From IMG/VR virus record IMGVR_UViG_3300017991_002758, positions 1 through 64,000 of that record: a stretch of 64,000 nt of DNA. The stretch is one strand, 5' to 3'. Origin of the DNA: a virus. Below are positions 1 through 64,000 of the stretch, in pieces. The first letter of the stretch is position 1. Each line of letters opens with the position of its first letter. Both the position numbers and the translations under genes were made by a program. The notes beneath the pieces were generated by a model. It did no database searches. It had not been told where the DNA came from and saw nothing but the letters and a program-made list of their open reading frames with translations.

Positions 1-1
1 C

Positions 2-436
2 ACCGATGCTGACACGGATTCCGATGCAGATGGAGATACAGGAGAATTATGCGATTCAGCTCCGGACGTTGCTGGCACCTGGTGCGATCCAGACACTGGC
101 CTGATTTGGGATGTTGCCGGTTCGCCTTGGCCATCAGATACCTGGGTGCCCATGTACAACTACTGTGTAAATCTGGAGATAGGAGACCTGGATAATTGGA
201 GAATGCCTTTAATAGGTGAGCTTCAAGGACTGATCAAACCAGAGGGATCTTCTGGATGTCACTGGAATGAAGATGTGTTCGGGACAGCTTGCGATCTCGA
301 TCATTACTGGTCTGATCCCGGCGTACCATACCCATTTACAGGAGCACAGGCTGTCGACTTTCAGACCGGAGCCACGGTGACATTGCTGGCCGATTCACAT
401 ACCGCGCTGGTCCGATGCATTTATGTAGGGAGTTAG
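2..436 (+). CDS. Lcl C-terminal/DUF1566-like protein, 5'-truncated by the window edge
   Basis: Frame open from base 2: TDADTDSDADGD linker, D-x-x-TGLIW, WRMP..GEL, YWS and terminal VRC motifs typical of DUF1566. Confidence 0.75.
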   Translation, partial: TDADTDSDADGDTGELCDSAPDVAGTWCDPDTGLIWDVAGSPWPSDTWVPMYNYCVNLEIGDLDNWRMPLIGELQGLIKPEGSSGCHWNEDVFGTACDLDHYWSDPGVPYPFTGAQAVDFQTGATVTLLADSHTALVRCIYVGS

Positions 437-462
437 AAAACAGATTTAAAAGGAGGAGGCAT

Positions 463-696
463 ATGAATCTGATAACAGTAGAGCAAGTGAAGACCGCAGC
501 CGAGGCCTTCATTGCACAGCACAGAAAATATTTCCCGGTTGCAATAGCAGTAGAAGTTCTGGACATGATTGTACCGGGAACCGCTCTGCTTTTGTTGATG
601 GAAAAACCACCAACGGGAGTCAGGGCGACGATGGCCTACGGAATAGGTGTCGCTTTTCTAAGGTTGGCCAAGCGATTAGATCAGCATAACGCATGA
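463..696 (+). CDS. hypothetical protein
   Basis: AGGAGG RBS before ATG 463; ATGA overlap with the next gene. Confidence 0.6.
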   Translation: MNLITVEQVKTAAEAFIAQHRKYFPVAIAVEVLDMIVPGTALLLLMEKPPTGVRATMAYGIGVAFLRLAKRLDQHNA

Positions 697-1289
697 CCGT
701 ATCATTGGACGAGATGACGCACGACGACCTGATCGAGCGCGCCCGAGTTTGGTTGCTTAGATCTGTTAGGCACGCCGACGATTGGTCTAATAACCGCGGT
801 CCATGTCCTCTGGTAATTACTGAGATGACCAGCGCGGCGCGCGAAACACCAGACGCCATTGGCTGGAGCCGTGGGTTCTCATTCCTTGTTGAGTGCAAGG
901 CCAGCCGTAACGACTTCAAGGCCGATCAGCGAAAGTTCTTTCGTAGAGAGCCCGGTTACGGCATTGGCGACTTTCGGTATTACATGACGCCGAGAGGACT
1001 TCTGAAGCAGGAAGAGCTTCCTGCCAAATGGGGATTGTTGGAAGTCGGCGAAACAGGATTTATCAGCCTGATCAAAAAGTCGGAGAAGTTCGAGATCGAT
1101 TTTGCCGAGGAGCGCCTGCTCCTCTTGTCTCTTATTCGCCGGCTGGATGTAAAACCTGATGCAAATCATATCAAGGTGAAGGCCTACACAATAGACGACG
1201 GCCGGCCTCCGAGGGCGACCGTTACATTCAACAAAAGGAGAGCAGCCGAAGATGGAATGTGTGAAATGCAGGAAGACGATAGACGCTGA
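693..1289 (+). CDS. MmcB-like PD-(D/E)xK nuclease-fold protein
   Basis: PDAIGW...VECKASRNDFKAD...YYMTP..LL...ELP..WGLL. Confidence 0.7.
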   Translation: MTVSLDEMTHDDLIERARVWLLRSVRHADDWSNNRGPCPLVITEMTSAARETPDAIGWSRGFSFLVECKASRNDFKADQRKFFRREPGYGIGDFRYYMTPRGLLKQEELPAKWGLLEVGETGFISLIKKSEKFEIDFAEERLLLLSLIRRLDVKPDANHIKVKAYTIDDGRPPRATVTFNKRRAAEDGMCEMQEDDRR

Positions 1290-1773
1290 GCACCCGGCAA
1301 CCAAAATGGAAGAGGGCTGGGTGCATGACGCCTGTTCGGATATTCCGCTGTTTAATATCAAAGGAGCAGCCATGACAACAGACGAGATCGTTGAGCACTT
1401 GAACAAGATAGAGACCGAGCCAGTAACCTGGTTCAAGGTGAAGGAGGGCACGGTCAGTTGGCGAACCGATCCGGTGGGTATCTCGAGTGTGGAAATCATT
1501 GAGGCCTGTCGCGACAGCGGTGGGCCACTAAAATGTCGCGAGTGTGGCCGTGAGGTTCTACGCTCAGAACCGGAGATTCATTACATCGAGGACGGCAAAT
1601 GCGACTGCAAGGAATGTCACGACCACTGCATTGCGGAGCTCCAGCTCGAGGACGAGGACGACACCGATCCCGAGTACACGCCATGCCCGGAATGCGGCTG
1701 CCTTGTCGGTTTGGACGAATCGTCATGTGCAGCCTGTGGCATGGCCTTCGAGCAAGACGGGGTGCTGGTATGA
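1252..1773 (+). CDS. Cys-rich multi-zinc-ribbon hypothetical protein
   Basis: Several CxxC pairs (CVKC, CREC, CKEC, CPEC, CAAC). Confidence 0.55.
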   Translation: MECVKCRKTIDAEHPATKMEEGWVHDACSDIPLFNIKGAAMTTDEIVEHLNKIETEPVTWFKVKEGTVSWRTDPVGISSVEIIEACRDSGGPLKCRECGREVLRSEPEIHYIEDGKCDCKECHDHCIAELQLEDEDDTDPEYTPCPECGCLVGLDESSCAACGMAFEQDGVLV

Positions 1774-1851
1774 GTGCGGCGACTGTTCGACTGTACCCAA
1801 CACTGACGGAGTTGCAGCGCAAGAAACTTGTTGAGTTTTTGGGTTTTGGTG

Positions 1852-2883
1852 ATGCGTGAGCTGGCACTTTTTGCAGGGGCAGGAGGCGGCTTGCTGGCCT
1901 CACGATTGCTTGGATGGCGCACCATCTGCGCTGTCGAAATCGATCCCTACTGCCAGCAAAGGCTACTCGACAGACAGCGGGACAAGTGTTTGCCGCGATT
2001 CCCAGTATGGGACGATGTTTGCACATTCGACGGACACCCCTGGCGCGGACGCGTCGATGTCATCAGCGGAGGATTCCCGTGCCAGGATATCAGTGCGGCG
2101 GGTCAAGGTGCTGGAATTACCGGATCGCGTTCTGGACTTATCTTCGAAATGCTCAGAATCGTTGATGAAGTGCGGCCTACGTTTGTGTTCGCGGAAAACA
2201 GTCCGCAGCTTCGTACCAAGGGGCTGGCCACAATCGTCGAGAGATTTATCAGCATGGGGTATGTGGGACGAGTCGGGGTACTGGGAGCTGGGGACATCGG
2301 TGCAAACCATGAGCGAAAACGAATGTGGATCGTTGCCGTCTCCAAGGGCCTCATATGCGGACAGGGGAGGGCGGGGCGACCTGCTACAGGCGCTCAGAGG
2401 CAACAGCAACTCCCATTTCTCTGTGAAAGTGCCGACGCCAAGAGCAAACAAGTGGGGGCTGGAGGACAGCCACGGGAGTGTGGGTGGATGGGAGGGAGTA
2501 TTGGAAATGCTGCCAACTCCGACAGTATGCGGGGACTACGCCCGGAAGGGGGCGTCCTCCAGATCGGGCAATGGTTTGGCTACGGTATTGAACAAATTAC
2601 CCACCCCAAAAGTGCGGGAGGGTATAGATTGCAGATCGGAAAGGGCACGCCATGCACCAAATCTGGGGACAACACTAAATATGAGAATGAGAACAAAGTC
2701 ACTGACTGGTGGCGTCTACCCCGCTTTGCGGGAGTGGATGATGGGGTGGCCGATAGGTTGGACCGCATCAAAGCCACTGGCAACGGACAGGTTCCGGGAG
2801 TGGCTGCGCTCGTTTGGAGTGTGCTCACAAGTGATCTCACCGCTGTTAAGGCACGACAAAGAAGCGAAGGAAATCAGGAGTGA
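1852..2883 (+). CDS. C5 cytosine DNA methyltransferase, catalytic (alpha-type) polypeptide
   Basis: Motifs I (LFAGAGG), II (AVEID), IV (GGFPCQDIS), VI (AENSP), VIII (HERKRMWI), X (DRIKATGNGQVP); no motif IX in this frame. Confidence 0.92.
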   Translation: MRELALFAGAGGGLLASRLLGWRTICAVEIDPYCQQRLLDRQRDKCLPRFPVWDDVCTFDGHPWRGRVDVISGGFPCQDISAAGQGAGITGSRSGLIFEMLRIVDEVRPTFVFAENSPQLRTKGLATIVERFISMGYVGRVGVLGAGDIGANHERKRMWIVAVSKGLICGQGRAGRPATGAQRQQQLPFLCESADAKSKQVGAGGQPRECGWMGGSIGNAANSDSMRGLRPEGGVLQIGQWFGYGIEQITHPKSAGGYRLQIGKGTPCTKSGDNTKYENENKVTDWWRLPRFAGVDDGVADRLDRIKATGNGQVPGVAALVWSVLTSDLTAVKARQRSEGNQE

Positions 2884-3052
2884 TAAGATGGCGAAGCATC
2901 AGGATATTTGTAGCGGCGAAGAACTGACGTTCATTTGTGAGTGTTGTGGTGAGGAGTGCGGTGCGTGCTACGGAGCTTACGATGACTATCCAGAACTTTG
3001 CGACGATTGCTGGGCCGAGATTCCCAAAAAGGAGGAACGAGATGACGTTTGA
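1856..3052 (+). CDS. Overlapping alternative-frame ORF: putative beta polypeptide of the methyltransferase (motif IX plus PTP repeats)
   Basis: 398 codons without a stop across the MTase gene; contains YPALREWMMGWPIGWT (motif IX-like) and four (L/V)P(T/S)P repeats; true start uncertain. Confidence 0.7.
   Translation: MSWHFLQGQEAACWPHDCLDGAPSALSKSIPTASKGYSTDSGTSVCRDSQYGTMFAHSTDTPGADASMSSAEDSRARISVRRVKVLELPDRVLDLSSKCSESLMKCGLRLCSRKTVRSFVPRGWPQSSRDLSAWGMWDESGYWELGTSVQTMSENECGSLPSPRASYADRGGRGDLLQALRGNSNSHFSVKVPTPRANKWGLEDSHGSVGGWEGVLEMLPTPTVCGDYARKGASSRSGNGLATVLNKLPTPKVREGIDCRSERARHAPNLGTTLNMRMRTKSLTGGVYPALREWMMGWPIGWTASKPLATDRFREWLRSFGVCSQVISPLLRHDKEAKEIRSDKMAKHQDICSGEELTFICECCGEECGACYGAYDDYPELCDDCWAEIPKKEERDDV
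2888..3052 (+). CDS. small Cys-rich protein (also the in-frame tail of the 1856 ORF)
   Basis: AGGAG RBS before ATG 2888; CECCGEECGAC...CDDC. Confidence 0.5.
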   Translation: MAKHQDICSGEELTFICECCGEECGACYGAYDDYPELCDDCWAEIPKKEERDDV

Positions 3053-3446
3053 GTTGTGGTACTTGGTGTTCGTCCCGTTGGCAGCCGTAATAGAGAGTAT
3101 ACTCCATGAGGCCTCGCACGCGGTCGTTGCCCGGACATTGGGGTACAAGAACGTGAAGATCTATCCTTGCCGGCTTCGGGTCGCCGGCCACTGGGCCTTT
3201 GGTGGGTTCTCATACCAATATGACAAGCCACATCCGGACGAGCGCGGAATGTGGATCGCGCCGGTTGCGACGGCCAATGTCGTGCTGTTCGTTTCGGTGT
3301 GCATTGCTGCCGTTCTGCAGAACACAATCCCGTTGGCATTCACGTTGTGCGCGCTGGTGGATCTCATTGTTTGGCTCAAGGGATATGCGAAGGGTAGCCC
3401 AGATCATGATGGGCAAAAGTATAGGAATTTCAAACAGAAAGGGTAA
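3042..3446 (+). CDS. membrane zinc metallopeptidase-like protein (M50/DUF3267-like)
   Basis: AGGAGG RBS; hydrophobic segments with HEASH, later IAP and a DGQ motif. Confidence 0.6.
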   Translation: MTFELWYLVFVPLAAVIESILHEASHAVVARTLGYKNVKIYPCRLRVAGHWAFGGFSYQYDKPHPDERGMWIAPVATANVVLFVSVCIAAVLQNTIPLAFTLCALVDLIVWLKGYAKGSPDHDGQKYRNFKQKG

Positions 3447-3450
3447 AGGC

Positions 3451-3732
3451 ATGGAGAAAACAAACGAACAGGAAGTAGGGCTTGGCGATTTAGCCAAAGA
3501 TAGCATCTCCGGTTTCGAGGGAATAGTTACCGGAATTACAGAGTGGCTGAACGGATGCAAGCGAGTAGCCGTTAGCCCCAGGGAATTGAAAGACAGTAAA
3601 CCCATCGAAGCTCAGTGGTTCGATGTTCAGCAGGTGGTTGTCGTTGAAAAGGGCATTTATTTCAAATCGGAATCGACCGTTCCTCCGGGTGGCCCTCAGA
3701 AAGATCCGTCCAATAATAGGATCGGAGGATAG
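3451..3732 (+). CDS. conserved phage hypothetical protein
   Basis: LGDLAKDSISGFEGIVTG..EWLNGC...WFD...PGGP pattern common in phages. Confidence 0.7.
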   Translation: MEKTNEQEVGLGDLAKDSISGFEGIVTGITEWLNGCKRVAVSPRELKDSKPIEAQWFDVQQVVVVEKGIYFKSESTVPPGGPQKDPSNNRIGG

Positions 3733-4311
3733 ATGACTGCGCCTCCGATCTGCCCATACTGCAACAACGAAGCCGAGCTCGTTGACAGCATCGAAGTCTA
3801 CGGCGTTAGCCACGGCAACATTTGGCTTTGCCGTCCATGCGAAGCCTACGTGGGCGTTCACCGCAATGACGATCTAAACAGGCCGCTCGGAACGCTGGCC
3901 AACGCGCAGCTCCGGGAATGGCGCCGGGCGGCGCACTCAGTTCTGGATCCACTTTGGCGGAAGAAGATCAGAAAGGAAGGCTGTTCGAAGGCTGAGGCCT
4001 GGCGCGCTGGTTACGAATGGCTTTCCAAGCAGATGGGCATTCCATTTGAGCGATGCCACATAGGGATGTTTGGCCTCGAGGAATGTCAAACGGTAGTACG
4101 GATCTGTTCGCCGGCGAACTTGCGAATACTCAGGCTTGCGAAGGAAGCCGGGTTACCACACGACACCAGTGGACCTGATGGTGAAGAAGGAGATCCATGT
4201 CGGTGTTGGGTCGAGCCCGTGGATGGCGAACTGATGATCTTCACAACCATAGATTCGCGAACGCCAGAAATATGCAGCAAAGCAGCCGGCACGATTATTA
4301 AGTGCCGTTGA
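3733..4311 (+). CDS. DUF3268-family zinc-finger protein
   Basis: CPYC...WLCRPCEAYVGVH...LGTLAN..LR..R..AH...DPLW...CHIGMF. Confidence 0.8.
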   Translation: MTAPPICPYCNNEAELVDSIEVYGVSHGNIWLCRPCEAYVGVHRNDDLNRPLGTLANAQLREWRRAAHSVLDPLWRKKIRKEGCSKAEAWRAGYEWLSKQMGIPFERCHIGMFGLEECQTVVRICSPANLRILRLAKEAGLPHDTSGPDGEEGDPCRCWVEPVDGELMIFTTIDSRTPEICSKAAGTIIKCR

Positions 4312-4327
4312 GAAGGAGAGGACATCA

Positions 4328-4624
4328 ATGAATCCAGATACCAACAGACTTGAAATGCTGAAGCTCGCATCTGACTCTGGAAGCGAAGCCGAGGAAAAAC
4401 TTCTGGATCTAATAAATCAGCAGAAGAAAGGCGAGTTTCACTACGATCTGGTCAGGCCTAACGGCAAGCCGGTTCCGAAACACTGGTCGATCTTCCGGAT
4501 CGGTGAGCAGGTCGTAGTTAAGGACTACACGTTCAAGGTCGCGTACGTCAATGAATCTGGACTTCTACTGGAGCCAGTTGGGCCAGTAATTATCGGAGAG
4601 AAGAAAGGAGAGGCAAATGGATAA
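4328..4624 (+). CDS. hypothetical protein
   Basis: ORF with RBS in a tightly packed operon. Confidence 0.6.
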   Translation: MNPDTNRLEMLKLASDSGSEAEEKLLDLINQQKKGEFHYDLVRPNGKPVPKHWSIFRIGEQVVVKDYTFKVAYVNESGLLLEPVGPVIIGEKKGEANG

Positions 4625-5111
4625 AAGTAAAAAAACTCCAGCAATTAGCGTAGCTCAATTACGAGAAGTGTTGGATGAATATGATGACGACACCATGATC
4701 TTGCCCCAGGTAGTTTCCCGGGACGGCATGCAGGCCTGGAACATGATGCTCGATGCCGCGGTGCCATTTGGGAAAGAATGGGGTGAGGGATCTTTGCTGC
4801 TTCAGATGTCGCATCCCGAGTTGGACCAGTTGCCCAAGGTCGAAAAGGTTGAGGCCCAGCGCATGGGCTTCCGTGTTGGTGTCATGTTCAAGACTTTGGG
4901 CAGCGAAGTTGATGTCGAGATTACCACTGAGCACAGTCCGGAGCTCACGGAAGAAGGTAAACTCCTGGCACTAATGCTTGGGGTTCAACGACAGGCTACG
5001 AAGTTGGGCAAAAGCGGAGACGAGGCCGTTGCCGAACTGAAGAAAACATTCGCCCAGGCGACAATAACAGCGTACATGCGAACATTGGTCGCCGGGCAAA
5101 AACCGAATTAA
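4617..5111 (+). CDS. hypothetical protein
   Basis: ORF with GGAG RBS overlapping the previous gene. Confidence 0.6.
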   Translation: MDKSKKTPAISVAQLREVLDEYDDDTMILPQVVSRDGMQAWNMMLDAAVPFGKEWGEGSLLLQMSHPELDQLPKVEKVEAQRMGFRVGVMFKTLGSEVDVEITTEHSPELTEEGKLLALMLGVQRQATKLGKSGDEAVAELKKTFAQATITAYMRTLVAGQKPN

Positions 5112-5124
5112 AAAGGAGAAAGTC

Positions 5125-5439
5125 ATGGACAAGAGCGAATTTAAAAGAGTTGCGAAGGTGAAATACGAAAGGGTCATCACCTACGGAGAAAAGCGAACCG
5201 ACGGAAAAGGACATCGGGAAGGTACGGCAAAGCTGAGATGTCTTCACTGCGGTGGCATCTACAATGCCGGCGAGTACAGGCCGGCGGTGGTAACCATGAA
5301 AAGCGAGAAGCTGTACGACCACAAAGGCAAACTGCTGGAGGAAAACAAGTTGGATGAAAAACCATTCAATGCCGAGGCATGTCCGTTCAACGGATGCGAC
5401 GGGTGGGTTGATTCCGACGGCTTTCCGGTCAAGGACTAA
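5125..5439 (+). CDS. hypothetical zinc-ribbon protein
   Basis: AAGGAG RBS; CLHC...CPFNGC. Confidence 0.6.
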   Translation: MDKSEFKRVAKVKYERVITYGEKRTDGKGHREGTAKLRCLHCGGIYNAGEYRPAVVTMKSEKLYDHKGKLLEENKLDEKPFNAEACPFNGCDGWVDSDGFPVKD

Positions 5440-5457
5440 ACGCAGAAAGATCGGACT

Positions 5458-5751
5458 GTGATTGTGCTTGCACCAGAGCTTGACGGTCGCCGGGTTCGCC
5501 TCCTGGAGGCAGTGTACTGGAAGGCGGCCGTGCGCGAGGGCAATGCCGCGGGAAAGGTGAAGGGCTGGCAGTTGGGCACACTCCGGTACCGGCAAAGTGT
5601 GCCGCGGATCTTCCATGTGGAATTCGACCGCACGAAACCGGAAACCTCCGGCGGAATATTCGGTGTCGGCGGCGAAGGTGGCCAGGTGGGATTCTTGGAG
5701 TTACTCGAGGACCGTCCGCAAATGTCGCTGTTCGAAACGCAGAAAGGATAA
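5458..5751 (+). CDS. hypothetical protein
   Basis: ORF fills the gap between neighbours. Confidence 0.45.
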   Translation: MIVLAPELDGRRVRLLEAVYWKAAVREGNAAGKVKGWQLGTLRYRQSVPRIFHVEFDRTKPETSGGIFGVGGEGGQVGFLELLEDRPQMSLFETQKG

Positions 5752-5755
5752 ACTG

Positions 5756-6226
5756 ATGAGCGGCGAAGGACTGACCAAGGAAATGATCGAGAACGCTATA
5801 AGCGAAATGCTGGCGGCAACGAATCCCGGCGACGCCTATGCGCGAATCATGTCCCGAGCTGATTCGGCGAAAATACTTACCAATTGCTTTGGGCCCAAAC
5901 CGCCAGGGTGGATACTTCATCAGCAGCGTCTGGACGGATTCTCCTGGGTGAACCCGAAACGAAAACTGTACGTGATTGCCTCAATGCTGCAAACTAATGA
6001 CGGAGGCAAGTGGCTTCACCTGTCCATCAGCCACCGGAAGAGAATCCCCACGTACGACGAGATGAAATATCTCAAGCGCCACTGGGCCGGCCCGATGGAA
6101 AAGGCAATTGAAATTCACGTCGCCGACGAGGAGCATTACAACTACTGCGAGAGAGCTCGTCATCTTTGGGTAAGTCTGGACGGAGATCCTCTGCCGGATT
6201 TCACCTGTGGGACAGGTCGAATATGA
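5756..6226 (+). CDS. conserved phage protein (WxHxSxS...PTYDEM...HLW family)
   Basis: WLHLSISHRKRIPTYDEM..LK...HYN...HLW pattern widespread in phages. Confidence 0.7.
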   Translation: MSGEGLTKEMIENAISEMLAATNPGDAYARIMSRADSAKILTNCFGPKPPGWILHQQRLDGFSWVNPKRKLYVIASMLQTNDGGKWLHLSISHRKRIPTYDEMKYLKRHWAGPMEKAIEIHVADEEHYNYCERARHLWVSLDGDPLPDFTCGTGRI

Positions 6227-6324
6227 AAGTGCGATCTTGACGGAAATGTAACACGGCCCGAGAACTACCACCCACCGAATAAAACACCACACGTTCAGAG
6301 AAGCAGGACATGCCAGGAATCATT

Positions 6325-6386
6325 GCGTATATACGCTTGACAGGCCGGTCAGCTCGCATTATTACTGATGTGTGGTGTATATACGC
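6325..6386 (+). promoter_or_regulatory. sigma70-like promoter flanked by two GTATATAC palindromic operators
   Basis: GCGTATATACGC 6325-6336, TTGACA 6337-6342, imperfect -10 TATTAC 6360-6365 (17-nt spacer), GTGTATATACGC 6375-6386. Confidence 0.6.
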
Positions 6387-6578
6387 GAGAAGAAGAGAAC
6401 CGAGCAGTTGAACCTGCGGGTCACGCCGGAGGAGAAGGACGCGATCCGTGCCGCGGCGGAGGAGAATAACATCACCGTCACCGAATTGATGGTGACTGCC
6501 ACCTTTGACAAAATAAAAGACGAGGCCAGGGGATTCAAGGGCACGCTGCGCAGAATCAGGGAGGTTGAGAACATATGA
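6372..6578 (+). CDS. ribbon-helix-helix DNA-binding protein (DUF1778-like)
   Basis: KRTEQLNLRVTPEEKDAIRAAA....TVTELM. Confidence 0.8.
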   Translation: MVYIREKKRTEQLNLRVTPEEKDAIRAAAEENNITVTELMVTATFDKIKDEARGFKGTLRRIREVENI

Positions 6579-7243
6579 CCGGCAAGAAAAAAAATAAGGA
6601 TAAAAAAACCGACAATACGGTCAAACCGACAAAAGAAGTTAAAGTGCAGAAAGGTAGAAAACCATCGCAAAAGCCAGTTGCAAAGAAGCCGGGGGAAAAA
6701 AAGACAACAGCGCCGAGGATTTCGGCCGCCACCTACAATAAGCTCCAGGAGTCGTACTTCGAGCGCCAGTCGATCAATGCCGCGGCCAAGGCAGCGAAGG
6801 TTCATTTTAATACAGCGAAATGTTACATCGACGGCCCGGGAAAGCCCGAGGTTGGACTCGTTCCAATAAAGCAGATTTGGCTTGATGTTCAGACTGAGGC
6901 GCAAGAGCGAAAGCAGCTCACGTTGGTGAAATTCCAGGAGAAAATGGTAACCGAGGTGGAGACCATCGTTGAGACCAACATTGCCGAGCTGAGGTTGATT
7001 CGAGCTGAAGTTCAGCGTCGGGTCAAGAACTACAAGGACAGCCAGGGCACGAACATTGAAACAGGCTCGTCGATGAATTCCGCGCTGAAGTCATACGAGC
7101 GCGCCGTCAAGCTCATGGAGCATTTGCTCGGCAAACCGGATCTTACAGTGAAGCACGAGGGCGAGGATCGGTACGCGAGCTGGACCGATGACGAGATATT
7201 GGATTACATGGAGACGGGCAAGCTACCCGATCATGCCAGGTAA
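6575..7243 (+). CDS. putative terminase small subunit / HTH protein
   Basis: Lys-rich N-terminus, HTH-like SINAAAKAAKVHFNTAKCY, helical core; upstream of TerL; positional inference. Confidence 0.5.
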   Translation: MTGKKKNKDKKTDNTVKPTKEVKVQKGRKPSQKPVAKKPGEKKTTAPRISAATYNKLQESYFERQSINAAAKAAKVHFNTAKCYIDGPGKPEVGLVPIKQIWLDVQTEAQERKQLTLVKFQEKMVTEVETIVETNIAELRLIRAEVQRRVKNYKDSQGTNIETGSSMNSALKSYERAVKLMEHLLGKPDLTVKHEGEDRYASWTDDEILDYMETGKLPDHAR

Positions 7244-7360
7244 GCGCGGGTGGCGGAATGGCAGACGTGCTCCCAGGTTAGGGGAGTGCCGGGAAATAAG
7301 CAAACCTCTTCGGGAGGACCGAATACCCGGCGATTGCAGGTTCGAGTCCTGCGCCGCGCA
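7244..7360 (+). ncRNA. tRNA-like element (Leu/Ser-type D arm, canonical T arm, ~50-nt variable region, aberrant anticodon loop)
   Basis: GCGCGG/CCGCGC acceptor stem; TGGCGGAATGGCAGACG D arm; CTCCC/GGGAG stem with loop AGGTTAG; GCAGG-TTCGAGT-CCTGC T arm; no encoded CCA. Confidence 0.7.
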
Positions 7361-7373
7361 CACGGAGGTAGGC

Positions 7374-7577
7374 ATGGAGAATAAAGTCACTGAAATCGGA
7401 GGGTTCAAGGTCATTGAATGTGATGAGGTTGAGCCCGGCGTGGTCTATGCCGTCATTGGCCTCGGGTTCTATAATCCAGCGATTCTTCCTCGGCATGTCG
7501 TTTCCCGGGATGAGGATGGCGTGGCCCTGGGATTCAATGACGCGGTAAAAGTAATCGATTGCGGAAGGAATAGGTGA
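7374..7577 (+). CDS. hypothetical protein
   Basis: GGAGGT RBS before ATG 7374. Confidence 0.55.
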   Translation: MENKVTEIGGFKVIECDEVEPGVVYAVIGLGFYNPAILPRHVVSRDEDGVALGFNDAVKVIDCGRNR

Positions 7578-7581
7578 GCCA

Positions 7582-7836
7582 ATGGGTACTCCGGTAGATT
7601 TTAAGGAGATCGCTAACAGGGTCATCGATGGGATGATGGGCGAACTGACTGATGACGGTTGGGACATACTGGCAACGCATGTTCTTGACGGCCTATGCCA
7701 GAGAGTTTCCGATCTGACGAATGAACTGGACCAAGTTAGAGCTCGGCGCGCTGACGCTATTCGCATCATCGAGGAAAAACGCAAGGAAATCCACGACCTG
7801 AAAGAACGGGTCGCGCAATTGGAAAGGGAGAGGTAA
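7582..7836 (+). CDS. coiled-coil hypothetical protein
   Basis: Heptad-like C-terminal half. Confidence 0.6.
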   Translation: MGTPVDFKEIANRVIDGMMGELTDDGWDILATHVLDGLCQRVSDLTNELDQVRARRADAIRIIEEKRKEIHDLKERVAQLERER

Positions 7837-7840
7837 TCAC

Positions 7841-8485
7841 ATGGCAGAAGAGCAAGTCGAGAAAATTGTACCCGAGGTGCATTGCGCGCATACCGAAATG
7901 GTATCGCTGGTGAAGTTGGTTCCGAATCCGCGCAACCCCAATCGCCACCCTGAGCGCCAGATACAATTACTGGCGAAGATCATAACGGTTCAGGGCTGGC
8001 GTGCGCCGGTCACCATCTCCAATAGGTCAGGTTTCATTGTCAGAGGCCATGGCCGGTACGAGGCGGCCAAGCTTCTCAGTTTGGATGAGGTTCCGGTCGA
8101 CTACCAGGATTACGAGAGCGACGCCGCTGAGTGGGCCGACCTCATCGCCGACAACCGAATCGCCGAGTTGAGCGAGATGGATACCGTCGCTCTCAAGGAC
8201 CTGATGACGGAGATGGACAGCGGAGCCATCGATATGGACCTGACCGGGTTCGACAAGGATGCGCTCGAGGACCTGATGACCTGGGCTCCCGGCGATGGAG
8301 ATCTGCCGCCGGATTTACCCGAGCCACCGGTTTCAGGAGAGGACGACTCGATGGGCAAGCTGATGTTGGTTTACGAGACCGACGAGGAGCGCGAGGAGTG
8401 GCTGAGGCTCCTTGGGCTTGAAGGCACGGGTAATCAAGTGGTGTTTTGCCTGGACGACGTGAGGCACGATTCTGAGGGCGAGTAG
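7841..8485 (+). CDS. ParB/Srx N-terminal domain protein
   Basis: LVPNPRNPNRH...QI..L...I...GWRAPV...IVRGHGRYEAAK.L...VPV...IADNRIAE. Confidence 0.92.
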   Translation: MAEEQVEKIVPEVHCAHTEMVSLVKLVPNPRNPNRHPERQIQLLAKIITVQGWRAPVTISNRSGFIVRGHGRYEAAKLLSLDEVPVDYQDYESDAAEWADLIADNRIAELSEMDTVALKDLMTEMDSGAIDMDLTGFDKDALEDLMTWAPGDGDLPPDLPEPPVSGEDDSMGKLMLVYETDEEREEWLRLLGLEGTGNQVVFCLDDVRHDSEGE

Positions 8486-8493
8486 GAGGCGGT

Positions 8494-9189
8494 ATGTGTG
8501 GTGTCGTCGCCTACGCGACTCAGGAAGTCACTAAGGCTCAGGAAGCTTCCCTAATCCGGCTGTTCCGGGAGAGCAAGATCCGAGGCCTGCATGCCTGTGG
8601 GATCAGCTGGCTTTCCGAGGGCCGGCTACTGACCGCGAAATTCCACGAGGTCCCACAGCTTACTGCGCTACTGGAAGGGCTGCTCAGAGGCTTGCGAGGG
8701 CGCCCTCTGAAGCTGATAGGCCATACCCGATACTCAACCAGCGGAGATTGGGCCGATCATGCCAACAATCAGCCGTTGAATATCAAGGCCGGGCCGCCGG
8801 CCGGGAAGACAGGAGAGCTTCCTGACGTTCCTGAATCGGCCGTGAGTCTGGTGTTCAACGGCTGTATTCATATGGGCCTGCGGTCGGAGTACGAGGCCCT
8901 ATACGGCCGGGAGTACGTCACCGACAACGACGGCGAGATATTCTGCCGGAAGGTTCTGGACGGTGAGGATTGGGAGCGGTTCGTGGCCGAGGGCAGTTTC
9001 AGCTTCGCCGGCACCTTCATCTATCAGGGAAAGCTCGTTGTGATGCGAAACAGGAATCGCCCACTGTGGACTTGTACAGAGGATAGGGCAGTCTTCGTAG
9101 CTTCCACGGCCGACATTTGCCGCCGGGCCCAGTTGCCCGGAGAGCTCCAGGAGGTTGAGCCGTGCAAGGCCCAGGTAATTATAGTTTGA
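8494..9189 (+). CDS. class II (Ntn) glutamine amidotransferase
   Basis: N-terminal MCGVV, RGLHACG, IGHTRYSTSG, NNQP, VFNGCI, TDNDGE, RNRNRPL. Confidence 0.88.
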   Translation: MCGVVAYATQEVTKAQEASLIRLFRESKIRGLHACGISWLSEGRLLTAKFHEVPQLTALLEGLLRGLRGRPLKLIGHTRYSTSGDWADHANNQPLNIKAGPPAGKTGELPDVPESAVSLVFNGCIHMGLRSEYEALYGREYVTDNDGEIFCRKVLDGEDWERFVAEGSFSFAGTFIYQGKLVVMRNRNRPLWTCTEDRAVFVASTADICRRAQLPGELQEVEPCKAQVIIV

Positions 9190-9245
9190 AGCCCGGCGCT
9201 TTCGATCCCAGTACCGTGAGCCGGGCTCGCTCAAGCGATGCCGGT

Positions 9246-10148
9246 ATGAACGAACCGGTAGACTATATCACCTACCATGAAATGAGCCGACAGTGCGGCG
9301 ACTGCGACCCGGCGTACGATATGCTGAAGTACGTTTGCGACAGGTTCGAGCTGAACATGGAACAGCGATACTGGCTCGCCTTCTTGTACGCGACCTGCTA
9401 TTGCGGCGCGACGGTTTATTACATCTACAATGAATTCCCGGACTTCGAGAATGTCGACTTCGGCCGCCTCGAACGGTGGTGGGCAGCGAACCGAGACAAG
9501 CTGTACTTCCAGACTGATCGGCGCTGGGTCCGTTCCCGCAACCAGTGGTGTGATGTGATTCGCTCCTACACTTGCCACATGGGACGCCACGGCGAGCTGG
9601 GCTCGTATCAGGAGTCGGCGTTCAACCGATTCCGGACGAGCAACCCGCACGTGGCATACCGGATGCTGTACGACGACATGGGTCAGATCTATCAGATGGG
9701 AAGGTACGGCCTGTTCCTCTACCTGGAGGCTGTTCATGTCGTGACCGGGTTTCCGATGGCACCGGACACCATGGACATGAAGGACGGCTCCTCGGAGTCG
9801 AGTCGGAACGGACTGGCGTATGCAATCGGCTACCCGGCGCTCAGTGTTCACGGCCAAAAGCGACGACTCGAGCCGAAGTGGGTTCGTTACCTGCAACAGC
9901 GATTCGACGAGATGGTGAAGGAGCGAACGCAGAAAGATCCCACTGACGGAGTGTGGGCATTGGAAACGACGCTGTGCGCATACAAGAAGTACAGGATCGG
10001 AAAGCGGTATGTGGGCTATTACCTGGACCGCCAGGCCCGGGAAATTGAATCGATGGAGAGCAAAGTCACGGACGGCGTCGATTGGTCCGTGCTCTGGGAT
10101 TATCGGCGCGAGACATACGAACCGCGCTGGCTGAAGGAAGAGGCATGA
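9246..10148 (+). CDS. amino acid:DNA transferase (aGPT-Pplase clade 2 / AADT-like)
   Basis: WLAFLY, FQTDRR, GRYGLFLYLE, SRNGL, LETTLCAYKK..RYVGYYLDRQ pattern of this family. Confidence 0.78.
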   Translation: MNEPVDYITYHEMSRQCGDCDPAYDMLKYVCDRFELNMEQRYWLAFLYATCYCGATVYYIYNEFPDFENVDFGRLERWWAANRDKLYFQTDRRWVRSRNQWCDVIRSYTCHMGRHGELGSYQESAFNRFRTSNPHVAYRMLYDDMGQIYQMGRYGLFLYLEAVHVVTGFPMAPDTMDMKDGSSESSRNGLAYAIGYPALSVHGQKRRLEPKWVRYLQQRFDEMVKERTQKDPTDGVWALETTLCAYKKYRIGKRYVGYYLDRQAREIESMESKVTDGVDWSVLWDYRRETYEPRWLKEEA

Positions 10149-11002
10149 GCAACTACACTTGGGGTCACGAGATTGAGTGGGGAGATATTGACAAAACATT
10201 CGAGGTTCCGAAGGAGCTGGGCGCCTGGGAATATTGCGAAACCGACATCGTGAATATCAGGCCACCGTATCAGTACGTGGCCGTCGACCCGTTGGGCAAA
10301 AAGCCTCCTGTTGGCGGAGAGATAAATACGAAGCCGACGCGTACCTGGGCCGAGCAGATTGACCGAATCCTTGAGCTCCACGAGATGTTCGTCAAGCACG
10401 GCGACAAGCCGACGACATCGTGCGTGAACCACGGCCACATACATATTCATGTGCCCGGCCTGGACAAAGACATCGACGCGCTGAAGAGGCTGATGGTCTA
10501 CATTCGCGACAACCAGGAGGACACGGTCGAGCAATTGTACCAGTACCGGGACAGCCGGGACATGAAAGGGAGCAAAGGCGCTAAGCAATATCTGAAATAC
10601 GATGGCGGCCGGCTCATGCCGGATTACATGTTCGACAATATCCTCACGTCGCGCAACTTCGCTGAGTTTATTTTCTATCACTGCGCGGGGAAGGACGGGA
10701 AGTCCCGCGGCCGGCCATTCAGGTATGCGGTGAACACGTATTGCATGAAGCACCTGCGCACTATTGAATTCAGATGCCTGCGTTCAACAACAAAGTACGA
10801 GGAGCTGGTGTCGATGTTCAGCTTCATCGAGAATTTCATGGACGCGGCATTGAACGGCGGACCTTCGGTGAAGCAGATACTGGCCACAGGCCGATACACC
10901 TTTCCGCCATTCATCTTCGACAAGCAGGAGTATGACGGTTGGGAGAAAACGAAGTGGCCCAAATCCCGTGGCATAAAACAGCGGAGGTTCTATGCAATAT
11001 AG
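10145..11002 (+). CDS. amidoligase (COOH-NH2 ligase fold)
   Basis: TWGHEIE, GEINTKP, HGHIHIH, RYAVN, TIEFR. Confidence 0.82.
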   Translation: MSNYTWGHEIEWGDIDKTFEVPKELGAWEYCETDIVNIRPPYQYVAVDPLGKKPPVGGEINTKPTRTWAEQIDRILELHEMFVKHGDKPTTSCVNHGHIHIHVPGLDKDIDALKRLMVYIRDNQEDTVEQLYQYRDSRDMKGSKGAKQYLKYDGGRLMPDYMFDNILTSRNFAEFIFYHCAGKDGKSRGRPFRYAVNTYCMKHLRTIEFRCLRSTTKYEELVSMFSFIENFMDAALNGGPSVKQILATGRYTFPPFIFDKQEYDGWEKTKWPKSRGIKQRRFYAI

Positions 11003-11498
11003 GCAATGCAGCGCCGAACAATTCAGTCTCGCGGTAACAAATGATCCGCGGGATAAGTTCGCGAAGACGTTCATTGCCAAGGCAAACATGCAGAAGCTTT
11101 GGCCTTTTTGCATGGGAGTTTGGGACGGCGAGGTTCTCAAGGGTGCTGTCATCACCACGGTGAGCAAACGGAAGCCCAAGGTCGCGAACCTTCAACTGCT
11201 GCACGTGTTCGCCGCCAGCCGTCGCCAGGGGGTAGGAAGATCGCTCTGCGTTTGGGCATTAAGCTACGCGGGATATTGCAAGGCAGCGTACTTCCGTGTT
11301 TCGGCCGAGCCCGAGGCCGTGGAATTTTACGAGCGATGCGGGTTCAAGTTTTGGGGCAAGCAGAAGAGCGGTTGCTCATTGTGTATGTACAGAATAAGGG
11401 ACGGCAAGTACGACGCGAGCGACCCGGTCATTGACAAGGCACTGTTCAGTGGGCGGAAGGGTTCACTGGCCGTTTCATACAAGAAGGGCAAGGCATGA
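10992..11498 (+). CDS. GNAT acetyltransferase
   Basis: LHV...RRQGVGRSL acetyl-CoA motif and AVEFYERCGF. Confidence 0.9.
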   Translation: MQYRQCSAEQFSLAVTNDPRDKFAKTFIAKANMQKLWPFCMGVWDGEVLKGAVITTVSKRKPKVANLQLLHVFAASRRQGVGRSLCVWALSYAGYCKAAYFRVSAEPEAVEFYERCGFKFWGKQKSGCSLCMYRIRDGKYDASDPVIDKALFSGRKGSLAVSYKKGKA

Positions 11499-12028
11499 AG
11501 AAGCAACTGATTTACCTGATCGGGCAACCGGGCAGTGGCAAGAGCACTGTGACCAACGAGCTGTTCAAGGATCTTCCGTTCGAGCAGCACACGAAACCGA
11601 TTGCACACATTGAATACCCCAACAGCATCCAGCTCGGCGCCGTGCGCGAGAGTTTTAGCGGAACCGACGCCTACCCAATGAACATTCAACCCAAGGTGGT
11701 GCCGTTCATCAAGGAGGCGGATTGCATGTCGTTCTTCGCCGAGGGCGACCGCTTGGCCAACGACAAGTTCTTCACCGCGTGCGCGGCCGCCAGTATAGAC
11801 CTGACGGTATTCTTGCTGTTCACTCCCAATATCATTGCCGCGGAACGCCGCATGGCCAGGGGCAGCAACCAGAGCCCGACGTGGTTGAAAGGCCGCATCA
11901 CAAAAGTCATTCGCCTCTGGAAGCATTGGGGTCGCAAGCCATACGTACTGATGGGCAAGAAGGCGCCGGCGGAGATTGTAGAGGACATGCTGAAGCACGA
12001 GCAGGTTAGGAGGTTGGTGGAGCGATGA
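11495..12028 (+). CDS. P-loop nucleotide kinase of DNA-modification clusters
   Basis: Walker A GQPGSGKST, SGTD, EGDRL, lid ERR..RGS.Q. Confidence 0.82.
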   Translation: MKKQLIYLIGQPGSGKSTVTNELFKDLPFEQHTKPIAHIEYPNSIQLGAVRESFSGTDAYPMNIQPKVVPFIKEADCMSFFAEGDRLANDKFFTACAAASIDLTVFLLFTPNIIAAERRMARGSNQSPTWLKGRITKVIRLWKHWGRKPYVLMGKKAPAEIVEDMLKHEQVRRLVER

Positions 12029-13275
12029 CCCGATATTACACGACGCCGAGGTGGACAGCCGAGCTACCCGACTGTTCGATGCCAATGACCTTCGACCAGT
12101 ACAGTAATTGTGGTTATGGTTGCGTCTATTGCTTCGCGTCTTACCAGCGCGCCGTTGGCTTCGAGAGCAAGAAGGCCCGGTACCTGGCCGGCGAAGCATT
12201 GCCGGCAAATGTCGATTACATCAAGCGGATCTTCACGGAACCTGGCTACTCTCAATTCGCTGACTATGTCGCCAACCGCAAGACGATGCAGTGGGGAGGC
12301 ATGAGCGATCCGTTCTGTCCCATTGAGAAGAAACAGCGCGTGGGGCTCGAGCTGCTGCGGTTCTTCGCCGAGATCGATTACCCGATCTGTTTCAGCACCA
12401 AAGGCACGTGGTGGCTACGAGATGAGCGGTATACCGAACTTTTCAAGGGACGGAAAAACTGGAACGTGAAGGTGAGCATCATCACCATGGACCGCGAAAA
12501 GGCAAAGCGGGTTGAGCTCCGAGTGCCAACACCCAAGGCCCGGCTGCGAGCAATAGAGAAGATCGCCAAACTCGATTGCGGCGGAGCGACGCTCAGATTG
12601 CGACCGTTCATGCTGGGCATTTCCAATCCGACGCATACCGAATTAATTAAGGCCGCGGCCGATGCCGGCGCCACCGCAGTATCCACGGAATTCTTTTGCC
12701 TGGAGCGACGGAGCCCGGCGTTGCGCAAGCACATGCCAATGCTGAAGGAGGTCAGCGGTTTAGATTACATGGACCTGTACACCACGTACAGCAAGGGCGC
12801 CGGATACCTGAGATTGAACCGCAACATCAAGCGCCAGTTCATCAACGAGATGGAGGCTGCCACCCGGGACGCCGGCATGCGATTCTACGTTAGTGATGCG
12901 CACTTCAAAGAAAGGTGCGATAATGGATCTTGCTGCGGCCTGGACGAGAGCTGGAATTACAGTCGCGGTCAATTCTGCCAGGCTGTAACACTATGCCGCA
13001 GGAATGGTCGTGTCACATGGGATGAAATCGAACCCGACATGCTCGAATGCGGACTGCAAAAGATCCTCTGGCGTCAGGCGGAGAATTACAACACGGGCAA
13101 CGCCGGCCGGCGCGCGAAGTTTCACAAGCACACCATGCGAGATTATCTGCGCTGGCTTTGGAATAACCCCAAGGCCGGGCAATCGCCATACACCATGTTT
13201 CAGGGCATAATGAAGCCAGTGGAAAAGGACGAAAAGGGAAATCTGGTGTACGAGTACGACGCAACAATGGAGTAG
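12025..13275 (+). CDS. radical SAM enzyme (spore photoproduct lyase-like)
   Basis: DQYSNCGYGCVYCFA (CxxxCxxC), GGMSDPF, FSTKG, RVPTPKARL, extra CDNGSCCG. Confidence 0.88.
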   Translation: MTRYYTTPRWTAELPDCSMPMTFDQYSNCGYGCVYCFASYQRAVGFESKKARYLAGEALPANVDYIKRIFTEPGYSQFADYVANRKTMQWGGMSDPFCPIEKKQRVGLELLRFFAEIDYPICFSTKGTWWLRDERYTELFKGRKNWNVKVSIITMDREKAKRVELRVPTPKARLRAIEKIAKLDCGGATLRLRPFMLGISNPTHTELIKAAADAGATAVSTEFFCLERRSPALRKHMPMLKEVSGLDYMDLYTTYSKGAGYLRLNRNIKRQFINEMEAATRDAGMRFYVSDAHFKERCDNGSCCGLDESWNYSRGQFCQAVTLCRRNGRVTWDEIEPDMLECGLQKILWRQAENYNTGNAGRRAKFHKHTMRDYLRWLWNNPKAGQSPYTMFQGIMKPVEKDEKGNLVYEYDATME

Positions 13276-13278
13276 CCG

Positions 13279-14910
13279 TTGAACGCTGAACCGGCAATAG
13301 ATCTCACCGGCATGCAACAGAGCGGTGGAATAGAAACCTCGACTGACAGGGTTCATGAAGATTACGTTCTGCCTGTTGGTCATCTGCCGCGATTGCGGCG
13401 CTCTCGATATTTGCACACCTATTCTCGTAAACAGCTCGCCAAACGCGCCGAGGCCATGCGCTGGCGTCAGGTGGCATTGGCTCGGAAAAGTTCTTCGGCC
13501 TTTATGGAGTATGCCTTCGTCGAGGAAAAGACAGGCATACCGTTCAAGCAACAGTGGTTCCACGATGAGTGGCATGCCGCATGGGATAGTCACCAGCGCG
13601 TCCTCATCATTGCCCCTCGAGATCATGCCAAGACAAGCAACGTAGTGGGCCGGGCCATTTGGGAGCTAGGCCGGGATCAGAATCTTAGAAGTAAAATCGT
13701 ATGTGCTTCCGACGGCCGGGCCAAAGAGCGATTGTTCGAGATCGATCAGCACATCACCACCAATGACAGGGTGCGTGAGGTTTTCCCCGACCTCGAACCA
13801 GATCCCAAAGCGCCATGGAACGCGCACCGCCTGGTGCTCAGGCGCCGTGCCAAGCACAGGGACGCCAGCGTTGAGGCCTTGGGTATCAACAGCACGGCAA
13901 CAGGAGGCCGGGCCGATCTGCTGATAGCTGACGACGTGGTCGACCGCCGGAATGCGTTGTCGTTCCCAGCTCTGCGTGAACAAATAAAGCAGGCCTGGAA
14001 ATCAGATTGGACGAACCTTCTGGAACCGGACTCGCGAGTTTGGTACATCTGCACCCTTTGGTCGCCACAGGATCTCTCGCACGAATTGATGGACAACCCA
14101 GCGTACACCGTGATGCGCTACGACATCGACGAAGGCTTCGGTTCTATCTGGAAGGACAAGTGGCCGGAGCTGGCGCTGCGACAAAGGTACGCCGAAATCG
14201 GTAGCATCGAATTCAACCGAGCGTTCCGCAACCAGGCCATTGATCAGGACAGTGCGCTCATTCAACCAACATGGTTTCAGTTTGCAGATCTCCGGCAACA
14301 CGATGGATTCAACCAGGCGCTCGAACGCGACGAGCTCATCTTCCTCACCAGTTACGACCCGGCCGGGACGCCCACGGGAAAGAAGGATCAGGATTACACC
14401 GGACAATGCGCCGCGGCAATTCACCGTGACACTGGCATGGTGTACATCGTGGATGCCTGGCATCAGCGCATATCGGTAGCCAAGTCGGCGGAGACTGTTT
14501 ACGACGAGGCATGTCGGTACGAGCCCTGGCAAGTATTGATAGAGAAAGTCGGGCAATCAACTCTGGATGAGTGGGTAATTAACGAGCACCCGGAGCTGGC
14601 CGGGCTCGTCAGGGTAACCAAGCCCAGGGTTTCAAAAGCGATGAGGCTGATGGGCGCCACGCCATTGCTCGAAAAGGGCAAGGTCTTATTCAGCCATCAC
14701 CTCGATCCCAACAGTCCCGCTTTTCCCGGCAACCGCGGCAGCATTGTAGACGAGTTACAGGAATTCCCATTTGGGAAACATGATGATATGGTCGATGCGT
14801 TCTCTCAGCTTATTTCCGTCGCGCGCACCCACTTCCTTGACGTAGATTCCGACGGCGGAGAGAATGTGGTAGACTTGGTAACGGACGACAACGATGGGTA
14901 CTATTTCTGA
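13279..14910 (+). CDS. terL: terminase large subunit
   Basis: PRDHAKT Walker A, GGRADLLIADD Walker B, SYDPA...DYT and FPFGKHDDMVDA nuclease motifs. Confidence 0.95.
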   Translation: MNAEPAIDLTGMQQSGGIETSTDRVHEDYVLPVGHLPRLRRSRYLHTYSRKQLAKRAEAMRWRQVALARKSSSAFMEYAFVEEKTGIPFKQQWFHDEWHAAWDSHQRVLIIAPRDHAKTSNVVGRAIWELGRDQNLRSKIVCASDGRAKERLFEIDQHITTNDRVREVFPDLEPDPKAPWNAHRLVLRRRAKHRDASVEALGINSTATGGRADLLIADDVVDRRNALSFPALREQIKQAWKSDWTNLLEPDSRVWYICTLWSPQDLSHELMDNPAYTVMRYDIDEGFGSIWKDKWPELALRQRYAEIGSIEFNRAFRNQAIDQDSALIQPTWFQFADLRQHDGFNQALERDELIFLTSYDPAGTPTGKKDQDYTGQCAAAIHRDTGMVYIVDAWHQRISVAKSAETVYDEACRYEPWQVLIEKVGQSTLDEWVINEHPELAGLVRVTKPRVSKAMRLMGATPLLEKGKVLFSHHLDPNSPAFPGNRGSIVDELQEFPFGKHDDMVDAFSQLISVARTHFLDVDSDGGENVVDLVTDDNDGYYF

Positions 14911-15502
14911 GCCGACCACAATGGAGGATTTGAGCACGGGCTCAACCTTCTATCGCTGGACGGCTGGGGAGATGACAATGACAGCGGAGATACAGGAACA
15001 TCCATTGCGCCAAGTGCAAGGCAAATCCTTCATTACCCTGAGCCCTGTCGATATATTGGTCGACGACGATAGGTGGGAAAAAGTTTTCGGTTTATTCCCA
15101 CAGATACCCGGAGGCGTCGAGCTGGGCATAGACAATGATCGATTGACCTCTGCGCTCGAAGACATCGAGGAATGCGATCAGGATTGGGAAGACGCCCAGG
15201 ATCGCAGGCCGGATATGTTCTTTACTGACTCGGGCAAAACCGACATCCTGATACCGTTAATTGTGAACGACATTGATCTGCCGCCCATGAAGGTTCTCAT
15301 GCCATTCAAGTCGCTGATGAAGAATACGCAATGCGCGGAAACCGGCTCGGGCTCGCATGCCAGAGGTTCGCAATCCGACAGTGTCCAACCAGCGGGATGC
15401 TTTCATGATTTGAAACGTGACGGGTACAAGGCCAACTGCCGCTCTTGCCTTCGTCGTTTCTGGACAAAGAAGGCCAGAGAGTTAGGGTTATTGGATGAGT
15501 AA
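14894..15502 (+). CDS. hypothetical protein (start uncertain)
   Basis: Long ORF between TerL and portal. Confidence 0.55.
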   Translation: MGTISEPTTMEDLSTGSTFYRWTAGEMTMTAEIQEHPLRQVQGKSFITLSPVDILVDDDRWEKVFGLFPQIPGGVELGIDNDRLTSALEDIEECDQDWEDAQDRRPDMFFTDSGKTDILIPLIVNDIDLPPMKVLMPFKSLMKNTQCAETGSGSHARGSQSDSVQPAGCFHDLKRDGYKANCRSCLRRFWTKKARELGLLDE

Positions 15503-16031
15503 AAAAGATCAGGCGCCACCCAGGGTTCGGCTTGCAAAGCACATTGATCTCACCAAGGCAAAGCCGGGATGTCCGCGCTGCAACGGCCGTGGCGTCGTTG
15601 GGTACAAGCATGCCGATCTTGGCGACGGCAAAGGCCCACAGCGGATTCCAATCATCTGCCGATGCGTTTCCAGAAACGACGGCGTTGAGCCCGATGAGCT
15701 GGACCGCATAATGGCCGAGGCCAAGCAGCAGATCGACAACGGAGTATTTCACGAGAACATGGCAGCGGATTTGAGACGCATGCCAAGGGAGGCGAAGGTC
15801 AGGGCCGTCGCCGCGTTCATGGTGGACGTGGTGAACAAACAGAAGAGCAAGGAGGCCAAGGAGGCGGTCGAGAAAACACTTGAGCTACTGAGTCAGGATG
15901 AAGATTGGCCTGACATCAGATCGGTAGCCTTGCGGATATTGATGCGCCGGGCCAACGACCCAATCAACACCAAAGAGAGTAAAAAGCTGGCGGAGATGGC
16001 AATGGCCCGAGTCCGCCAATCGATGAACTGA
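15495..16031 (+). CDS. hypothetical zinc-finger protein
   Basis: CPRCNGRG...ICRC. Confidence 0.6.
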   Translation: MSKKDQAPPRVRLAKHIDLTKAKPGCPRCNGRGVVGYKHADLGDGKGPQRIPIICRCVSRNDGVEPDELDRIMAEAKQQIDNGVFHENMAADLRRMPREAKVRAVAAFMVDVVNKQKSKEAKEAVEKTLELLSQDEDWPDIRSVALRILMRRANDPINTKESKKLAEMAMARVRQSMN

Positions 16032-16042
16032 AGGAGGACACG

Positions 16043-16357
16043 ATGGCATTTTACGAGCAACGGAATATAGATCTGCCGCTCAACCCAGCGGGAGATACAA
16101 TGGTGGTAGGTGCTGGCGCCGAGATGAACATAGGCCAGATGTCGGACAAAGGGTACGATTACCTCAAAGGCGCCGCGGCCGCCTTTACTGCGGTGCTGGA
16201 AGGTAGCGTTACAGGCCTCCAATGGACAACCATTACAACTCTGGCCGCCAGTGGACAGGGTTCCGTTGCCGCGCAGTACAATTACGTACGGGTGAATTGC
16301 TCAGTACAGGGCGCGCTCGACAATACGGTGCTGAAGATAGCCGGCAAGGTTCTGTAA
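16043..16357 (+). CDS. hypothetical protein
   Basis: AAGGAGG RBS; TAATG overlap with portal. Confidence 0.65.
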   Translation: MAFYEQRNIDLPLNPAGDTMVVGAGAEMNIGQMSDKGYDYLKGAAAAFTAVLEGSVTGLQWTTITTLAASGQGSVAAQYNYVRVNCSVQGALDNTVLKIAGKVL

Positions 16358-18342
16358 TGGCATCGCCTAAAAAGAAAAAGAGAGCCTCGCCACCGGCCAA
16401 AAAAGATGAGCGGCCAGAGCTTTCGCTGCGTCAGATCCTGGCCAAGGCCTCGGTTCTGACCGGCCGGGACGTAGAGGAATCAGCGGCCATCGCCAGGATG
16501 GAAAATACGCTGCACCTTTACAGCGAGGAGGGCGCAGTCGACCCACCGTACGATCCGGAGTCGCTGCTGAATTACATCGAGCTGACGCCGCACTTGAAAC
16601 CCTGCATTGCCTCTTACCAGTTGAACATCGAGGGTTACGGATACCAGCCGGTGCCATTGGTTCCCTGGATGGAGGATCTGGATTCCGACGAGGCCACGGA
16701 AGCGATCCGCGACGCGCTGCAGATCGAACGCTGGGTCGATGAGGAAGAGGCGGCGCTCGAGGCCGGCACTCAAGAGAAGCAGGAGGAAGGCGATGAGCCT
16801 ATCGAAGAGCCAGAGCCCGAAGGTGAACCCGAAGGCCCAGGCGAAGAGGGCACGCCGGTCGACGAGGACGAGGACGGCGAGATCACTGAAGAGGAAATAG
16901 CCGAGGTCAAAGAGGATCTGGCCACCAAGTTGCGCCGGGAGCAATTTCTGTTCGAGGCCTTCTTCAAGAACTGCTGCTCGACCATGAGCTTTACCAAACT
17001 CAGGCGCATTACCCGCGGGGATATCGAAGGCAATGGCTGGGGTGCGTGGGAGATGTTGCGCGATGGTTTCGGCCGGCTGAAGCGACTGAACTACATTCCG
17101 GGCTACACCGTGCGACCGCTGAAGAACGAGGGCGAGCTGGTGGAAGTCACAGAGCCCGACCCAGTGACGCCACTTTCCGAAGGGCGCGAGGTAATGGTTC
17201 AACGGCGCTTTACCCGGTTCGTTCAAATCGTCGGCGACAAGAAGGTATTCTTCAAGTCTCCCAAAGATCCTCGGGTAATCAGCCGCACAACGGGCAAGGT
17301 CTACACAACAGTGGCCGAGATGCGGCGCCCAAAGGACAAAGGCGGCGAAGGCCCAGAGGCCAAGGAAGCCAACGAGCTCATCTACATCTCGCTGCATGAT
17401 GCTCGAACGCCATGTCCACCTCCGCGCTGGATTGGAAACTTGTTGGCCGTGCTTGGTGTGCGCGAGGCTGACGAGTCCAATTACTTCTACCTGGACAGTA
17501 ACGCCATCCCACCCGGCATCCTGTTCGTCGCCGGCGGAAAAGTATCACGCGACATGAAGGACCGACTAGAGCAGCGCATGACGGCAGAGCTTAGTGGTGC
17601 GAAAAACAACCACAAGATCCTGGTGGTGGAAGCCACGCCGATGAAATTGAAAGGCGAGGATCGAACGCTGCTGCCGTCCATGCAATACGAGTCGCTGAGG
17701 GATTCACAGCAAAACGATGCGACGTTCACCACATTCGATGAGCGGTCAGCCGACAGGATCGGCGCGTCGTTCCGCTTGCCGCCAATGCTCCGTGGTTACA
17801 CGCCAAAGAACTTGAACCGGGCAACGGCGATGGCCGCGCTGTCATTCGCCGAGAGTCAGGTATTCGAGCCAGAGCGCGAGGATATTGACTGGGTAGTGAA
17901 CCACCACATACTGCCCGAGATTGGCGTTACGCTGTACCGCTTCCGCTCCAATTCACCACCAACACGGTCGCCGGAGGAAATTGCCGAGCTGATCAAGGTA
18001 GCCGCTCCCCACGGAGGCCTGCTGCCGTACGAGATCCGCGGCCTGCTTTCCGACGCATTGAACCGCACGCTCACGAAGGTTGAAGAGGAATGGTCACGTT
18101 GGCCAATGCCAATGACGCTGGCCGGGATCGGTGAAGGCGGAAGCGTGATGCCCGGCGGAGAAGAAGGAGAGCCCGAGTCTATGGCGATGGTGGTGCGAAA
18201 CCTAGAGGCACTGCGCCAGAGAGTTGAAGCAATACTGACCCAGGAGTTGCGCGAAGCCGGTATGGACATGGACGTCAAGACGTCGTGGCTTGACGCCAGC
18301 GATCTCGAAGCCGAAGAAGGTGGCGAAGAAGATGAAGATTAG
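16357..18342 (+). CDS. portal protein (PBSX-like) with acidic insertion
   Basis: PPYDP..L, GNGWGAWEMLRD, NAIPPGIL, FRLPP.LRG, NRATA..A....E.QVFEPER; position after TerL. Confidence 0.9.
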   Translation: MASPKKKKRASPPAKKDERPELSLRQILAKASVLTGRDVEESAAIARMENTLHLYSEEGAVDPPYDPESLLNYIELTPHLKPCIASYQLNIEGYGYQPVPLVPWMEDLDSDEATEAIRDALQIERWVDEEEAALEAGTQEKQEEGDEPIEEPEPEGEPEGPGEEGTPVDEDEDGEITEEEIAEVKEDLATKLRREQFLFEAFFKNCCSTMSFTKLRRITRGDIEGNGWGAWEMLRDGFGRLKRLNYIPGYTVRPLKNEGELVEVTEPDPVTPLSEGREVMVQRRFTRFVQIVGDKKVFFKSPKDPRVISRTTGKVYTTVAEMRRPKDKGGEGPEAKEANELIYISLHDARTPCPPPRWIGNLLAVLGVREADESNYFYLDSNAIPPGILFVAGGKVSRDMKDRLEQRMTAELSGAKNNHKILVVEATPMKLKGEDRTLLPSMQYESLRDSQQNDATFTTFDERSADRIGASFRLPPMLRGYTPKNLNRATAMAALSFAESQVFEPEREDIDWVVNHHILPEIGVTLYRFRSNSPPTRSPEEIAELIKVAAPHGGLLPYEIRGLLSDALNRTLTKVEEEWSRWPMPMTLAGIGEGGSVMPGGEEGEPESMAMVVRNLEALRQRVEAILTQELREAGMDMDVKTSWLDASDLEAEEGGEEDED

Positions 18343-18565
18343 CCTGTTCCCAGAAGTCGATGATATTAAGCCAGGCCAGGTTTGGGTAGACATCGATATT
18401 GAACGCAGTGGGCAGCCTGATCCTATGGCGACTGTGGTGGTGAAGGAAATAGATGATGTTGGGATGATCGTCATACAATCTTCTATATTTGGAGACGCCA
18501 ATAACAAACCACCGCTATCGCCAGATTCCTTTCGGAAAAAGTACCGGCTGAAGACGGAGGAATAA
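18332..18565 (+). CDS. hypothetical protein
   Basis: IKPGQVWVD small-protein pattern; abuts the next gene. Confidence 0.5.
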   Translation: MKISLFPEVDDIKPGQVWVDIDIERSGQPDPMATVVVKEIDDVGMIVIQSSIFGDANNKPPLSPDSFRKKYRLKTEE

Positions 18566-19108
18566 ATGTCAGAAACATCACCGACGCCGTTTGCCAACGA
18601 AGTGCCGGCGTTCACTGTGAAATTGCCGTTGCCTGTTCCCGGCCGCATCGAGCCCATAACGGAGCTCAACTACCATTTTTACAAAAAGGAAGAACGGCCT
18701 TACAGTGCCGCGCCGCCAGAAGGCGGAGATACTGAAACAATCTATGCAGTGCTGTACAACTGCGAGAATGATTTCGGCGAGGATGTTACATTTTGTCTGA
18801 TAGCCAACTCTCTGTCTGGCTACGTGCCTGAAATGGTTGCGAAAGTGGCTTTGGCTTTCGCAAAAATCAATGCCCTTGAAGAAGCGTACAGCCGGCAAGA
18901 ACCGCCATTGCCACTGCCCGATAATCCGGTCATTGGCTATCCGCTTTTTAGCGAGGCATTATTGGCTGCCGACGGAAGCTTACGCCTGAGAGGATCATGC
19001 GCTGGCCTGCGGTATTTGGACGAGGATCATTTTGAATCAGTGGCATTATATGCCGACAAAATATTCTACACTCCGGAACCTCCTGAACCTCCCGGACCTG
19101 TAGATTAG
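18566..19108 (+). CDS. hypothetical protein
   Basis: GGAGG RBS. Confidence 0.6.
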   Translation: MSETSPTPFANEVPAFTVKLPLPVPGRIEPITELNYHFYKKEERPYSAAPPEGGDTETIYAVLYNCENDFGEDVTFCLIANSLSGYVPEMVAKVALAFAKINALEEAYSRQEPPLPLPDNPVIGYPLFSEALLAADGSLRLRGSCAGLRYLDEDHFESVALYADKIFYTPEPPEPPGPVD

Positions 19109-19116
19109 GAGGCGTC

Positions 19117-19512
19117 ATGGAATGGTACGATGGGAATTATGCCGTGCTGCCCGACGTTAACGAGCTGAGCCAGCGTCCGCACATCGGAAGGGGAGACATA
19201 GTGAAGCATAAGAGCGGCGCCATCATTCTGAGATGTCCGGCATGCGGCGCTGTTCAATTTGCTCGAGCACAGATCCTGAATTCCGATAAGGCGCCCACTC
19301 TAAGTCAGCCTGTTCATTGCGGTAGTGGTCATTGTCAGAAATGTGCCATCTGGTTCACGATCAAGAACGGCCGAGCGGAAAAGACGAAGGAACCGAAACC
19401 GGCCAAGGTTGAGCTCTCCAATAAACTCAAGGCCGCCGGCGTCGGCCCGGCCCGAGTTGAAAAAGATCCCAAGGTGAAACCGCGATTCAAACTGAAGGAC
19501 CTGAATAGGTGA
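19117..19512 (+). CDS. zinc-ribbon hypothetical protein
   Basis: AGGAGG RBS; CPAC...C...HCQKC. Confidence 0.6.
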   Translation: MEWYDGNYAVLPDVNELSQRPHIGRGDIVKHKSGAIILRCPACGAVQFARAQILNSDKAPTLSQPVHCGSGHCQKCAIWFTIKNGRAEKTKEPKPAKVELSNKLKAAGVGPARVEKDPKVKPRFKLKDLNR

Positions 19513-22500
19513 TAGCAGCGTATTCACAGCCGGCCGAAGGCTTCATGTCGCTGTGGCCGGTGACCGACCTGGGGAATGACCCGACACTTGCGTTCTGGAA
19601 GGCCGGAATACGTTCCTCGCAGGCCGGCGTGCCCATCGCCAAGGGCATGGCCCTGTTAATACTGGACGGCGCGAGGCCTCGTGCTGTGAGGCTTCAGGCC
19701 CGGGACCTGGCGGAAGCCCGGATGTTGGCGGTCAAGGCCTCGGTGGGCCACGAGGTAGTGCTGCTAAACGCCGTCGCCCAGGGCAAGCAAACCGTCTTCC
19801 GCCGGCGGGAGATTATCCGGCCCATGTCCGTTGCGGCCGCCTCCAAGGACGACAGCCTGTCCCTCGTTGGTCCTAACGGAGTGTTGGTGGAAAAGGCATT
19901 GTCGCCGTTCGATCCCAAGGATCAGCGCATCATTGCCAACAGACTCGCAAGTCAGATTGGGTACTACGAAAAGCTCGCGCTGGGCCCGAAGTTGGACAAG
20001 TGGATGGAAAGCCTGGACCGCAACTGGTCGAAGTTGAACGCCAACCAGATTTCGCGCGCCATCTCCCAGGCCCGGACTCAATTACGAAAGCTCATGGGCT
20101 CGAGCGCCAACAAGCTCATGCCAATGTGGAAACAGAAGATTGAGCTGACGCTGACTGGTGTGGTACGCGGCACAAAGAAAATTGTGCGCGCTAACTTCTT
20201 GCCGCAGATAGGCCAGTCGTTGAGCCAACCAGACCTTACCGCGATCAATAACATCACCAACCAACAGGGATTCTGGCTCAGGAATTCCGCCGGCGTGCGC
20301 GCCGATCATTTAACCAAGCAAGGTCAGACAATTATCAACGACGGTCTGAAGAAAGGCCTGGGCCGCGAGCAAATCGCCAGGGCGATAAGAGCAGGAGTGC
20401 CGGCCGCATGGCAGAAGTACGGCATGAATTATTTCAAGACGCTGTCTTCTGTTTCCGTGAGTCGCGCAAGGTCGTATTCTGAGGTTTCAGGCTACGTTGA
20501 AGCCGGCATTGAATCGCTGGAAATTCAGGCTGTGCTCGATGAGCGCACCACTGAAATATGCCGATGCCTGGACGGGCAGATCATTGAAACCCATCTGGTG
20601 AGTCAGCAGATAACAGGCACGATGAATTTGGCCTCGCCGGAAGACATCAGGGACGCCTCGCCATTCTTGAAGGTGGTGAATCGTGATGTGAAGGGCGACA
20701 CGATCAGGTCTATAGTAACGGCGAACAATAATAAACCCATCGCCGACATCACGCGATCTGGAATGGGCCGTGTAGATGACCGTGGTCAATTCAGCAGGTA
20801 CATGGCGAACAACCAGTTGCCCAACGAGAATATCGGTCCGCCACCGTACCATCATTTGTGAAGGTCATGGACGGTGCCGGTGGCATCGACGTCCCAAGTC
20901 CCGCGCAACACGGTTCCCCTGGCGGAGGGCAGCACACCAGTTCCTCCGCGGCCGATTAAACCAGGAGGTAGAATACTGCCAGGCGTAGGTCCGAGGCCTC
21001 AGTCATTGTCGAGAGCCCCGACGACGACCAATCCTGTCATGGTAGGCGACCCGGATCTCATTGAACGCTACCCATTCAGCGGCGACTTCTTCGATCCGCG
21101 GCCGTTGCCGAAGGTTCGATTGCCCAAAGGCAGAATGAATATGGGTGCTGTTTATCAGCGGTTCTATTTCGATCCCAAGAGTGGATATATCCGCGCTGGT
21201 GGCAATATCAGTAACGTCACATTGCCCAAAGATAAACTATTGCCCCCCACTTCCAATCTCACAAAGGAGCTCGCGCTTACTTCCGATACTTCCGGCGTTG
21301 CCATGCACGTTGAAAAGCTTGACGCTCAAACATTGAAGGACATTGTTCTTGCAGAATGGAAGCAGCCGGCGGCGCGCCGGGTATATCATATTCAGGCGAA
21401 TCTCACTGGCTCGGAGCAGTACATAAAATTCAACCACGATATGAAGGCCAACTCCAAACGATGGGAGAGCTGGTTGCGTTTGCGCTGCAATGATTCAAAT
21501 AGCATTGCCAATGCCCTGGCGAATCTTGAGAAAAAAGGGTTCATCCAAATGACGAAGGACCCGCAGGCAGCAACCTTCGGTTCACCTGGGCCCAAGATGC
21601 CTCGTCTTAAAAAACCAATACCCGGTGAGCCCATAAAGCCCAAGCCGGTGAAAGGTCCGAAGGTAATTCCAAAACCAAAGCCCACAGTCACCGAACCTAA
21701 AATTCCAGGGCAACCGCCAGAGCCAAAGCCCAAACCTAAACGGAAGCCGAAGCCGAAGCCGAAGCCGAAGCCAAAAGATCCGTACGCACAATATAAATAC
21801 GTGCGCAGCGAAAGGATGACCAAACAAATCGAAACGCGGATCAAGTTGGAAACTGCAAAGATAAAAGATGCAATGGCGGCAGAAGCCAGAGCCCTGGGCA
21901 AAGAGGCATTAGACAGTAGAGAACAAGCAGTTTTTTTGCGTAAATACTGCGCCCAGGCAACAGGCGAAGCGAAATTAACTGAAAAAGAGATCTCCAAGTT
22001 CACTAAAAAGATGACAGTGGCCGATAAGAAAGTACTCACGGATACTGTAAAGGGGAAAATTGAAGGGAGTTGGTCTGGAGTTTATTATGGTAGTACAACT
22101 AATCCCCAAATCACTTTGATGCCACAGCGAGAGCTAAACGAATTGTACCGCGATATGTCTTCTCATTTGAGCCCCAAGGTTTGGCAGCATGCAAAGAAAT
22201 ATGGATTGCCACGTGTTCATTGGGTCGATGGCCTACAGAGTGGTGCATATTATCAAGAAGCCAACAATACCATTGTGCTGCCGAGGGGAACCTCGTGGAA
22301 TAAAATGCAGGCAATTTTCAGACATGAATTTGGTCATTTCATAGACCGCCTGGGCTACAACAACATGGCCATAGATGTCGCCAGGCGGAGATGGGCAACC
22401 AGTGGCAGACTTACCAGATCGAAAGGTGGGTGGTCTTATTTAAAAGGCCTGTGGTATGACGACTATATGGGCAGGGTCTATCTTTATGAAAATGGAGCAC

Positions 22501-22676
22501 GGTATGTTAACAGAGGCGAGATACATAGCATGCTGAATGAGCTTTTTGCCGAAGCTCCGTATCGTTTTGGTGTTAGAAACAGCAAGGCACTTTATGCACT
22601 TAAGACCCAGTGGGAAACCAATCCGGAATCAATCGCACACTGGGTTGCATGGGCAAATGGAGCATATATTCCATGA
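19509..22676 (+). CDS. MuF/gp7-like head morphogenesis protein with C-terminal zincin domain; in-frame TGA at 20859-20861 (candidate selenocysteine)
   Basis: AVLDERTTEIC..LDG then PPYHHL[TGA]RSWTVP; ORFs 19509-20861 and 20874-22676 share one frame; Pro/Lys linker; GAYYQ...TIVL...RHEFGHFID. Confidence 0.8.
20862..20894 (+). promoter_or_regulatory. candidate bacterial SECIS hairpin
   Basis: GGACG-GTGCC[GGT]GGCAT-(CGA bulge)-CGTCC at 20869-20894; G-starting loop 17 nt after the TGA. Confidence 0.65.
21720..21775 (+). repeat. Lys-Pro dipeptide repeat (AAGCCG units)
   Basis: KPKPKRKPKPKPKPKPK linker in the MuF extension. Confidence 0.8.
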
Positions 22677-23056
22677 TAGAAAAACAATTTAGTTGGCAGG
22701 GGTTAGGAAGGATGAACATAGTCACCAGACAGAATGAACATGTGGCAACTTTCGAATTCAAGGGAACGGTTGCCACCGGAAAAGGCGAATGGACCTGGTT
22801 CAAGGATGATCAGGTCAGGAAAAAAATAGAGAATGCGATTACAGCGGGAAAAGAAAGGTTGGGGAATTTGGAGGTCAGTGACATGGTCAATAATGCTGTA
22901 AAAGTTAAAGTGTGGAAGGGGTTCTCAGGCATGTACGGTGGGCTCATCAACTCATTGCCCACCTTCGGTTTAGACGTGGACAGGGATACAATACAATGGC
23001 CCGGAGGGATACTTGAAAACGGAGGAAAGATTGACGACGAGCTAGGTCTCGAATAA
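22673..23056 (+). CDS. putative immunity protein for the MuF C-terminal domain
   Basis: Small, visibly AT-richer ORF with ATGA overlap on the toxin stop; positional inference. Confidence 0.5.
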   Translation: MIEKQFSWQGLGRMNIVTRQNEHVATFEFKGTVATGKGEWTWFKDDQVRKKIENAITAGKERLGNLEVSDMVNNAVKVKVWKGFSGMYGGLINSLPTFGLDVDRDTIQWPGGILENGGKIDDELGLE

Positions 23057-23075
23057 AATAGTCAATATGTCCGAG

Positions 23076-23105
23076 TTGACAGGGGAGTAACCATGGGGTT
23101 ATGTT
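23076..23105 (+). promoter_or_regulatory. sigma70-like promoter for head genes
   Basis: TTGACA-N18-TATGTT in intergenic DNA. Confidence 0.5.
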
Positions 23106-23113
23106 TATAAAAA

Positions 23114-23479
23114 ATGGAAGTCCTAATCCCGAATAGCTTTTCGGCGACGAAAACACCGTTTGCAGATCTGGTTACCAATCAGAAGGATCTCCTTCGCGTT
23201 TTCAGATTATTCGAGCGTGAGTTGAAAAATTCATTCGCAGAGGATGAGCGCCGAATGGGCCGGGCCTTCCGGGAAAGGGTGCAGACGCAGGCAGAGTTGA
23301 AGCGACGTTCCGAAATAATGGCGCGTTGGTTCAGAGTGTTTCGTGGTGACCTTGGATATTCCATATCGCAATGCGAAATGGAAATAGGCAAGGCACTTCG
23401 ATCAGAACTTGACGGTACACTTTTCACGCCGGTTGCGGCCTTGAGGTCGTATGGCGTGCCGGAAGGAGAACCCAGATGA
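23114..23479 (+). CDS. hypothetical protein
   Basis: ORF with ATGA overlap to the next gene. Confidence 0.6.
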   Translation: MEVLIPNSFSATKTPFADLVTNQKDLLRVFRLFERELKNSFAEDERRMGRAFRERVQTQAELKRRSEIMARWFRVFRGDLGYSISQCEMEIGKALRSELDGTLFTPVAALRSYGVPEGEPR

Positions 23480-24465
23480 CAAAGAAATTTTTGCAAATCG
23501 TTGCTCGCCATAAAGCTCTTGCGCAAAAGGCAGCCGCTGGCAAAGCCGACGAAAAAGAGCTGGCCGAGCTTGAAAAACTGAGCAAGGCAATCGATGCCGC
23601 AGTTGGCACCGACGACTCGGCGCCGGCGGAAACCACGCTGATGACCATGTCACTCAAAGAGTACCAGGAGTGGCATGAGACGGCAGTGAAGAGCATCGAA
23701 GCCGGCGAAGCCGACGAGAAGTTGCTTGCGCTGGTGAAGCGCAACCTGGCCGCGGTGAAGGCTCAGAAGAAAACCAAATCCGACGAGCTGGTTGCTGTGG
23801 AGATGCCGGTGGCAAAATCCGCAGAGGATAAATTCACCGCGCTCGAGGATCGCATCGCTGAGCTGGAAGCCAAGCTGAAGGCCAAAGACGAAGGTGACAG
23901 TTCGGGCAAACCGACAGACGATGACGACGCCGGCGAAGATGACGGAGAGCCGTCGTCCAAACAGGACGGTAAGTCCACGGCCCAGGCGTTGGCGATGGAA
24001 GCCATCGATGCCCTGCTCGAGAAGTACGGCAAAATCAAGGCCTTGGTAGATAGCGGTTCCCTCACCAAGGAGAGCATGCGGGATCTTTACGAAGGCGACT
24101 GGCAACTGAAGGACATCCTTAGCCAGGCGGCCGCCATCATGGCCAAGGCCGACGAGCTGAAGTCTGCGCTCGAAGCCTGTTTGCCAGAGCTGGAGAAGCT
24201 GGCCAAAGCCGAGGGACCCGAGGATGAGGACGGCGACGGTGAAGGCGACGGTGAAGGCGACGAGGACGGCGCTGGCGACGACGAGGGCGACGGTGAAGGG
24301 GAAGGCGGCGAAGGCGGCGAGGAAGAGGCTAGCAAGGGCGACGGCGAGGATGGCAACAAAGTCTCCGAGGCCTGGAGTATGGGCACGGATCTGTCGCCCA
24401 AAATCGAGCCCGAGGAGCACGCGAAGGAAATACAGAAGGCCTCGAAAAACCGAACCGGCTTATAG
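23476..24465 (+). CDS. acidic coiled-coil head scaffolding-like protein
   Basis: Helical Ala/Glu/Lys-rich with GDGE repeats; located in the head module. Confidence 0.55.
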   Translation: MTKKFLQIVARHKALAQKAAAGKADEKELAELEKLSKAIDAAVGTDDSAPAETTLMTMSLKEYQEWHETAVKSIEAGEADEKLLALVKRNLAAVKAQKKTKSDELVAVEMPVAKSAEDKFTALEDRIAELEAKLKAKDEGDSSGKPTDDDDAGEDDGEPSSKQDGKSTAQALAMEAIDALLEKYGKIKALVDSGSLTKESMRDLYEGDWQLKDILSQAAAIMAKADELKSALEACLPELEKLAKAEGPEDEDGDGEGDGEGDEDGAGDDEGDGEGEGGEGGEEEASKGDGEDGNKVSEAWSMGTDLSPKIEPEEHAKEIQKASKNRTGL

Positions 24466-24486
24466 GCCGAGAACGCGGAGGTTCCC

Positions 24487-25518
24487 GTGGAAATCGGCAT
24501 ATACACATCGAGCCGGGAGAATAACGACGGAATTCCTATCTCCTTTTTCGGTGGCAGCGATGAACAGCTCATCAAGGCTCTGTACAAGGCCGCGCTGGAT
24601 ATAACAGGGCCAGGCCTAGAGAGATTCGATCCCGAGCCCGGAATGCGCGTCAAGAAGGTTGGCGAAATCCGCATCGCGGCAGTGGACGACGACGCGGTAT
24701 ATGTCGTTCAAGCTGATGAAGCAGCCAAGCCCGAAGGCGGACGCACACCATCGGGAGAGAATGGTACCTGGGCGATTCAATCGCTGATATTCAACAAGGA
24801 TCATTTCACGCTAGACCAGGCGAGGAAATGGATTCAAGACCACAAAGGATTTGGGGACTACGGCGCCGACGAAACGAGCTCGTCGTTTCGATTCCGGCAA
24901 TACGATCCTCAGTACTTCTCCGAATTTCGGACGATAACCATTGATACCGGCATCAGTGCCGCGTACGGGAAAATAAGCAAGGACGTCGAACGGAATGAGG
25001 AGGAATCGAAGAAGGCCCTAGAGGAGAGCATCACTCGTTACTCGGCAATACGCAAGATTAACGAAGGCATCCTCGCCAAAGGGCTCAAACTGTTGGCTGG
25101 TTCAGCGCGGATTTATAAATCCGAAGACGGCAAAGAAGAAGAGCGTTTCGTCATGAGCCTGGTGTTGGAGCCCAATGATGGCGAAGACGGAGCGCCGCTG
25201 AAACCGGACACGCAAAAGGACATCTATTCTAAATTCGACATCCGCAAGGCATGTCATTACTGGATGGAACATGGCGGCGCAGTCGACCTGGCGCATTCGT
25301 GGAAAGCGTTGGGCAACGACAAGGTCCGCACCCTGGAAAATTATATCGCGCCGTGCGACTTTAAACTGGGCGAGGGTAAAAAGTCATATGATGTCGTTGA
25401 AGGCACGTGGCTTTTGGCTCTCAGGATATGCGACGATGATCTGTGGTCCGGCGTTAAGTCGGGCAAGATCGGCGCGTATTCCATTGGCGGAACGGCATAC
25501 AGGGAAGAAGTCGGTTAA
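24487..25518 (+). CDS. XkdF-like prohead serine protease
   Basis: VLEP..DTQKD.YS..DIRKACH.WM, VD.AH, ENYIAP.DF, GTWL...D.LW..VK.G...YSIGG. Confidence 0.85.
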   Translation: MEIGIYTSSRENNDGIPISFFGGSDEQLIKALYKAALDITGPGLERFDPEPGMRVKKVGEIRIAAVDDDAVYVVQADEAAKPEGGRTPSGENGTWAIQSLIFNKDHFTLDQARKWIQDHKGFGDYGADETSSSFRFRQYDPQYFSEFRTITIDTGISAAYGKISKDVERNEEESKKALEESITRYSAIRKINEGILAKGLKLLAGSARIYKSEDGKEEERFVMSLVLEPNDGEDGAPLKPDTQKDIYSKFDIRKACHYWMEHGGAVDLAHSWKALGNDKVRTLENYIAPCDFKLGEGKKSYDVVEGTWLLALRICDDDLWSGVKSGKIGAYSIGGTAYREEVG

Positions 25519-25529
25519 GGGAGGCTGAA

Positions 25530-26813
25530 ATGGACCCAACAAAGCGAATCAACATTGCCAAAGGTGACAAGCCCGAAGGCGATGACGAGGAAAAGACCTT
25601 TCGTCTCACTGGTATTGAACCTGACTTCGTCGCATTGGTGACCGCTGGCGCCAATCGCCAAAGGGAATTTCAGGTAGTGAAATCCGATGAGCAGGGCCTC
25701 GGTCCTGGCGGTAAATGCGTTTGCACCGAATGTGGATTCGAGATGGAGCACGCAACGGGCATGAAGTGCAACGAGCAGAAGTGTCCCAAGTGCGGTGCTG
25801 CAATGACGCGCAAGGACGATGGGGAAGACGAGATCCCAGAGGATTTCGACATGGATGCCATGGAAGAGCATCTGGCGAAATTCACCGGGTCTCCGCGCAA
25901 TCGTTTCGGAACGCACTCGAGCTACAAGTTCAAGGGCAATTATGCCGAGGCATGGAAGCTGCATTTCAGCCAGCACGCCGGCGGCAAGCCAGGTGCGGCA
26001 GCAACCGGACCGATCCGTGGCACCGTGCGGCGCGTCGAGATGATAGCCGCGGCAATGAAGCCAGTTTGCAAACTGCCAACCACGGACGACATCCCGGCCC
26101 GAGGCGGAGATGACAGTCCGCTGACGGGCACATACCCGGAAACGCCCAGCGCCTACGGATTAAGCGCATGGGATAAACCGGAAGACGAAAAGGATCGCGA
26201 AGGCATGAAGCTTTCATGCAGCGACCTGGAAGTCATTAAGCGTGCGGCCTTGGCGGAAGTAAAACGCCGGGCCGAGGACGCAGAAAAGAAAAATGAATCC
26301 GGCAAAGCCGGTGACAGCGATGCCGATGAAGGCGACGGAAATAACAACGACGGCAGCGGTAACTCCGATACGGATGCCATTGATCTGACATCCTGGCTCG
26401 AAGAAGCAGGAGACAAAGTCGATGACCTCTCACTGGACAATGCGCTCCAGCGAGCACTCGACGCCCAGGCCGACGATGATTCCGATGCCAGCGCATCGTC
26501 CAAAGAGGCCGAGATCAACAACACGGATTCGCCTACCGTGGCAAAGGTCGGGGAAGAGGTACAGGATGAAGAGGACCCGCGAGATGCCAAGATCGCAGAG
26601 CTGGAAGCGAAGCTGAAAAAGCAATCGCGCGAGCTCAACAAAGCGAAGGCAAAAAGCGCACGCCTCGCAAAAGGCGTCGGGCAATCGAGCGTCATGGTGA
26701 CCGGAGAGTTTACCAGCGCAGATCGGCAGCAACCCGGCGAACAAGAAAGTCCCAGCAAAGGCACATTTTCAAGCGGCGGAGATATGTCCGCGGCCGTTGC
26801 TGGAAAGGGCTAA
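25530..26813 (+). CDS. scaffold/protease-associated protein with Zn finger
   Basis: L...EPDFVALV..GAN segment, GPGGKCVC..C...H...C...CPKCG finger, acidic and coiled-coil C-terminus just before the capsid gene. Confidence 0.65.
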   Translation: MDPTKRINIAKGDKPEGDDEEKTFRLTGIEPDFVALVTAGANRQREFQVVKSDEQGLGPGGKCVCTECGFEMEHATGMKCNEQKCPKCGAAMTRKDDGEDEIPEDFDMDAMEEHLAKFTGSPRNRFGTHSSYKFKGNYAEAWKLHFSQHAGGKPGAAATGPIRGTVRRVEMIAAAMKPVCKLPTTDDIPARGGDDSPLTGTYPETPSAYGLSAWDKPEDEKDREGMKLSCSDLEVIKRAALAEVKRRAEDAEKKNESGKAGDSDADEGDGNNNDGSGNSDTDAIDLTSWLEEAGDKVDDLSLDNALQRALDAQADDDSDASASSKEAEINNTDSPTVAKVGEEVQDEEDPRDAKIAELEAKLKKQSRELNKAKAKSARLAKGVGQSSVMVTGEFTSADRQQPGEQESPSKGTFSSGGDMSAAVAGKG

Positions 26814-26845
26814 CAACAACCGACTCGACACGGAGGAGAAACGAA

Positions 26846-27784
26846 ATGGCAACCCCAAACAAAACAATCATGGCCAAGGCCGACATGGAGGTCGCGGACC
26901 TCATAGCGGACGGTGGCTACCTGCAGGATGAGCAAGCGGAAAGCTTCCTCGTCGACGTCATCAAGGAGAGCGTACTGTTGCGCCGGATCAACGTCCAGAC
27001 AACGCGCTCCCACACGAAGCTCATCGACAAGGTGGGCATCAACGGACGTGTGCTGAGGCCGGGCACCAGCGGTCACGCACTGGCCGCGTCCGACCGGGTC
27101 AAGCCCACTACCGACCAGGTGACGTTGAACACGCATCTCATGAAGGCGGAGATCCGTCTCAATGACGAGGTGCTCGAGGACAATATCGAGAGCGGGAAAT
27201 TCAAGAACACGGTGATGGCCATGATGGCCGAGCACGTGGCGCTCGATATGGACGACCTGGCCGCCAACGGCGACACCACGTCGACCGATCCGTTGCTCGC
27301 GCTGTTCGACGGTATGATCGCTTCCGCGGTCACGAACATCGTCAACGGCGGAACCAACCCCATCGCGAAGTCGATGCTCAAAGACGCGATCAAGGCCATG
27401 CCTTCGCAATACAACCGGATGAAGAGGAACCAGCAGTTCCTCACTTCCGAGGACGCGCAGATCGACTACCACGACTACCTGGCCGACCGCGCAACCGGGC
27501 TGGGCGACGCGAAGATTCAGGACGATTCGATGGACCGCTACGGCAACCGTGCCATCGTCCCCGTTCCGGTATTCCCCGACGACCTCGGCGTGGGCAACGA
27601 CGAGACCGTCTGCCTGCTTCTGGATCCGAAGGAAGCAGTATGGGGAGTCTGGAGAAAAGTCCGAGTGGAAACCGACCGAGACATCACCACGGGCGAGTGG
27701 ATCATGGTCACGTCCGTCAGGGCCGGGTTCGTTTACAGGCGCGAGGATGCGGTCGTAAAGATCATCGGAGTCCAGACCCAGTAA
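26846..27784 (+). CDS. major capsid protein (HK97 fold, XkdG-like)
   Basis: GGYLQDEQAESFL, EVLEDNIE, NGD.T.DPLL..FDG, C-terminal EDAVV; size and position. Confidence 0.92.
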   Translation: MATPNKTIMAKADMEVADLIADGGYLQDEQAESFLVDVIKESVLLRRINVQTTRSHTKLIDKVGINGRVLRPGTSGHALAASDRVKPTTDQVTLNTHLMKAEIRLNDEVLEDNIESGKFKNTVMAMMAEHVALDMDDLAANGDTTSTDPLLALFDGMIASAVTNIVNGGTNPIAKSMLKDAIKAMPSQYNRMKRNQQFLTSEDAQIDYHDYLADRATGLGDAKIQDDSMDRYGNRAIVPVPVFPDDLGVGNDETVCLLLDPKEAVWGVWRKVRVETDRDITTGEWIMVTSVRAGFVYRREDAVVKIIGVQTQ

Positions 27785-27844
27785 CGGTGCTCGCTGCAGT
27801 TGGTCCCATTAAAAAGTGAGGCCGACAGGAAGGATTGAAAAAAG

Positions 27845-28555
27845 ATGTCTGTAACAGCAGTACCACAAGAACACTTCAGCGGAGCGAGAGCAGTCACGAA
27901 CGCGCCGGGTGGCGCAGACAATCGCGATCTCCGCACGCTACTCAACCAAATAATCGCGCTCGCAAATCAGAACGAGCTGGACATAGCAGGGCTCGGTAGT
28001 CCTCTCCAGCTCAAGGGCGCGATTGCCGTGGCCGCGGACTTTCCGACTTCGGCCGCAGTGGAAACCGGGTGGTCGTATCTCATTTCCGCAGATGTGACCG
28101 ACAACGACGCAACAAAGACCAACACCGGACAGTCGTTCAAGGCCGGCGACGAGATAGCCTGGAACGGCACCAACTGGACCAGGCTGGGTCGCAATGTCAC
28201 GGAGCTGAAGGAGAGCGATCTCCAGGGAGCGGCCGCAACCGCAACCGTCACCAAGTTCATCGCTTCCGCGGCAGGCAAAATCAATTCGGTTAAGGCGTTG
28301 GCCGGAACCGCAGCAGCGGCCGGCGAGAGCATGACCGTGGACGTCCGGATCAATGGCGTCAGCTGCTTGACCTCGGCCATCACCATCGACGACAGTTCGG
28401 GCACCTCAGTGGAGGATGGAGCAATCGATACCGCGGCGAATACCCTGGCGGCAGACGACGTGGTGGACATTGTGAGAACCTACACAGCAGGCGGAGGTCC
28501 GACGCCGATGGCGGATACCCTGGTTTCCATCGGGTACGAGGAAGCGGTCGGCTAA
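27845..28555 (+). CDS. putative head decoration protein
   Basis: Ala/Thr-rich, GD.IAWNGT.W; follows the capsid gene. Confidence 0.5.
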   Translation: MSVTAVPQEHFSGARAVTNAPGGADNRDLRTLLNQIIALANQNELDIAGLGSPLQLKGAIAVAADFPTSAAVETGWSYLISADVTDNDATKTNTGQSFKAGDEIAWNGTNWTRLGRNVTELKESDLQGAAATATVTKFIASAAGKINSVKALAGTAAAAGESMTVDVRINGVSCLTSAITIDDSSGTSVEDGAIDTAANTLAADDVVDIVRTYTAGGGPTPMADTLVSIGYEEAVG

Positions 28556-28641
28556 TAGCTGGTCGCAGCTCGGCATTGCAGTAGCCGGGCAATGATGAAA
28601 GCGAAAAAGCTCGGGCACTGGCCCGAAAAAAGGAGATCGAA

Positions 28642-29004
28642 ATGTCACTTGGAACAATCACGATAGACAAGGTTCGTGAGACCGTCGACGGAGGTCAGGA
28701 GATCCTGATGCACTTCGAGGGCGAGGACAGCTACCCCACCGGCGGGACCGCGGATTTCAACTCGCTCGTGCGCGCCGCGATCAAGGCCAAGCACGCAGCG
28801 GCCTCGGACGCCAACGTCCGCGGCGAAGAGGACGTGTCAGTCGTGCACGTTATCCCGCAGGATTGCGGGCAGTACGTGCCGCAGTACGACTACGCCAACG
28901 ACAAACTGAAAGTACGCGACGGAGGGAGCGCGACGTGGGCGGAGGTGGCGAACACCACCGACATTCACACCACGGTCTTCAACCTCGTCGCTGTTTGCGT
29001 CTAA
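28642..29004 (+). CDS. putative capsid-associated protein
   Basis: AAGGAG RBS; DSYPTGG...EVANTTD pattern of small head proteins. Confidence 0.55.
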   Translation: MSLGTITIDKVRETVDGGQEILMHFEGEDSYPTGGTADFNSLVRAAIKAKHAAASDANVRGEEDVSVVHVIPQDCGQYVPQYDYANDKLKVRDGGSATWAEVANTTDIHTTVFNLVAVCV

Positions 29005-29041
29005 GACGGACGCAGCGTAGGGATTAGGAAATGACAGGGAA

Positions 29042-29067
29042 GCGGTCGCCTCTGATGAGGCGGCCGC
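29042..29067 (+). other. GC-rich intergenic hairpin
   Basis: GCGGTCGCCTC-TGAT-GAGGCGGCCGC, 11-bp stem, no U-tract. Confidence 0.55.
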
Positions 29068-29094
29068 GGAACTGCCCGAAGTAGGAGGAATACG

Positions 29095-29739
29095 ATGTCA
29101 ATCACCGCAGTGAGACTCAGGGAGCGCGACAAGCGCAAAGGCTATTTGATGAAGACGTACTTTTCGGCCAACAGCCGATCAAAGTACACAGCAGGAGAAG
29201 GTGCCAATCCATCGCCATTCCGGGTGGTAAATAGCCCGGCGGAGATCGAAGAGCTAAGAGGGTTTCCCCAGTTTGAAATACTGGAATTCAACGACCTGAA
29301 AGAGCTTGAGGAATTCACGCAACAGGAGATGGAAGAGCGAGCGCGCATGGGATTGTCTGCTGTCAGGGCAGCAATTCTGGCTGGCGCCGGCGCATCGGTG
29401 AAGCCCAAGGTGATAACGCCGAGGAAATCTGCCAATGACCGGCTTCCGCCAGCGGCGACCGCAATACCTTCCGACCCCAGTGCGACCAATGTGGGACGCA
29501 GACCGCAGCCCAAGGTCATCAAGGATCGCGAAGAGGAACGCCGGCCGTTGCCAACGCAACCGATCAAGAAGGTAGAGCCGCAACCCAAAACGGAACCGGC
29601 GAAACCAAAACCAACGCCAAACCTCGAGGGCAAGACGAAGAAGCAGCTCTTGGCGATGGCGAATAAAATGGGATTGGATGTAACGCCTCAAATGAAAAAG
29701 GCGGACATCGAGGCAGCAATACTCAAACGCTCTCTCTGA
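29095..29739 (+). CDS. protein with C-terminal Rho-N/HeH-like domain
   Basis: LEGKTKKQLLAMANKMGL...MKKADIEAAIL. Confidence 0.7.
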   Translation: MSITAVRLRERDKRKGYLMKTYFSANSRSKYTAGEGANPSPFRVVNSPAEIEELRGFPQFEILEFNDLKELEEFTQQEMEERARMGLSAVRAAILAGAGASVKPKVITPRKSANDRLPPAATAIPSDPSATNVGRRPQPKVIKDREEERRPLPTQPIKKVEPQPKTEPAKPKPTPNLEGKTKKQLLAMANKMGLDVTPQMKKADIEAAILKRSL

Positions 29740-29764
29740 CGAGAACGCCGTCAAGGAGGGCAAA

Positions 29765-30037
29765 ATGGGTAGTAATCCAGAACCGCGGCATGCGGTCCAT
29801 AGAGACACTGGCGACTTGGCTCTTGCAGCCTTCGCCCATATGAAGGGATTTAGGATTGTCAAAGCAGAGGAATTCAAGCGCGGAAGGGTTACGGAATACC
29901 GTTTCACGATTCATGACCCGGAAAGCATTTGGGATCAGCTCTGCATTGACTTTGCCAATAGTGAAGCAGCGCAGCACGACTCGTCCGTTAGGACACTGAA
30001 ACGACTGTGCAAGAGAGCGGCACGAAACGGATCTTGA
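29765..30037 (+). CDS. DUF5659-like small protein
   Basis: T.DLALAAF...GF..V...Y.F...F.NS. Confidence 0.55.
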   Translation: MGSNPEPRHAVHRDTGDLALAAFAHMKGFRIVKAEEFKRGRVTEYRFTIHDPESIWDQLCIDFANSEAAQHDSSVRTLKRLCKRAARNGS

Positions 30038-30058
30038 TGCCGCCGGGAGTGAGAGCCA

Positions 30059-31099
30059 ATGGCAATAGCCAATCTCAGTTGGAGCCTGGACGCATCGGCG
30101 CTTGATGCGCTCATCACTGCCGGTTTCGATCTATGGAAAGTGCAGCGCGAGGACGCCGGCCCGACATGGAATGAGATCTCTTTTTCAACTACACGGCCAC
30201 CAATCGTCGCCGATGTACTGAGCAACGTCTACTCAGATCCCAATGCACCAGTCGATGCCAACGGAAATCCCAACGCTAATTACAGGGCAGTGCCATTGCG
30301 CTCGTCTGACCTGGCGGAAAACAGTCCGATCAGTGTAAGTGCCGTGCGTCGTGGATACATCACGCCGCAAGATATTTGGGACGAGGGATATGCGAACCCA
30401 CCGTGGACGCCGGCGAAGGTTTGGCGTGGCATTGACCGTGTTACCGCTACAATAGATCAACTTTGCGGCCAGTGGTTTGAACCCAGATATTCGCAGTTCG
30501 CATACGATGGAATTGGGCACGACCAGCAATGGTTGGACCAACCAATCTGCGCGCTATTTCAACTCATCCAGGACGACACCATTGTCGATCTCTCGGATCT
30601 CGAGGTTTACAACCGGCATTTGACCCGCGGCCAAACGAGCCCTGACGACCGACAGAACCCGAAGGTCACCTATTCGCTGGACTTCCCTGTTGGCTACCGC
30701 GGACGGCGCCAACGCCTCGTCGCTGACGCTGCCTTGTTTGGTCAACGGCGAAAGAACGTGGTGATGAAAGGTGTGTTTGGGTACACGGAGCTCGGGCCGG
30801 GCAACATCGCGGCGGAAACCGCGGAAGGTAGCCAGATACCTGTCAGCTACGGCCAAACGCCGGCGGAAATAAAACGAGCGGCGCTATTGCTCGCGCTGAC
30901 GTACATGCTTCCCGCGGCGAACCAGCAAGAGGCCTCATTGGAATCGAGGATAACGCAGATCAAGACCAGGGATCAGTCCATCAGCTTTTCAGATCCGTCC
31001 AGTACCGATGGAAGCTTTGGGCTCACTGGCAATGTTGAGGTCGATAACATTCTTTCCCGATATACCGGGCCGATTCGCATGGGGGTAATTGGTCAATGA
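30059..31099 (+). CDS. head-tail adaptor/connector
   Basis: YITPQDI...ID.LCGQWF...NV...G.FGY...P.EIKRAA...DNIL.RY. Confidence 0.75.
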   Translation: MAIANLSWSLDASALDALITAGFDLWKVQREDAGPTWNEISFSTTRPPIVADVLSNVYSDPNAPVDANGNPNANYRAVPLRSSDLAENSPISVSAVRRGYITPQDIWDEGYANPPWTPAKVWRGIDRVTATIDQLCGQWFEPRYSQFAYDGIGHDQQWLDQPICALFQLIQDDTIVDLSDLEVYNRHLTRGQTSPDDRQNPKVTYSLDFPVGYRGRRQRLVADAALFGQRRKNVVMKGVFGYTELGPGNIAAETAEGSQIPVSYGQTPAEIKRAALLLALTYMLPAANQQEASLESRITQIKTRDQSISFSDPSSTDGSFGLTGNVEVDNILSRYTGPIRMGVIGQ

Positions 31100-31614
31100 G
31101 CATCGCGACCAGAGGTAGGCTCATCAATAAATTCGTCGCCGTCATTTACCGGCTCGACACCGTGGCATCCGCGGCCGTCGTTGGCGGAGGTTATGACGAT
31201 GAATTCGATGAGCTGATCCCTACTGATGACGGTACTCAGACCGGAGCTTCCTCAAGGAGGGAGATGGCGGCGCTCAGGCTTCCTGTTCAGCTCGACCGCA
31301 AGACATGGGGAGGCTACGATGCGCGGCGTGGAGGCAAGGAGATAGAAGCCGACATCATTCTCACATTCCATTGGCCCGATCTGGAAAATGGAGGTTTAAT
31401 TGACGCCGGCGGAGAGCCAGTACTCAAGGCCGGCGACCGCATCGATAAAATAGAAACAGTTGCCGGCGTCGTTGAATCAACATTCGACAATCCGCCGGGA
31501 ATGTTCATCAGGGATCTCGAGCGCGCTGGCCACGGACAGGCTCCATTTGGTACTCCGCGCACTAACCTTCTCTATTGCTATTGCCAGTACGGAGAAGTAG
31601 CGAGGGCCGGATGA
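31096..31614 (+). CDS. head closure/neck protein
   Basis: Position after the adaptor; beta-rich, GDRI. Confidence 0.55.
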   Translation: MSIATRGRLINKFVAVIYRLDTVASAAVVGGGYDDEFDELIPTDDGTQTGASSRREMAALRLPVQLDRKTWGGYDARRGGKEIEADIILTFHWPDLENGGLIDAGGEPVLKAGDRIDKIETVAGVVESTFDNPPGMFIRDLERAGHGQAPFGTPRTNLLYCYCQYGEVARAG

Positions 31615-32171
31615 TACGCATAACGGCAAAAACAACCGGCTTGGGACGCATTGCTGTCGCGCTCAATAGGTGGGGTAGCATGACGGAAAAAGCCGTTGAC
31701 CAGGCTGTGCTTCGCAGTGGGCAATATCTGCGAAAGCAATGGATAATGGGCATCAGATCCCAAGCTCCAGGCGGAAGGAAATTCAAACCGCTGGCTCAGT
31801 CAACAATCGATGCCAAGGGCAGCAGTAAAGCTCTGATCGATCAGGGCGATATGATACGCAGCATCAATGTCCAGAAGGTACAAGTAGGCGGCAAGGGCAT
31901 TGTGGTATTTGTCGGCATTCACAGGACGGTAGTTTCCCGGGATGGCAAGAGCATGGCGAACTTGGCGGAGATACACGAAACCGGATCTCTCAAAGTGAAG
32001 AACCGGCCGCCGGCGCGACCACACATGGCGCCATCGTGGAGGGTCTGGAAGCAGCACGCCAGTAAGCAATTCGCGGCCGACGTTGCCAGAAAGCTCGGCC
32101 TGCAAAGCGGAATATCGACAGCCATCATTGGCGGAGTCGGTGGTCTGAAGTCAACGGGAGGATCGAACTAA
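31611..32171 (+). CDS. neck/virion morphogenesis protein (Mu gpG / HK97 gp10-like)
   Basis: PLAQSTI..KGSSKALIDQG.M..SI...A.IHE.G...PARP. Confidence 0.8.
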   Translation: MIRITAKTTGLGRIAVALNRWGSMTEKAVDQAVLRSGQYLRKQWIMGIRSQAPGGRKFKPLAQSTIDAKGSSKALIDQGDMIRSINVQKVQVGGKGIVVFVGIHRTVVSRDGKSMANLAEIHETGSLKVKNRPPARPHMAPSWRVWKQHASKQFAADVARKLGLQSGISTAIIGGVGGLKSTGGSN

Positions 32172-33139
32172 TGGCCGTTCCTACCGTTACCAGCGTTGAG
32201 CCCAATAGCGGAAGCACACGAGGGCGCAATGTAGTCAGGATCATAGGTTCCAATTTCAGGCCGCCCAATCCGGTTCCGGCCATTGGCTATGTTGGTAGCG
32301 CACAGCAGAAAACCGTTTCAGTAAAGTTTGAAGGCGTTGAATCCGAGTGGGCATACTACGCTTCCGACGGCTTGATACTGGCCAGGGTTCCGGCCTGGAC
32401 GGGATCTTACAAGGTCACTTTCCCATATGCGCTGGATGTCAGGGTCGCAAACCTTGATGATTCGGAAGTTGAAATACCGGGCGAGAGCGCGACGCTCGCC
32501 GACGGTTATTCCATCAACCGGCCGAGCCTCCAAGAGGAGAGCTATTTGCAGCGCGTAATTCGGGAGCTCATAAATATATATCGCATTCATGTGCTCGAGA
32601 ATACGCATCACACAACGTCGCGCGATTTCTCGGGAGATCCTTCGAGCACGGAAACGCTCAAGGCCTCAACACCATTGGTTCAGCTCGTTGGTCCGCGCAT
32701 GCCATTGAACAGGTTCGATTCAATAAATTATGAGGAGCCCGAGGAAGATCCTCTGGGTGGCGCCGATGGCATGATGCGGCGCATGAAACCAGTGACCTGC
32801 GACCTTCTGTTTGAGATAAGAGCGTTCGCGCTTTTAGATCGGCATTTGACAGGCCTCGTGCAGGCGATATTACTAATGCATAGGGATGTTTTGTTCGTGA
32901 AGGTTCTGGTCGATCCCAATGACCCATCGAAGGGCACAAAGGATTACAATCTGGACCTGGTATGGGACGGATATCCAGAGTTGGAAACTGAGCCGAATAT
33001 TAGCGATCTGCTGTCCGCAAGCATGACGTGCAAGATTCGGGGAGTGCATATTGACGAAGAGTCTGGTACCATAGTTGAAAGGGGTTGGAGGATAACGCAA
33101 AATGATGGCGACCCAGTCCTCGAATCCCAAGGATCATGA
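32171..33139 (+). CDS. IPT/TIG-domain tail completion protein
   Basis: PTVTSVEPNSGSTRG...V.I.GSNF; precedes the sheath gene. Confidence 0.65.
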   Translation: MAVPTVTSVEPNSGSTRGRNVVRIIGSNFRPPNPVPAIGYVGSAQQKTVSVKFEGVESEWAYYASDGLILARVPAWTGSYKVTFPYALDVRVANLDDSEVEIPGESATLADGYSINRPSLQEESYLQRVIRELINIYRIHVLENTHHTTSRDFSGDPSSTETLKASTPLVQLVGPRMPLNRFDSINYEEPEEDPLGGADGMMRRMKPVTCDLLFEIRAFALLDRHLTGLVQAILLMHRDVLFVKVLVDPNDPSKGTKDYNLDLVWDGYPELETEPNISDLLSASMTCKIRGVHIDEESGTIVERGWRITQNDGDPVLESQGS

Positions 33140-33152
33140 ATCGGAGGTATCC

Positions 33153-33548
33153 ATGGAAGGCATGATCAAAATTGAGAATTTGACCGGCAGGCATCTCCAG
33201 TATCGCATTGACCACCAGAAGGTCTGCGTGAAAATCGGCAGATGCCTTTGCCGCCAGGGACGAAGAAGCGTCGAGGCAATGAACGTACACGTTCCAGGAT
33301 CAGGCATGAGCGCGCCGCTGCCACCGGCAGTGGTATTGTGCCCGGAGATCAAGCGGGACGCCGACGGCAACAGGCCGAAGATAAAGATTCACGGCGCAGA
33401 AAAGAAGGAACAGGCTGAGGCCAAAGCGCCAGAAGACCCAGGCTCGGGCAAGGGAACAGGCGCAGGCACAAAGGACGGGGATACCGGAGGCTCAAAAAGC
33501 GAAACGGGACGGAAGGGGCAGACGAAAAAAAGTAAGGAGACCACCTAA
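33153..33548 (+). CDS. hypothetical protein
   Basis: GGAGGT RBS; H..VC...G.C.C. Confidence 0.6.
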   Translation: MEGMIKIENLTGRHLQYRIDHQKVCVKIGRCLCRQGRRSVEAMNVHVPGSGMSAPLPPAVVLCPEIKRDADGNRPKIKIHGAEKKEQAEAKAPEDPGSGKGTGAGTKDGDTGGSKSETGRKGQTKKSKETT

Positions 33549-33581
33549 CTAACAACCCCACCTCGCAAGTGACGAGGTGAA

Positions 33582-35858
33582 ATGGAGGAGACGATGGCAG
33601 CAGAATTACTCGCCTCGAAAGTGGTCATCCTCGAGGAGGAACCTTCCATCCCGACCATCGCTGCGCTTCCCAGCGCAGTAACCCTGTGCCTCGGGATAAC
33701 CGAGTTTGGGCCCATCGCGGACCCCCAGCTCACCACTTCCTTCGAGGAGTACCAACGCATCTTTGGTAGCTTCACATTGGATTCCGACGTCTGCGTAGCA
33801 GCGTACGGATTCTTCAGGCAGGGAGGCACATTCATGTGGGTGTCGCGTACCTGTCACTTCACAGACCTTACCGACCCGGCGACGGCTACCGCGGCAAAGG
33901 CCAGTGTGATGCTACAGAACAGCGGTTCGCTCGCAACGCCGGCCGTGGTTGGCCCAGGAACGGACGTTGGTCCGTTCGTTATGACCAACGGCATGCACAT
34001 TGACATCGACATTGGCTCAGGGCCGGTCGTTGTGACCTTCAACGGCACCATCGCGAGCAAGCCCAACGCCGCAACCGAGCCGTTTGCTCTAAGTGGCGGC
34101 GAAACTCTGATCGTGGTCATCAACGGCACCACGTACACCGTCACATTTCAACCTACCGACTTCGCAACGCCTGGCGCTGCGACGGCCTTGGAAGTGGCGA
34201 ACAGGATCAACAACGACATCGCGCAAGGCAAGTGCGTCACGACCGGCGCCTCACCCTTCGGCCTGGCCATCCAGAGTGATGGAGCCGGAACAGGCTTCAG
34301 CGTGGATGTCACCGGCGGTACCGCGCTGGCGATCTTGGGCTTCACCCCGACACCAGTACCCGGCGGCGGAAACGTGGCGAACATCGCGGCCGTGACTGGG
34401 CTCGAAGTGGAAGCCCTGGTTGAGGCAGCGGTGGGCCTCGTCGGAAACGTCGATCTCATCGTGAACGGAACCGGTACGCTAACCATCGAAACCATCGCCA
34501 CTGGCGCCAGCGCAGAGATCCAAGTGGAGAGCTCCAGCACCGTCGACTTCGGCCTGGACAACACTCTGCACCATGGATCGGATGCCGCGGCGCAGAACAC
34601 TTTACTCATCGAGGGCAAGTGGGCCGGCGACTACGCGAACGACATTAAGATAAACATCGCGCTCGCCACCGACGGCCAGGCGGAGCACTTCAACTTGCAG
34701 GTCGTTCTCTCAGGTGTCGTAAAGGAAACCTGGCCGAACCTGTCCATGGACGACACGGAAACCACGGCCTACGTTGAAACCGTGCTCAACGACGCGAACC
34801 TCGGCTCCAAGCTCGTCGCGGCCACTGATCAAGGCCTCACGCCGGTAGGGATCAAGCGGCCGGCAGACGGCCTCTCCGCAAACATGACGGGAGGTGATGA
34901 CGGGCTCTCGGGACTCACCGACGCCGACTATGTCGGAAACGTCGCTGGCCCAACGGGACTGTACACTTTCGACCGCGTGCAGACCGGGCGAATCCTCATC
35001 ATCCCGGGCCTGTATACGGAGACGGTGCACAAGGCCATGCTGGACTACGCGGAAGTTGACCGCAACGGATCGATGTTCTGCTTCTTGGATTGCCCACCGC
35101 AGAACACCAAGACGATGGTGGTGACCTACGTTACCAGCGCCGGCTTGCTCGAGTACAGCGAGTACGGTGCAATCCACTGGCCGTGGATAACCGTTGGGAA
35201 CCCGGCGCCGTCCGTGTACGGAACCGACAATAACATCACCGTGCCACCGTCTGGCTGGATTGCCGGCAAATGCGCGGCGAACGATCAGCGACTCGGCGGA
35301 GTGTACGAAGCGCCGGCCGGTTACGGCGATGGCTGGGGAGTCATTCGCGGCATGACCGGCGTTGAAGCCGATCCGCAAGGCATGTCCGAGCACGAATGTC
35401 TCGACGAAAAAGCTCGGGACTACGTGTATCCATATCGCATCAACCCGATGAACCGCACGCCGGGAGGCCTGTGGTACGTCGACGGCAACAGGACATTGAA
35501 GTCCACCGGCAACTTCCCCTCCATTGGCGAGCGGCGCGGAGTTATCTTCATTGCCACCTCGCTCAAGGAAGGGCTAGCAATCTTCAAACACCGATTCAAC
35601 AATCGGACTAACCGCCAACGGGCAGGCAGGGGAGTGACCCAGTTCCTCATCAATGAGATGGGCAAGGGAGCGTTTCGCTCAACGAATCCCGCGGACGCAT
35701 TTTTCGTCGACGCGTCCGACGCGCTCAATCCCGTGGCCAACGAATTCGCGGGCATCATGACCATTCGCATAGGCTTGGCGACGAACAAGCCAACAGACTG
35801 GATCATCCTGCTCATAACTCAGGATACCAGGGCGCTCGAGGAAAGCCTCGCGGCCTAA
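33582..35858 (+). CDS. tail sheath protein with inserted domains
   Basis: G.TEFGP...TSFEEY...FG; WPW; PPSG.IAG..A.ND; APAG; INP; GNRTL; RR. Confidence 0.93.
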   Translation: MEETMAAELLASKVVILEEEPSIPTIAALPSAVTLCLGITEFGPIADPQLTTSFEEYQRIFGSFTLDSDVCVAAYGFFRQGGTFMWVSRTCHFTDLTDPATATAAKASVMLQNSGSLATPAVVGPGTDVGPFVMTNGMHIDIDIGSGPVVVTFNGTIASKPNAATEPFALSGGETLIVVINGTTYTVTFQPTDFATPGAATALEVANRINNDIAQGKCVTTGASPFGLAIQSDGAGTGFSVDVTGGTALAILGFTPTPVPGGGNVANIAAVTGLEVEALVEAAVGLVGNVDLIVNGTGTLTIETIATGASAEIQVESSSTVDFGLDNTLHHGSDAAAQNTLLIEGKWAGDYANDIKINIALATDGQAEHFNLQVVLSGVVKETWPNLSMDDTETTAYVETVLNDANLGSKLVAATDQGLTPVGIKRPADGLSANMTGGDDGLSGLTDADYVGNVAGPTGLYTFDRVQTGRILIIPGLYTETVHKAMLDYAEVDRNGSMFCFLDCPPQNTKTMVVTYVTSAGLLEYSEYGAIHWPWITVGNPAPSVYGTDNNITVPPSGWIAGKCAANDQRLGGVYEAPAGYGDGWGVIRGMTGVEADPQGMSEHECLDEKARDYVYPYRINPMNRTPGGLWYVDGNRTLKSTGNFPSIGERRGVIFIATSLKEGLAIFKHRFNNRTNRQRAGRGVTQFLINEMGKGAFRSTNPADAFFVDASDALNPVANEFAGIMTIRIGLATNKPTDWIILLITQDTRALEESLAA

Positions 35859-35870
35859 TAGGAGGAGACC

Positions 35871-36326
35871 ATGGGAACACCGACCAATTGGGATAAAAAG
35901 TTCTCCTTCGTAGTGGAGATTGACGGTGTGGCGCGTGCAGCTTTCGCTCGTTGCAGCGAGATTGCCGGCGAAGCCGCAAACGTCGCCTACAAAGAAGGCG
36001 GACGGCTGCACCCGCACAATGCGCCCGGAACCGTCACCTTCCCCGAGGTCACACTCGAAAGGGGAGCGACGGACGACTACGACATGTACAACTGGTTCCG
36101 CGACACATACGATGCCGCGGCCGGGACGGGTATGGTGCCACCGGATCTGTTCAGAACGCTGGACGTAGTTCAACGCGACAGGGCCGGCGAGGAGCTGAAG
36201 CGATTCAGGCTGTACAAATGCTACTGCCGCAGATGGTCGGGAGGCGATTGGGATAACGACGCTGACGAGGTCAGGATCGAAACTTCCATCATCGTCTACG
36301 ATTATTTCGAGCAGCTGCCAGTTTAG
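35871..36326 (+). CDS. tail tube protein (T4 gp19-like)
   Basis: F.VEIDG...F..CS....YKEGG...PG.VTF..VTLERG. Confidence 0.92.
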   Translation: MGTPTNWDKKFSFVVEIDGVARAAFARCSEIAGEAANVAYKEGGRLHPHNAPGTVTFPEVTLERGATDDYDMYNWFRDTYDAAAGTGMVPPDLFRTLDVVQRDRAGEELKRFRLYKCYCRRWSGGDWDNDADEVRIETSIIVYDYFEQLPV

Positions 36327-36448
36327 AAGAAGTAATGGCCGTGCTGGTGCGGCCGTGGGAATAGGCAACGCCGAGGACGGAGCGCATCGCGCTCCTACTC
36401 GGCCGGTCCCCAAAATTGGGACAGAAAAGGAAAGGCAAGGAGGGGTAT

Positions 36449-37279
36449 ATGCATACCGAGACCGTGAAATTGCCCTCTAGGGCAGTGATTACAATCCGCA
36501 AAATGTCTCTAAACGATCAGAGCAACCTGGCTTCAGTGATGCGTTCGCAACGCGCCAAGCAAGACCAGGTGCTAGTCGACATGGTAGCCAGATGCGCTTT
36601 GGGATTCGAGGATACCGGGCCTTACCCGTGGGCCGAAGAAAGCAACAAGATCATTTGGAAGGACATGCTGCAAGGCGACTTTCTCGCGGCGCTGATCGCG
36701 CTGAGAAAATTCTCCTACCGAGAGGGCAAGGAGTACGAGGTTGACCTGAAATGCCCGGACAGAAGTTGCAATAACAGGTTCCAATGGAAGGTGGATCTCG
36801 ATGATGATCTGTACTACCAGGAACTGCCCGAAGAGTCGTTCGAGAAAATAAAGAACGGCGAGCCATTTATCACGGAGGTAGATGGCAAAAAGGTCACGTT
36901 CGATCTCTCGTATGTTCGGGACAATGACATGATGGAAAAACTGGCGAAGCGATTCCCGGGCCGTGACATGGCCATCATGTTCAGATCTCGGATCAAGAGT
37001 GTCGAAACAGTTGATCCCAAGGACTTGATGAATTGGCTCGACGGAGAGGGCAAAGGCCCATACGAGGGATTGCTCGCCGACGATGCCGAGGATATGAGAG
37101 CGACGTTTCAGAAGGTCGATTGCGGAATAGATACGGAGGTCGAAGCCGAATGCCCACGGTTTAGCTGTGGCAACGTCTTCACATTTGACCTCCCTTTTGC
37201 CGGCATGCTGACCCCTGGCCGCGGAGCAATGAGGAAGAAGAAGCTCCGTCGCGATGGAGCGGATTCCTCGGAGGATTAA
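36449..37279 (+). CDS. tail assembly chaperone (T4 gp26-like Zn ribbons)
   Basis: AGGAGG RBS; GD..A.LI.LR..SY...Y.V.L.CP..C and G.DT.V...CP..CG...DLPF; between tube and tape measure. Confidence 0.75.
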   Translation: MHTETVKLPSRAVITIRKMSLNDQSNLASVMRSQRAKQDQVLVDMVARCALGFEDTGPYPWAEESNKIIWKDMLQGDFLAALIALRKFSYREGKEYEVDLKCPDRSCNNRFQWKVDLDDDLYYQELPEESFEKIKNGEPFITEVDGKKVTFDLSYVRDNDMMEKLAKRFPGRDMAIMFRSRIKSVETVDPKDLMNWLDGEGKGPYEGLLADDAEDMRATFQKVDCGIDTEVEAECPRFSCGNVFTFDLPFAGMLTPGRGAMRKKKLRRDGADSSED

Positions 37280-37464
37280 CCTCTGAGGAAGTCAGGAAGA
37301 TCCGATTCGAGCTATCCTGGCTGCCGCTCTTTGGTTCGGGCCTCCATATGGGCTGGGAGGAAACGCTGGGCCTGGAAATGGAGGAAGTTGCTGACTTGCT
37401 AGAGTGGTCGGCAGAAGAGAGAGAGCGGGAATTCAGGGCTGCTTTTAAGCCCAAGAGAGGATAG
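37192..37464 (+). CDS. -1 frameshift extension of the tail chaperone (gpGT-like)
   Basis: Slippery C-CCT-TTT at 37192-37198; -1 frame open to TAG 37462-37464, encoding ...LHMGWEETLGLEMEEVADLLEW... Confidence 0.72.
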   Translation, partial: PFCRHADPWPRSNEEEEAPSRWSGFLGGLTSEEVRKIRFELSWLPLFGSGLHMGWEETLGLEMEEVADLLEWSAEEREREFRAAFKPKRG

Positions 37465-37466
37465 CG

Positions 37467-40145
37467 ATGGCCCTCAATCAGTTCGGAGCTGGATTCCTAC
37501 TGCAAGGCCGTGACATGGCCAGCCCGGTAATCAAGCGGGTTGGCGCGTCGTTCATGGGCCTGAATAAGACCGTTCAAACCGGAGCAATGGGCATGGGCAA
37601 AGCTCTGGGCTCGCTTGCAATAGGATTCGGCGCGCTGAAGATCGGGCAGGGCATGATGGGCATGGCCAAGGCCACGGCCGATGCTGCGGGTAAATTCGAG
37701 CAGGGCTTGGCCGGCGTCGCCGCGGTTTCGCGCGCCACGGTCGAAGAGCAGTTGATGCTGCACGACAAGGCCCTGGCATCGGCGATGAAATCCCAATACA
37801 GTCCCGATCAGGCGATTGAAGGCCTCACGAATTTGGCCACCGCCGGCCTGAAAGCCAAAGAGCAGATCGAAGTGCTGGACCCTGTGCTCAACTTGGCCGC
37901 GGGTTCCATGGGACAGCTCGGTCTGGGTGATGCGGCCAACGCCGTCGTCGGTACCGTTAAATCTATGGGGTATGAAGTTGGGCGAGCAACGGAAGTCACT
38001 GACAAGCTGCTGAAAATAACGCAGCTCACCAACTTCCAAACTCGTGATTTTTCAATTGGATTGTCGAGGGCGACGGCAACGGCCAAGATCTACGGACAGT
38101 CGCTAGATGATGCTCTGATCCAGATGGGTCTTTTGCGTAATATGAACATCGAGGCATCGGTAGCATCAACCTCATTGCGCGAGGCCTGGCGTAGACTGGC
38201 CACAGATCAGAAAGGCCAGCAGGCATTACAAAAGCAAGGCGTGCAGGTATTCGACGAGCAAACGAAGAAAGTTCGGCCAATGCTGGATGTGATGAGTGAG
38301 CTCGCGGTGAAGACCAAAGATCTCGACGACAAGGAACGCATGCGCCTGGCTACAGTGGCATTCGGTATTCGAGGAATGGCCGCTTACAATGCCGTGGCCG
38401 AGGCCAGTCAAACAATCATGGTGGACGGAATTGCAGTAAATCTGAAGGGCATCGACGCCATCAATGCCATGAGAATGGAGCTGATGGAGCAAGGCAAAGT
38501 GCTGGACGAAAATACTCAGGCCTCATTGAAAGCCTCGCTTGGCATAGAAGATCTCAGCGCGGTAATGAAATCGTCCACTGGCACAGCCGAAGCGTTCAGG
38601 AAAAAACTGCTCGACACGTACGAAGGTCAGAAGCAATTAATTACCGGCGCGAAGGAGGCCGTGGCAGTAGTAACTGGCGAGGCCGCGGCGAAACTATTCA
38701 AGCCAATCGCCGCCGGCGTCTTTATGGTGCTGTCCAAGCTGGCGGAATTCTTAAATTCAATACCTCCGGAGGCAAGGCAGGTGCTGATTGGCGTCGTGTC
38801 TGCCCTCGGTTCATTAATAGCGATGGCCGGTGGCATCCTTCTCCTACAAGGCGTTATGAACATGCTCGGCCTTTCCTTCGGGGGTATTGCAATAACCCTG
38901 GGCAAGTTCCTTTTGGTGGCGGCGCCGGTGATGGTGTCGATGACCGGGCTCGGCATTGGGATCTATGCGCTGTACCGCGCTTTCAATTCCAATGCACAGG
39001 GCATCGGCCTCAGTTGGAAGGATATGGTCGACCGAATAAAAACCGGCTGGCAAGTGATTACTGCTGTGGTCAAGGGAGAGGATTTCAGCAAGGCACTCAA
39101 GAAAAATATAGAGAAGCTTGGCATGGAAGGTTTCGTCAAGAAGTTCGAGAACTTTTGGGGCCGAATGCAAGCTCTGTGGAAGGGAATAAAACAGGGGTTC
39201 GAAGTAGGCGTAGCGGCATTGGCCGACTCTCCGGCATTTGCTCGTTTGCGGCAGACCATGAGCGGAGTGATCAGCCTGTTCACGGGCACGGAGATGACGG
39301 ACAGTCAAGCTGCTCTCAAGGGCTGGGAGGAACGCGGCAAGGCCGCGGGTATGAAGTTGGCTAGCCTGGGCGAGATCGCAGCCGACGTGCTGAACAAAAT
39401 GATCGAGCTGGGTCAGGGCTTCATGACCTTTATGAAGAACGTAGATGCCTCGGACATCGAATCCGGAATACACAATTTGGTCGACGCTTTCCGTACGCTT
39501 TGGGACATACTGAACGTGGTGAAAACGGCGTTCATGGGCATCTACAATACGGTAAAGCTCGTCGTTTCAGTCGTATGGGAATCCTTCCGCTGGATTATTC
39601 GCCTAATAGAAGCAGTTGGTGACCTTTGGGCATTGCCGGGCTCGAAGCATACTCTGGATGAATGGCGCGACTTTTACAAAGACAAGCTCGTTGGTGGCCA
39701 GGCATTCAACTGGACGACTGCTGCCGCCGGCGACCTGGCCGATACCTTCACCTCGGAAGCTGACAGATTGGCACAGCGCGACGAGAGCGCACGCACCAGG
39801 GGTAACCGCGAAGTACAAGCCCAACAAAGGCTCATCAACCTTGATAGATTGCGCGGCCGGAAGCGCGAGATCGAGGAATGGGTAAACATGTCCGCCGAGA
39901 AATTCCACGAGAAGTACAAGGGAACAGCGGCGGAGGGCAACCTGGCATTCGGCGAGGCGCCGCTTGAAATGCAGCGGCAATTCTTGAAGGAGCTCGAGAA
40001 TGTAAGCAAGTCAATAGAAAAGCTGGCGAAGTCGCCGGTTACGGTAAATATCGATGGAGAGAAAGCGGCGGAGATCCTGGGCAGGCAACCGTCATTCAGC
40101 GGCGAGGATTCGCTGGACGATTCTGCTCCGGTATTTGTGCCGTAA
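37467..40145 (+). CDS. tape measure protein (TP901-type core)
   Basis: YSP.QA.EGL.NLA.AG...VLNLAA; hydrophobic middle; aromatic-spaced helical repeats. Confidence 0.92.
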   Translation: MALNQFGAGFLLQGRDMASPVIKRVGASFMGLNKTVQTGAMGMGKALGSLAIGFGALKIGQGMMGMAKATADAAGKFEQGLAGVAAVSRATVEEQLMLHDKALASAMKSQYSPDQAIEGLTNLATAGLKAKEQIEVLDPVLNLAAGSMGQLGLGDAANAVVGTVKSMGYEVGRATEVTDKLLKITQLTNFQTRDFSIGLSRATATAKIYGQSLDDALIQMGLLRNMNIEASVASTSLREAWRRLATDQKGQQALQKQGVQVFDEQTKKVRPMLDVMSELAVKTKDLDDKERMRLATVAFGIRGMAAYNAVAEASQTIMVDGIAVNLKGIDAINAMRMELMEQGKVLDENTQASLKASLGIEDLSAVMKSSTGTAEAFRKKLLDTYEGQKQLITGAKEAVAVVTGEAAAKLFKPIAAGVFMVLSKLAEFLNSIPPEARQVLIGVVSALGSLIAMAGGILLLQGVMNMLGLSFGGIAITLGKFLLVAAPVMVSMTGLGIGIYALYRAFNSNAQGIGLSWKDMVDRIKTGWQVITAVVKGEDFSKALKKNIEKLGMEGFVKKFENFWGRMQALWKGIKQGFEVGVAALADSPAFARLRQTMSGVISLFTGTEMTDSQAALKGWEERGKAAGMKLASLGEIAADVLNKMIELGQGFMTFMKNVDASDIESGIHNLVDAFRTLWDILNVVKTAFMGIYNTVKLVVSVVWESFRWIIRLIEAVGDLWALPGSKHTLDEWRDFYKDKLVGGQAFNWTTAAAGDLADTFTSEADRLAQRDESARTRGNREVQAQQRLINLDRLRGRKREIEEWVNMSAEKFHEKYKGTAAEGNLAFGEAPLEMQRQFLKELENVSKSIEKLAKSPVTVNIDGEKAAEILGRQPSFSGEDSLDDSAPVFVP

Positions 40146-40160
40146 TAGGAGGAATGTAGA

Positions 40161-40814
40161 GTGCCACCGCAGCAATCAGGAAGTCCTGCAGTAACCTCCG
40201 AGCCCAATCTCGGCGCAAGTGCTGGAGAGCGTCCGGCCGAGGGCGCGCGAGGCTGGGTGAAGAACTTGCTCCTGGAAGAGACTGGCAACCCGGACAACCC
40301 GGATATGATTGGGTTTCCCTTTAGACCCACTACCGTCAGCGTAAATACCGCAGTGAACGACGAGAGCATGGACGTCATTGGCATGAGCCACCAATACGAC
40401 ACTTACGTGAACACCAGCAATGTCATTGTGACTTTTGAGATTTACATGAACGCGCTGATGATGATCAAGGAGGGCATGGCTGAGGGCTACAATAAGGAAG
40501 GCGGCAAAACAGACCTCGTTGCGGCCTCGAATGAGATAGAAAAAGTCAGGAGATTTTTACAGTCCATTTGTTACCCGGGACTGACGTCAGCCGCGATCAT
40601 CGGCAGTCAGCAACCGCCGGTTATTCTGTGCATTCCAGGAATTTGTTGCATTCGTACAAAGCTCAAGCAGCTCGAGGAATTGCATGAGCGATGCGATATA
40701 GATGGCTATCCGGTAGAACTGCGCCTCCGATGCGTGTTCAAGGAAAACCCAATGTCGCGAATAACGATGGAAGACGTTGCGAGCAACGGCCTCTATAGAA
40801 CGTGGGGAGTGTAA
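40161..40814 (+). CDS. tail tube initiator / CIS tube-like protein
   Basis: F.F.PT...QPP..L...G.P....F.E; follows the tape measure gene. Confidence 0.65.
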   Translation: MPPQQSGSPAVTSEPNLGASAGERPAEGARGWVKNLLLEETGNPDNPDMIGFPFRPTTVSVNTAVNDESMDVIGMSHQYDTYVNTSNVIVTFEIYMNALMMIKEGMAEGYNKEGGKTDLVAASNEIEKVRRFLQSICYPGLTSAAIIGSQQPPVILCIPGICCIRTKLKQLEELHERCDIDGYPVELRLRCVFKENPMSRITMEDVASNGLYRTWGV

Positions 40815-41167
40815 TGGCTTCAAGCGAATACAGCAGATACCGATATTGCACGATCTTGGACGCTGGCGATATTGGCGGGACTCCGGGTACCAAGCTGTTG
40901 GATGAACGAGAGCCGTTCCGTTTTCGGGATGAGTCGGACAATCGCTTTCACACGGTCGTCGAAGGCGACACTTGGTGGGGCTTGGCATGGAGGTATTTCC
41001 CGTCATTCCCCAATAAATCATTGCTTTGGTTTATCCTTTGTGAATTTCAGCCCGAGCCTGTGGTGGATCCAACTATCAGGCTGGAAAAAGGTACGCAGAT
41101 AATAATTCCCAGCGAGAGGCTGGTCAGGACGAAGGCGTTCAATAGGGAACAGCGGAAGTTCCACTAG
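40814..41167 (+). CDS. LysM/gpX-like baseplate protein
   Basis: HTVVEGDTWWGLAWRY...LW...DP...L..G..IIIPS. Confidence 0.8.
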   Translation: MASSEYSRYRYCTILDAGDIGGTPGTKLLDEREPFRFRDESDNRFHTVVEGDTWWGLAWRYFPSFPNKSLLWFILCEFQPEPVVDPTIRLEKGTQIIIPSERLVRTKAFNREQRKFH

Positions 41168-41175
41168 GAGATACG

Positions 41176-42561
41176 ATGCCATTTGGCGGAGCACAGGTCA
41201 TCATTCAGCTCATCGACTACGACTCGGGAGATGAGAATTTTTATGGCGACCCAGGCATGATGGCTCAAGCTCTGCAAGAACGGCTGATTATGTTCAAGGT
41301 AATCGACAAAGACAGGGGTAAGGATCGATTGGAAATCTCGCTCAGGAATGACGATTTTAAAATGATCGATTCACCTGTTTTCGCCAAGGGTCAGAAATTG
41401 CTAGTCGCCTGGGGCTGGCCCGGCGAATTGAAACCGCCTCGGCGTTTCGTAGTGCAAAAGGTAAAGGGCTCCAATCCGATAACCGTCGTTGCTCATTGCA
41501 GGCTTTCACTGCTGGATAAAGAGAAAAAGTCGCGATTGTTTGAGAACATGACGGACTCCGAAATAGCAACGCAGGTCTGTGAGGAATATGGTTACTGCGG
41601 AGGGTTTCAGTGGATCCAGAAGACCGACGTGCGGCGCGATGTGAATCAGGGCCGGCGAACGGATGCCCGGTTCCTCAATTGGCTGTCGCGGAGGAACGGA
41701 TTTGTTTTTTACGAGGACGCCAGCGGCATACATTGGCATGAGAGAAATACTGGGATCGATGCCGCGTACTGGTACATCTATCGCCAAGATCCTGGCCGTG
41801 GAGATGTACTCAGCGAGCCACGGTTCGACATAGATATGAGCCGTGGCATTTCCAAGGTACAGGTGATGTTCCGCGATCCGCGGACAAAGGAATACGGCGA
41901 GGTTTACGGAGGCCCTGACGATACAGAGATAAACTCCCTGGGCGAAGAAGATGAAATGGGGAATCCTGACGATTCCAATCAGGGTAAACGCGCCGACCGT
42001 GTCACGCGAATTGATACGCGATACGAAGGTGTCATCACCAGGGAGGAAGCTCAGTCAATAGCCAATGCCCGGTACAGAATTACAGCGGAAAAGAAATACA
42101 AAATGACCGTTCAGGTCATAGGCAACAAGGTAGTTGGTGCGAAGACGATAGTTGGTTGGGCTGGCATCAGTGATGTGCTCGACGGCCTTTATTACGTCAA
42201 GGAATGCGAAGATATTATCGCCGGCGGCAAATTCGTTCAGAACCTCAAATGCCAAAAGAACGCGCTGAATAAAATCAAAACAGCGAAAAAGGCCAGGCTG
42301 GGAACAAAGGAGAAAAAGAACCCGGCGGTCGGCGCAGACGTTCCGGTGGAGAACATTCCGAAGTTGGTTCAAACTCTGACGTGGACCACCGACCCGGCCG
42401 GCAATGTAATCCCGGCGTACACATTGGTCGATGAGGCTGGCTACTCGCCCGGCGCACTCACGACCTTGAACCAGGATGAAATTGATGCATTAAATGATCA
42501 GCAACTAGAGGCGCTTTACCAGGCCGGCTCGCAATCGGCCGAGCCGGATTCGGCAACGTAG
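41176..42561 (+). CDS. baseplate hub (gpD/late control-like)
   Basis: F.NMTDSEIA...YG...Q...TD..FL..L..RNGF; G.YYV. Confidence 0.82.
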   Translation: MPFGGAQVIIQLIDYDSGDENFYGDPGMMAQALQERLIMFKVIDKDRGKDRLEISLRNDDFKMIDSPVFAKGQKLLVAWGWPGELKPPRRFVVQKVKGSNPITVVAHCRLSLLDKEKKSRLFENMTDSEIATQVCEEYGYCGGFQWIQKTDVRRDVNQGRRTDARFLNWLSRRNGFVFYEDASGIHWHERNTGIDAAYWYIYRQDPGRGDVLSEPRFDIDMSRGISKVQVMFRDPRTKEYGEVYGGPDDTEINSLGEEDEMGNPDDSNQGKRADRVTRIDTRYEGVITREEAQSIANARYRITAEKKYKMTVQVIGNKVVGAKTIVGWAGISDVLDGLYYVKECEDIIAGGKFVQNLKCQKNALNKIKTAKKARLGTKEKKNPAVGADVPVENIPKLVQTLTWTTDPAGNVIPAYTLVDEAGYSPGALTTLNQDEIDALNDQQLEALYQAGSQSAEPDSAT

Positions 42562-42569
42562 GAGATACG

Positions 42570-43184
42570 ATGGGCGGAGGAACAGGATTTGAAGGTGATG
42601 ATCATGGCGGCCAAAAGTACCACGGCCTGTACATGGGCAGTGTGGTCGACCGCAATGATCCCAATGGTGACGGCCGGGTGCGAGTGAAAATACCCGGCCT
42701 CATCGACGACAAGTCCGCCTGGGCCAGGCCCAAGGGCATGGGCTACACCTTGTGGGGAATGATCAGGGTTCCTCCGCAGGATGCCGATGTGTACGTTCAG
42801 TTCATCAATGGAGAGCTGGACCAGCCGGTTTATGAGCCGGCCGACGCCGGTACTCGAGGACCGGATGGCGAGCGGGAGATGTTCAAGGAATTTGAAGATC
42901 CGGACGTCATCGTCGCCGGCTTCGGTCCATTTCGCCTGGTAATAGACCTGAGGGAGGACGAGGAGGCCGGAGTCAAGCCCACGTGTAGGCTTAAACAGAT
43001 CGCTACAGTAAACGGCGAGGAAACCGATGTCGCGTGGTTCCAGTTGGGCGAGAATTCGGCTCAGATATACGCAGATTCAGCGGTGCAGGCCAAAGCCGGC
43101 GCGATGCTGGACCTGGACAGCGATGGAGACGTCCAGGTGAAGCGGCGCAAGGTTATGCCCTCGAGCAAACCGCTGTCAGGATAG
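42570..43184 (+). CDS. baseplate spike (gpV/Vgr OB-fold)
   Basis: G.Y.G.VVD.NDP...GRVRV.IP...WA.P...P..D..VYVQF..G..D.PVY. Confidence 0.88.
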   Translation: MGGGTGFEGDDHGGQKYHGLYMGSVVDRNDPNGDGRVRVKIPGLIDDKSAWARPKGMGYTLWGMIRVPPQDADVYVQFINGELDQPVYEPADAGTRGPDGEREMFKEFEDPDVIVAGFGPFRLVIDLREDEEAGVKPTCRLKQIATVNGEETDVAWFQLGENSAQIYADSAVQAKAGAMLDLDSDGDVQVKRRKVMPSSKPLSG

Positions 43185-43292
43185 AGGCGCAACAGGAGGC
43201 TGCTCAGGGCCTCATGGATTTGGCCCGGCCCAGGGCTTGACCCGGCCGGGAAACAGGAGAGAGGGGACGGCCTGTGCGTCCCTGGAGGTGAA

Positions 43293-44069
43293 ATGGCATT
43301 CCCACCCGAAGACCTTTGTATACCGCTGCCGGATATACCGTCGCTGGATGATATTTGCTTCCCGGGAGGGTTCTGTCTGAGCTACATTTGGGACGCCATC
43401 GATAAGATCCCTCACATGGCCGATGTGAGCCTCGACTTTTTTAGCCAGATCGGGCCGGCCATGGCTCCTCTGCAACCGCTGTTCAATATCCTCGACACGG
43501 TACTCGCTATTTACCGCTGCGTTGCCGCCATTCCCGATGTGATAACCAGCCTCGATCCCAGCGAGCTGCTGAATTGCCTTCCGGCGCTCGCCGCGCTCAT
43601 CGACAAGCTCCTGAAACTGATTCCGCAACTATCTATACCCAAGATGATTATCGCGGCGCTGAAGAACCTGGCGACGCTTCTCAGGGCAATCGCCGCGGAT
43701 CTGGAATACATCAAGAGTCAGATACAGCGAATTGCGGACATGATTGACCGCGGCGCCGAGCTCAATGACGTAAAAATGAATGGGTTCTTGGTTTGTGCCC
43801 AGGACACTGTCGAAGGCAGCGTGATGTCAACGGCCGAGGCGCTCAGGGGAATAGGCCGGATTGTGCTGCTGATCAATATCTTCATCGGCATGTTTGGAGG
43901 CCAGGAGATACCGTGCTTCGGAACCCTGTTCTCAGAGCATCTCGCTGACGGCCTGGACGTCATCATCGATTTGCTGTTGGCGATTGCAGAGGTGATTTGG
44001 GAAATAGCGTCGGCGATACCAGATCCGGATTTGGTCCTGACTCTTTTGTTGGGAGACACGAAGTGCTAG
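43293..44069 (+). CDS. hydrophobic helical hypothetical protein in the baseplate module
   Basis: GGAGGTG RBS; Leu/Ile-rich amphipathic helices. Confidence 0.65.
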   Translation: MAFPPEDLCIPLPDIPSLDDICFPGGFCLSYIWDAIDKIPHMADVSLDFFSQIGPAMAPLQPLFNILDTVLAIYRCVAAIPDVITSLDPSELLNCLPALAALIDKLLKLIPQLSIPKMIIAALKNLATLLRAIAADLEYIKSQIQRIADMIDRGAELNDVKMNGFLVCAQDTVEGSVMSTAEALRGIGRIVLLINIFIGMFGGQEIPCFGTLFSEHLADGLDVIIDLLLAIAEVIWEIASAIPDPDLVLTLLLGDTKC

Positions 44070-44081
44070 GATGGAGATGAT

Positions 44082-44495
44082 ATGGTTCAATTAAAAGAAC
44101 AGTTCGGCAAAGGTATTGTCACGCCATTCCAGCGAGACGGTAAAGGCGATTTTGCCAACGACTCTGGCATGCGACTCCTGAAGGACGACATTGGCGAGTT
44201 GCTTGGCATTATTGGTCCGACACCGACCAAGCCGGGTGAGCTCCCGTGGGATCCAGATAGAGGCAGCGCAATTCGCTCCTTGCGCCACCGTCGCATGCAC
44301 TTGGACATGACGAAGGCCCTGGCCGAGCAATACACTGCGCGCACAGTCAGGATTTACGAGAAACGTGTGATTGTAGGACCGGCGAAGGTGACCGTGGAAG
44401 ACGACAATAAATTGCGGGTCGATTTCGGTTTTTATCCGAAGGGAACCCAAACCGGCGAGATGGAAACCGTGCCGGTCTACCCGGAGGATCTGTAA
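44082..44495 (+). CDS. baseplate wedge gp25/GpW-like
   Basis: PGELPW.P..GS....L...YEKRV. Confidence 0.8.
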   Translation: MVQLKEQFGKGIVTPFQRDGKGDFANDSGMRLLKDDIGELLGIIGPTPTKPGELPWDPDRGSAIRSLRHRRMHLDMTKALAEQYTARTVRIYEKRVIVGPAKVTVEDDNKLRVDFGFYPKGTQTGEMETVPVYPEDL

Positions 44496-46027
44496 TGACT
44501 CAAATTCTTCCGACTAGTTACGATTACACGGACAAAGATTTCCTTGCCATCAGGGAACGGGTTTTCGATTTAATTCGCTCAGTATTTCCCGATTGGAGCG
44601 ACGAAGCCGTTGCGAACTTCGGCAATGTGCTGGTCGAATCGTTCAGTTGGATACTAGAGGTTCTGACATTTTATCAGGATCAGCAGGCCAGGGAAGGGCG
44701 CATCGCATTTGTACAGCTTCGGCGGAATATGATCGCTCTGGCAAAGCTGGTGGGCTACGAGCTGGCATCGGCTGAGGCCGCAACCGCCGATGTTACATTG
44801 ACCATCTCCAATGCTTCCGCACTTGTTGGCACGGTGACGCCGGCGGCGACTCCTGTTGTGGTGCAAACCCAGGAGGTAACTGATCCGATAAAAGGCGAAT
44901 TGCAGGGCACCGTTTCTTTTGACCTTTCCGCCGGCGAGACTTCCAAGGATTTCACCTGGGAGCATTCACAGACTCAGACTCCGTACGTGCAGGCTTCGAA
45001 CAATCGAGCAGACCAGGAGATAAACCTCCCGTTTGGCCCATTCCTCGACCGCAGCGAGCAACCTTCAACGCCAACCCAGGGAGATTTCACGAGGGTTGAT
45101 TCTTTCTTTAATAGCGGACCCACTGATTGCCATTACCGCGTACAGATTGATCAGAACGACAAGGCCACTGTCATCTTCGGCGACGGCAAGAACGGCGCAA
45201 TACCAGTGGGAAATATCACCACCACGTACAAAACTGGTGGAGGGATCTTTGGCAATGTCGAGCCCAATTCCCTGGTGAAGGTAGTTGGGAAATTCGTCGA
45301 CTCCGTTGGCACCGAGGCGTACATCACAGCAACGAACGCCAACGCCGCAGCAGGTGGCGTTCCACGCGAGGAGGTGGACGCTGCTCGAGTAAACGTGCCG
45401 GAGTCAACCCGTGTGCTTAACAGAACCGTGGCCCGAGAGGACTTCGAGATCAATGCCAAGCGAGTAGCCGGAGTCGGCCGCGCTCTGATGCTGACGTCCA
45501 ACGAGGACACCGTCATTGGCGAGAATAGGGGCAAGTTGTTCATCGTGCCATCGACCGGCGGAGTGCCGAGCTCGGCGTTGCTCCAGGCCGTGCGCGACAT
45601 CCTGACATTGCCGCCACCGGACGGTTATCCGCACACGCTGACCTTTCAACTGGAAGTATTGGCCGCGGTTTACAGGAACGTCGATGTGAACTGCACCATT
45701 TGGCTCAAGGAGGGCTACCTGCCCAGCGCGGTAAAGCAATCGATCTCCAACAACTTGGCCGACTACTTCGAGCCCATGCTCGCAAGCGGCGCGCCAAATC
45801 CCAATGTGGACTTCGGGTACTACTACAAGGATTCCGAAGGCAACCCGGCCGGCGAGATTCCCTGGTCGGACATCTTTGATATAATTCGCGATACGACCGG
45901 CGTCAGAAAGCTCGAACATACCATGCAACTGAACGGCGTAACTGACGACGTGCAGATAAACAACTGGGAATTTCCAGCGATGGGCCTGCTCACGGTAATA
46001 AACGGCGCAACGGCCGGAGCTATTTAG
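44495..46027 (+). CDS. baseplate J/gp6-like wedge protein
   Basis: DYTDKDF..IR...PDWSD...N.G..L.E; FGDG.NG.IP; Y..GGG..GNV; R.V..EDFE. Confidence 0.92.
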   Translation: MTQILPTSYDYTDKDFLAIRERVFDLIRSVFPDWSDEAVANFGNVLVESFSWILEVLTFYQDQQAREGRIAFVQLRRNMIALAKLVGYELASAEAATADVTLTISNASALVGTVTPAATPVVVQTQEVTDPIKGELQGTVSFDLSAGETSKDFTWEHSQTQTPYVQASNNRADQEINLPFGPFLDRSEQPSTPTQGDFTRVDSFFNSGPTDCHYRVQIDQNDKATVIFGDGKNGAIPVGNITTTYKTGGGIFGNVEPNSLVKVVGKFVDSVGTEAYITATNANAAAGGVPREEVDAARVNVPESTRVLNRTVAREDFEINAKRVAGVGRALMLTSNEDTVIGENRGKLFIVPSTGGVPSSALLQAVRDILTLPPPDGYPHTLTFQLEVLAAVYRNVDVNCTIWLKEGYLPSAVKQSISNNLADYFEPMLASGAPNPNVDFGYYYKDSEGNPAGEIPWSDIFDIIRDTTGVRKLEHTMQLNGVTDDVQINNWEFPAMGLLTVINGATAGAI

Positions 46028-46036
46028 GAGGCAGCC

Positions 46037-49000
46037 TTGGCGAAGGCGTACAACAAATGGGACCCGGGAGCCAATGCGAGCCTGGTAATCCCTCCATCGG
46101 AAGGACCGCTGGTAATAAGCGGTGGCGATTCGCGCTGGCCTCTGTTGGTTCGCAATGAAATCGAACCGGCGCTTTATCGCAACGATGATTGGATTGGATT
46201 CCAGCAGGAGCTTCTCTTCGAGGATGGCGCGGCGCCGGCGACAGGCGCAAGGGTCAGGGGATTCCAATACATGCCGGCCAATGTCTCCTTCACATGGTTA
46301 GATCCCGTCAATGGCGAGCCCAGGCCGGACGATTCCGCTGACGGTTGGTGGAGTCGCTTTTACCGATATGTGAACATGGGCTTTAGGATGCCATTGCGCG
46401 GCCTGATAGGTTCCGTTGTCGACGGCGTGCTGAACGTGGACTTCCAGGTGAAATGGGGAGATCCCGTGACACGGGCAGTGGCCGCTACTCGAGGAGCATG
46501 GACCGGAGCGTTGCTTGCGGTATTGAATGGCGAGTCGGCCGAGGCGGATTTCCTTGCCTATGCATTGCATGGAAAACGCCAAGGCGATGCCTCGTGGGAG
46601 CACAGGGGAAGTCTGGTGGATGCGCCAATAGCAGGGTACACGCCGGCGACAGTTACCGACACTCCCTGGGATGGAGTTTCTGAGGGCCAAGTTCGAGTGC
46701 TCATAACTGGCGGACCTTCGACATGGGAAGTGAAGACGCAATACTGGGATACTGGCATACCGGACTGGAAAGATCTTTCCAGTAATGTGGTCGATCTCAA
46801 GCAATACGCTGTTCCCGGCCATGAAGATCTGTTCGCTCTCATGGGATTTTTATTTCACGGGGCAACGAAAGTTTTCCCCGGCTCAATGCCGGCAGATCCT
46901 CCTGTGCAGGACACGTACTTTCAGGAGGTTTCTATTTCGCAATTCACGCCGTTCGTGCTCGACGTCGCCGATTGGTCGCTGCGTGAGCGCCAAGAGAAAC
47001 TGTGGCAACCGGATTGGTGGCTGGCTCCGCTGGAAACCAAGACGCCGGCGCTCGACATCATCACCTGGCCCGAGGGATCTGAAAAAGGGCCAACGACTCT
47101 GCGCGAATTCGACACCGACGAAGAGCTATGGGGAGTGCGCTGTGCACCAACCACGGAATTGCTGATGACTTCCATTCACGAGCGCAAATTCCTGGCCGAG
47201 GAAAACACCGAATGGAAGTATATGATCCCAACCTGGCTTGCCGACAACGAAGCTCCCAATGGAGCCGATCTGCCATTCGCCTATGTTGGGCGCTACAAGT
47301 TGAGCGACCTGGCGTCATGGACAGGCGAGCGCACGCTGGCTTCGTTTGGGTATGCCGGGTGGCGAGCAACGCCGGCGGCGACCGAGGCCGGCCTGGGCTT
47401 GACGTGGCGGCCGGACAATGGCGGAGAGCTCGTCTTGCGGTATTGGGATTGGTCTGCTCCGGATTGGTTGACACTCGTAGCCCCATTAAAGGCTGAGGAC
47501 TACGACGGCCGCATGGTCAGCATTGGCTTCGCCTGGAGCGGTTCACCACCTGTTCCGACGGAAGAACTGATACTGCCGCGCCAGCAGTTGAGAATCGTTG
47601 TCGATGGAATAACGGTAGCGACCGCAGACGATTGCGTCGTGTGTTTCACTGGAGGCTGGTACTCATCCATAGGATCTGGTGACACTTCGGCGCGCGAAAC
47701 CTTTGAAGGTCTGTGGTTTGGCGGAGTAACTTTCATTGAACAGGTAACTGACACCGATCTGTTGAATGCGTTCGACACCGACGACGAAACGGTATTTGAT
47801 AACCCGTCTTTTGAGGTGGCAGATCCCGGCGGCCGGCCCGGTGAAGCGGACAAGTGGACATGGAATTCATTTCAATCGCAGGGAGGCTGGGCTGATTTCA
47901 GCGCATACCGCCAGGATCTCGCGCCATACAGATATGGCCGCGAAGGTTTCGAGGGTGGCTGGCTCGTTGGGTATTCATGGGAATACGCCGATGAAACAGC
48001 ACGGTTGGCGGCAACGGGATTCACTGAAGACGACGTTGGGCGAATGGCCTGGCAAGTTGACATCAACAAGAACTTCATCTTAACGAATTACTCGCCAATC
48101 ACATGGGTAGAATCCGAGGCCGGCGAGAACCAGGGTGCGGTTTTCAATCTCGAAGACGCCGAAATATCGGCCGGAGTATTCAACGCAGGCATACCCAACT
48201 TCGAGAGTACGATGGAGATCTTCGCCATTTGGGGTCGCACCTGGGATGCAATGACCTGGAGCGGCGCTCCGTGGTTGGATTCGTACAATCTAATCGCTCC
48301 GTGCAATGACGTCCTCGGCCCATACTCTGGGCCCACTGGCTTCGATGGCTGGTACGATTACCTGTACGCTACCAACGATGATCCGCTGTGCGTTGAATCG
48401 TTCGACGAGGCATGGGGTAACGATCCACTCTCGACCGCCGGCGGACAGACTTGGATTCCCGTAACGGCACCAGGCGCGAAGTTGAGCGGCACGGCCATCA
48501 ACTTTCCCCTGGAGATCGCTCCGAATAAAAACAAACTGGTTCTAACTTCGGATCTTTTTGGCGCTGTTTTCTTTTCCTTACCCACCCTGGAATATGCCGA
48601 CATCGCTTCGTTGGTCAGCGATTTGAATGCCGAGCTTTCAACGCATATCCCGGTCGCGGCTGGCTTGACTTTTGGTTATTGGCAAAAGAACGGCGAACAG
48701 GGATTGACCTTCGGGTGGGATGGCGCAACCTTCAGTGCGCTGTGGGTTGCTTTCGCGGTGCTGGAATCAGAGGCTACAACCGATCTCAGAGAACCGCTTG
48801 GACTTTCATCGTTCAGTCCGGGTGGCAATTATACCGGCGTTGGAATACCTGTTTGGTCTTACCCTTCGCCACCGTCAGGCATTGATCCTGACGACCGAGT
48901 ACTGATGGACTCCTGGTCATACATGGAATTTTTCATAACCGTGGATTCAGTGCTCGGAATAATTCCCATTGAGTACAGCATGGTAGGGGCGGTATTCGAT

Positions 49001-49183
49001 ACTGCCGTTCCCGATCCTACATTGCTCGAGCGTTTCACATTGCAAGGCTGGGTATCACCATCGGCACAATGGGCCGACGATCTGTCCGCGCTTTCAATTA
49101 CGCCGGCGATGTTCGACTTGGGAATTAAATCAATAGAGATGTTCGACGCTGCGAACTGGCCCGACGAGCCGTTCCCGGCATAG
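46037..49183 (+). CDS. large acidic, Trp-rich virion protein
   Basis: 1048-aa ORF; NPSFE carbohydrate-binding-like motif; position in the baseplate/fibre module. Confidence 0.65.
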   Translation: MAKAYNKWDPGANASLVIPPSEGPLVISGGDSRWPLLVRNEIEPALYRNDDWIGFQQELLFEDGAAPATGARVRGFQYMPANVSFTWLDPVNGEPRPDDSADGWWSRFYRYVNMGFRMPLRGLIGSVVDGVLNVDFQVKWGDPVTRAVAATRGAWTGALLAVLNGESAEADFLAYALHGKRQGDASWEHRGSLVDAPIAGYTPATVTDTPWDGVSEGQVRVLITGGPSTWEVKTQYWDTGIPDWKDLSSNVVDLKQYAVPGHEDLFALMGFLFHGATKVFPGSMPADPPVQDTYFQEVSISQFTPFVLDVADWSLRERQEKLWQPDWWLAPLETKTPALDIITWPEGSEKGPTTLREFDTDEELWGVRCAPTTELLMTSIHERKFLAEENTEWKYMIPTWLADNEAPNGADLPFAYVGRYKLSDLASWTGERTLASFGYAGWRATPAATEAGLGLTWRPDNGGELVLRYWDWSAPDWLTLVAPLKAEDYDGRMVSIGFAWSGSPPVPTEELILPRQQLRIVVDGITVATADDCVVCFTGGWYSSIGSGDTSARETFEGLWFGGVTFIEQVTDTDLLNAFDTDDETVFDNPSFEVADPGGRPGEADKWTWNSFQSQGGWADFSAYRQDLAPYRYGREGFEGGWLVGYSWEYADETARLAATGFTEDDVGRMAWQVDINKNFILTNYSPITWVESEAGENQGAVFNLEDAEISAGVFNAGIPNFESTMEIFAIWGRTWDAMTWSGAPWLDSYNLIAPCNDVLGPYSGPTGFDGWYDYLYATNDDPLCVESFDEAWGNDPLSTAGGQTWIPVTAPGAKLSGTAINFPLEIAPNKNKLVLTSDLFGAVFFSLPTLEYADIASLVSDLNAELSTHIPVAAGLTFGYWQKNGEQGLTFGWDGATFSALWVAFAVLESEATTDLREPLGLSSFSPGGNYTGVGIPVWSYPSPPSGIDPDDRVLMDSWSYMEFFITVDSVLGIIPIEYSMVGAVFDTAVPDPTLLERFTLQGWVSPSAQWADDLSALSITPAMFDLGIKSIEMFDAANWPDEPFPA

Positions 49184-49192
49184 GAGGATCAT

Positions 49193-49948
49193 ATGGGTCA
49201 ACTTGATTGGAAAGATATAGGCGGTGCATTGAACGAAGCGAGCCTGGCCCGAGGAGTGACCAACGGCATAGACCGGCCACCTTCGGCAATCACCAATGAC
49301 TTTGTCTTCGGCTATAATTCGCTGGACGGCACGGTCACTGGCGCGCACGGAAAGTACGTTGACCTCGCCGGCTTCACGCCCACGGGTTCATTACTTTCCG
49401 ATCCTGACGGCGGAGGATCGATCCGTGGTTGCGTGAAACGGGTTTCCTCGCCGAACAATACCGGCATGAGTCCCATGCTGTTCTTCTGTGCCCAGGGAGC
49501 TCCAGTTTCGGCCAACGATTACTGCTACATTCTCGGTCTTTCCGACGCCGATCCGTATGAGATCGTGCTCGCGAAGGCACAGTTGGTGAGCGGCCTGGTT
49601 GCCGATGCGGAGAACGTAACGATCCTGGCCAGGTCTTCGAGCCAATATGCCATGGGTGATGGCCTGTGGCATCACCTGAGATTGGATGCCATCGTTGAGC
49701 CCAACGGCGACGTTCTTCTCAAGTGCTACGAGAACAACCTGACCACGCATCCAATTGGCACGCCTGGAGGACCGGATTGGCAGAACATCCCGGGTTTTCC
49801 TTCGGGAGGCGTGGTGGACGACGTGCTTCAGATCCTGACGAGCTCGCCTCCATTGTGGGGTGGGTACGCCGGCTTCGCATTTCAGGTTGCGGAATCGCTG
49901 AATAGGCGCGGAGCCTTCGATGCAATAGAGGTTTACAGGGTAACCTAA
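49193..49948 (+). CDS. putative virion protein (beta-sandwich)
   Basis: AGGAGG RBS; WHHLRL...GYAGF...FD.IEV. Confidence 0.6.
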   Translation: MGQLDWKDIGGALNEASLARGVTNGIDRPPSAITNDFVFGYNSLDGTVTGAHGKYVDLAGFTPTGSLLSDPDGGGSIRGCVKRVSSPNNTGMSPMLFFCAQGAPVSANDYCYILGLSDADPYEIVLAKAQLVSGLVADAENVTILARSSSQYAMGDGLWHHLRLDAIVEPNGDVLLKCYENNLTTHPIGTPGGPDWQNIPGFPSGGVVDDVLQILTSSPPLWGGYAGFAFQVAESLNRRGAFDAIEVYRVT

Positions 49949-51087
49949 TGAAAACGACTTGGCTTGACAGACTGCGTGGTGAGGGCCAGGGACGCACGAT
50001 CCCAAATGGGTTCGTTGCGCCAGATGGCCAGCACGTGTTCGTATTGGGCGGCGACGGAGTACTCGAGTCGGCAATTCTCACAGGAGGAGATTACACAGAA
50101 GTCAAGCAAGTCGTGGACCTCACCAATTGGGATCTGGTTGCGGCGACCATGAATACAATCGGCAAGGTCATGGGCCAGGCCCAAGCCCAACCCGGTCTGC
50201 TCGTCTACCATACTCCGCTCTGGCATTTTAATTACAATATCGGAACTGCGCTCGAGCGCAATTTGATCGACGGAGCCTTCGACCTGGAAAACCAGGGCAA
50301 CATGGAAGTTGATAACGAAGATTACTCACCAGTTCTGACGCGCTGCAGAAAGATTCCAGTTGGGAGCACGACGGCCTATATGCTGGGAGAGAATACTCCG
50401 CAATGGTGTTCGCTGACCTGGCTTGACCACTACACTTTTCAAATGTGGCTGAACTTCGATGCCGAATCGCACGCTGCTTCGTGGGGAATAAACCCGACAT
50501 TATTCAAATGCGTCGACGGCGTTCCTCAGGGAATCGACATCAGTCTGGAAGGTGTCGTTGGGCCTCCCAATAAATGGCGCGTAAAAGTGACACATCACGA
50601 AGGAGGCGGATCTGCCTCTGCGCTGTTCACTCCATTTGTGTTCGAGACTCCGAATAGGGGATGGACGCTGATCACTATTTGCTTCGATTGGACTTTACCA
50701 ATAGCACAGCGCATCAGGATGTACATCGATAATAATCTCGGCCCTTATTGGCCGGTAGTAAATATGACCAGAGTACCAAAGCAACCAGCGGTGGGAACAC
50801 CAGTGGAAGTGGCCCATCCCGATCTGTGGGGCATGTTCGATGAGATGCTATTGATCCCGCACATGCTGTCGTACAGCGAGATGCTGGACACGTACGATGC
50901 TGCAACCATTATGCCGACGCCTGTCGACTACGAGTGGCTGATGCAGATCCGTGTCAATGGCGAAGTTTATGGAGAGCGCGTCGTCAGGCCTGGCGAGGAG
51001 CGGCGCTGGACGGATTTCAAGGCGCCTGTGCGTCATATAAATGGAGAGGCTGAGGTGGCGTTCAGATTAACGCTACAGGAGATTTGA
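49948..51087 (+). CDS. virion protein with LamG/ConA-like domain
   Basis: YTFQMW...WTLITI..D...RMYID...G.FDE. Confidence 0.6.
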   Translation: MKTTWLDRLRGEGQGRTIPNGFVAPDGQHVFVLGGDGVLESAILTGGDYTEVKQVVDLTNWDLVAATMNTIGKVMGQAQAQPGLLVYHTPLWHFNYNIGTALERNLIDGAFDLENQGNMEVDNEDYSPVLTRCRKIPVGSTTAYMLGENTPQWCSLTWLDHYTFQMWLNFDAESHAASWGINPTLFKCVDGVPQGIDISLEGVVGPPNKWRVKVTHHEGGGSASALFTPFVFETPNRGWTLITICFDWTLPIAQRIRMYIDNNLGPYWPVVNMTRVPKQPAVGTPVEVAHPDLWGMFDEMLLIPHMLSYSEMLDTYDAATIMPTPVDYEWLMQIRVNGEVYGERVVRPGEERRWTDFKAPVRHINGEAEVAFRLTLQEI

Positions 51088-51088
51088 A

Positions 51089-51544
51089 ATGTCGGATACA
51101 CCTTTAAAAACGACCCGGCTCGAAATTCCATACCCACCAGAAAATGGCGAGGATTGGTGGACTATAGAGAACGCCGCCGGCGGTCGCATGGACATGCTCG
51201 ACAAATGCATCTATGCCGCAATGGAAAATCCCAATTTGTGGGTGACGCAAAGCGGATATTGGACCTATTCCGGAGGAGAATTCACGGTCCAGGCTGGGCC
51301 AGTGACGGTTAACTCTCCTGCTGGCGGCACAATAGTTTTCGAGGACGAGCTCTCGGTCACAGTAGAGGATGGCGATTACGTTTATTTTGAAGTTCCCCAG
51401 CGGCCGGTTGCGAGTACTGGGCTAACTGGCGTACTTGGTGCGTCGTCTACTTATTTGGAACGGCCCGATAGATGTCTAATAGGACATCGCCGCGGTAGCA
51501 ATTTTGATTGGCTACATCCGCACATGCGCATCAACGCACTTTAG
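51089..51544 (+). CDS. putative virion protein
   Basis: TTRL.IPYP.E...W N-terminal motif of fibre-associated proteins. Confidence 0.55.
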   Translation: MSDTPLKTTRLEIPYPPENGEDWWTIENAAGGRMDMLDKCIYAAMENPNLWVTQSGYWTYSGGEFTVQAGPVTVNSPAGGTIVFEDELSVTVEDGDYVYFEVPQRPVASTGLTGVLGASSTYLERPDRCLIGHRRGSNFDWLHPHMRINAL

Positions 51545-51553
51545 GAGGACGAT

Positions 51554-52903
51554 ATGGCAACAATGCCCAAAACAGGACTGAGGACGCCGGCGGAATATAC
51601 CGATCCGTTTATGCCCCAATTCGATGACGAGTTTGCCACCGACCTCGATAATTGGATTGATGCCAATGCCGCGGATCTCAAGCAGGTTCTGAGGGCCGAT
51701 TCCTACGATCAACTCCCGTGGTACGACCAACAGTCCGGCAAGGTGAAATGGGGTGAATTCACAATAGGTTCGCCCAGGTATGCCAATGTAATGACGGTGG
51801 CCGCGGCTGGCGAAGCGGCAATGACCGGCGACAAGGTGCTGTACGTTGATGTGCCTTCGACCAGACCCTACGGAGGAACAGTGGTGCCAGCCGTTGGTAC
51901 GCTGCCGCAGAACGGTCGCGACCGGGTAATCATAGGAGTGCTTCTTGGCGGTGAAAAATTCCATTTAATTGGCCGCGTTCAGCAGGATCTTCTTGGATAT
52001 GGCCCAGGCCCGGCCATGGTAATACACATTGACAACAGCACTACTACTCTAAGGCATTCCGAAAGTGGACGATTGTTCATAGTGGATGAGGGCAAGACAT
52101 TGACATTGCCCGATCCGACCAGCAGAAAGCAAAGCTACTTCATAAAATGCAACGGAACCCCAGCCCAATACTGCATTCTTGCCGGCGGCCTTGGCACGCT
52201 TGGCTTCCTAGGTCCGCATGAAGAATCGTATGGGGCTTTCAATAGCTCGATCAGAGTATTTGGTGGCGGAGGCCTACTGAGGGTTGTTGCCCACGAGCCG
52301 GTACCAGGCAGTGGTGATTGGGGGTGGCTTGTGCGCGGGGAAACCGCACACTACTCCAATGATTCGACACCAACTGAAGAATGGTTTCTCAGTGGATTAT
52401 CTACCTCTTCCACTCATTATTCAGTTGGATCCACGCCACCAGCTTCGCCGTCTACGGGTTCGCTGTGGTTCAATACTGCGGCTAACTGGAACATTCTGAT
52501 GTACTGGGATACCGCGCGAAGCAAATGGCTGTCGGTGGAAACCGAGATCTTATCCTGGGCTCACGACTCGGCCGATGGTAATGCGCTGTCCGGGTTCGGC
52601 ATCTCCGTGGCCGGCATTGGAACGGGATACCTCGTCGACCGTGACGCATGCATAGTCGAGGCCGCAGCCAGGGGCAGAGGTGGCAACCTTACGAAAGCAT
52701 TTCGGCTGGACAAGGACAATGCAGGTACGCCAGTAAACCTTCACTCCTTCAGCTTGGCGGCTGGAGTGTACAAAGCCAAAGGCCTGGACATCGATCTGGC
52801 GGAGGACGACGACATTTGGGCATATGCCGCAGCAGCCGGCGCCGCAGCCGAGGACGTGACCGTGAGCTACACAATTCGCAGAAGGGTAACGCCGACCCCA
52901 TAG
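51554..52903 (+). CDS. putative tail fibre/appendage protein
   Basis: LTLPDP, PPASPSTGSLWFNT...MYWD...KWLS. Confidence 0.6.
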   Translation: MATMPKTGLRTPAEYTDPFMPQFDDEFATDLDNWIDANAADLKQVLRADSYDQLPWYDQQSGKVKWGEFTIGSPRYANVMTVAAAGEAAMTGDKVLYVDVPSTRPYGGTVVPAVGTLPQNGRDRVIIGVLLGGEKFHLIGRVQQDLLGYGPGPAMVIHIDNSTTTLRHSESGRLFIVDEGKTLTLPDPTSRKQSYFIKCNGTPAQYCILAGGLGTLGFLGPHEESYGAFNSSIRVFGGGGLLRVVAHEPVPGSGDWGWLVRGETAHYSNDSTPTEEWFLSGLSTSSTHYSVGSTPPASPSTGSLWFNTAANWNILMYWDTARSKWLSVETEILSWAHDSADGNALSGFGISVAGIGTGYLVDRDACIVEAAARGRGGNLTKAFRLDKDNAGTPVNLHSFSLAAGVYKAKGLDIDLAEDDDIWAYAAAAGAAAEDVTVSYTIRRRVTPTP

Positions 52904-52913
52904 GAGGTGACAC

Positions 52914-55295
52914 TTGTCACTGACGGTTGAACAACTGCTCGCAACACTTGGCATTGACCTTGCCGCGGTCGAGGTTTCAACGTCGGGTCGCTACGTCCTG
53001 ATACAGCGAGATCCGCAACCGGATGAAACGGGCATAGATATTGACACCGATGTCGTTTTCACGCTGGTTGATTTAGACGGAGATCCCACGGACGCTTCAT
53101 TGCTTCCGCCCAATTTCGACGTGGATGTCGAGGGCAACAGTGTGCTCTCGTATTCCGGCGGTTCAGCTACATGGACCTCTCCATGGACGGGCACAGTTGA
53201 AACCCACACGGCTTCTTCGCCGTTTGCGTTTTGGAAAGTAATAGCGCAGCAAACTGGATTGTTTGAGTCCGAGCAAGTTGTCCAGGTCCAGATCGATCTT
53301 TATACCACTGGCGGTTGGGGCCATGGATCATGGGGGCATTTCCCCTGGGGCCATCCTCCGGTTGCCCCGGTTTCAATAACTTTCCAGTACGAATTCACCA
53401 TTCAGGATCTCACGCCTCCGAAGCTGATTGCTGCCGAAGGCATGGACCCATTTACACTCCGCGTCACATTCGACGAGGACATGGCATTGGCCGGCGACGG
53501 TTCGCCATTGAACATCGATAATTGGCTGGATTCTATATTGCGCTGGAATGTAGATCCCGAGCCCGGCGTTAACTTGTCAGTGGTGGCCTCCGAGGTTGCG
53601 GATTCGGTATCTCCCAATCCAATTCCCATTGAATGGACTTACGCCGATGAAGCTGAGAGATTGGCGGCCACTGGATTTCAGCCCGAGGATGTTGGCAAAA
53701 TTGCTCTGCAGGAAAGCGATTCAACCTATTGGATGCTCATTGATTACGCATACGCCTCGGGAGCCTACGGTTATGCCACCTACGGACATTTTCCCTATGG
53801 ACATACCCTGGGCTTGACCGGCCCACTGTGGTTGCAGGTTCAGATCGGAACGCAATTCGACCTGACTTTGAATTGGGAGATGACTCCCGGTTGTTCTTAC
53901 CAGATAACTGCTGGGCCCAACACCGAAGACGATGTCGGTAACCTAATCGACACTACCTATAACACTACCTTTTTTACAGGCTTCATGCCGGAATATCCCG
54001 AAGGCCGGGCATTCTCGCATTGGAAGCACATGGTGCCGTTGAAGAACAGGCTGGAGGATGCAACTCAGGATCTGAAGCGAACCAGTAATTGCATCCAAGA
54101 AGTTCTCAACTGGATGATGTATTACATCGACCACTTCACTGATCAATGGGACCCGGACAAGGCAACGCCAGAGCAGATCGATGCTATGCTTTATGACATG
54201 GGCAACCCGTTTGCATCGTGGACCGAGCTGGAGCTCACCGACATTGAAAAGAAAAAGCTCCTGCGGATACTGATTGACATTTACAAAAGCAAAGGTACCG
54301 CATGGGGCATCGAGCAAACTGTATACTTCCTATTGGGCGAAATCGTCGACTGCGTTGAATACCTGACCGGCGGTTGGGTGCTTGGCGTGGATGAGCTCGG
54401 CAGCGGTTCCATTGCCGAAGTTATGAACGACGCTCCGGAAACTTGGGATTTCACGGCCATTGCAGCGCCGTGGGAATTGGAAGTGAAACTGAACGGCGAC
54501 CCGGCCCAGGTGATTACCTTCACGCCAGGTGATTTTGCCAACACCAGTGCGGCAAAGGCCGACGAGGTAATTGCTGTGATAGCTGCCCAGCTGGTAGGCG
54601 GGTCGGCATACAAGCTGTTCCCTGGACAGCCAGCGGTCGCCGCGGGAACCAACCTTGGGACCTTTGCCATTTCGCCTGGCGATTCGCTCGGAATGATTAT
54701 CGGCGATGATCCCACGGTGCATACTGTGATCTTCACGGCCGATGACATCGCCACGCCTGGGGCAGCCACAGTTGAAGAGATTGTCAGCGCCCTGAATTCG
54801 GCCCTGGCGGACCTCATCTTGGCCCTGGTAGTTTCATCCAAGGTGTCTATTGAAACCGTCGTCAGAGGAGATATGGCGAGCCTGGAGATTCAATCCGGAT
54901 CTGTCCAGGCCGCTCTAGGATTGCCAACGGCCGAACAGCAGGGAACCGACCTGGCTCAATTGTCTATTTACAGCAACAAGGCCGGCGTCGAGGCCTCGGT
55001 AGAAATAAGTGGGGGCTCGGTAAATGATGCCCTGGAATTCGATACGCAAATGGTGGGATCAACCGGCGGAGCAATATTGGCTCCGGACGACTCGTACACC
55101 ATGTACTCGTTCGACATCGAGACTCAGAACGTGCTAACATCTGAGGAGACGTCAATAGTGCGAAAGGTGGCCGAGTACATGAAGCCGGCGCATACCCATT
55201 TAATCGAAATAAGAACGGCGCAAACGCTGCCATGGCCAGATGGCTGGGTACTTGGCGTTGATGCACTAGACGAAACCGCTGAACTGGCGGAGTGA
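52914..55295 (+). CDS. baseplate protein I-like (phage tail protein) with Ig-like and inserted domains
   Basis: DPDKA.P..ID.ML..MG...IYKSKGT..GIE; C-terminal YMKPAHTH. Confidence 0.8.
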   Translation: MSLTVEQLLATLGIDLAAVEVSTSGRYVLIQRDPQPDETGIDIDTDVVFTLVDLDGDPTDASLLPPNFDVDVEGNSVLSYSGGSATWTSPWTGTVETHTASSPFAFWKVIAQQTGLFESEQVVQVQIDLYTTGGWGHGSWGHFPWGHPPVAPVSITFQYEFTIQDLTPPKLIAAEGMDPFTLRVTFDEDMALAGDGSPLNIDNWLDSILRWNVDPEPGVNLSVVASEVADSVSPNPIPIEWTYADEAERLAATGFQPEDVGKIALQESDSTYWMLIDYAYASGAYGYATYGHFPYGHTLGLTGPLWLQVQIGTQFDLTLNWEMTPGCSYQITAGPNTEDDVGNLIDTTYNTTFFTGFMPEYPEGRAFSHWKHMVPLKNRLEDATQDLKRTSNCIQEVLNWMMYYIDHFTDQWDPDKATPEQIDAMLYDMGNPFASWTELELTDIEKKKLLRILIDIYKSKGTAWGIEQTVYFLLGEIVDCVEYLTGGWVLGVDELGSGSIAEVMNDAPETWDFTAIAAPWELEVKLNGDPAQVITFTPGDFANTSAAKADEVIAVIAAQLVGGSAYKLFPGQPAVAAGTNLGTFAISPGDSLGMIIGDDPTVHTVIFTADDIATPGAATVEEIVSALNSALADLILALVVSSKVSIETVVRGDMASLEIQSGSVQAALGLPTAEQQGTDLAQLSIYSNKAGVEASVEISGGSVNDALEFDTQMVGSTGGAILAPDDSYTMYSFDIETQNVLTSEETSIVRKVAEYMKPAHTHLIEIRTAQTLPWPDGWVLGVDALDETAELAE

Positions 55296-55307
55296 TCAGG
55301 AGAGAAC

Positions 55308-57167
55308 ATGGACATTTTTGACTGGTATTTCAAGCAAATCGTGACGCAGGGTCAGATGGACTGGGCGTTTGACCGCGTCCAGTCGGCAATGTATGGAATC
55401 TCCGTCGACAACGACATGGTCGGAATCGTCGATGGTCTAACCGTTACCCAACATGCGCCAACACCGGACAAGAACGTGGATATTGCCGGGCCTGGAACGG
55501 CGTTCGATAAATCAGGCCAGCGATGCTACGTTCCAGATCTCCTGAGCGTAGTCGATTGCTCGCAAGATGAATTTGGAACCGACTCGAATCCGCCCACGGC
55601 CACCTATCAGCGGTACATTTCGGTATTCCTCAGATTCAACCGCAACTTGACGGACCCGGCGCTGGACGGCAATAATATCCAGGTTTACACCAAGCAGCTC
55701 GAGTCATTCGAGCTGTTCGTCAGGCTCGGCGCCGAGGCCGCCCCAGCTTCGGCCGTACCACCGCCTTTGATGGACGATGCCATACTACTCGTGGACATTC
55801 TGGTGACCAACGGCTTCACCGCGATAGTCAACGGCGACATGGACTTCAGCCGGCGCGAGGACTGGGTTCGTTTCTTGGGCAGTGTATTGGGCAGCCGAGT
55901 ATACGGCACGGCTAAGGAGGGCCTCGAGGACGTGCTCGCGCTGATCGAGAGCTGGGGTGGCGCACTGCCGTTCTCATTCGGAGCTACCTGGTTTGGATCG
56001 GTCGCCGTAGCGGGATCTTCACCGCCACCGGCAACCATGCAGGACGCGCTGAACGCGATAGTGTTCGATCTCGCGAAGGCGGGAGCGACGCCGGCTGGGA
56101 CGGAGCACATCGGCGCGCTCGACTCGCCAGCGTGGACCTACGTCACGAACTGGGCAAGCGCGAGCCTCGCGGCTGTCCTCGCAAGCCTCGGCGGAGATCT
56201 CAACTCCCATATCGGAGGAGCGGCGCCGTACCACCCGGCGAGTGCGATAACCTTCGCCGCATATTCGTTCCTGACTTCTACCGATGTACAAGCCGCGATG
56301 CAGGAGATGATCGATGACCTTGCGCTAACCACCGGAACACCGGGAGCTACCAGAATCGGAGGAGGAGCGATTTCGGATTCGCCAACGGGTCTCGCTGGTG
56401 GAACATTGACCGCGCAGATCACCGCACTTCTCGCGGCAATAAATGACCGCGCAAGAATAGCGAGCGCGGAGACCATCACCGCCAACTGGATATTCGACGC
56501 GATCATCAGGCTCGCCGACGAGGGCGCCTATGTCCGCGGCGAGGAGACGACGTCCGGCCACTACTTCCCGATCTTCAGGCATAGCTCGCTTCGCGGCGGG
56601 ATATGGTATTCGGGATCTAGCGGAGCCATCGCCATTGCGTACAACTGCTACTGGGATTCAGGCAGCTCGGTCTGGAAATACATTCTCAGCAACGAGCACT
56701 CGTACGTCCTGATGCTGTCCAGTTCAGGGCTCTACCTGGAGAAAATGGACAAGGATGATCCCAACCATATTTCTGGTGGTTGGACGGATCTCGATTGGAC
56801 TGGCAATATCAGCCTGGGCAGCGATACGAGTGGCACAATCGCAATGAACGTATTCGCCTTGGCCGGAAGCACCAGCGGTTTCCAATTCTACGACCGCGTC
56901 AGATATGCACTGCACGTTTACAATACTGGAACTGCATCGCATGTCATGACGAATCATTGTGCCTGCACCTGGCACGCCAAGATGCCCTCCGCATTGGTGA
57001 GTGGTGACATTACCGTCAGTCCAGACAGCCAAACCAACTGGTCTGGTACTCCGTCGGTTGTTGGCGTTGATTCATACGGATGCACGGTGTCGGATTCCTG
57101 CGACGCCATAGCCCAATACGGCCAGGCATGGAACTACGGCTCGCTTGAGCTGGACATGACGGTATAG
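55308..57167 (+). CDS. tail fibre protein (proximal)
   Basis: Follows gpI; G.V.GL.V...V.I.GPG.A.D..G; TDVQAA..E fibre motif. Confidence 0.65.
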   Translation: MDIFDWYFKQIVTQGQMDWAFDRVQSAMYGISVDNDMVGIVDGLTVTQHAPTPDKNVDIAGPGTAFDKSGQRCYVPDLLSVVDCSQDEFGTDSNPPTATYQRYISVFLRFNRNLTDPALDGNNIQVYTKQLESFELFVRLGAEAAPASAVPPPLMDDAILLVDILVTNGFTAIVNGDMDFSRREDWVRFLGSVLGSRVYGTAKEGLEDVLALIESWGGALPFSFGATWFGSVAVAGSSPPPATMQDALNAIVFDLAKAGATPAGTEHIGALDSPAWTYVTNWASASLAAVLASLGGDLNSHIGGAAPYHPASAITFAAYSFLTSTDVQAAMQEMIDDLALTTGTPGATRIGGGAISDSPTGLAGGTLTAQITALLAAINDRARIASAETITANWIFDAIIRLADEGAYVRGEETTSGHYFPIFRHSSLRGGIWYSGSSGAIAIAYNCYWDSGSSVWKYILSNEHSYVLMLSSSGLYLEKMDKDDPNHISGGWTDLDWTGNISLGSDTSGTIAMNVFALAGSTSGFQFYDRVRYALHVYNTGTASHVMTNHCACTWHAKMPSALVSGDITVSPDSQTNWSGTPSVVGVDSYGCTVSDSCDAIAQYGQAWNYGSLELDMTV

Positions 57168-57179
57168 GAGGAGGACCCC

Positions 57180-57662
57180 ATGGGATTAGTATCATATAAC
57201 GGCGAAGAGAAAACCATCACCTTTCGATGCAAAAGATGCGAAGAGCTTGGGCATGAGCCAACAAGGGCTATTCAGGAAAACGACATCATACTGGCAGAAG
57301 GAGCCGGATTTGTCGGCGTCGAATTGCCCCTCTGTCCCAACTGCAAATCGAGGAGTTACATTTTACCAGGCCAAGAATTAAAAGGCCCCATGACTCATCT
57401 TCGCGCCATTCTGCACAGGAGAATATACGAGGCGGCCGGAGGCGACGCCAATCTGGATCTGGCAAAGCACAAGGAATTCATCGACTCCATGAAGACCTCG
57501 TATTCCAATGTCGCAACCAAGGATGCCAAGGACGAGTTTGACGGCAAAAAGAACTTCAGCAGCGCCGATAAAACCGGCAAGCCGTTGAAGGAAATGGCCA
57601 ATCCGGTGCAGCCGATTGAAAAAGAAAAAGAGAAAGAGAAAAAGGAGTCCGCTTCCCAGTAG
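57180..57662 (+). CDS. zinc-ribbon hypothetical protein
   Basis: CKRC...CPNC; strong RBS. Confidence 0.6.
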   Translation: MGLVSYNGEEKTITFRCKRCEELGHEPTRAIQENDIILAEGAGFVGVELPLCPNCKSRSYILPGQELKGPMTHLRAILHRRIYEAAGGDANLDLAKHKEFIDSMKTSYSNVATKDAKDEFDGKKNFSSADKTGKPLKEMANPVQPIEKEKEKEKKESASQ

Positions 57663-57677
57663 GACAAGGAGGAGCCA

Positions 57678-60600
57678 ATGGCTGCTGAGTTTTGGATTAG
57701 ACGAACGCCGGCCGGCGATTTCACTATCGATGACCTCGGCCTGACGGTTGAAGGCAGTGGCGACGAAATAGATCTGCTGACAATGTTCGATACCGAGCAG
57801 ATCGTGAACAGTGCGGATCTGGCAGCGGCAATAGTGGCCGATGATGTTACGCGGATCGACGGTCCTGCCGGTAGTCCAATAGCCGCGGCCGATGCGTTCA
57901 AGGACATCCAGCCGCAGCTGCCGCTAACCGGCAACGAGCACCAGTTCCTGAACGGAAAGGGTGAATACTCAGCGCCGGTCAGCTTCATCATGGCGAAGAA
58001 CATGAGGTTCGGCTGGAACGATCAGTATGAGTATGACCTGACTTTCACCGACGGCACGCGCCAGCTCGACATCACGCCCACAGGAGCCTCCTTCACTTGG
58101 TATCAAGGAATCTGGGAATACCAGAAGACCTCGGACAGCATAATAATCTCCACCGCCGAGGGTCTGCACATGGTGTTCTACAACGGCAACACCTTGACCG
58201 AGACGGTGAACCCCACCGGCGATCAGATTGCCTCGGTGCTGAGGGATAATACGCTGGTGGCCTTCATCTACTGGGATGCCACCAACTCGAAGGCAATCTA
58301 CCTAGGCTACGAGTCGCACTCATTTGTGATGCCGCCCGAGACGCACATCAACCTGCACCTGACGCGAGGTGCGCAGTACATATCAGGGAACGGGGCGACC
58401 AACGTCGTGGCCGACGGCAACGGAGATCTGGACGTCCATGCACAGTTCGGAATCAGCTCGGGTAGAATGGCCGACGAGGATGTGTACACGGATTCCGCCG
58501 GCGTTGGTTCCACGACCGGATTGCCCATATATCATCTCGAAGGCTCAGAGGCTTCGCCAAATATCAGGCAGGTAATCAACTCTGGATTTTCTGTGAGGAC
58601 AACTGGCAGTGGAAGATTGGCATACAATCTGCTTTCGGGAGGATCGTGGTCGGTTGCCGAGGTAACGAACAACAACTTTGTTCTATGCCATGTTCTGGCG
58701 TCCAATGATTCGGTTGAAAGCCGTAAACTGATTGCCTTCATGGGACAGGCCCAATATGCAAACATTGCAGCAGCTAGGGCAGCGGCAGAAGAAGAAATCA
58801 ATCGGCTGGTTCTGGGCCGCTGGGCCTCACAAGAAATGGTCAAGCTGTTCACTTTCATTTTCCAGACCGCAGACGGTTACGCCAACAGTGTAAAAGGTCG
58901 CATTAGAACTACAGATACCGGAGCAGATTACATTGATTGGCGTGGCACTTCTGCATTCGCGGCAGCCGGTGATGCCGCGGGAACAACTTTCAGTGATAAT
59001 GACTTTGGCCTATTCAATGACGCCGATCCGACCAAGCAGGCCGATTTCGATCTTTCGGGCATTTCCTCTGGCTATAAAAGGACGGTGACACTGCCCGATA
59101 AAAATATAGAGGTAGACGACAAGAATGATTCGCGGCCGCCAACCAGCCATGCCTCAACTCACCAATCCGGTGGTGCTGATTCCATCAAGCTCGATGACTT
59201 GGCCGCACCAGACGACAACACGGATCTCGACGCGACGACCGGGCAACACGGCCTGTTGCCGAAACTCGGAGGCGGCACGGCAAATTTCCTCCGCGCCGAC
59301 GGAACCTGGGCAACACCTTCCGGAGGAACTCCTGGAGCTCACGCATCGACTCACGAGAATGGTGGTTCGGATGAGATCTCTGTGGCCGGCTTGAGCGGAG
59401 CATTGGCCGATCCCCAGACGCCAAGTTCGCACGCTTCCACTCACGACGCCGGCGGCGCCGATGCTATGGCAATCGATGCCGCGGCCGGCACGGGTAGTTT
59501 GCGAACGCTGGGAACAGGATCTCAGCAGGCATGCGCCGGCGATGATGCAAGGCTTTCCGATGATCGAAATGATCCCGATGCAATTCACGACAATGTAGCG
59601 TCCGAGATCTATCCCATCACCGAAAAGGGAACGCCGGTCACGACCGACGTGCTACTCATCGAGGACGCAGCAGATTCTTACAATAAAAAGAAGATTCGCA
59701 TTGGAAGTCTGCCGGCCGCGCAGCCAGCGGCGCACCATACCAGCCATGAGTCGGGAGGTTCCGATTCCATCAAGCTCGACGACTTGGCCACGCCGGACGA
59801 CAATACCGACCTCGATGCCACGACCGGGCAACACGGCCTGTTGCCGAAACTCGGAGGCGGCACAGCGAACTTCCTGCGCGCCGACGGAACCTGGGCAGCT
59901 CCCGATGGAGGCACGCCGGCCTCGCACGCTTCCAGCCATGAAAATGGTGGCTCTGACGAGATCTCTGTAGCCGGGCTCAGTGGCGCACTGGCCGATCCGC
60001 AAACGCCTGAGTCCCATGCATCATCTCACGAGAATGGCGGTGCTGATGAAATGAGTGTAGCCGGGCTCAGTGGCGCACTGGCCGATCCGCAAACACCAAG
60101 CTCTCATGCCTCAACTCACCAATCCGGTGGTGCTGATTCCATCAAGCTCGACGACTTGGCCGCACCAGACGACAATACCGATCTCGACGCGACGACCGGG
60201 CAACACGGCCTGTTGCCGAAGCTAGGAGGCGGCACGGCTAACTTCCTCCGTGCTGACGGCAGTTGGGCTTCACCAGATGGAGGAACGCCGGCGGCGCATG
60301 CTTCAACGCATGAGAACGGTGGTGCTGATGAAATGAGTGTCGCTGGGTTGAGCGGCGCACTGGCCGATCCCCAAACTCCGTCTTCTCACGCATCGACGCA
60401 TGAGAACGGAGGAGCTGATGAGATGTCAGTCGCCGGCCTTAGCGGAGCATTGGCCGATCCTCAGACTCCTTCTTCGCACGCTTCGAGTCACCAATCTGGC
60501 GGAGCTGATTCTATCAAGTTGGATGACTTGGCCACGCCGGACGACAATACCGACCTCGACGCGACGACCGGGCAACACGGCCTGTTGCCGAAGCTTGGTG

Positions 60601-61631
60601 GCGGGACCACCAATTTCTTGCGTGCTGACGGCACCTGGGCGGCGCCTCCCGGCGGTACCCCTGATCCGCACGCATCTACACACGAGAACGGTGGATCCGA
60701 TGAGATTTCCGTAGCCGGCCTCAGCGGAACACTGGCCGACCCGCAAACACCAAGCTCTCATGCCTCAACTCACCAATCTGGCGGCGCCGATGCAATAAAA
60801 CTCGACGACCTAGCAGCGCCAGACGACAATACGGATTTGAACGCAACCACTGGGCAACACGGCTTGTTGCCCAAGCTTGGAGGCGGAACCTCAAACTTCC
60901 TCCGCGCTGACGGCAGTTGGGCCTCTCCCGACGGAGGAACGCCGGCCTACCATGCATCAAGTCACCAGTCCGGTGGAGGAGATTCGATAAAACTCGACGA
61001 CCTGGCAACGCCGGACGACAACACCGATCTCAACGCGACCACCAGCCAGCACGGCCTGCTGCCGAAATTGGGCGGCGGAACCACGAACTTCCTGCGCGCC
61101 GACGGGACCTGGGCGGCGCCTGGGGCCAGCTCTTCGTTCCCCACGAAATACTACGACGCCGACATGCTGGACTTGCCGCTGAGCTCAGATTGGGCCGTAA
61201 CTGACAATGCGGCACTCGCTGCGGACAGCAACAATTCGGCCCTTTCCGTTCTGAATTTCGATGACACTGATGAGGAAGGATGTGGTCTGTTGGTGCAGCC
61301 GCCAAGTGGCGCTACAAATATTGTTATCACGATTCGTTCTCGCGCCGATACGGCACCGGGAGGGACGAGTGGCGTGGCTCTGCTTCTGTACAAGCGCGAC
61401 CTGCCCGACAACTCGGCTGTCGGCTCTTGGTCGGGCGGATACCAAATGACGGACCTGTCATTCCCAACCAACGAATATTGGCAGTACGACTCGCAGACCA
61501 TCGCGCTGTCGACGCTGGGCATCACTGCCGGGAGGCTGACCCAGCTAGAGCTGGTGCGCGACACCATCGACGGCGGAGACACGCTGTCGGGCGACTGGGT
61601 GCTGTCCAGGCTGCAGATTGGGTGGACCTAA
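57678..61631 (+). CDS. long repeat-containing tail fibre protein
   Basis: 1317 aa; FLRADGTWA and HASTH..GG.D modules. Confidence 0.8.
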   Translation: MAAEFWIRRTPAGDFTIDDLGLTVEGSGDEIDLLTMFDTEQIVNSADLAAAIVADDVTRIDGPAGSPIAAADAFKDIQPQLPLTGNEHQFLNGKGEYSAPVSFIMAKNMRFGWNDQYEYDLTFTDGTRQLDITPTGASFTWYQGIWEYQKTSDSIIISTAEGLHMVFYNGNTLTETVNPTGDQIASVLRDNTLVAFIYWDATNSKAIYLGYESHSFVMPPETHINLHLTRGAQYISGNGATNVVADGNGDLDVHAQFGISSGRMADEDVYTDSAGVGSTTGLPIYHLEGSEASPNIRQVINSGFSVRTTGSGRLAYNLLSGGSWSVAEVTNNNFVLCHVLASNDSVESRKLIAFMGQAQYANIAAARAAAEEEINRLVLGRWASQEMVKLFTFIFQTADGYANSVKGRIRTTDTGADYIDWRGTSAFAAAGDAAGTTFSDNDFGLFNDADPTKQADFDLSGISSGYKRTVTLPDKNIEVDDKNDSRPPTSHASTHQSGGADSIKLDDLAAPDDNTDLDATTGQHGLLPKLGGGTANFLRADGTWATPSGGTPGAHASTHENGGSDEISVAGLSGALADPQTPSSHASTHDAGGADAMAIDAAAGTGSLRTLGTGSQQACAGDDARLSDDRNDPDAIHDNVASEIYPITEKGTPVTTDVLLIEDAADSYNKKKIRIGSLPAAQPAAHHTSHESGGSDSIKLDDLATPDDNTDLDATTGQHGLLPKLGGGTANFLRADGTWAAPDGGTPASHASSHENGGSDEISVAGLSGALADPQTPESHASSHENGGADEMSVAGLSGALADPQTPSSHASTHQSGGADSIKLDDLAAPDDNTDLDATTGQHGLLPKLGGGTANFLRADGSWASPDGGTPAAHASTHENGGADEMSVAGLSGALADPQTPSSHASTHENGGADEMSVAGLSGALADPQTPSSHASSHQSGGADSIKLDDLATPDDNTDLDATTGQHGLLPKLGGGTTNFLRADGTWAAPPGGTPDPHASTHENGGSDEISVAGLSGTLADPQTPSSHASTHQSGGADAIKLDDLAAPDDNTDLNATTGQHGLLPKLGGGTSNFLRADGSWASPDGGTPAYHASSHQSGGGDSIKLDDLATPDDNTDLNATTSQHGLLPKLGGGTTNFLRADGTWAAPGASSSFPTKYYDADMLDLPLSSDWAVTDNAALAADSNNSALSVLNFDDTDEEGCGLLVQPPSGATNIVITIRSRADTAPGGTSGVALLLYKRDLPDNSAVGSWSGGYQMTDLSFPTNEYWQYDSQTIALSTLGITAGRLTQLELVRDTIDGGDTLSGDWVLSRLQIGWT
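59148..61120 (+). repeat. Interleaved coding repeats: six ~55-aa A modules and six ~30-aa B modules
   Basis: A = HASTHQSGGADSIKLDDLAAPDDNTDLDATTGQHGLLPKLGGGTANFLRADGTWA; B = HASTHENGGSDEISVAGLSGALADPQTPSS. Confidence 0.9.
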
Positions 61632-62353
61632 TGGCTTGCTATTTCAACGGAACATCATATCCCGGCGACGGCGCCAATTTTTACGATCCTACAACGCTGA
61701 GGAATATAACCACCAAAACGCTCTCGGCATGGATTCTTCCGTTCGGATGGGGTGAGGGTAACTACGGACGAATAATATCCAAGAGCTATACCACATTCAG
61801 TGAAGGATGGCTTTTATTTCTCGCAAATGGCGGAGGTCCAAACGGAACGCAAACGCTGGCATTCAGCCAATTCCGAAGCATTATTGATTGTGATGTGCGA
61901 GGCGCCAACTATGCAATAACACTTAATGAATGGCAGCATGTCGCGGTCACGTACCAGTCGAGCGGAACAGTGCTGTATGTCAATGGCCAGGCAATAGGCA
62001 CCGTCAACTACAATGCCGGCAGCGGAGGTGAATCCGATGACACCGACAGCTGGCTCTTGGTCGGCCAACAGGATTGGAGTTACGACCGGGAATTCGATGG
62101 CCTGATCGAGGACGTCAGAATTTGGAACAGGGTTCTCAGCGCCAGCGAGATCTCCGCGCTATGGAAGGCGCGTGGTGGCGACTCAATACATTACGGAGAG
62201 ATAGCACGCTGGCCATTGAATGAATTGCCGCCGGCGACGGTAATTGGAACCGGAACACTCCGCGACATTTCCAACAACAAGAACGATGGCGATTCCCTGC
62301 AAGAGGATTTCCCATACGCAGCGGGAATAGTCGGTAGAAGGAAGGTGGCATAA
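61631..62353 (+). CDS. LamG/concanavalin A-like domain protein
   Basis: TLSAWI, WQHVAVTY, LYVNG, FDGLIEDVRIWNRVLSASEI. Confidence 0.9.
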   Translation: MACYFNGTSYPGDGANFYDPTTLRNITTKTLSAWILPFGWGEGNYGRIISKSYTTFSEGWLLFLANGGGPNGTQTLAFSQFRSIIDCDVRGANYAITLNEWQHVAVTYQSSGTVLYVNGQAIGTVNYNAGSGGESDDTDSWLLVGQQDWSYDREFDGLIEDVRIWNRVLSASEISALWKARGGDSIHYGEIARWPLNELPPATVIGTGTLRDISNNKNDGDSLQEDFPYAAGIVGRRKVA

Positions 62354-62760
62354 TGGCAAACGTGATAAACAGAACGACCTACGAGTATCTAGAAAGCGTC
62401 AATACACCGGATTACTCGGAGGTCGATTGGCTTCACGATCCTGACGTCAGCGCATTGGAATCAGTGGAGAGAAAATATTGGAAGGTTGTCGACGACGAAG
62501 TGCTCGAGATGAGCCAGGCAGAAAAAGACGCAGTCGATGCCGCGATCTATGCCGCTCAGTTGGCAGCGGCCGTTTCCGAAGCCAAGGATCTGGTGGATGC
62601 CGCACAAAAATGGAAAGGGGTTTTCGAGCGAGCATACAGAGCTCTAGTCATGGTAACGCTGTCGGAAATAAATATTCTGCGCGTTGAGGCAGGGCTCTCT
62701 GAGCGAACAGTGGCGCAGGTAAAGGCGGCAATAAAAGCACAGATTGACGGCGAAGGTTAA
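62353..62760 (+). CDS. putative fibre assembly/accessory protein
   Basis: KYWKV....V.EMS.AEK..VD pattern; position after the fibre genes. Confidence 0.55.
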   Translation: MANVINRTTYEYLESVNTPDYSEVDWLHDPDVSALESVERKYWKVVDDEVLEMSQAEKDAVDAAIYAAQLAAAVSEAKDLVDAAQKWKGVFERAYRALVMVTLSEINILRVEAGLSERTVAQVKAAIKAQIDGEG

Positions 62761-62779
62761 CCGGGCACAGGAGGATCTC

Positions 62780-63331
62780 ATGGCTGGCAGAAGCGATTCA
62801 CCACCACCATTTCATGCACCCAAAGCAAGCCCCATCAGTGAACATTCATTGCTGCCTTCTTGTAGTGCGGCATTTGCCGGGCTCGAAGTCACACTTAAAA
62901 CCATTACCAGTGAGATGAAAGGTATGCGTAGAGATGTGCAGGAGATGGGGCGAGTCCAATCGGGTCAGGCCGAATCTATCAAAGGAGTATGGCACGAGAT
63001 CCGCGATGAGATAAATCCAGCGGTGAAAGAAATACCTGGAAAAATTGCCCAAGATTTTAAAGAACATGAAGGTAATTGCCCAGCTCGCCGGCGCGCGATG
63101 AGGAAAGCTGAAAGTGGTGGCTCCAGCGATCAGATTAACGCACGTGCGCTGATCGGTCAGCACCTCGAAGAACACACCGGAACCATCGTCACTCAGCGTC
63201 GTGGAATCATCAGAAACAGTGCGAATGGCCACTATGAAATTCCCCGGCCGATCCTCTGGATAGGAGGCCTGATTGGAGCTGCGGTTGCCGCTTCAGGCTA
63301 CGTCTATCACCTCCTGACTATGTCCCAGTAG
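62780..63331 (+). CDS. coiled-coil protein with C-terminal TM helix (possible lysis-related)
   Basis: AGGAGG RBS; ILWIGGLIGAAVAASGYVY hydrophobic end. Confidence 0.55.
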   Translation: MAGRSDSPPPFHAPKASPISEHSLLPSCSAAFAGLEVTLKTITSEMKGMRRDVQEMGRVQSGQAESIKGVWHEIRDEINPAVKEIPGKIAQDFKEHEGNCPARRRAMRKAESGGSSDQINARALIGQHLEEHTGTIVTQRRGIIRNSANGHYEIPRPILWIGGLIGAAVAASGYVYHLLTMSQ

Positions 63332-63535
63332 TCCCCCAAAGAACACCAAAAAAACCCCCAATTTAGGCCCGGCTCGCATTTTTTTGGAGCCCTGTTTCGG
63401 CCTGCCGTTGAAGGCCCTCGCGTTTTTTATAGGTTATAAAAAACTATACCGTGTAAAAAAATACTTTATGAGGGTTAAAAAAGGGGCTACTAATTAGTCA
63501 TGAAAAGAAATTCAGACAAAAAAAGGAGCGGAAAA

Positions 63536-64000
63536 ATGGCAAGACGTAAAATTTTCATCCCGGAAAATCTACGCTTAGCAACCATTAAAACCACCGGCCG
63601 GCGCTTCATTGTTTTGCGGATCGATTTTCGCGAGCGCATTGTTTTCACCTACGGCCGAGTGACCGGGTTCGTCTACAACGAAGGCGCCAAAACAGCAGGC
63701 CTACAAGTTGAAGAGAAGGGCCTGAAGTTGAAGCTTGACGAGGTGACAATTTCTGAAGCCTGGAAGAGCCCAACGCTGGCGGCCGAGCTAGCAGAGCAGA
63801 CCCGAGATGACGAAGCTGACAAGGGTTATTATTGGGACCGCGAAGTGAGCGGAGGACGGCGAACCCGATCAACTTATTGGATAAGGCGAGAGGCCACCAG
63901 CGAACAGGCTTTGAACCACGCAGCACGGATGGAGAGCATGGGGCACACCGATTCCGCCAAGCTTTGGATGAGGATCGCAGAAGGCGCAGCAAACGCAGGG
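63536..64000 (+). CDS. hypothetical protein, 3'-truncated (absent from the ORF track)
   Basis: AGGAG RBS then ATG GCA AGA CGT AAA...; frame open to the window end. Confidence 0.65.
   Translation, partial: MARRKIFIPENLRLATIKTTGRRFIVLRIDFRERIVFTYGRVTGFVYNEGAKTAGLQVEEKGLKLKLDEVTISEAWKSPTLAAELAEQTRDDEADKGYYWDREVSGGRRTRSTYWIRREATSEQALNHAARMESMGHTDSAKLWMRIAEGAANAG

Follow-up and report, generated by a model that had tools for sequence, protein, structure and literature searches.

Where does a phage that encodes no known source of 5-hydroxymethylated pyrimidine obtain the substrate for decorating its thymine? The question is raised by a 64,000-nucleotide stretch (the window) of the viral IMG/VR record IMGVR_UViG_3300017991_002758. 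The whole record is 99.6 kb long, with a CheckV completeness of 100%; it is linear and without terminal repeats, so it may be missing an end. Seven abutting genes in the window constitute a post-replicative thymidine hypermodification cluster of a kind already known. The best explanation of the locus is that the cluster is expressed with the packaging genes and decorates the thymine of finished DNA. For its first step, we give a probability of about 55% to a ParB-like protein and a radical SAM enzyme (rSAM) taking the place of the thymine dioxygenase and supplying 5hmU without oxygen.

Composition of the cluster

The seven ORFs occupy positions 7841-13275, all on the + strand (Table 1), and an ORF check bore out the coordinates given for them in an earlier note on this DNA. 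The ParB and glutamine amidotransferase (GATase) genes are separated by 8 bp, and the GATase and AADT genes by 56 bp. From AADT to rSAM, the successive overlaps are 4, 11, 4 and 4 bp, and the rSAM stop codon is followed by TerL after 3 bp. Profile searches confirmed six of the seven families, the exception being the "amidoligase". The candidate for a terminase small subunit upstream of the cluster (ORF 6575-7243) gave only weak HTH/TerS-like matches. The earlier description of an AADT/kinase-type cluster adjoining TerL is upheld. This location is no peculiarity of the window phage: TET-type clusters are found there too, including that of the cultured mycobacteriophage Phelemich.

Table 1. Genes of the cluster and neighboring features discussed in the text (positions in the window).
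Product	Position	Strand	Length	Supporting match
ParB-N	7841..8485	+	214 aa	PHROG 620 4.6e-33; phrog_498 3e-39
Class II (Ntn) GATase, stand-alone	8494..9189	+	231 aa	GATase_6 27.3 bits
AADT (formerly aGPT-Pplase2)	9246..10148	+	300 aa	PF18724 82.8 bits, 4e-23
"Amidoligase", predicted carboxylate-amine ligase, GS/GCS/YbdK fold	10145..11002	+	285 aa	Foldseek
GNAT acetyltransferase	10992..11498	+	168 aa	Acetyltransf_10 1.9e-11
P-loop kinase, Ploopntkinase3	11495..12028	+	177 aa	PF18751 87.4 bits, 1.2e-24
SPL-like radical SAM (rSAM)	12025..13275	+	416 aa	NCBIfam PA0069 1.6e-21
TerL	13279-14910			phrog_38 4e-71
C5 cytosine methyltransferase ORF	1828-2883	same as cluster		PF00145 8.7e-33; phrog_363 1e-57

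The AADT start (ATG 9246) is supported by its relatives, whose alignment begins at residue 1. The motif E240-T-x-L-C244 is invariant in all 24 aligned sequences and aligns with E243/C247 of M6 gp51; in AADTs, an essential Cys and Glu have been demonstrated (PMC8989533). The PF18724 match, together with this conserved pair, confirms the AADT identity proposed earlier. The kinase is 34-38% identical to the "adenylate kinase" genes of cluster-B mycobacteriophages, which are located between AADT and TerL. Membership of HMUDK_HMUD1, the proven 5-HMUDK family of M6 gp54, was rejected, the family being PF18751. Based on this family, it is proposed to be a 5hmU-DNA kinase; to our knowledge, no member of PF18751 has been assayed.

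The ParB-like protein scores 19.5 bits with Pfam ParB_N, under the cut-off of 26.3, but is alignable with 21 ParBs from rSAM loci, with a G-x-x-R box in common. The GATase is just above the GATase_6 cut-off of 27 bits and also matches GATase_7 (6e-5) and, in NCBIfam, the N-terminal domains of GlmS and PurF. Its N-terminus, MCG, provides an N-terminal Cys, and nearly all relatives likewise begin with MC(G/A). The GNAT additionally matches Acetyltransf_7 and Acetyltransf_1; small GNATs also occur in TET-type and rSAM-type clusters.

The "amidoligase", with its true start at ATG 10145, gave no Pfam, NCBIfam or useful PHROG match in profile searches. Among PDB structures, its AF2 model (pLDDT 89) matched only glutamine synthetase, GshF, GCS and YbdK (Foldseek probability 0.97-1.0, TM 0.35-0.48), and the motifs G-x-E-x-E, GGE-x-N, H-G-H-x-H and E-F-R are invariant. 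As judged from the model, the protein is a carboxylate-amine ligase with a glutamine synthetase/GCS/YbdK fold. More than 670 homologues exist at ~60% identity. The gene was found in 326 IMG/VR contigs, always with GATase and GNAT beside it, and a GNAT is present in 80/80 amidoligase loci.

The earlier note had assigned the GATase to this ligase: AADT would install a whole amino acid, GATase and amidoligase would amidate its free carboxylate, and the GNAT would acetylate its amine. This asparagine-synthetase-like scheme touches only the fourth and fifth steps of the pathway proposed below and does not conflict with the main reading. It is a serious possibility, although we incline against it. 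The GATase gene lies directly upstream of the amidoligase gene in 76 of 80 amidoligase loci. The activation of carboxylates as acyl phosphates by GS-fold ligases and the supply of ammonia by class II GATases are both established enzymology. Moreover, characterised AADTs transfer Gly or Ser, using 5-phosphomethyl-dU as the substrate (PMC8989533). Against it, the GATase adjoins AADT in 76 of the 80 AADT-selected loci, only one of which has the amidoligase, so its role cannot depend on the latter. In the window as well, the GATase abuts AADT and not the amidoligase. The GATase therefore probably serves the AADT, and not the amidoligase, as its partner.

Absence of known sources of 5-hydroxymethylpyrimidine

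Profile searches of the complete 99.6-kb record revealed no dUMP hydroxymethylase (PF00303), ThyX, Tet_JBP or DNA polymerase, and no oxygenase, TS or polymerase was present among 111 further ORFs. The Pfam TET_JBP model misses many 5mYOXs according to the authors of the PNAS 2026 study (PMC13229309). A custom profile built from 56 phage 5mYOXs, which detects the divergent Phelemich gp2 at 2e-33 as a positive control, reached a best E-value of only 1.5 in an unfiltered six-frame search of the genome. Every known source of the 5hmdU that the earlier note had implied is thus absent. Without a DNA polymerase or a route to 5hmdUTP, the starting point must be plain thymine in host-replicated DNA.

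This separates the window from M6 and PaMx11 (Lee et al., NAR 2021/22, PMC8989533), in which 5hmdU is made before replication by a TS homologue and a DNA polymerase is encoded; the window phage has neither. Those phages share with it the AADT Cys/Glu pair and an adjoining P-loop kinase, though of another family (PF18748 against PF18751), and have a PLP decarboxylase and an FAD lyase that the window lacks. An acetyltransferase is common to the window and PaMx11, and a SplB-like rSAM to the window and M6 (gp53), although the two are only remotely related. Uncharacterised amidoligase and glutamine amidotransferase neighbors were already remarked upon in IMG/VR contigs (PMC8989533), and the set of GATase, amidoligase and GNAT has no characterised product, as the earlier note said.

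The ParB-dependent 5mYOX clusters (O'Toole et al., PNAS 2026, PMC13229309) resemble the window in their ParB-like gene at the head, their post-replicative action on thymine in DNA, the kinase/AADT or glycosyltransferase genes downstream and the adjoining terminase genes. They represent the cluster type of 68 of the 80 closest AADT relatives in IMG/VR, with the order ParB-TET-GATase-GNAT-AADT-kinase-TerL. The window genome, in contrast, has no TET/JBP: nothing occupies the TET slot, and the kinase is followed by an SPL-like rSAM. In the cluster-B mycobacteriophage Phelemich, a TET-like gp2, AADT gp3, FAD oxidoreductase gp4 and Ploopntkinase3 gp5 (38% identical to the window kinase) lie directly upstream of TerL gp6, and the window cluster is likewise beside TerL. 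Unlike the window, Phelemich has a dioxygenase, an FAD enzyme and an aerobic host; its cassette lacks GATase, amidoligase, GNAT and rSAM, all four of which the window has.

The SPL-like radical SAM enzyme

The rSAM carries the CX3CX2C motif (C29/C33/C36) and further conserved cysteines at C17 and C303/C304. An SPL orthologue was rejected, since its NCBIfam scores are far beneath the cut-offs of the SplB-like families, and a PDB sequence search gave no sequence-level match (identity to SPL 12-17%). For its AF2 model (pLDDT 91), the best solved fold is nevertheless that of SPL (4fhg/4fhc; Foldseek E 8e-8; VIA Z 20.0, rmsd 2.9 Å, 258 residues aligned), other rSAM enzymes reaching a VIA Z of 16 or less. 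SPL is a radical SAM enzyme that acts on DNA via a thymine C5-methylene radical. The phage enzyme differs from it by an extra C-terminal region of ~120 residues, by the cysteines C17 and C303/C304 and by its context of DNA modification instead of repair.

The family is present in ~480 IMG/VR viral contigs and in prophages. The bacterial genomes with it belong almost all to strict gut/rumen anaerobes, in which an O2-dependent dioxygenase could not work. The gene is usually near ParB and upstream of the terminase, adjoining terminase genes in most loci; a ParB gene lies one to four positions upstream of it in 74 of 102 loci. A SAM synthetase gene occurs in 21/102, suggesting heavy use of SAM.

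Among the 80 closest AADT relatives, rSAM replaces TET in two and none has both. In pooled kinase/AADT loci, taken from AADT-selected and rSAM-selected sets in which many contigs are fragments, 68 have TET only, 35 rSAM only and none both. The amidoligase loci (n = 80), with the order TET-GAT-AmL-GNAT-ParB-like-AADT-Kin, contain no rSAM; their longer records have TET in 19/20 and TS in 0/20. Tet_JBP was detected in three and PF00303 in one of 83 other rSAM-bearing records, and the 26 with a completeness of 90% or more include one with TET and none with TS. Three related records (L010-L012) carry both enzymes in the order ParB-TET-ParB-rSAM-TAGT, so they are not strict alternatives. The TET-associated glycosyltransferase (TAGT) is found without TET in 17 of 33 rSAM-bearing records, and is fused to rSAM in L007, L020 and L327. 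In the rSAM tree, the context changes from kinase/AADT to glycosyltransferase or back at least 10 times, and the clade that is sister to that of the window has a glycosyltransferase context. These three observations indicate an rSAM role independent of the downstream chemistry.

Alternatively, the rSAM could be a tailoring enzyme, as the earlier note held, rearranging or trimming the AADT-installed adduct, for example through an N-to-C isomerisation; the 5hmU would in that case be supplied by an oxidase that escaped detection, by the host or by a part of the genome absent from the record. Both parts of this explanation seem unlikely. Its model is M6 gp53, the sole characterised phage relative, a tailoring isomerase and not an initiator (PMC8989533). 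Annotated as "DNA repair photolyase", gp53 is a remote homologue of the family (BLASTP E 3e-4 over 100 aa; hhalign 93%, E 2.7e-7, 232 columns), and the rSAM lies at the cluster end beside the kinase, like in M6. The 5mYOXs missed by the Pfam model also speak for a hidden oxidase, but the custom profile was negative. M6, moreover, encodes gp58, a TS homologue, and gp52, a PLP decarboxylase, and the rarity of TS and TET in near-complete rSAM-type genomes and the anaerobic hosts argue against this alternative. In TET-type clusters, the same GAT/GNAT/AADT/kinase set does without the rSAM, and the rSAM is equally found in glycosyltransferase clusters without AADT, where there is no amino-acid adduct to tailor. 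Together with its exclusion of TET in kinase/AADT loci and its linkage to ParB and terminase, this makes an initiator likelier.

The C5 cytosine methyltransferase, whose gene lies ~5 kb upstream of the cluster and in the same orientation, means that 5mC could be the target, with rSAM and ParB converting it into 5hmC and the remaining enzymes building on it. There is a precedent in phage TETs whose 5mC substrate is produced by a phage-encoded methyltransferase (PMC8256090). This route is improbable, as PF00145 is present in only 1/33 other rSAM-bearing records (0/6 of those at least 90% complete), a C5 methyltransferase co-occurs with only ~6% of 5mYOX pathways (PMC13229309) and the characterised AADT substrate is a uracil derivative. 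Unrelated genes also lie between the methyltransferase and the cluster.

It is highly improbable that ParB acts as a nuclease or assists packaging, that the rSAM is a repair lyase of the photoproduct type and that the AADT/kinase cassette is idle or acts on another hydroxyl: ParB-like genes commonly adjoin phage terminases, as the rSAM does in most loci, both genes flank the cassette without being interleaved and the best structural match is a repair enzyme, but the TAGT-rSAM fusions, the complementarity to TET, the sub-threshold SplB-like scores, the SAM synthetase genes, gut/rumen hosts without UV and the ParB activation described below all argue otherwise.

Proposed pathway

In the preferred reading, with ParB and rSAM as the source of 5hmU, ParB is proposed to bind DNA and to activate the base-priming enzyme or act as its partner, by analogy with the phage T-dioxygenases whose activation by ParB has been demonstrated experimentally in clusters of this type (PMC13229309). 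Bound to phage DNA, it would activate or position the rSAM. The latter would cleave SAM, and the 5'-deoxyadenosyl radical would abstract H from the thymine C5-methyl; the allylic thymidyl radical would then be oxidised and capture water, giving 5-hydroxymethyl-dU without O2. Such a radical is also handled by SPL and M6 gp53. We know of no characterised precedent for methyl hydroxylation by an SPL-like rSAM. The first step would be the point of difference from known versions, and this rSAM reaction the novel part.

The Ploopntkinase3 kinase, judging from family and context, would phosphorylate the 5hmdU. Via the exocyclic methylene, a mechanism known at the family level, Cys244/Glu240 of AADT would displace the phosphate. 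The nucleophile would probably be ammonia from the adjacent GATase, yielding 5-aminomethyl-dU, or else an amino acid. The GS-fold amidoligase might then use ATP to join a carboxylate to an amine on the adduct, and the GNAT would acetylate a remaining amine. The pathway would end in an N-acylated aminomethyl- or aminoacyl-thymine, as yet uncharacterised.

No published description of rSAM-started thymine hypermodification was found in the literature searched, and radical SAM has 0 occurrences in the text of PMC13229309. If true, the pathway would represent an undescribed oxygen-free entry to thymine hypermodification.

Gene content of the cluster

The viral record is 99,601 bp long, with a CheckV completeness of 100%, and the window is its first 64 kb. 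Seven ORFs on the + strand occupy positions 7841-13275, in the order ParB, class II glutamine amidotransferase (GATase), amino acid:DNA transferase (AADT), amidoligase, GNAT, kinase and radical SAM enzyme (rSAM), followed by TerL. They are joined successively by an 8-bp gap, a 56-bp gap and overlaps of 4, 11, 4 and 4 bp, with a 3-bp gap remaining to TerL. The seven genes had been correctly listed in the earlier note, six being confirmed by HMM searches and the amidoligase by its fold. Among the families it proposed to search for, AADT, GATase and P-loop kinase were found, but Amidoligase_2 was not, the amidoligase matching no Pfam family at E-values up to 0.01.

Both this type of cluster and its position at the side of TerL are already known (Lee et al. 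2018, 2021; O'Toole et al. 2026, PMC13229309), with Phelemich and Tonitrus as cultured examples. The cluster of the window itself gave no megablast match among 50,697 cultured phages. Upstream of it, the ORF at 6575-7243, a putative terminase small subunit gene, yielded only HTH and weak TerS-like leads in an Atlas look-up. The ORF at 7188-7577, with no family matches and an Atlas model of pLDDT 0.30, is probably non-coding and not a gene. ARAGORN found no tRNA in 6500-8000.

Features of the modification cluster, the adjoining terminase gene and the methyltransferase region
Feature	Position	Strand	Match or remark
C5 cytosine DNA methyltransferase	1828-2883	+	PF00145 8.7e-33; phrog_363 1e-57 (six-frame search)
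Overlapping 398-aa frame	1856-3052	+	phrog_1008 3e-12 (methyltransferase PHROGs); no Pfam match
ParB-N	7841-8485	+	PHROG 4.6e-33; Pfam under cut-off
Class II GATase	8494-9189	+	GATase_6 27.3 bits, MCG start
AADT	9246-10148	+	PF18724 4e-23
Amidoligase	10145-11002	+	no family match; GS/GCS2/YbdK-like fold
GNAT	10992-11498	+	1.9e-11
P-loop kinase	11495-12028	+	Ploopntkinase3 1.2e-24
Radical SAM	12025-13275	+	CX3CX2C; NCBIfam PA0069/SplB-like 1.6e-21
TerL	13279-14910	+	phrog_38 4e-71

The protein starting at 9246, already taken for an AADT in the earlier note, scores 82.8 bits against PF18724 (cut-off 26.2) and covers positions 4-228 of the 232 in the profile. Its E240 and C244 occur in all 24 sequences of the alignment and correspond to E243/C247 of gp51, the AADT of Pseudomonas phage M6; the active-site Cys and Glu of AADTs are essential (PMC8989533). 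Membership of the AADT family is thus indicated by sequence, and transfer of a nucleophile onto 5-phosphomethyl-dU in DNA is predicted. The kinase reaches 87.4 bits against Ploopntkinase3 (PF18751, cut-off 27). In this it differs from the M6 gp54-type 5-hmdU DNA kinase (HMUDK_HMUD1, PF18748), with which only the P-loop aligns by BLASTP (E 0.04). P-loop DNA-base kinases, among them the one in the window and M6 gp54 (L192:16686-17249), are widely mislabelled as "terminase small subunit" (phrog_800, RefSeq) or as "adenylate kinase" (mycobacteriophage records).

The ParB-N protein remains below the Pfam cut-off (19.5 against 26.3 bits) and matches the PHROG ParB families at 1e-19 to 5e-33. In a search for the GxxR nucleotide-binding box, its RGHGR motif was found to align with G(G/H)xR of 21 relatives. 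The GATase begins with MCGVV, the N-terminal Cys being kept in relatives, and its GATase_6 score of 27.3 bits lies just over the cut-off of 27; these features assign it to the class II (Ntn) glutamine amidotransferases.

The amidoligase in fact begins with ATG 10145 and is one of over 670 members of a strongly conserved protein family (~60% identity), with only two relatives in cultured phages, both weak. The AF2 model has a pLDDT of 89, and the Foldseek matches listed (ranks 1-50) are exclusively GS, GshF, GCS and YbdK, with probabilities of 0.97-1.0 for ranks 1-9 and TM values of only 0.35-0.48. Invariant residues are E9, E11, E59, H96/98/100, R190/193, E208 and R210. The modelled structure and these acidic, His and Arg residues place the protein among the carboxylate-amine ligases of the GS/GCS2/YbdK fold. 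Amidoligase and GATase neighbours were earlier remarked by Lee et al., who assigned no function to them (PMC8989533).

The radical SAM enzyme and the source of 5-hydroxymethyluracil

The cysteines C29, C33 and C36 of the rSAM (CX3CX2C) are kept in 22-23 of 23 sequences, as are C17 and C303/C304. Its score against the radical SAM Pfam profile, 28.0 bits, is slightly below the cut-off of 29.5. In the AF2 model (pLDDT 91), all top structural matches are radical SAM enzymes, and by motif and fold the gene product is a member of this superfamily. The closest fold is that of spore photoproduct lyase (SPL), with a Foldseek E-value of 8e-8 and a VIA Z of 20.0 (rmsd 2.9 Å over 258 residues); six SPL entries score Z 19.7-20.1, and the next family 16.0. 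The named SplB-like families are matched far under their cut-offs, PA0069 with 76.7 bits (360) and Rv2578c with 45 bits (430). On these scores, the rSAM represents a separate family inside the SplB-like (COG1533) clade. Its profile retrieved neither SPL nor any genuine match from the PDB sequences, and tblastn against the 50,697 cultured phages gave no match.

Nearly all the genomes of the GTDB collection in which the rSAM family was found are from strict anaerobes (Prevotella, Phocaeicola, Segatella, Faecalibacterium, Victivallales, Selenomonas, Collinsella and Methanomethylophilaceae), and the nearest match (73%) is a Thermotogota MAG. One prophage with an rSAM-type cluster is that of Selenomonas ruminantium S137 (L227). 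In contrast, the TET-type relatives of the kinase are from phages of aerobic actinobacteria. In strictly anaerobic hosts, an O2-dependent dioxygenase would be useless. UV repair of the SPL type was rejected as the role of the rSAM, given the gut hosts.

Known thymidine hypermodifications build on 5hmdU, which has two described sources: a dUMP hydroxymethylase resembling TS, at work before replication, and dioxygenases of the TET/JBP type, which act on DNA (PMC8989533, PMC13229309). Neither PF00303, ThyX nor Tet_JBP was found in the 99,601-bp genome, the last (PF12851) giving no match at E-values up to 1; a cryptic supply by TS or ThyX was rejected for want of any such match. The 111 ORFs scanned include DnaB, a DnaD-like loader, RecT, YqaJ exonuclease, lysis genes and myovirus structural genes; neither a DNA polymerase nor an oxygenase nor TS was found among them. 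In the replication/lysis arm, outside the window, positions 85914-86870 (L003:4914-5870) encode a DUF5131 (phage Gp37/Gp68) protein (PF07505, 1.4e-22). Because many phage 5mYOX dioxygenases escape Pfam, according to the authors of PMC13229309, a custom profile was built on 56 TET sequences taken from clusters of the most similar type. As a control, it found gp2 of Phelemich, a TET-like protein, at 2e-33. Run unfiltered against all six-frame stop-to-stop ORFs of the genome, it gave a best E-value of 1.5. By these searches, the genome appears to be without a recognised 5-methylpyrimidine dioxygenase, and its cluster does not appear to be one started by TET/JBP.

Related clusters in IMG/VR

Three independent samplings of IMG/VR, in which many contigs are fragments, were centred on the amidoligase, the AADT and the rSAM. 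For the amidoligase, 80 loci were fetched of the 326 contigs with the family. Their order is TET-GATase-amidoligase-GNAT-(433-aa protein)-AADT-kinase, the 433-aa protein having a ParB-N-like core (hhalign 94%). TET is present in 19 of the 20 longer records and TS in none of these 20, while the rSAM is absent from all 80 loci. Around the AADT genes most closely related to that of the window (80 loci), the order is ParB-TET-GATase-small GNAT-AADT-kinase-...-TerL, with a kinase adjoining the AADT in 56. TET alone occurs in 68, rSAM alone in two (L304, L327), both in none and neither in ten, which are mostly cut contigs. The GATase is kept beside the AADT in 76 of 80 loci lacking the amidoligase. 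The cluster of the window amounts to a TET-type cassette that has no gene in the TET slot and carries an rSAM in addition.

About 480 contigs carry the rSAM family, of which 102 loci were analysed. They are typically arranged as (SAM synthetase)-ParB-[AADT-kinase-GNAT or sugar genes-TAGT]-rSAM-(~200-aa HTH protein)-TerL-portal, where TAGT is a TET-associated glycosyltransferase. ParB is present in 74 loci and the kinase in ~44. In 21, a SAM synthetase with three MetK Pfam domains lies a few genes upstream of ParB (e.g., L174:4423-5451), which is consistent with heavy SAM consumption. Among 83 other rSAM-bearing records, Tet_JBP was found in three and PF00303 in one; the 26 records at least 90% complete hold one TET and no TS. 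TAGT occurs in 17 of the first 33 rSAM records, and the two are fused into single proteins at L007:1315-3348, L020:7191-9296 and in L327 (a 700-aa ORF). In two further rSAM-bearing records (L027 and L028, from G024 and G025), the TAGT match contains 12 in-frame TGA codons and ORF calling under the standard code gave no intact rSAM ORF; TGA is probably a sense codon in these phages.

When loci with a kinase or AADT are pooled, 68 have TET only, 35 rSAM only and none both; as AADT or rSAM was the basis on which the sets had been chosen, these numbers are descriptive. L010-L012 do hold both TET and rSAM, two candidate base-priming enzymes each preceded by a separate ParB (ParB-TET-ParB-rSAM-TAGT-SPASM radical SAM, e.g., L011:5767-10986), so they are no strict alternatives; they may form an aerobic/anaerobic pair. 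The rSAM tree has at least ten switches of downstream context between kinase/AADT and glycosyltransferase, and the clade of the window has as its sister one with a glycosyltransferase context. Such repeated switching suggests that the job of the enzyme is independent of the group later attached.

A candidate oxygen-independent hydroxylation and its alternatives

It is proposed, with a probability of roughly one half, that the SPL-like rSAM acts with ParB as an O2-independent thymine C5-methyl hydroxylase on dsDNA, functionally replacing TET/JBP. The family assignments and gene distributions are observations, and from them we infer every chemical step. ParB would load onto the phage DNA and activate the rSAM, by analogy with the T-dioxygenases, for which ParB is required on dsDNA (PMC13229309). 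The thymine methyl would then lose a hydrogen to the rSAM, and oxidation and hydration of the allylic radical would give 5hmdU, which the kinase could phosphorylate. The AADT (Glu240/Cys244) would make an exocyclic methylene and add a nucleophile. The GATase probably feeds it ammonia, as it is kept beside the AADT where the amidoligase is lacking, and 5-aminomethyl-dU would result. The amidoligase might acylate or extend this adduct, to be capped last by the GNAT.

In the foremost of the alternatives, the rSAM would tailor the adduct instead of starting the pathway. There is a proven precedent in M6 gp53, a SplB-like isomerase of N-alpha- to C-alpha-glycinylthymine and a remote homologue of the rSAM. 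However, M6 encodes a PLP decarboxylase along with its TS homologue, whereas the genome under study is without PLP enzyme, PF00303 or any other recognised 5hmU source, and the relationship to gp53 is only remote. The occurrence of the rSAM in glycosyltransferase contexts also speaks against tailoring. A different target, with 5mC as the substrate in this phage, is less likely: the C5 cytosine methyltransferase encoded near the start of the window means that the phage DNA may carry 5mC, but such a methyltransferase is found in just one of 33 other rSAM records. Its two overlapping frames may represent one methyltransferase gene that is frameshifted or spread over both. No report tying an SPL-like rSAM to 5hmU formation was found in the literature searched, and there is a sizeable chance that clusters of the rSAM type hold new enzymology.

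5-Hydroxymethylpyrimidines are known to arise in DNA by two biological routes, TS-like hydroxymethylases acting on nucleotides and the O2-dependent TET/JBP enzymes acting on DNA. Neither would be usable by phages of gut and rumen anaerobes if these lack a polymerase and live without oxygen, and yet the kinase, transferase or glycosyltransferase genes for the later steps are present in hundreds of them. A hydroxymethyl group supplied by the rSAM, if confirmed, would explain their missing 5hmU source. Phages of strict anaerobes could then make 5hmU and build hypermodified bases on it, and a third route would be added to those by which 5-hydroxymethylpyrimidines arise in DNA. This would be a new type of radical SAM reaction and a new C-H functionalisation on DNA, would extend the idea of ParB as an activator beyond dioxygenases and would provide an enzyme with which thymine could be derivatised site-selectively under anaerobic conditions. 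The set of GATase, amidoligase and GNAT predicts a chemically undescribed thymidine adduct, which bears on the evasion of restriction and CRISPR and on the reading of modified bases in gut viromes.

Follow-up and report, generated by a model that had tools for sequence, protein, structure and literature searches.

An in-frame UGA at an invariant cysteine codon of a phage MuF head-protein gene, a candidate selenoprotein fused to a predicted zincin peptidase

Why does a phage head-morphogenesis gene carry a stop codon in its interior, and what might be inserted there? The gene lies in a window of 64,000 nucleotides (positions 1 to 64,000 of IMG/VR record IMGVR_UViG_3300017991_002758) from a phage genome of about 100 kb that is about 100% complete. 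On the plus strand, which carries all parts of the gene and the small ORF behind it, a MuF ORF (19509-20861) finishes with the residues PPYHHL followed by TGA, and beyond this stop the same frame stays open for 604 further codons, to a TGA at 22674-22676. Public gene callers split the locus into a 450-aa half and a separate 598-aa tail ORF. The most satisfactory reading is a single gene (19509-22676) of about 1,055 codons, interrupted by one internal TGA and encoding a MuF head domain and a C-terminal extension; 22 distinct DNA sequences from relatives have TGC or TGT at the corresponding codon, and each is one continuous ORF whose frame remains open for 257 to 814 more codons. The first-pass annotation had taken the UGA for a switch, termination giving a 450-aa MuF with an incomplete motif and read-through giving a form armed with a toxin. 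Termination does leave a 450-aa MuF without its invariant Cys, and the zincin domain is reached only by decoding the UGA. In our own explanation of the locus as a whole, which we judge somewhat more probable than its contrary, there is one selenocysteine (Sec)-containing MuF-peptidase fusion gene.

The UGA (20859-20861) occupies a column that otherwise belongs to cysteine, in the context H-x-x-C-R, and its candidacy as a selenocysteine codon draws on an alignment, a library search and a tree. All 32 other sequences of the alignment have this Cys, and so do about 145 relative proteins collected, which run on as single ORFs. Two MuF motifs, C..R and PPxHxxCR, are invariant (alignment A4), and in the window the UGA replaces the second Cys. 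The Arg that follows is invariant in 33 sequences, and the codons after the UGA show synonymous differences to those of the Cys relatives, with R and S kept. Among the 150 best phmmer matches in a library of 1.84 billion representatives, 12 cluster representatives end exactly before the Cys, while the collected MuF proteins show no truncation elsewhere, contig ends excepted. When 89 MuF heads were placed on a tree, the stop state appeared in at least seven clades through eight changes, all of them forced by well-supported branches. The stop is TGA in all three lineages for which there is DNA (the window, L059/L060 and L062); P0003, P0004, P0005, P0026, P0029, P0046, P0055, P0059, P0066 and P0075 are known from protein only, and for these the stop state means the protein end. 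A search of genome contigs with a TGA-specific DNA pattern gave no match, a looser pattern gave no new viral lineage, and a single-protein locus scan found nothing.

These observations make it very improbable that the stop is a nonsense mutation, an assembly error or the mark of a decaying gene. It is true that TGY becomes TGA by one base change and that some near-identical relatives differ only there, as L008 (TGT) and P0004 (stop) do, which are about 98-99% identical and share one 90% cluster. But the window's 450-aa form was found on 11 contigs from three sources (JGI, Logan and ENA), the 604 downstream codons are open with all family motifs intact, the stop falls on the same codon in each of the clades counted above, and complete genomes carry the UGA, the L060 record being a complete genome with terminal repeats. 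The dN/dS of the tail is 0.23 (L062 vs L008).

Stop-codon recoding is known in phages, and translation would also pass the internal codon if the phage or its host had reassigned TGA genome-wide (e.g., as in code 4 or 25). However, TGA is the commonest ordinary stop of this phage and ends 38 of the 91 plus-strand ORFs, this gene included, and therefore no genome-wide reassignment of TGA has taken place, an explanation that we give next to no credence. The TGA at 20859-20861 is the sole one in the genome to connect a pair of long open frames that both show conserved coding, and the residue aligned with it is Cys, not Trp or Gly.

Ten nucleotides after the UGA lies a SECIS-like hairpin (20872-20888), with a 7-bp stem (CGGUGCC/GGCAUCG) and a GGU triloop that begins 17 nt after the UGA. 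The geometry recurs in L059, whose stem differs from that of the window by two compensatory pairs and one one-sided change. The 22 Cys relatives form 0 to 2 bp at this position, the random probability of at least 7 bp is 0.001, and among long open frames the hairpin site is unique in the genome. The SECIS of SaoC has the same layout (bioRxiv 10.1101/2022.07.06.499078). The hairpin can also be drawn in another register that includes a lower stem and extends over 20869-20894; it encloses a GTG at 20874, the placement that the first-pass annotation had given to this codon. The free energies of the hairpin are no better than those of shuffles (z of -0.1 to -1.0), loose bSECIS-type criteria did not separate the UGA from the Cys relatives, and an Rfam search of the whole window returned no family. 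In L062 the GGU-type hairpin is missing, and all that is present is a long irregular stem capped by a GUGG loop.

The same stretch of RNA could be read in terms of a leaky stop or of termination and reinitiation, either of which would yield the tail without selenocysteine, at a fixed ratio of short to long product or by a restart at GTG 20874 or 20880. A UGA with A or C as the next base is a weak stop context, and the A1 protein of Q-beta is a read-through product made at a leaky stop. In each of the three UGA lineages there are GTG codons 12 to 21 nt beyond the UGA, the gene callers' separate tail ORF fits a restart, and no Sec machinery was found in the phage genome. We nevertheless consider this explanation unlikely. 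It does not account for the placement of the stop, in at least seven lineages, at the codon of the single invariant Cys, although other one-step targets are close by (Tyr447, Leu450, Ser453 and Trp454) and at Trp454 a Trp-inserting read-through would restore the wild type. It also leaves unexplained the shared hairpin with its compensatory changes, and the codons between the UGA and the GTG codons keep family residues, the invariant Arg included.

Cells have selenoproteins, as do two poxviruses, and selenocysteine is the likely reading of the UGA at 20859-20861, a prediction made from sequence. As in bacterial selenoproteins (FdhF; SAO families, Haft & Gwadz, bioRxiv 10.1101/2022.07.06.499078), the UGA is aligned to the Cys of homologues next to a putative intragenic SECIS with a G-containing loop at the spacing given above, database entries end at the Cys column with homology resuming after the UGA, and the tree shows repeated switching between the two states. 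Those proteins are redox or metabolic enzymes, whereas this one would be a phage-encoded virion assembly protein with machinery borrowed from its host, and one UGA lineage here (L062) has a different hairpin. The glutathione peroxidases of molluscum contagiosum and fowlpox viruses are viral selenoproteins (PMC8310308), which are likewise virus encoded and dependent on host Sec machinery, with the fowlpox SECIS placed within the coding region; in contrast to these captured eukaryotic selenoenzymes, the gene described here belongs to a native phage structural family and would use a bacterial-type SECIS. The literature that we searched gave no precedent for a bacteriophage selenoprotein, only a tRNA-Sec gene predicted in Basilisk-like phages (PMC6145125). 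We also think it rather probable that the MuF/SPP1 gp7 proteins are an unrecognized Sec/Cys family in which several lineages of large environmental phages have repeatedly swapped Cys for Sec and evolved a SECIS of their own.

The phage genome contains no selA, selB, selC or selD and no tRNA of any kind, and the Sec machinery would be that of the host. We rejected a UGA-suppressor role for the tRNA-like element at 7244-7360, as ARAGORN reported nothing there, the tRNA-Sec model gave 13.8 bits (E 6.9), and no UCA anticodon was seen by eye in its loops; weak tRNA-Sec matches in the genomes of relatives were not tRNAs by ARAGORN. The MuF domain had no match among 50,697 GenBank phages, and the portal protein shares no more than about 31% identity with those of Rhizobium/Rhodobacter siphophages, which is too little to infer a host. 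A partial homologue occurs in a Spirochaetia MAG, which is a weak hint only.

The domain that carries the UGA at its end is of the MuF/SPP1 gp7 type and takes up 450 codons (19509-20858). It matches phrog_13868 (E 1.7e-33), and this match crosses the UGA to residue 458. PF04233 (24.6 bits) and TIGR01641 (28.8) score below their cut-offs of 29.6 and 39.65, respectively, and homologues at 40-46% identity bear PF04233 and the SPP1 gp7 family name. The gene lies downstream of the portal gene (16222-18342), with two small ORFs between them, and is followed by scaffold-like, XkdF protease-like, and capsid genes. A model of the MuF domain gave no informative VIA match, and a PDB sequence search with its profile gave none.

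All of the elements that the first-pass annotation had listed after the UGA are there. The conserved R-S-W-T-V-P continuation and a Pro-rich linker (20862-21059; residues 452-520, 20% Pro) come first, followed by a middle domain, M (21060-21575), and a P/K-rich linker (21576-21776; residues 690-760, 35% Pro and 27% Lys) that ends in the (KP)n run at 21744-21776. A weak NCBIfam match of this linker to TonB-like sequence is compositional only. A helical region and the zincin domain fill the remainder (21777-22673), with GAYYQ at 22242, NTIVL at 22266 and HEFGH at 22323-22337 (residues 939-943). Pfam assigns the putative metallopeptidase family DUF6782 (28.3 bits against a cut-off of 27), and Glu1004 (22518-22520), conserved in an [ST]E motif (alignment A3), is a candidate third ligand.

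The structure of the tail was modeled, as the first-pass annotation had proposed, and the AF2 model (pLDDT 86, pTM 0.87) supports a zincin fold. In VIA-align its matches include the catalytic domain of anthrax LF (Z 8.0, 159 residues aligned, rmsd 4.2), PPEP-3 (Z 7.1) and PPEP-2 (Z 5.9), and zincins head both the Foldseek and the VIA lists; at E <= 0.001 Foldseek returned no match for either the tail or the MuF model. Together with the HExxH motif and the third ligand, the model indicates a gluzincin-like domain and a predicted peptidase, with a fold that appears nearest to the M34-like anthrax LF and Pro-Pro-endopeptidases, the matches being moderate (Z of at most 8). What the tail shares with the M34 gluzincins (anthrax LF catalytic domain, PPEP-1/2/3; DUF6782) is HExxH and a conserved downstream Glu, and the PPEPs, of about 200 residues, are close to it in domain size, whereas the N-terminal helical region is specific to the phage family. 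A PDB sequence search with the tail profile matched neither M34 nor any other solved chain, and searches for the zincin domain on its own or outside MuF proteins were negative.

Given such a tail, the first-pass annotation had proposed a MuF polymorphic toxin-immunity module that read-through alone would arm, so that selenium could tune how much toxin is packaged. MuF-fused effector tails, metallopeptidases included, are a known architecture (PMC5576092, PMC5512222), 20% of MuF toxins have metallopeptidase domains and 89% of MuF toxins are followed by an ORF of under 150 aa (PMC5576092), and an LF-like metallopeptidase is a recognized class of polymorphic-toxin domain (PMC3482391). The gene resembles MuF polymorphic toxins (Jamet et al. 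2017, PMC5576092) and virion-delivered MuF effectors (Iyer et al. 2017, PMC5512222) in three respects: it lies in the head module beyond the portal gene and begins with the MuF domain, it has a C-terminal enzymatic extension, and a small ORF follows immediately. This ORF (22673-23056, 127 aa) is coupled as the annotation had said, its ATG at 22673 overlapping the stop as ATGA. The region that had looked AT-richer by eye proved to be so, with a GC content of 0.45-0.46 over 21800-23200 and 0.55-0.57 in the flanks, and most relatives show a smaller dip at the same place. In most relatives the zincin tail and the small ORF, both lower in GC, either occur together or are both missing.

What the comparison with relatives weakens is the polymorphic part of the proposal. 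The zincin tail is conserved in the closest 11 relatives and not hypervariable, and it is kept in L001-L009, L011, L013, L014 and L019 (L008 is also listed among relatives with other tails); tails of other types occur only in more distant relatives (L008/L010/L062; L012/L018/L022/L024; L029). The alternative tails and an extra gene in L022 matched nothing in Pfam or the PHROGs. By eye, the tails of L012, L018, L022 and L024 look ART-like.

Nor does the small ORF vary along with the tail as an immunity gene would. It belongs to a conserved family (motif GW.GF.G...L...LP..GL..D...WP) with homologues in 15 relatives, in 14 of which it lies directly downstream, mostly with the ATGA overlap, and in L022 one gene further on. 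It is kept where the tail has lost HExxH (L017, L020, L021 and L059) and with the different tail of L022, and therefore shows no immunity-like covariation; it is absent after the short tails of L008, L010 and L062. Searches of Pfam, PHROG, NCBIfam and the PDB gave no match for this protein, and its ESM Atlas matches were all below 0.9.

The UGA itself is no better suited as a toxin gate, as the UGA lineages bear three tail types, M plus zincin in the window, a short tail with no HExxH in L059, and a short tail with neither zincin domain nor HExxH in L062, so that the UGA tracks the MuF Cys site rather than a toxin; most relatives, moreover, make the Cys fusion constitutively. MuF toxins have been described from temperate phages (PMC5576092), whereas this phage shows no sign of temperate life: its genome gave no match to the integrase/recombinase families PF00589 or PF07508, and no prophage or close relative was found in 185,579 bacterial and archaeal genomes. 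A UGA at the invariant MuF Cys in the fusion junction has not been reported for the MuF family. We thus retain the MuF-zincin fusion and the small coupled ORF from the first-pass annotation and regard a toxin-immunity module, a shade less probable than a leaky stop or reinitiation, as doubtful.

Returning to selenocysteine, we propose that a single late gene specifies a virion protein of about 1,055 residues, the MuF-peptidase fusion. Host SelB and tRNA-Sec would most likely decode the UGA as selenocysteine, guided by the hairpin, and failed recoding would release the 450-aa MuF without residue 451. The read-through product would add the Pro-rich linker, the middle domain, the P/K linker, and an LF/PPEP-like zinc metallopeptidase domain, which the MuF domain may carry into the capsid by analogy with other MuF fusions. 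The tail would cut the Pro-rich linkers of its own fusion, a self-cleavage that is only an idea, or, once ejected, it would attack proteins of the host. The small gene coupled to it may encode a conserved partner of the head module, possibly a chaperone or an inhibitor of the tail. Selenium-set dosing is a possible, hypothetical side effect of read-through.

If this reading is true, the MuF fusion would be the first selenoprotein found in a bacteriophage, and these phages would depend on the Sec machinery of their hosts for a virion protein and the peptidase tail fused to it. The fitness of the phage would then hinge on how its host handles selenium, the supply of which would fix the proportions of truncated and full-length protein, and the UGA would serve as a marker of host range and ecology, since hosts must be Sec competent. 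It would also suggest that the widespread and functionally obscure MuF domain has a Cys of chemical importance, perhaps as a metal ligand or in redox chemistry, and it would mean that gene callers systematically split such genes, as they did here. The locus tempers the habit of taking every MuF fusion with a small downstream ORF for a toxin-immunity pair.

A part of the tail that the first-pass annotation had passed over is M, of about 170 residues, which separates the Pro-rich region from the (KP)n linker. It had no match in Pfam or PHROG, but the tail of L010 (257 aa) is homologous to it over its entire length (BLASTP E 5e-11).

The MuF gene at issue, on the plus strand, runs from 19509 to a UGA at 20859-20861 (ending PPYHHL-TGA), and its frame stays open for 604 further codons to a TGA at 22674-22676. 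Directly after the UGA come RSWTVP and a Pro-rich stretch, then a linker rich in P and K that includes a (KP)n run (21744-21776), and a C-terminal domain with GAYYQ, NTIVL and HEFGH (22323-22337), and a small ORF of 127 codons (22673-23056) overlaps the MuF stop as ATGA. GC content is 0.45-0.46 over 21800-23200 versus 0.55-0.57 in the flanks. We thus recovered every feature that the first-pass annotation had named, and in addition a middle domain of about 170 residues that it had missed (about 21060-21575), homologous to the entire short tail of a related locus, L010 (E 5e-11).

Our results indicate that this is one gene and not two. A profile scan of IMG/VR yielded about 30 loci with full-length relatives, from which 22 distinct DNA sequences were examined; all 22 have a TGC or TGT codon aligned with the window's TGA and a frame open for 257 to 814 codons beyond it, and in the nearest relatives (51-55% identity) the tail is about 600 codons long, as in the window. 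This Cys, like the Arg that follows it, is invariant in the 32 other aligned sequences. Three UGA lineages are represented by DNA: the window, L062, and a lineage made up of L059 (= L061) and L060, the last from a complete genome of 98 kb that has terminal repeats. In all three, the codons just 3' of the UGA specify the consensus residues of the family while differing synonymously from those of the Cys relatives (e.g., AGG versus CGG for Arg and TCG versus TCT for Ser), and the tail of L062 (TGA) compared with that of L008 (TGT) gives a dN/dS of 0.23 at a dS of about 1.2. Because of this constrained consensus coding and the invariant Cys and Arg, the region behind the UGA is predicted to be translated as a continuation of MuF.

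The stop at the Cys codon recurs. An initial protein search found four relatives of 444-445 aa (40-46% identity), all ending at the same PPYHHL, and phmmer, which uses no word index, run against 1.84 billion cluster representatives, found an exact end before the Cys column in 12 representatives among its best 150 hits (P0002, P0003, P0004, P0046, P0055, P0059, P0066 and P0075, and the more distant P0096, P0107, P0120 and P0160). Cluster look-ups added P0025, P0026 and P0029/P0008. Across all proteins collected, 145 have the Cys, and the remaining short ones are cut by contig ends. In a tree of 89 MuF heads, with which a smaller IQ-TREE run agrees, the stop state falls in seven clades and requires eight changes, each forced by well-supported branches. 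The neighboring codons for Tyr447, Leu450, Ser453 and Trp454, also one step from a stop, are never used as the stop site, and the stop codon is TGA in all three lineages with DNA.

The 736-aa Cys form encoded by L008 (IMGVR_UViG_3300024433_001256) shares a 90% cluster with the 444-aa P0004; L008 and P0004/P0026 appear to come from near-identical phages, about 98-99% identical in the MuF head, with TGT versus a stop at the Cys column, a putative natural Cys/UGA polymorphism suited to experimental comparison. Every long-type MuF that stops there (P0002-P0006, P0025, P0026, P0029, P0046, P0055, P0059, P0066 and P0075) terminates in Leu (HHL or HEL), a position that varies among Cys forms (L, I, E, G, N, F, S or Q); this may reflect a codon-context requirement for recoding. 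P0096, P0107, P0120 and P0160, seen as proteins alone, end in PPAHGF, PPWHGR, PPYHPS and PPFHPN, exactly before the conserved Cys, and a Sec/Cys switch may reach beyond the present phage group.

A hairpin starts 10 nt after the UGA (CGGUGCC-GGU-GGCAUCG, 20872-20888; 7-bp stem, GGU triloop), and CUGUUCC-GGU-GGAACAG lies at the equal offset in L059, an independent UGA lineage. RNAalifold finds the same stem in both; two of its pairs are fully compensatory (G-C to U-A) and a third changes from G-U to G-C. The 3' arm is encoded by lineage-specific residues (VAST and VEQ) where relatives have VTTT or similar. The 22 Cys relatives form 0 to 2 bp at this position, even where Pro-Val codons yield GGU; the chance of at least 7 bp there is about 0.001, and TGA plus stem plus GGU inside long open frames occurs at one site only in the whole genome. 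The layout equals that of the SaoC SECIS, described as UGA, 10 nt, 7-bp stem and GGU loop, "as expected ... in Gram-positive species" (Haft and Gwadz, bioRxiv 10.1101/2022.07.06.499078). Folding energies of the 45- to 51-nt stretches after the UGA are not better than those of shuffles, and a loose bSECIS-style filter is also passed by many Cys relatives. In L062 the hairpin is long and irregular, its GUGG loop lying 21 nt downstream of the UGA; it is compatible with a SECIS and not diagnostic of one.

We regard decoding of the UGA as Sec as fairly probable. Most of the remaining probability goes to read-through without Sec or to reinitiation, either of which leaves the specificity of the stop for the Cys codon unexplained. 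Global recoding of TGA is excluded, since TGA is the commonest ordinary stop (38 of 91 plus-strand ORFs, the MuF gene's own end included) and no second TGA in the genome joins two long conserved frames. Decoding as Sec would have to draw on the host's machinery, because selA, selB, selD and tRNA-Sec are all absent from the phage genome. An element at 7244-7360 resembles a tRNA whose variable arm is very long; ARAGORN calls no tRNA there, no UCA anticodon is visible by eye, and its sole Rfam match is to tRNA-Sec at 13.8 bits (E 6.9; gathering score 47), so nothing points to it as the decoder.

Scanned alone, the tail matches DUF6782 (Pfam, putative metallopeptidase) at residues 873-944, scoring 28.3 bits where the cut-off is 27. 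Residues 757-1055 gave a confident AF2 model with 13 homologues as input (pLDDT 86, pTM 0.87). Its Foldseek matches to zincins are weak only (ZMPSTE24, M32, selecase). In an exhaustive VIA search the top rank went to the catalytic domain of anthrax lethal factor (Z 8.0, 159 aligned, rmsd 4.2); two Pro-Pro endopeptidases, PPEP-3 (Z 7.1) and PPEP-2 (Z 5.9), came next, along with further LF-like or zincin chains. Because HEFGH and a downstream Glu conserved in the family (residue 1004) accompany these LF- and PPEP-like matches, the domain is predicted to be a gluzincin of M34-like shape, a claim of fold class and not of subfamily since the Z values are moderate. PPEPs cleave between prolines, and the two Pro-rich linkers present here make putative self-processing an attractive idea.

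The first-pass annotation had read the locus as a toxin-immunity module gated by selenium, a reading that our results bear out in part. In favor of this, the architecture matches that of known MuF fusions (PMC5576092, PMC5512222, PMC3482391), with a zincin tail and a coupled small ORF, but MuF polymorphic toxins were defined in temperate phages, and the present genome (99,601 bp) has no tyrosine integrase or large serine recombinase domain. The polymorphism expected of the tail is not seen among close relatives: L001-L009, L011, L013, L014 and L019 all keep the zincin tail, and it is decayed (HExxH lost or truncated) in L017, L020, L021 and L059, with other tail types in more distant relatives only. 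Nor does the small ORF behave as a tail-specific partner: homologues (about 100 aa, motif GW.GF.G...L...LP..GL..D...WP) occur in 15 relatives, mostly with the same ATGA overlap, persist after HExxH-less tails and, in L022, lie one gene further downstream of a different tail, and are missing only after the short L008, L010 and L062 tails. Searches of Pfam, PHROGs, NCBIfam and PDB found nothing for the family, and its Atlas hits fall under a meaningful level. A functional partnership of zincin tail and small ORF (chaperone, inhibitor or co-packaged factor) is nevertheless likely, because the two tend to occur or be absent jointly and, in most relatives, are both lower in GC than their surroundings (2-10 points under the flanks, including L001, L002, L005 and L006). 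Finally, since the three UGA lineages bear three different tails, the UGA belongs to the Cys site of MuF and did not evolve to gate the peptidase. More important than the toxin-immunity reading is that a MuF-peptidase fusion appears to be made by read-through, at a UGA that in many phage lineages behaves as a Sec codon would.

A second tail type (L012:3446-5080, L018:7288-9072, L022:2932-4128 and L024:862-2649), for which Pfam and PHROGs find nothing, ends in an R…S-x-S/T…E-x-E-like pattern that looks ADP-ribosyltransferase-like by eye; in L022 this tail is separated from the small-ORF homologue by an additional gene of 321 aa (4124-5089).

The IMG/VR record is about 100% complete (CheckV), the window being its first 64 kb, with almost all genes on the plus strand. 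No tRNA genes of any kind were found in the whole genome, and the phage is probably virulent. It has no close relatives in 185,579 reference genomes or among GenBank phages, and one partial homologue in a Spirochaetia MAG is a weak hint to the host. Within the head module, the portal gene (16222-18342) is followed by two small ORFs, MuF and the small ORF. Next come a conserved gene of 121 aa, a gene for an acidic scaffold-like protein, one for an XkdF-type protease and a probable capsid gene. The 121-aa gene (23114-23479; motif …DERR.G..F…KRR..I.ARWFRV.RGDLGYS…) matches no family and is kept after the MuF module in every relative examined, irrespective of tail type.

Follow-up and report, generated by a model that had tools for sequence, protein, structure and literature searches.

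Why does the gene for a phage head protein carry an in-frame UGA exactly where its relatives carry an invariant cysteine codon, and does translation end there or continue? The question is raised by a locus in a window of 64,000 nucleotides, the whole stretch of DNA analysed here, which belongs to the genome of an uncultured phage of about 100 kb (99.6 kb). An open reading frame on the plus strand (19509-20861) encodes 450 amino acids and ends with PPYHHL-TGA. The initial annotation had noted that the same frame stays open for about 600 codons after this TGA; it reads RSWTVP and proceeds for 604 codons to the next TGA. If the UGA is decoded, the gene spans 19509-22676 and its product has 1055 amino acids. 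The gene and its neighbours in the head module are arranged as follows.

16222-18342, plus strand: portal protein gene, upstream in the head module (PF04860 Phage_portal, E 1.4e-7)
19509-20858, plus strand: N-terminal 450 codons, a divergent MuF/gp7-type head protein domain by its PF04233, TIGR01641 and PHROG matches
20535-20567, plus strand: core motif LDERTT-EICR, with invariant alignment columns
20841-20858, plus strand: core motif PPYHHL, with invariant alignment columns
20856-20858, plus strand: UUG (Leu) codon directly 5' of the UGA, common to all four UGA lineages with DNA
20859-20861, plus strand: candidate selenocysteine codon, the in-frame UGA at residue 451, in the invariant Cys column of the alignments
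20862-22673, plus strand: 604 codons translated only if the UGA is decoded, an open frame comprising a Pro-rich region, a Lys/Pro linker and, at the C-terminus, a zincin-like domain; Cys-form relatives have homologous C-terminal parts
about 21726-21776, plus strand: Lys/Pro linker within the part after the UGA
22323-22337, plus strand: HEFGH motif of the zincin-like domain
22673-23056, plus strand: small ORF of 127 amino acids, ATGA-coupled, with no Pfam match (tested as 22610-23053)
22674-22676, plus strand: stop codon TGA at the true end of the full-length gene, overlapping with the ATG of the small ORF
24487-25518, plus strand: XkdF-type head protease gene, downstream in the head module (PF14550, E 4e-19)

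The domain matches and the gene order suggest that the window gene most likely encodes a portal-associated MuF head protein fused via the Lys/Pro linker to a zincin-like effector domain. PF04233 is assigned to the protein in the precomputed table of the protein collection, and the N-terminal part matches phrog_13868 (E 1e-30) and several minor head protein PHROGs (E 1e-5 to 1e-7), while the C-terminal part matches the DUF6782 putative metallopeptidase with 28.3 bits against a cut-off of 27. The motif pattern of MuF/SPP1 gp7 proteins that had been recognized around the cysteine is borne out by the alignments: both D..T...CR and PP.H..CR are present in the window protein, and D344, T347, C351, R352, P445, P446, H448, column 451 (Cys or the UGA) and R452 are invariant over 43 aligned sequences. 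AlphaFold models reached a pLDDT of 83 for the core and 91.8 for the Cys-bearing subdomain. A Foldseek search of these models against the PDB gave nothing at E<=0.001, the best VIA-align Z scores were 7.6 for the helical part and 3.7 for the subdomain, with no solved fold relative of the latter, and a sequence profile search of the PDB returned nothing relevant. Like the MuF/gp7 proteins of phage Mu (gpF) and SPP1 (gp7) and the MuF polymorphic toxins (Jamet et al. 2017, PMC5576092; Iyer et al. 2017, PMC5512222), the window protein has an N-terminal MuF-type domain and its gene adjoins the portal gene. With the toxins it also shares a variable C-terminal domain, here zincin-like, and a small coupled ORF next to it, possibly an immunity or partner gene. 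Metallopeptidases are found in 20% of MuF toxins. Unlike the known MuF proteins, the window protein has a very divergent domain, which scores below the curated cut-offs of PF04233 (E 6e-6, 27.3 bits against 29.6) and TIGR01641 (E 1e-6, 28.8 bits against 39.65) and carries an insertion of approximately 85 residues before the last MuF motif, and the first Cys of its terminal motif is encoded by a UGA. Nothing on selenocysteine or stop codons in MuF proteins was found in the MuF papers searched for it.

The significance of this UGA lies in its position. All 20 distinct Cys-form relatives examined in IMG/VR carry TGC or TGT at the column, and their frame continues for 257-814 codons, or for 10 in the most distant one. 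TGA occupies the identical codon in three further lineages with DNA, L060 (= L061 = L064), L078 and L079, where it is followed in frame by R-S/T-x-T-V/L-P and by 247-337 open codons. It is also present in canonical MuF genes with the motif HPN-C-RC; in the UGA form L133, only 10 codons follow it. At the protein level, 16 database proteins, which fall into ten clusters at <50% identity, end exactly before the Cys column, 149 have Cys at the column and none ends 1-7 residues past it; the Trp, Arg, Ser and Tyr codons nearby show no premature ends. By these alignments, a UGA at the MuF Cys codon is common to the window phage and at least four other lineages of the family. The TGA had been placed exactly on the conserved Cys in the initial annotation, which agrees with the invariant column at residue 451, and TGA/TGY pairs among homologues, proposed there as a check, are found precisely here in a number of independent lineages. 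That all of the stops are TGA is not independent evidence, as TGA is the only stop that TGY reaches in one step. Beyond these relatives, GenBank phages gave neither a DNA nor a protein match, a scan of GTDB genomes for the UGA form gave chance matches only, and wider pattern searches of IMG/VR yielded no additional members of the subfamily.

The UGA has appeared repeatedly and independently at the Cys column. The tree needs 5-6 switches between Cys and UGA, and grouping all stop forms into one clade is rejected by an AU test (delta lnL 292, p 1e-88). The switches include very close relatives, the stop form P0003 being 98% identical to the Cys forms P0026/L009, and the stop is at the same time kept across a clade formed by P0003/4/5/7/25/28 and L078, with branch lengths of 0.1-0.3.

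This distribution also bears on two trivial explanations, a sequencing or assembly artefact and a reassignment of TGA throughout the genome, both of which are hardly credible. The identical 450-aa product is recorded on 11 contigs from three assembly collections (JGI, Logan and ENA), which argues against a one-off assembly error, and the same TGA recurs in other lineages and samples. Elsewhere in the genome TGA is a true stop, as the initial annotation had maintained, and ends 51 of the 114 ORFs, 29 of them with A/G-TGA overlaps. Three other same-frame TGA junctions (55295, 72301 and 81856) were considered as selenocysteine candidates and rejected, each having a Shine-Dalgarno sequence and an ATG; the MuF junction is the only same-frame TGA junction lacking a Shine-Dalgarno sequence and start codon. 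The window phage thus resembles the stop-reassigned phages (TGA=Trp or TAG=Gln in late genes) in having a structural gene with an in-frame stop codon, but differs from them in having one such codon in 99.6 kb, in using TGA to end nearly half of its ORFs and in having no suppressor tRNA.

Comparison of the lineages indicates that coding is maintained beyond the UGA, with purifying selection acting downstream. In each of the four UGA lineages with DNA, the frame after the UGA runs on intact for 247-604 codons, the dN/dS ratio of this part is 0.23 at a dS of 1.1 between L078 (UGA) and L009 (Cys), and the motif directly after the UGA is kept via synonymous changes (AGG/CGA/AGA, TCA/TCG/TCC, ACG/ACT and CCG/CCC/CCA). 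A frameshift at the UGU embedded in UUGUGA was considered and rejected, the conserved downstream frame being frame 0. It is quite unlikely, in the light of these data, that the UGA is a genuine stop created by recurrent or polymorphic nonsense mutations, with MuF ending at residue 450 and the remainder either started separately at GTG 20874 or retained as decaying cargo. Gene callers annotate the locus in this manner, TGY becomes TGA in a single step, and the Cys/stop pair at 98% identity would fit such a polymorphism; an AAGG located 9 nt before GTG 20874 moreover offers a possible restart in the window. Nonsense mutations of this kind are, however, difficult to reconcile with stops that are confined to one column and persist through the clade described above, and with a frame that remains open and selected in four lineages. 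The family motif is likewise retained in the five codons that separate the UGA from any potential restart. As for a separate start, neither a restart codon nor a Shine-Dalgarno sequence is common to L060, L078 and L079, and the strong GGAGG Shine-Dalgarno sequence of the genome's other junctions is missing at this junction of the window.

Directly 3' of the UGA, the mRNA of the window phage can form a hairpin with the following elements.

20869-20894, plus strand: SECIS-like hairpin GGACG-GUGCC[GGU]GGCAU-(CGA)-CGUCC, folding at -11.4 kcal/mol
20872-20888, plus strand: gap-free 7-bp core CGGUGCC[GGU]GGCAUCG, with arms at 20872-20878 and 20882-20888 and the GGU loop at 20879-20881

The structure folds as initially described, with a small loop starting with G 17 nt after the UGA and a stem of 7-10 bp. 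The stability of the hairpin does not exceed chance (z -1.2, 24 of 200 shuffles folding as well), but the genuine SECIS of E. coli fdhF scores no better (z -1.3, 22 of 200 shuffles), and the shuffle test therefore does not discriminate. The L060 hairpin has the same position and GGU loop as the 7-bp hairpin of the window, and differs by two compensatory pairs (G-C to U-A twice) and one further G-U to G-C change, while the changes in the 5' arm are synonymous. A covarying hairpin, as looked for among homologues, is seen between the window phage and L060. The hairpins of L078, L079 and L134 are other or weaker, that of L078 having a different geometry and that of L079 folding at only -3.1 kcal/mol. 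In L133 a 7-bp stem lies at 18 nt. A gap-free stem of >=7 bp whose loop contains GU and lies at 14-24 nt, a criterion chosen post hoc, is found in three of six UGA forms and in none of 20 Cys forms. The loose bSECIS rule asks for a stem-loop closely 3' of the UGA whose apical loop lies at a distance of 16-37 nt and has G as its first or second base. All four UGA forms conform to it, yet so do 16 of the 20 Cys forms, which makes the rule weak, and the difference in energy is not significant (p 0.14). Minimum free energy z-scores for the 52 nt after the codon did not separate UGA from Cys forms, and in an Rfam search of the window no family reached its gathering score and none of the SECIS families matched near the UGA.

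The equivocal part of the hairpin evidence leaves some room for a leaky stop independent of selenocysteine, by which a weak UGA read by a near-cognate tRNA would give much short MuF and little MuF-effector fusion. Such an arrangement would suit a protein needed in few copies per capsid and is compatible with the coding maintained past the UGA. The local context appears to matter as well: TTG-TGA is found in the window phage, L060, L078 and L079, Leu precedes the stop in 15 of the 16 stop-form proteins, and Cys forms with Leu before the column use CTG, CTC or CTT, with the exception of L009, itself a member of the UGA clade. Nevertheless, a leaky stop is an unlikely explanation, since it could occupy any codon near the domain border and the Cys column accounts for all 16 premature ends. 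Bacterial misreading of UGA is mainly as Trp, which would destroy the invariant Cys. Furthermore, L133 has no effector to switch off, as only 10 codons follow its UGA, and would gain no second product, and there is covariation in the hairpin, whose loop and spacing resemble those of fdhF. Phage Q-beta extends its coat protein to A1 by reading as Trp the UGA that is the stop codon of the coat gene itself. Here, too, a single UGA could yield two virion proteins, a short one and one with a C-terminal extension, but the UGA of the window is tied to an invariant Cys column and a SECIS-like hairpin.

Decoding of the UGA would have to rely on the host. Neither tRNA-Sec nor SelB is encoded by the window phage or by the complete 98-kb phage G001, and no tRNA was found in the window phage, including suppressor or Sec-like tRNAs with a UCA anticodon. 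A tRNA-like element at 7244-7360 was rejected as a phage tRNA-Sec; ARAGORN was negative, the element reaches 13.8 bits with the tRNA-Sec model, whose gathering score is 47, and there is no UCA in its anticodon loop AGGUUAG. A dedicated host tRNA could instead decode the UGA as Cys or another standard residue, for example a SelB-delivered, tRNA-Sec-like tRNA-Cys as known from the literature on facile recoding of selenocysteine. This would explain no less well than selenocysteine why the UGA lies on the Cys column and is followed by a SECIS-like hairpin, but such systems are rare and the phage itself supplies no tRNA of this type, which makes this possibility a distinctly improbable one.

The fact that the UGA replaces an invariant Cys codon and that coding continues for 604 codons makes selenocysteine the most likely reading of the codon. 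Host SelB probably inserts selenocysteine at UGA 451 and in this way gates the MuF-metallopeptidase fusion. The initial annotation had assigned this residue to a putative metal site (Cys, His, Sec), which would comprise Cys351, His448 and Sec451. The hairpin, 11-30 nt downstream of the UGA, would function as a SECIS of the bacterial type, bringing in host SelB and its Sec-tRNA(Sec); selenocysteine would then replace the conserved Cys and translation would continue into the effector part, while terminating ribosomes would release a 450-aa MuF without its last motif. The UGA would thereby determine the relative amounts of the short and the long product, and the latter would depend on a selenocysteine-competent host and on selenium. 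A selenoprotein as structural virion protein would be unusual, which speaks against this reading. Apart from cells, a few animal viruses are known to decode selenocysteine. A literature search, including recent surveys of bacterial selenoproteomes, found no bacteriophage selenoprotein and no selenocysteine in a virion structural protein, consistent with the earlier statement that no such phage head protein had been described.

In several respects the locus resembles the bacterial SelB/SECIS selenoprotein genes. As in E. coli fdhF, the in-frame UGA aligns with the Cys of homologues and a hairpin follows directly 3' of it, with a GGU loop at 17 nt here and a GGUC loop at 18 nt in fdhF (sequence verified in 5419 of 5426 genomes, and folded). 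The repeated interchange between UGA and Cys forms among close relatives is likewise a feature of bacterial selenoprotein genes, provided that the UGA forms do contain selenocysteine. The locus differs from these genes in that it resides in a phage genome without its own selenocysteine machinery and encodes a component of the virion head rather than a redox enzyme. Here the UGA also precedes an effector extension of 600 amino acids, which it putatively gates.

A broader interpretation can be offered only tentatively, namely that MuF is a family of phage selenoproteins in which the UGA and SECIS act as a gate dependent on host and selenium. In a selenocysteine-competent, selenium-replete host the full MuF-metallopeptidase fusion would be loaded into the capsid, while in other hosts only the truncated MuF would be made, and the flips between Cys and UGA in near-identical phages would track shifts between selenocysteine-using and selenocysteine-lacking hosts. 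Gene callers split these genes at the UGA, and every stop form in the protein collection ends here, so MuF-effector fusions are under-annotated. If confirmed, the selenocysteine reading would mean that phages borrow the SelB and tRNA-Sec of their hosts via SECIS elements of their own; it would provide a testable marker of host range, as the host must be selenocysteine-competent, and would flag the invariant Cys of MuF proteins as chemically active.

The window covers the opening 64 kb of an IMG/VR record of 99.6 kb, rated complete by CheckV; the MuF gene in it is interrupted by an in-frame TGA behind which the frame stays open. The roughly 600 codons initially claimed for this extension were counted as 604, with RSWTVP directly after the TGA, and the full product with the TGA decoded would comprise 1055 aa. 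The gene and its neighbours are arranged as follows.

16222-18342: portal gene, on one flank of the MuF gene
19509-20861, plus strand: MuF ORF, 450 aa, C-terminus GPPPYHHL before the TGA
20859-20861, plus strand: in-frame TGA, followed by RSWTVPV in the same frame
20862-22673, plus strand: post-TGA frame, 604 open codons until the TGA at 22674-22676
22323-22337, plus strand: HEFGH motif in the zincin-like domain
22673-23056, plus strand: 127-aa ORF, its own ATG overlapping the MuF-fusion stop codon as ATGA
24487-25518: XkdF-type head protease gene, on the other flank

The N-terminal part matches PF04233 with 27.3 bits (E 6e-6, below the cut-off of 29.6), TIGR01641 with 28.8 bits and, among the PHROGs, phrog_13868 (E 1e-30) and several 'minor head protein' families; as judged from its profile matches it is a divergent MuF/gp7 head protein. 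The post-TGA part contains Pro-rich sequence, a linker of Lys and Pro, and a zincin-like domain that matches DUF6782 with 28.3 bits (cut-off 27). A MuF part with a C-terminal effector and a small coupled ORF behind it is also the arrangement of the MuF-effector fusions, or MuF polymorphic toxins (PMC5576092, PMC5512222). The 127-aa ORF matched no Pfam family; it may provide immunity to the zincin-like domain or act as its partner. The GC content is 0.50 behind the UGA (20862-22673), compared to 0.57 in the MuF part and 0.55 in the whole window, as would fit an effector cassette that was swapped in.

Alignments of up to 43 family members show D344, T347, C351, R352, P445, P446, H448, column 451 (numbered on the window protein) and R452 to be invariant. 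As proposed in the initial annotation, the TGA falls on a conserved MuF Cys, since it occupies column 451, which holds Cys in every read-through relative. The TGA/TGY pairs for which that annotation suggested searching do occur: the codon is TGC or TGT in 20 of 20 distinct IMG/VR relatives examined (25-55% identity), while a DNA pattern scan over IMG/VR and JGI metagenomes retrieved three further lineages in which it is TGA, the viral loci L060 (= L061 = L064), L078 and L079. The in-frame continuation past the Cys codon is 257-814 codons in the 20 relatives (10 in the most distant), and because all of them carry TGC/TGT and run on in frame, the long fusion is the ancestral state. The three additional TGA lineages continue in frame past the TGA with R-S/T-x-T-V/L-P and have 247-337 codons open. 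The model of the Cys-bearing subdomain is confident (pLDDT 91.8) and found no solved structural relative; the proposed Cys/His/Sec metal site therefore stays a guess.

In the protein collections, 149 proteins have Cys at column 451 and 16 (ten clusters, <50% identity) stop exactly before it; none stops 1-7 residues after it, and the natural ends of short MuF forms lie 8-14 residues past it. A maximum-likelihood tree requires 5-6 Cys/stop switches, and a single clade of stop forms was rejected by the AU test (delta lnL 292, p 1e-88). The stop is kept over branch lengths of 0.1-0.3 in the clade of proteins P0003/4/5/7/25/28 and L078. That clade includes one Cys form, L009 (= P0026, IMGVR_UViG_3300024433_001256), which shares 98% identity with the stop form P0003 across 444 residues; phages that are nearly identical can thus differ by the Cys/UGA switch. 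An artefact is extremely unlikely, the 450-aa product of the window being recorded on 11 contigs from JGI, Logan and ENA assemblies.

Translation beyond the UGA is apparent from the family motif, which is kept despite synonymous base differences between lineages (Arg AGG/AGG/CGA/AGA, Ser TCA/TCG/TCC, Thr ACG/ACT, Pro CCG/CCC/CCA), and from a dN/dS of 0.23 at dS 1.1 behind the UGA (UGA form L078 versus Cys form L009). TGA otherwise serves as a normal terminator in this genome (51 of 114 ORFs, 29 of these with A/G-TGA overlaps), and the remaining three same-frame plus-strand TGA junctions each have a Shine-Dalgarno and an ATG. A true stop or a split gene is improbable at the MuF junction: the UGA lineages have no restart codon in common, and the window lacks here the strong GGAGG Shine-Dalgarno found before nearly all other closely spaced genes. 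Because TGA is a normal stop, the phage genome has no tRNA genes and downstream coding is maintained, genome-wide recoding (already dismissed in the initial annotation), suppression by a tRNA and decay of the downstream part are excluded or unlikely.

TAG stops are strongly enriched where genes are closely spaced: among same-frame neighbours on the plus strand, 14 of 18 pairs have TAG, versus 35 of 114 stops overall. Examples span 41176-61631 and further tight junctions such as 42561/42570, 46027/46037 and 49183/49193. At most of them TAG forms part of the Shine-Dalgarno of the following gene (TAGGAGG), and the start lies at a fixed spacing of 8-12 nt. The enrichment does not represent TAG recoding.

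Immediately 3' of the UGA the hairpin first described folds as stated, and contains a gap-free core.

20869-20894, plus strand: hairpin as first described, -11.4 kcal/mol
20872-20888, plus strand: gap-free 7-bp hairpin CGGUGCC[GGU]GGCAUCG, loop 17 nt past the UGA

L060, with a protein only about 45% identical to that of the window, has CUGUUCC[GGU]GGAACAG in the same place. Compared with the window stem, both bases are replaced in two pairs (G-C to U-A, compensatory), and one G-U pair is G-C. These substitutions are synonymous in the 5' arm and alter residues in the 3' arm, a pattern that protein constraint would not predict. A covarying hairpin, as sought in the initial annotation, is shared by the window and L060; L078 has a long interrupted stem with a GUGG loop at 21 nt, and L079 a weak hairpin only. 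The E. coli fdhF SECIS served as positive control; its 46-nt stretch occurs without mismatch in the fdhF gene of 5419 out of 5426 genomes. Its GGUC loop begins 18 nt past the UGA, against 17 nt for the GGU loop of the window, and in position and loop the window hairpin corresponds to this SECIS. Measured against shuffles, the folding energy of fdhF (z -1.3, 22/200) stands out no more than that of the window (z -1.2, 24/200), and shuffle statistics therefore cannot decide. The weight of the hairpin is limited: loose bSECIS rules give a qualifying hairpin in all four UGA forms and also in 16 of 20 Cys forms (energies p 0.14), and a stricter rule chosen after seeing the data (ungapped stem of 7 bp or more, GU in the loop at 14-24 nt) selects three of six UGA forms and none of 20 Cys forms. 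The codon preceding the UGA, which in E. coli influences termination versus Sec insertion, is UUG in all four UGA lineages (window 20856-20858; L060, L078, L079); in those Cys forms that have Leu there, the codon is CUG, CUC or CUU, with the exception of L009, a member of the UGA clade. Leu is the last residue in 15 of 16 stop-form proteins.

A narrow pattern for canonical MuF in IMG/VR (P.HPN-TGA-RC) retrieved two genes of the HPN-C-RC type from unrelated phages.

L133, 1512-2363, plus strand: MuF gene, first motif Cys replaced by TGA
L134, 1675-2709, minus strand: MuF gene, first motif Cys replaced by TGA

With the TGA as Cys, both match PF04233 up to profile positions 109-111 of 112. In L133 a hairpin of 7 bp places its loop 18 nt past the UGA, and only 10 codons lie behind the UGA, which there cannot be an effector on/off switch.

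Genes for tRNA-Sec or SelB are absent from the window phage and from the complete 98-kb phage of L061 (G001). A 117-nt tRNA-like element (7244-7360, plus strand) is not detected by ARAGORN. Its acceptor stem of 7 bp includes one G-G mismatch, its T arm is perfect, its variable arm is ~40 nt long, and its anticodon loop reads AGGUUAG, with GUU as anticodon and without U33. The element's single Rfam match is tRNA-Sec, and 13.8 bits versus a gathering score of 47, together with the anticodon loop, rule it out as a tRNA-Sec or UGA decoder. Sec-independent leaky read-through is regarded as rather unlikely, and insertion of another residue by a special tRNA as very unlikely.

A literature search found no phage selenoprotein described. 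In the MuF family the stop occurs only at the Cys column, repeatedly and independently, translation is maintained beyond it and TGA otherwise acts as a stop, which is the standard pattern by which selenocysteine is recognised in sequence comparisons. It is probable that SelB of the host inserts Sec at the MuF UGA.
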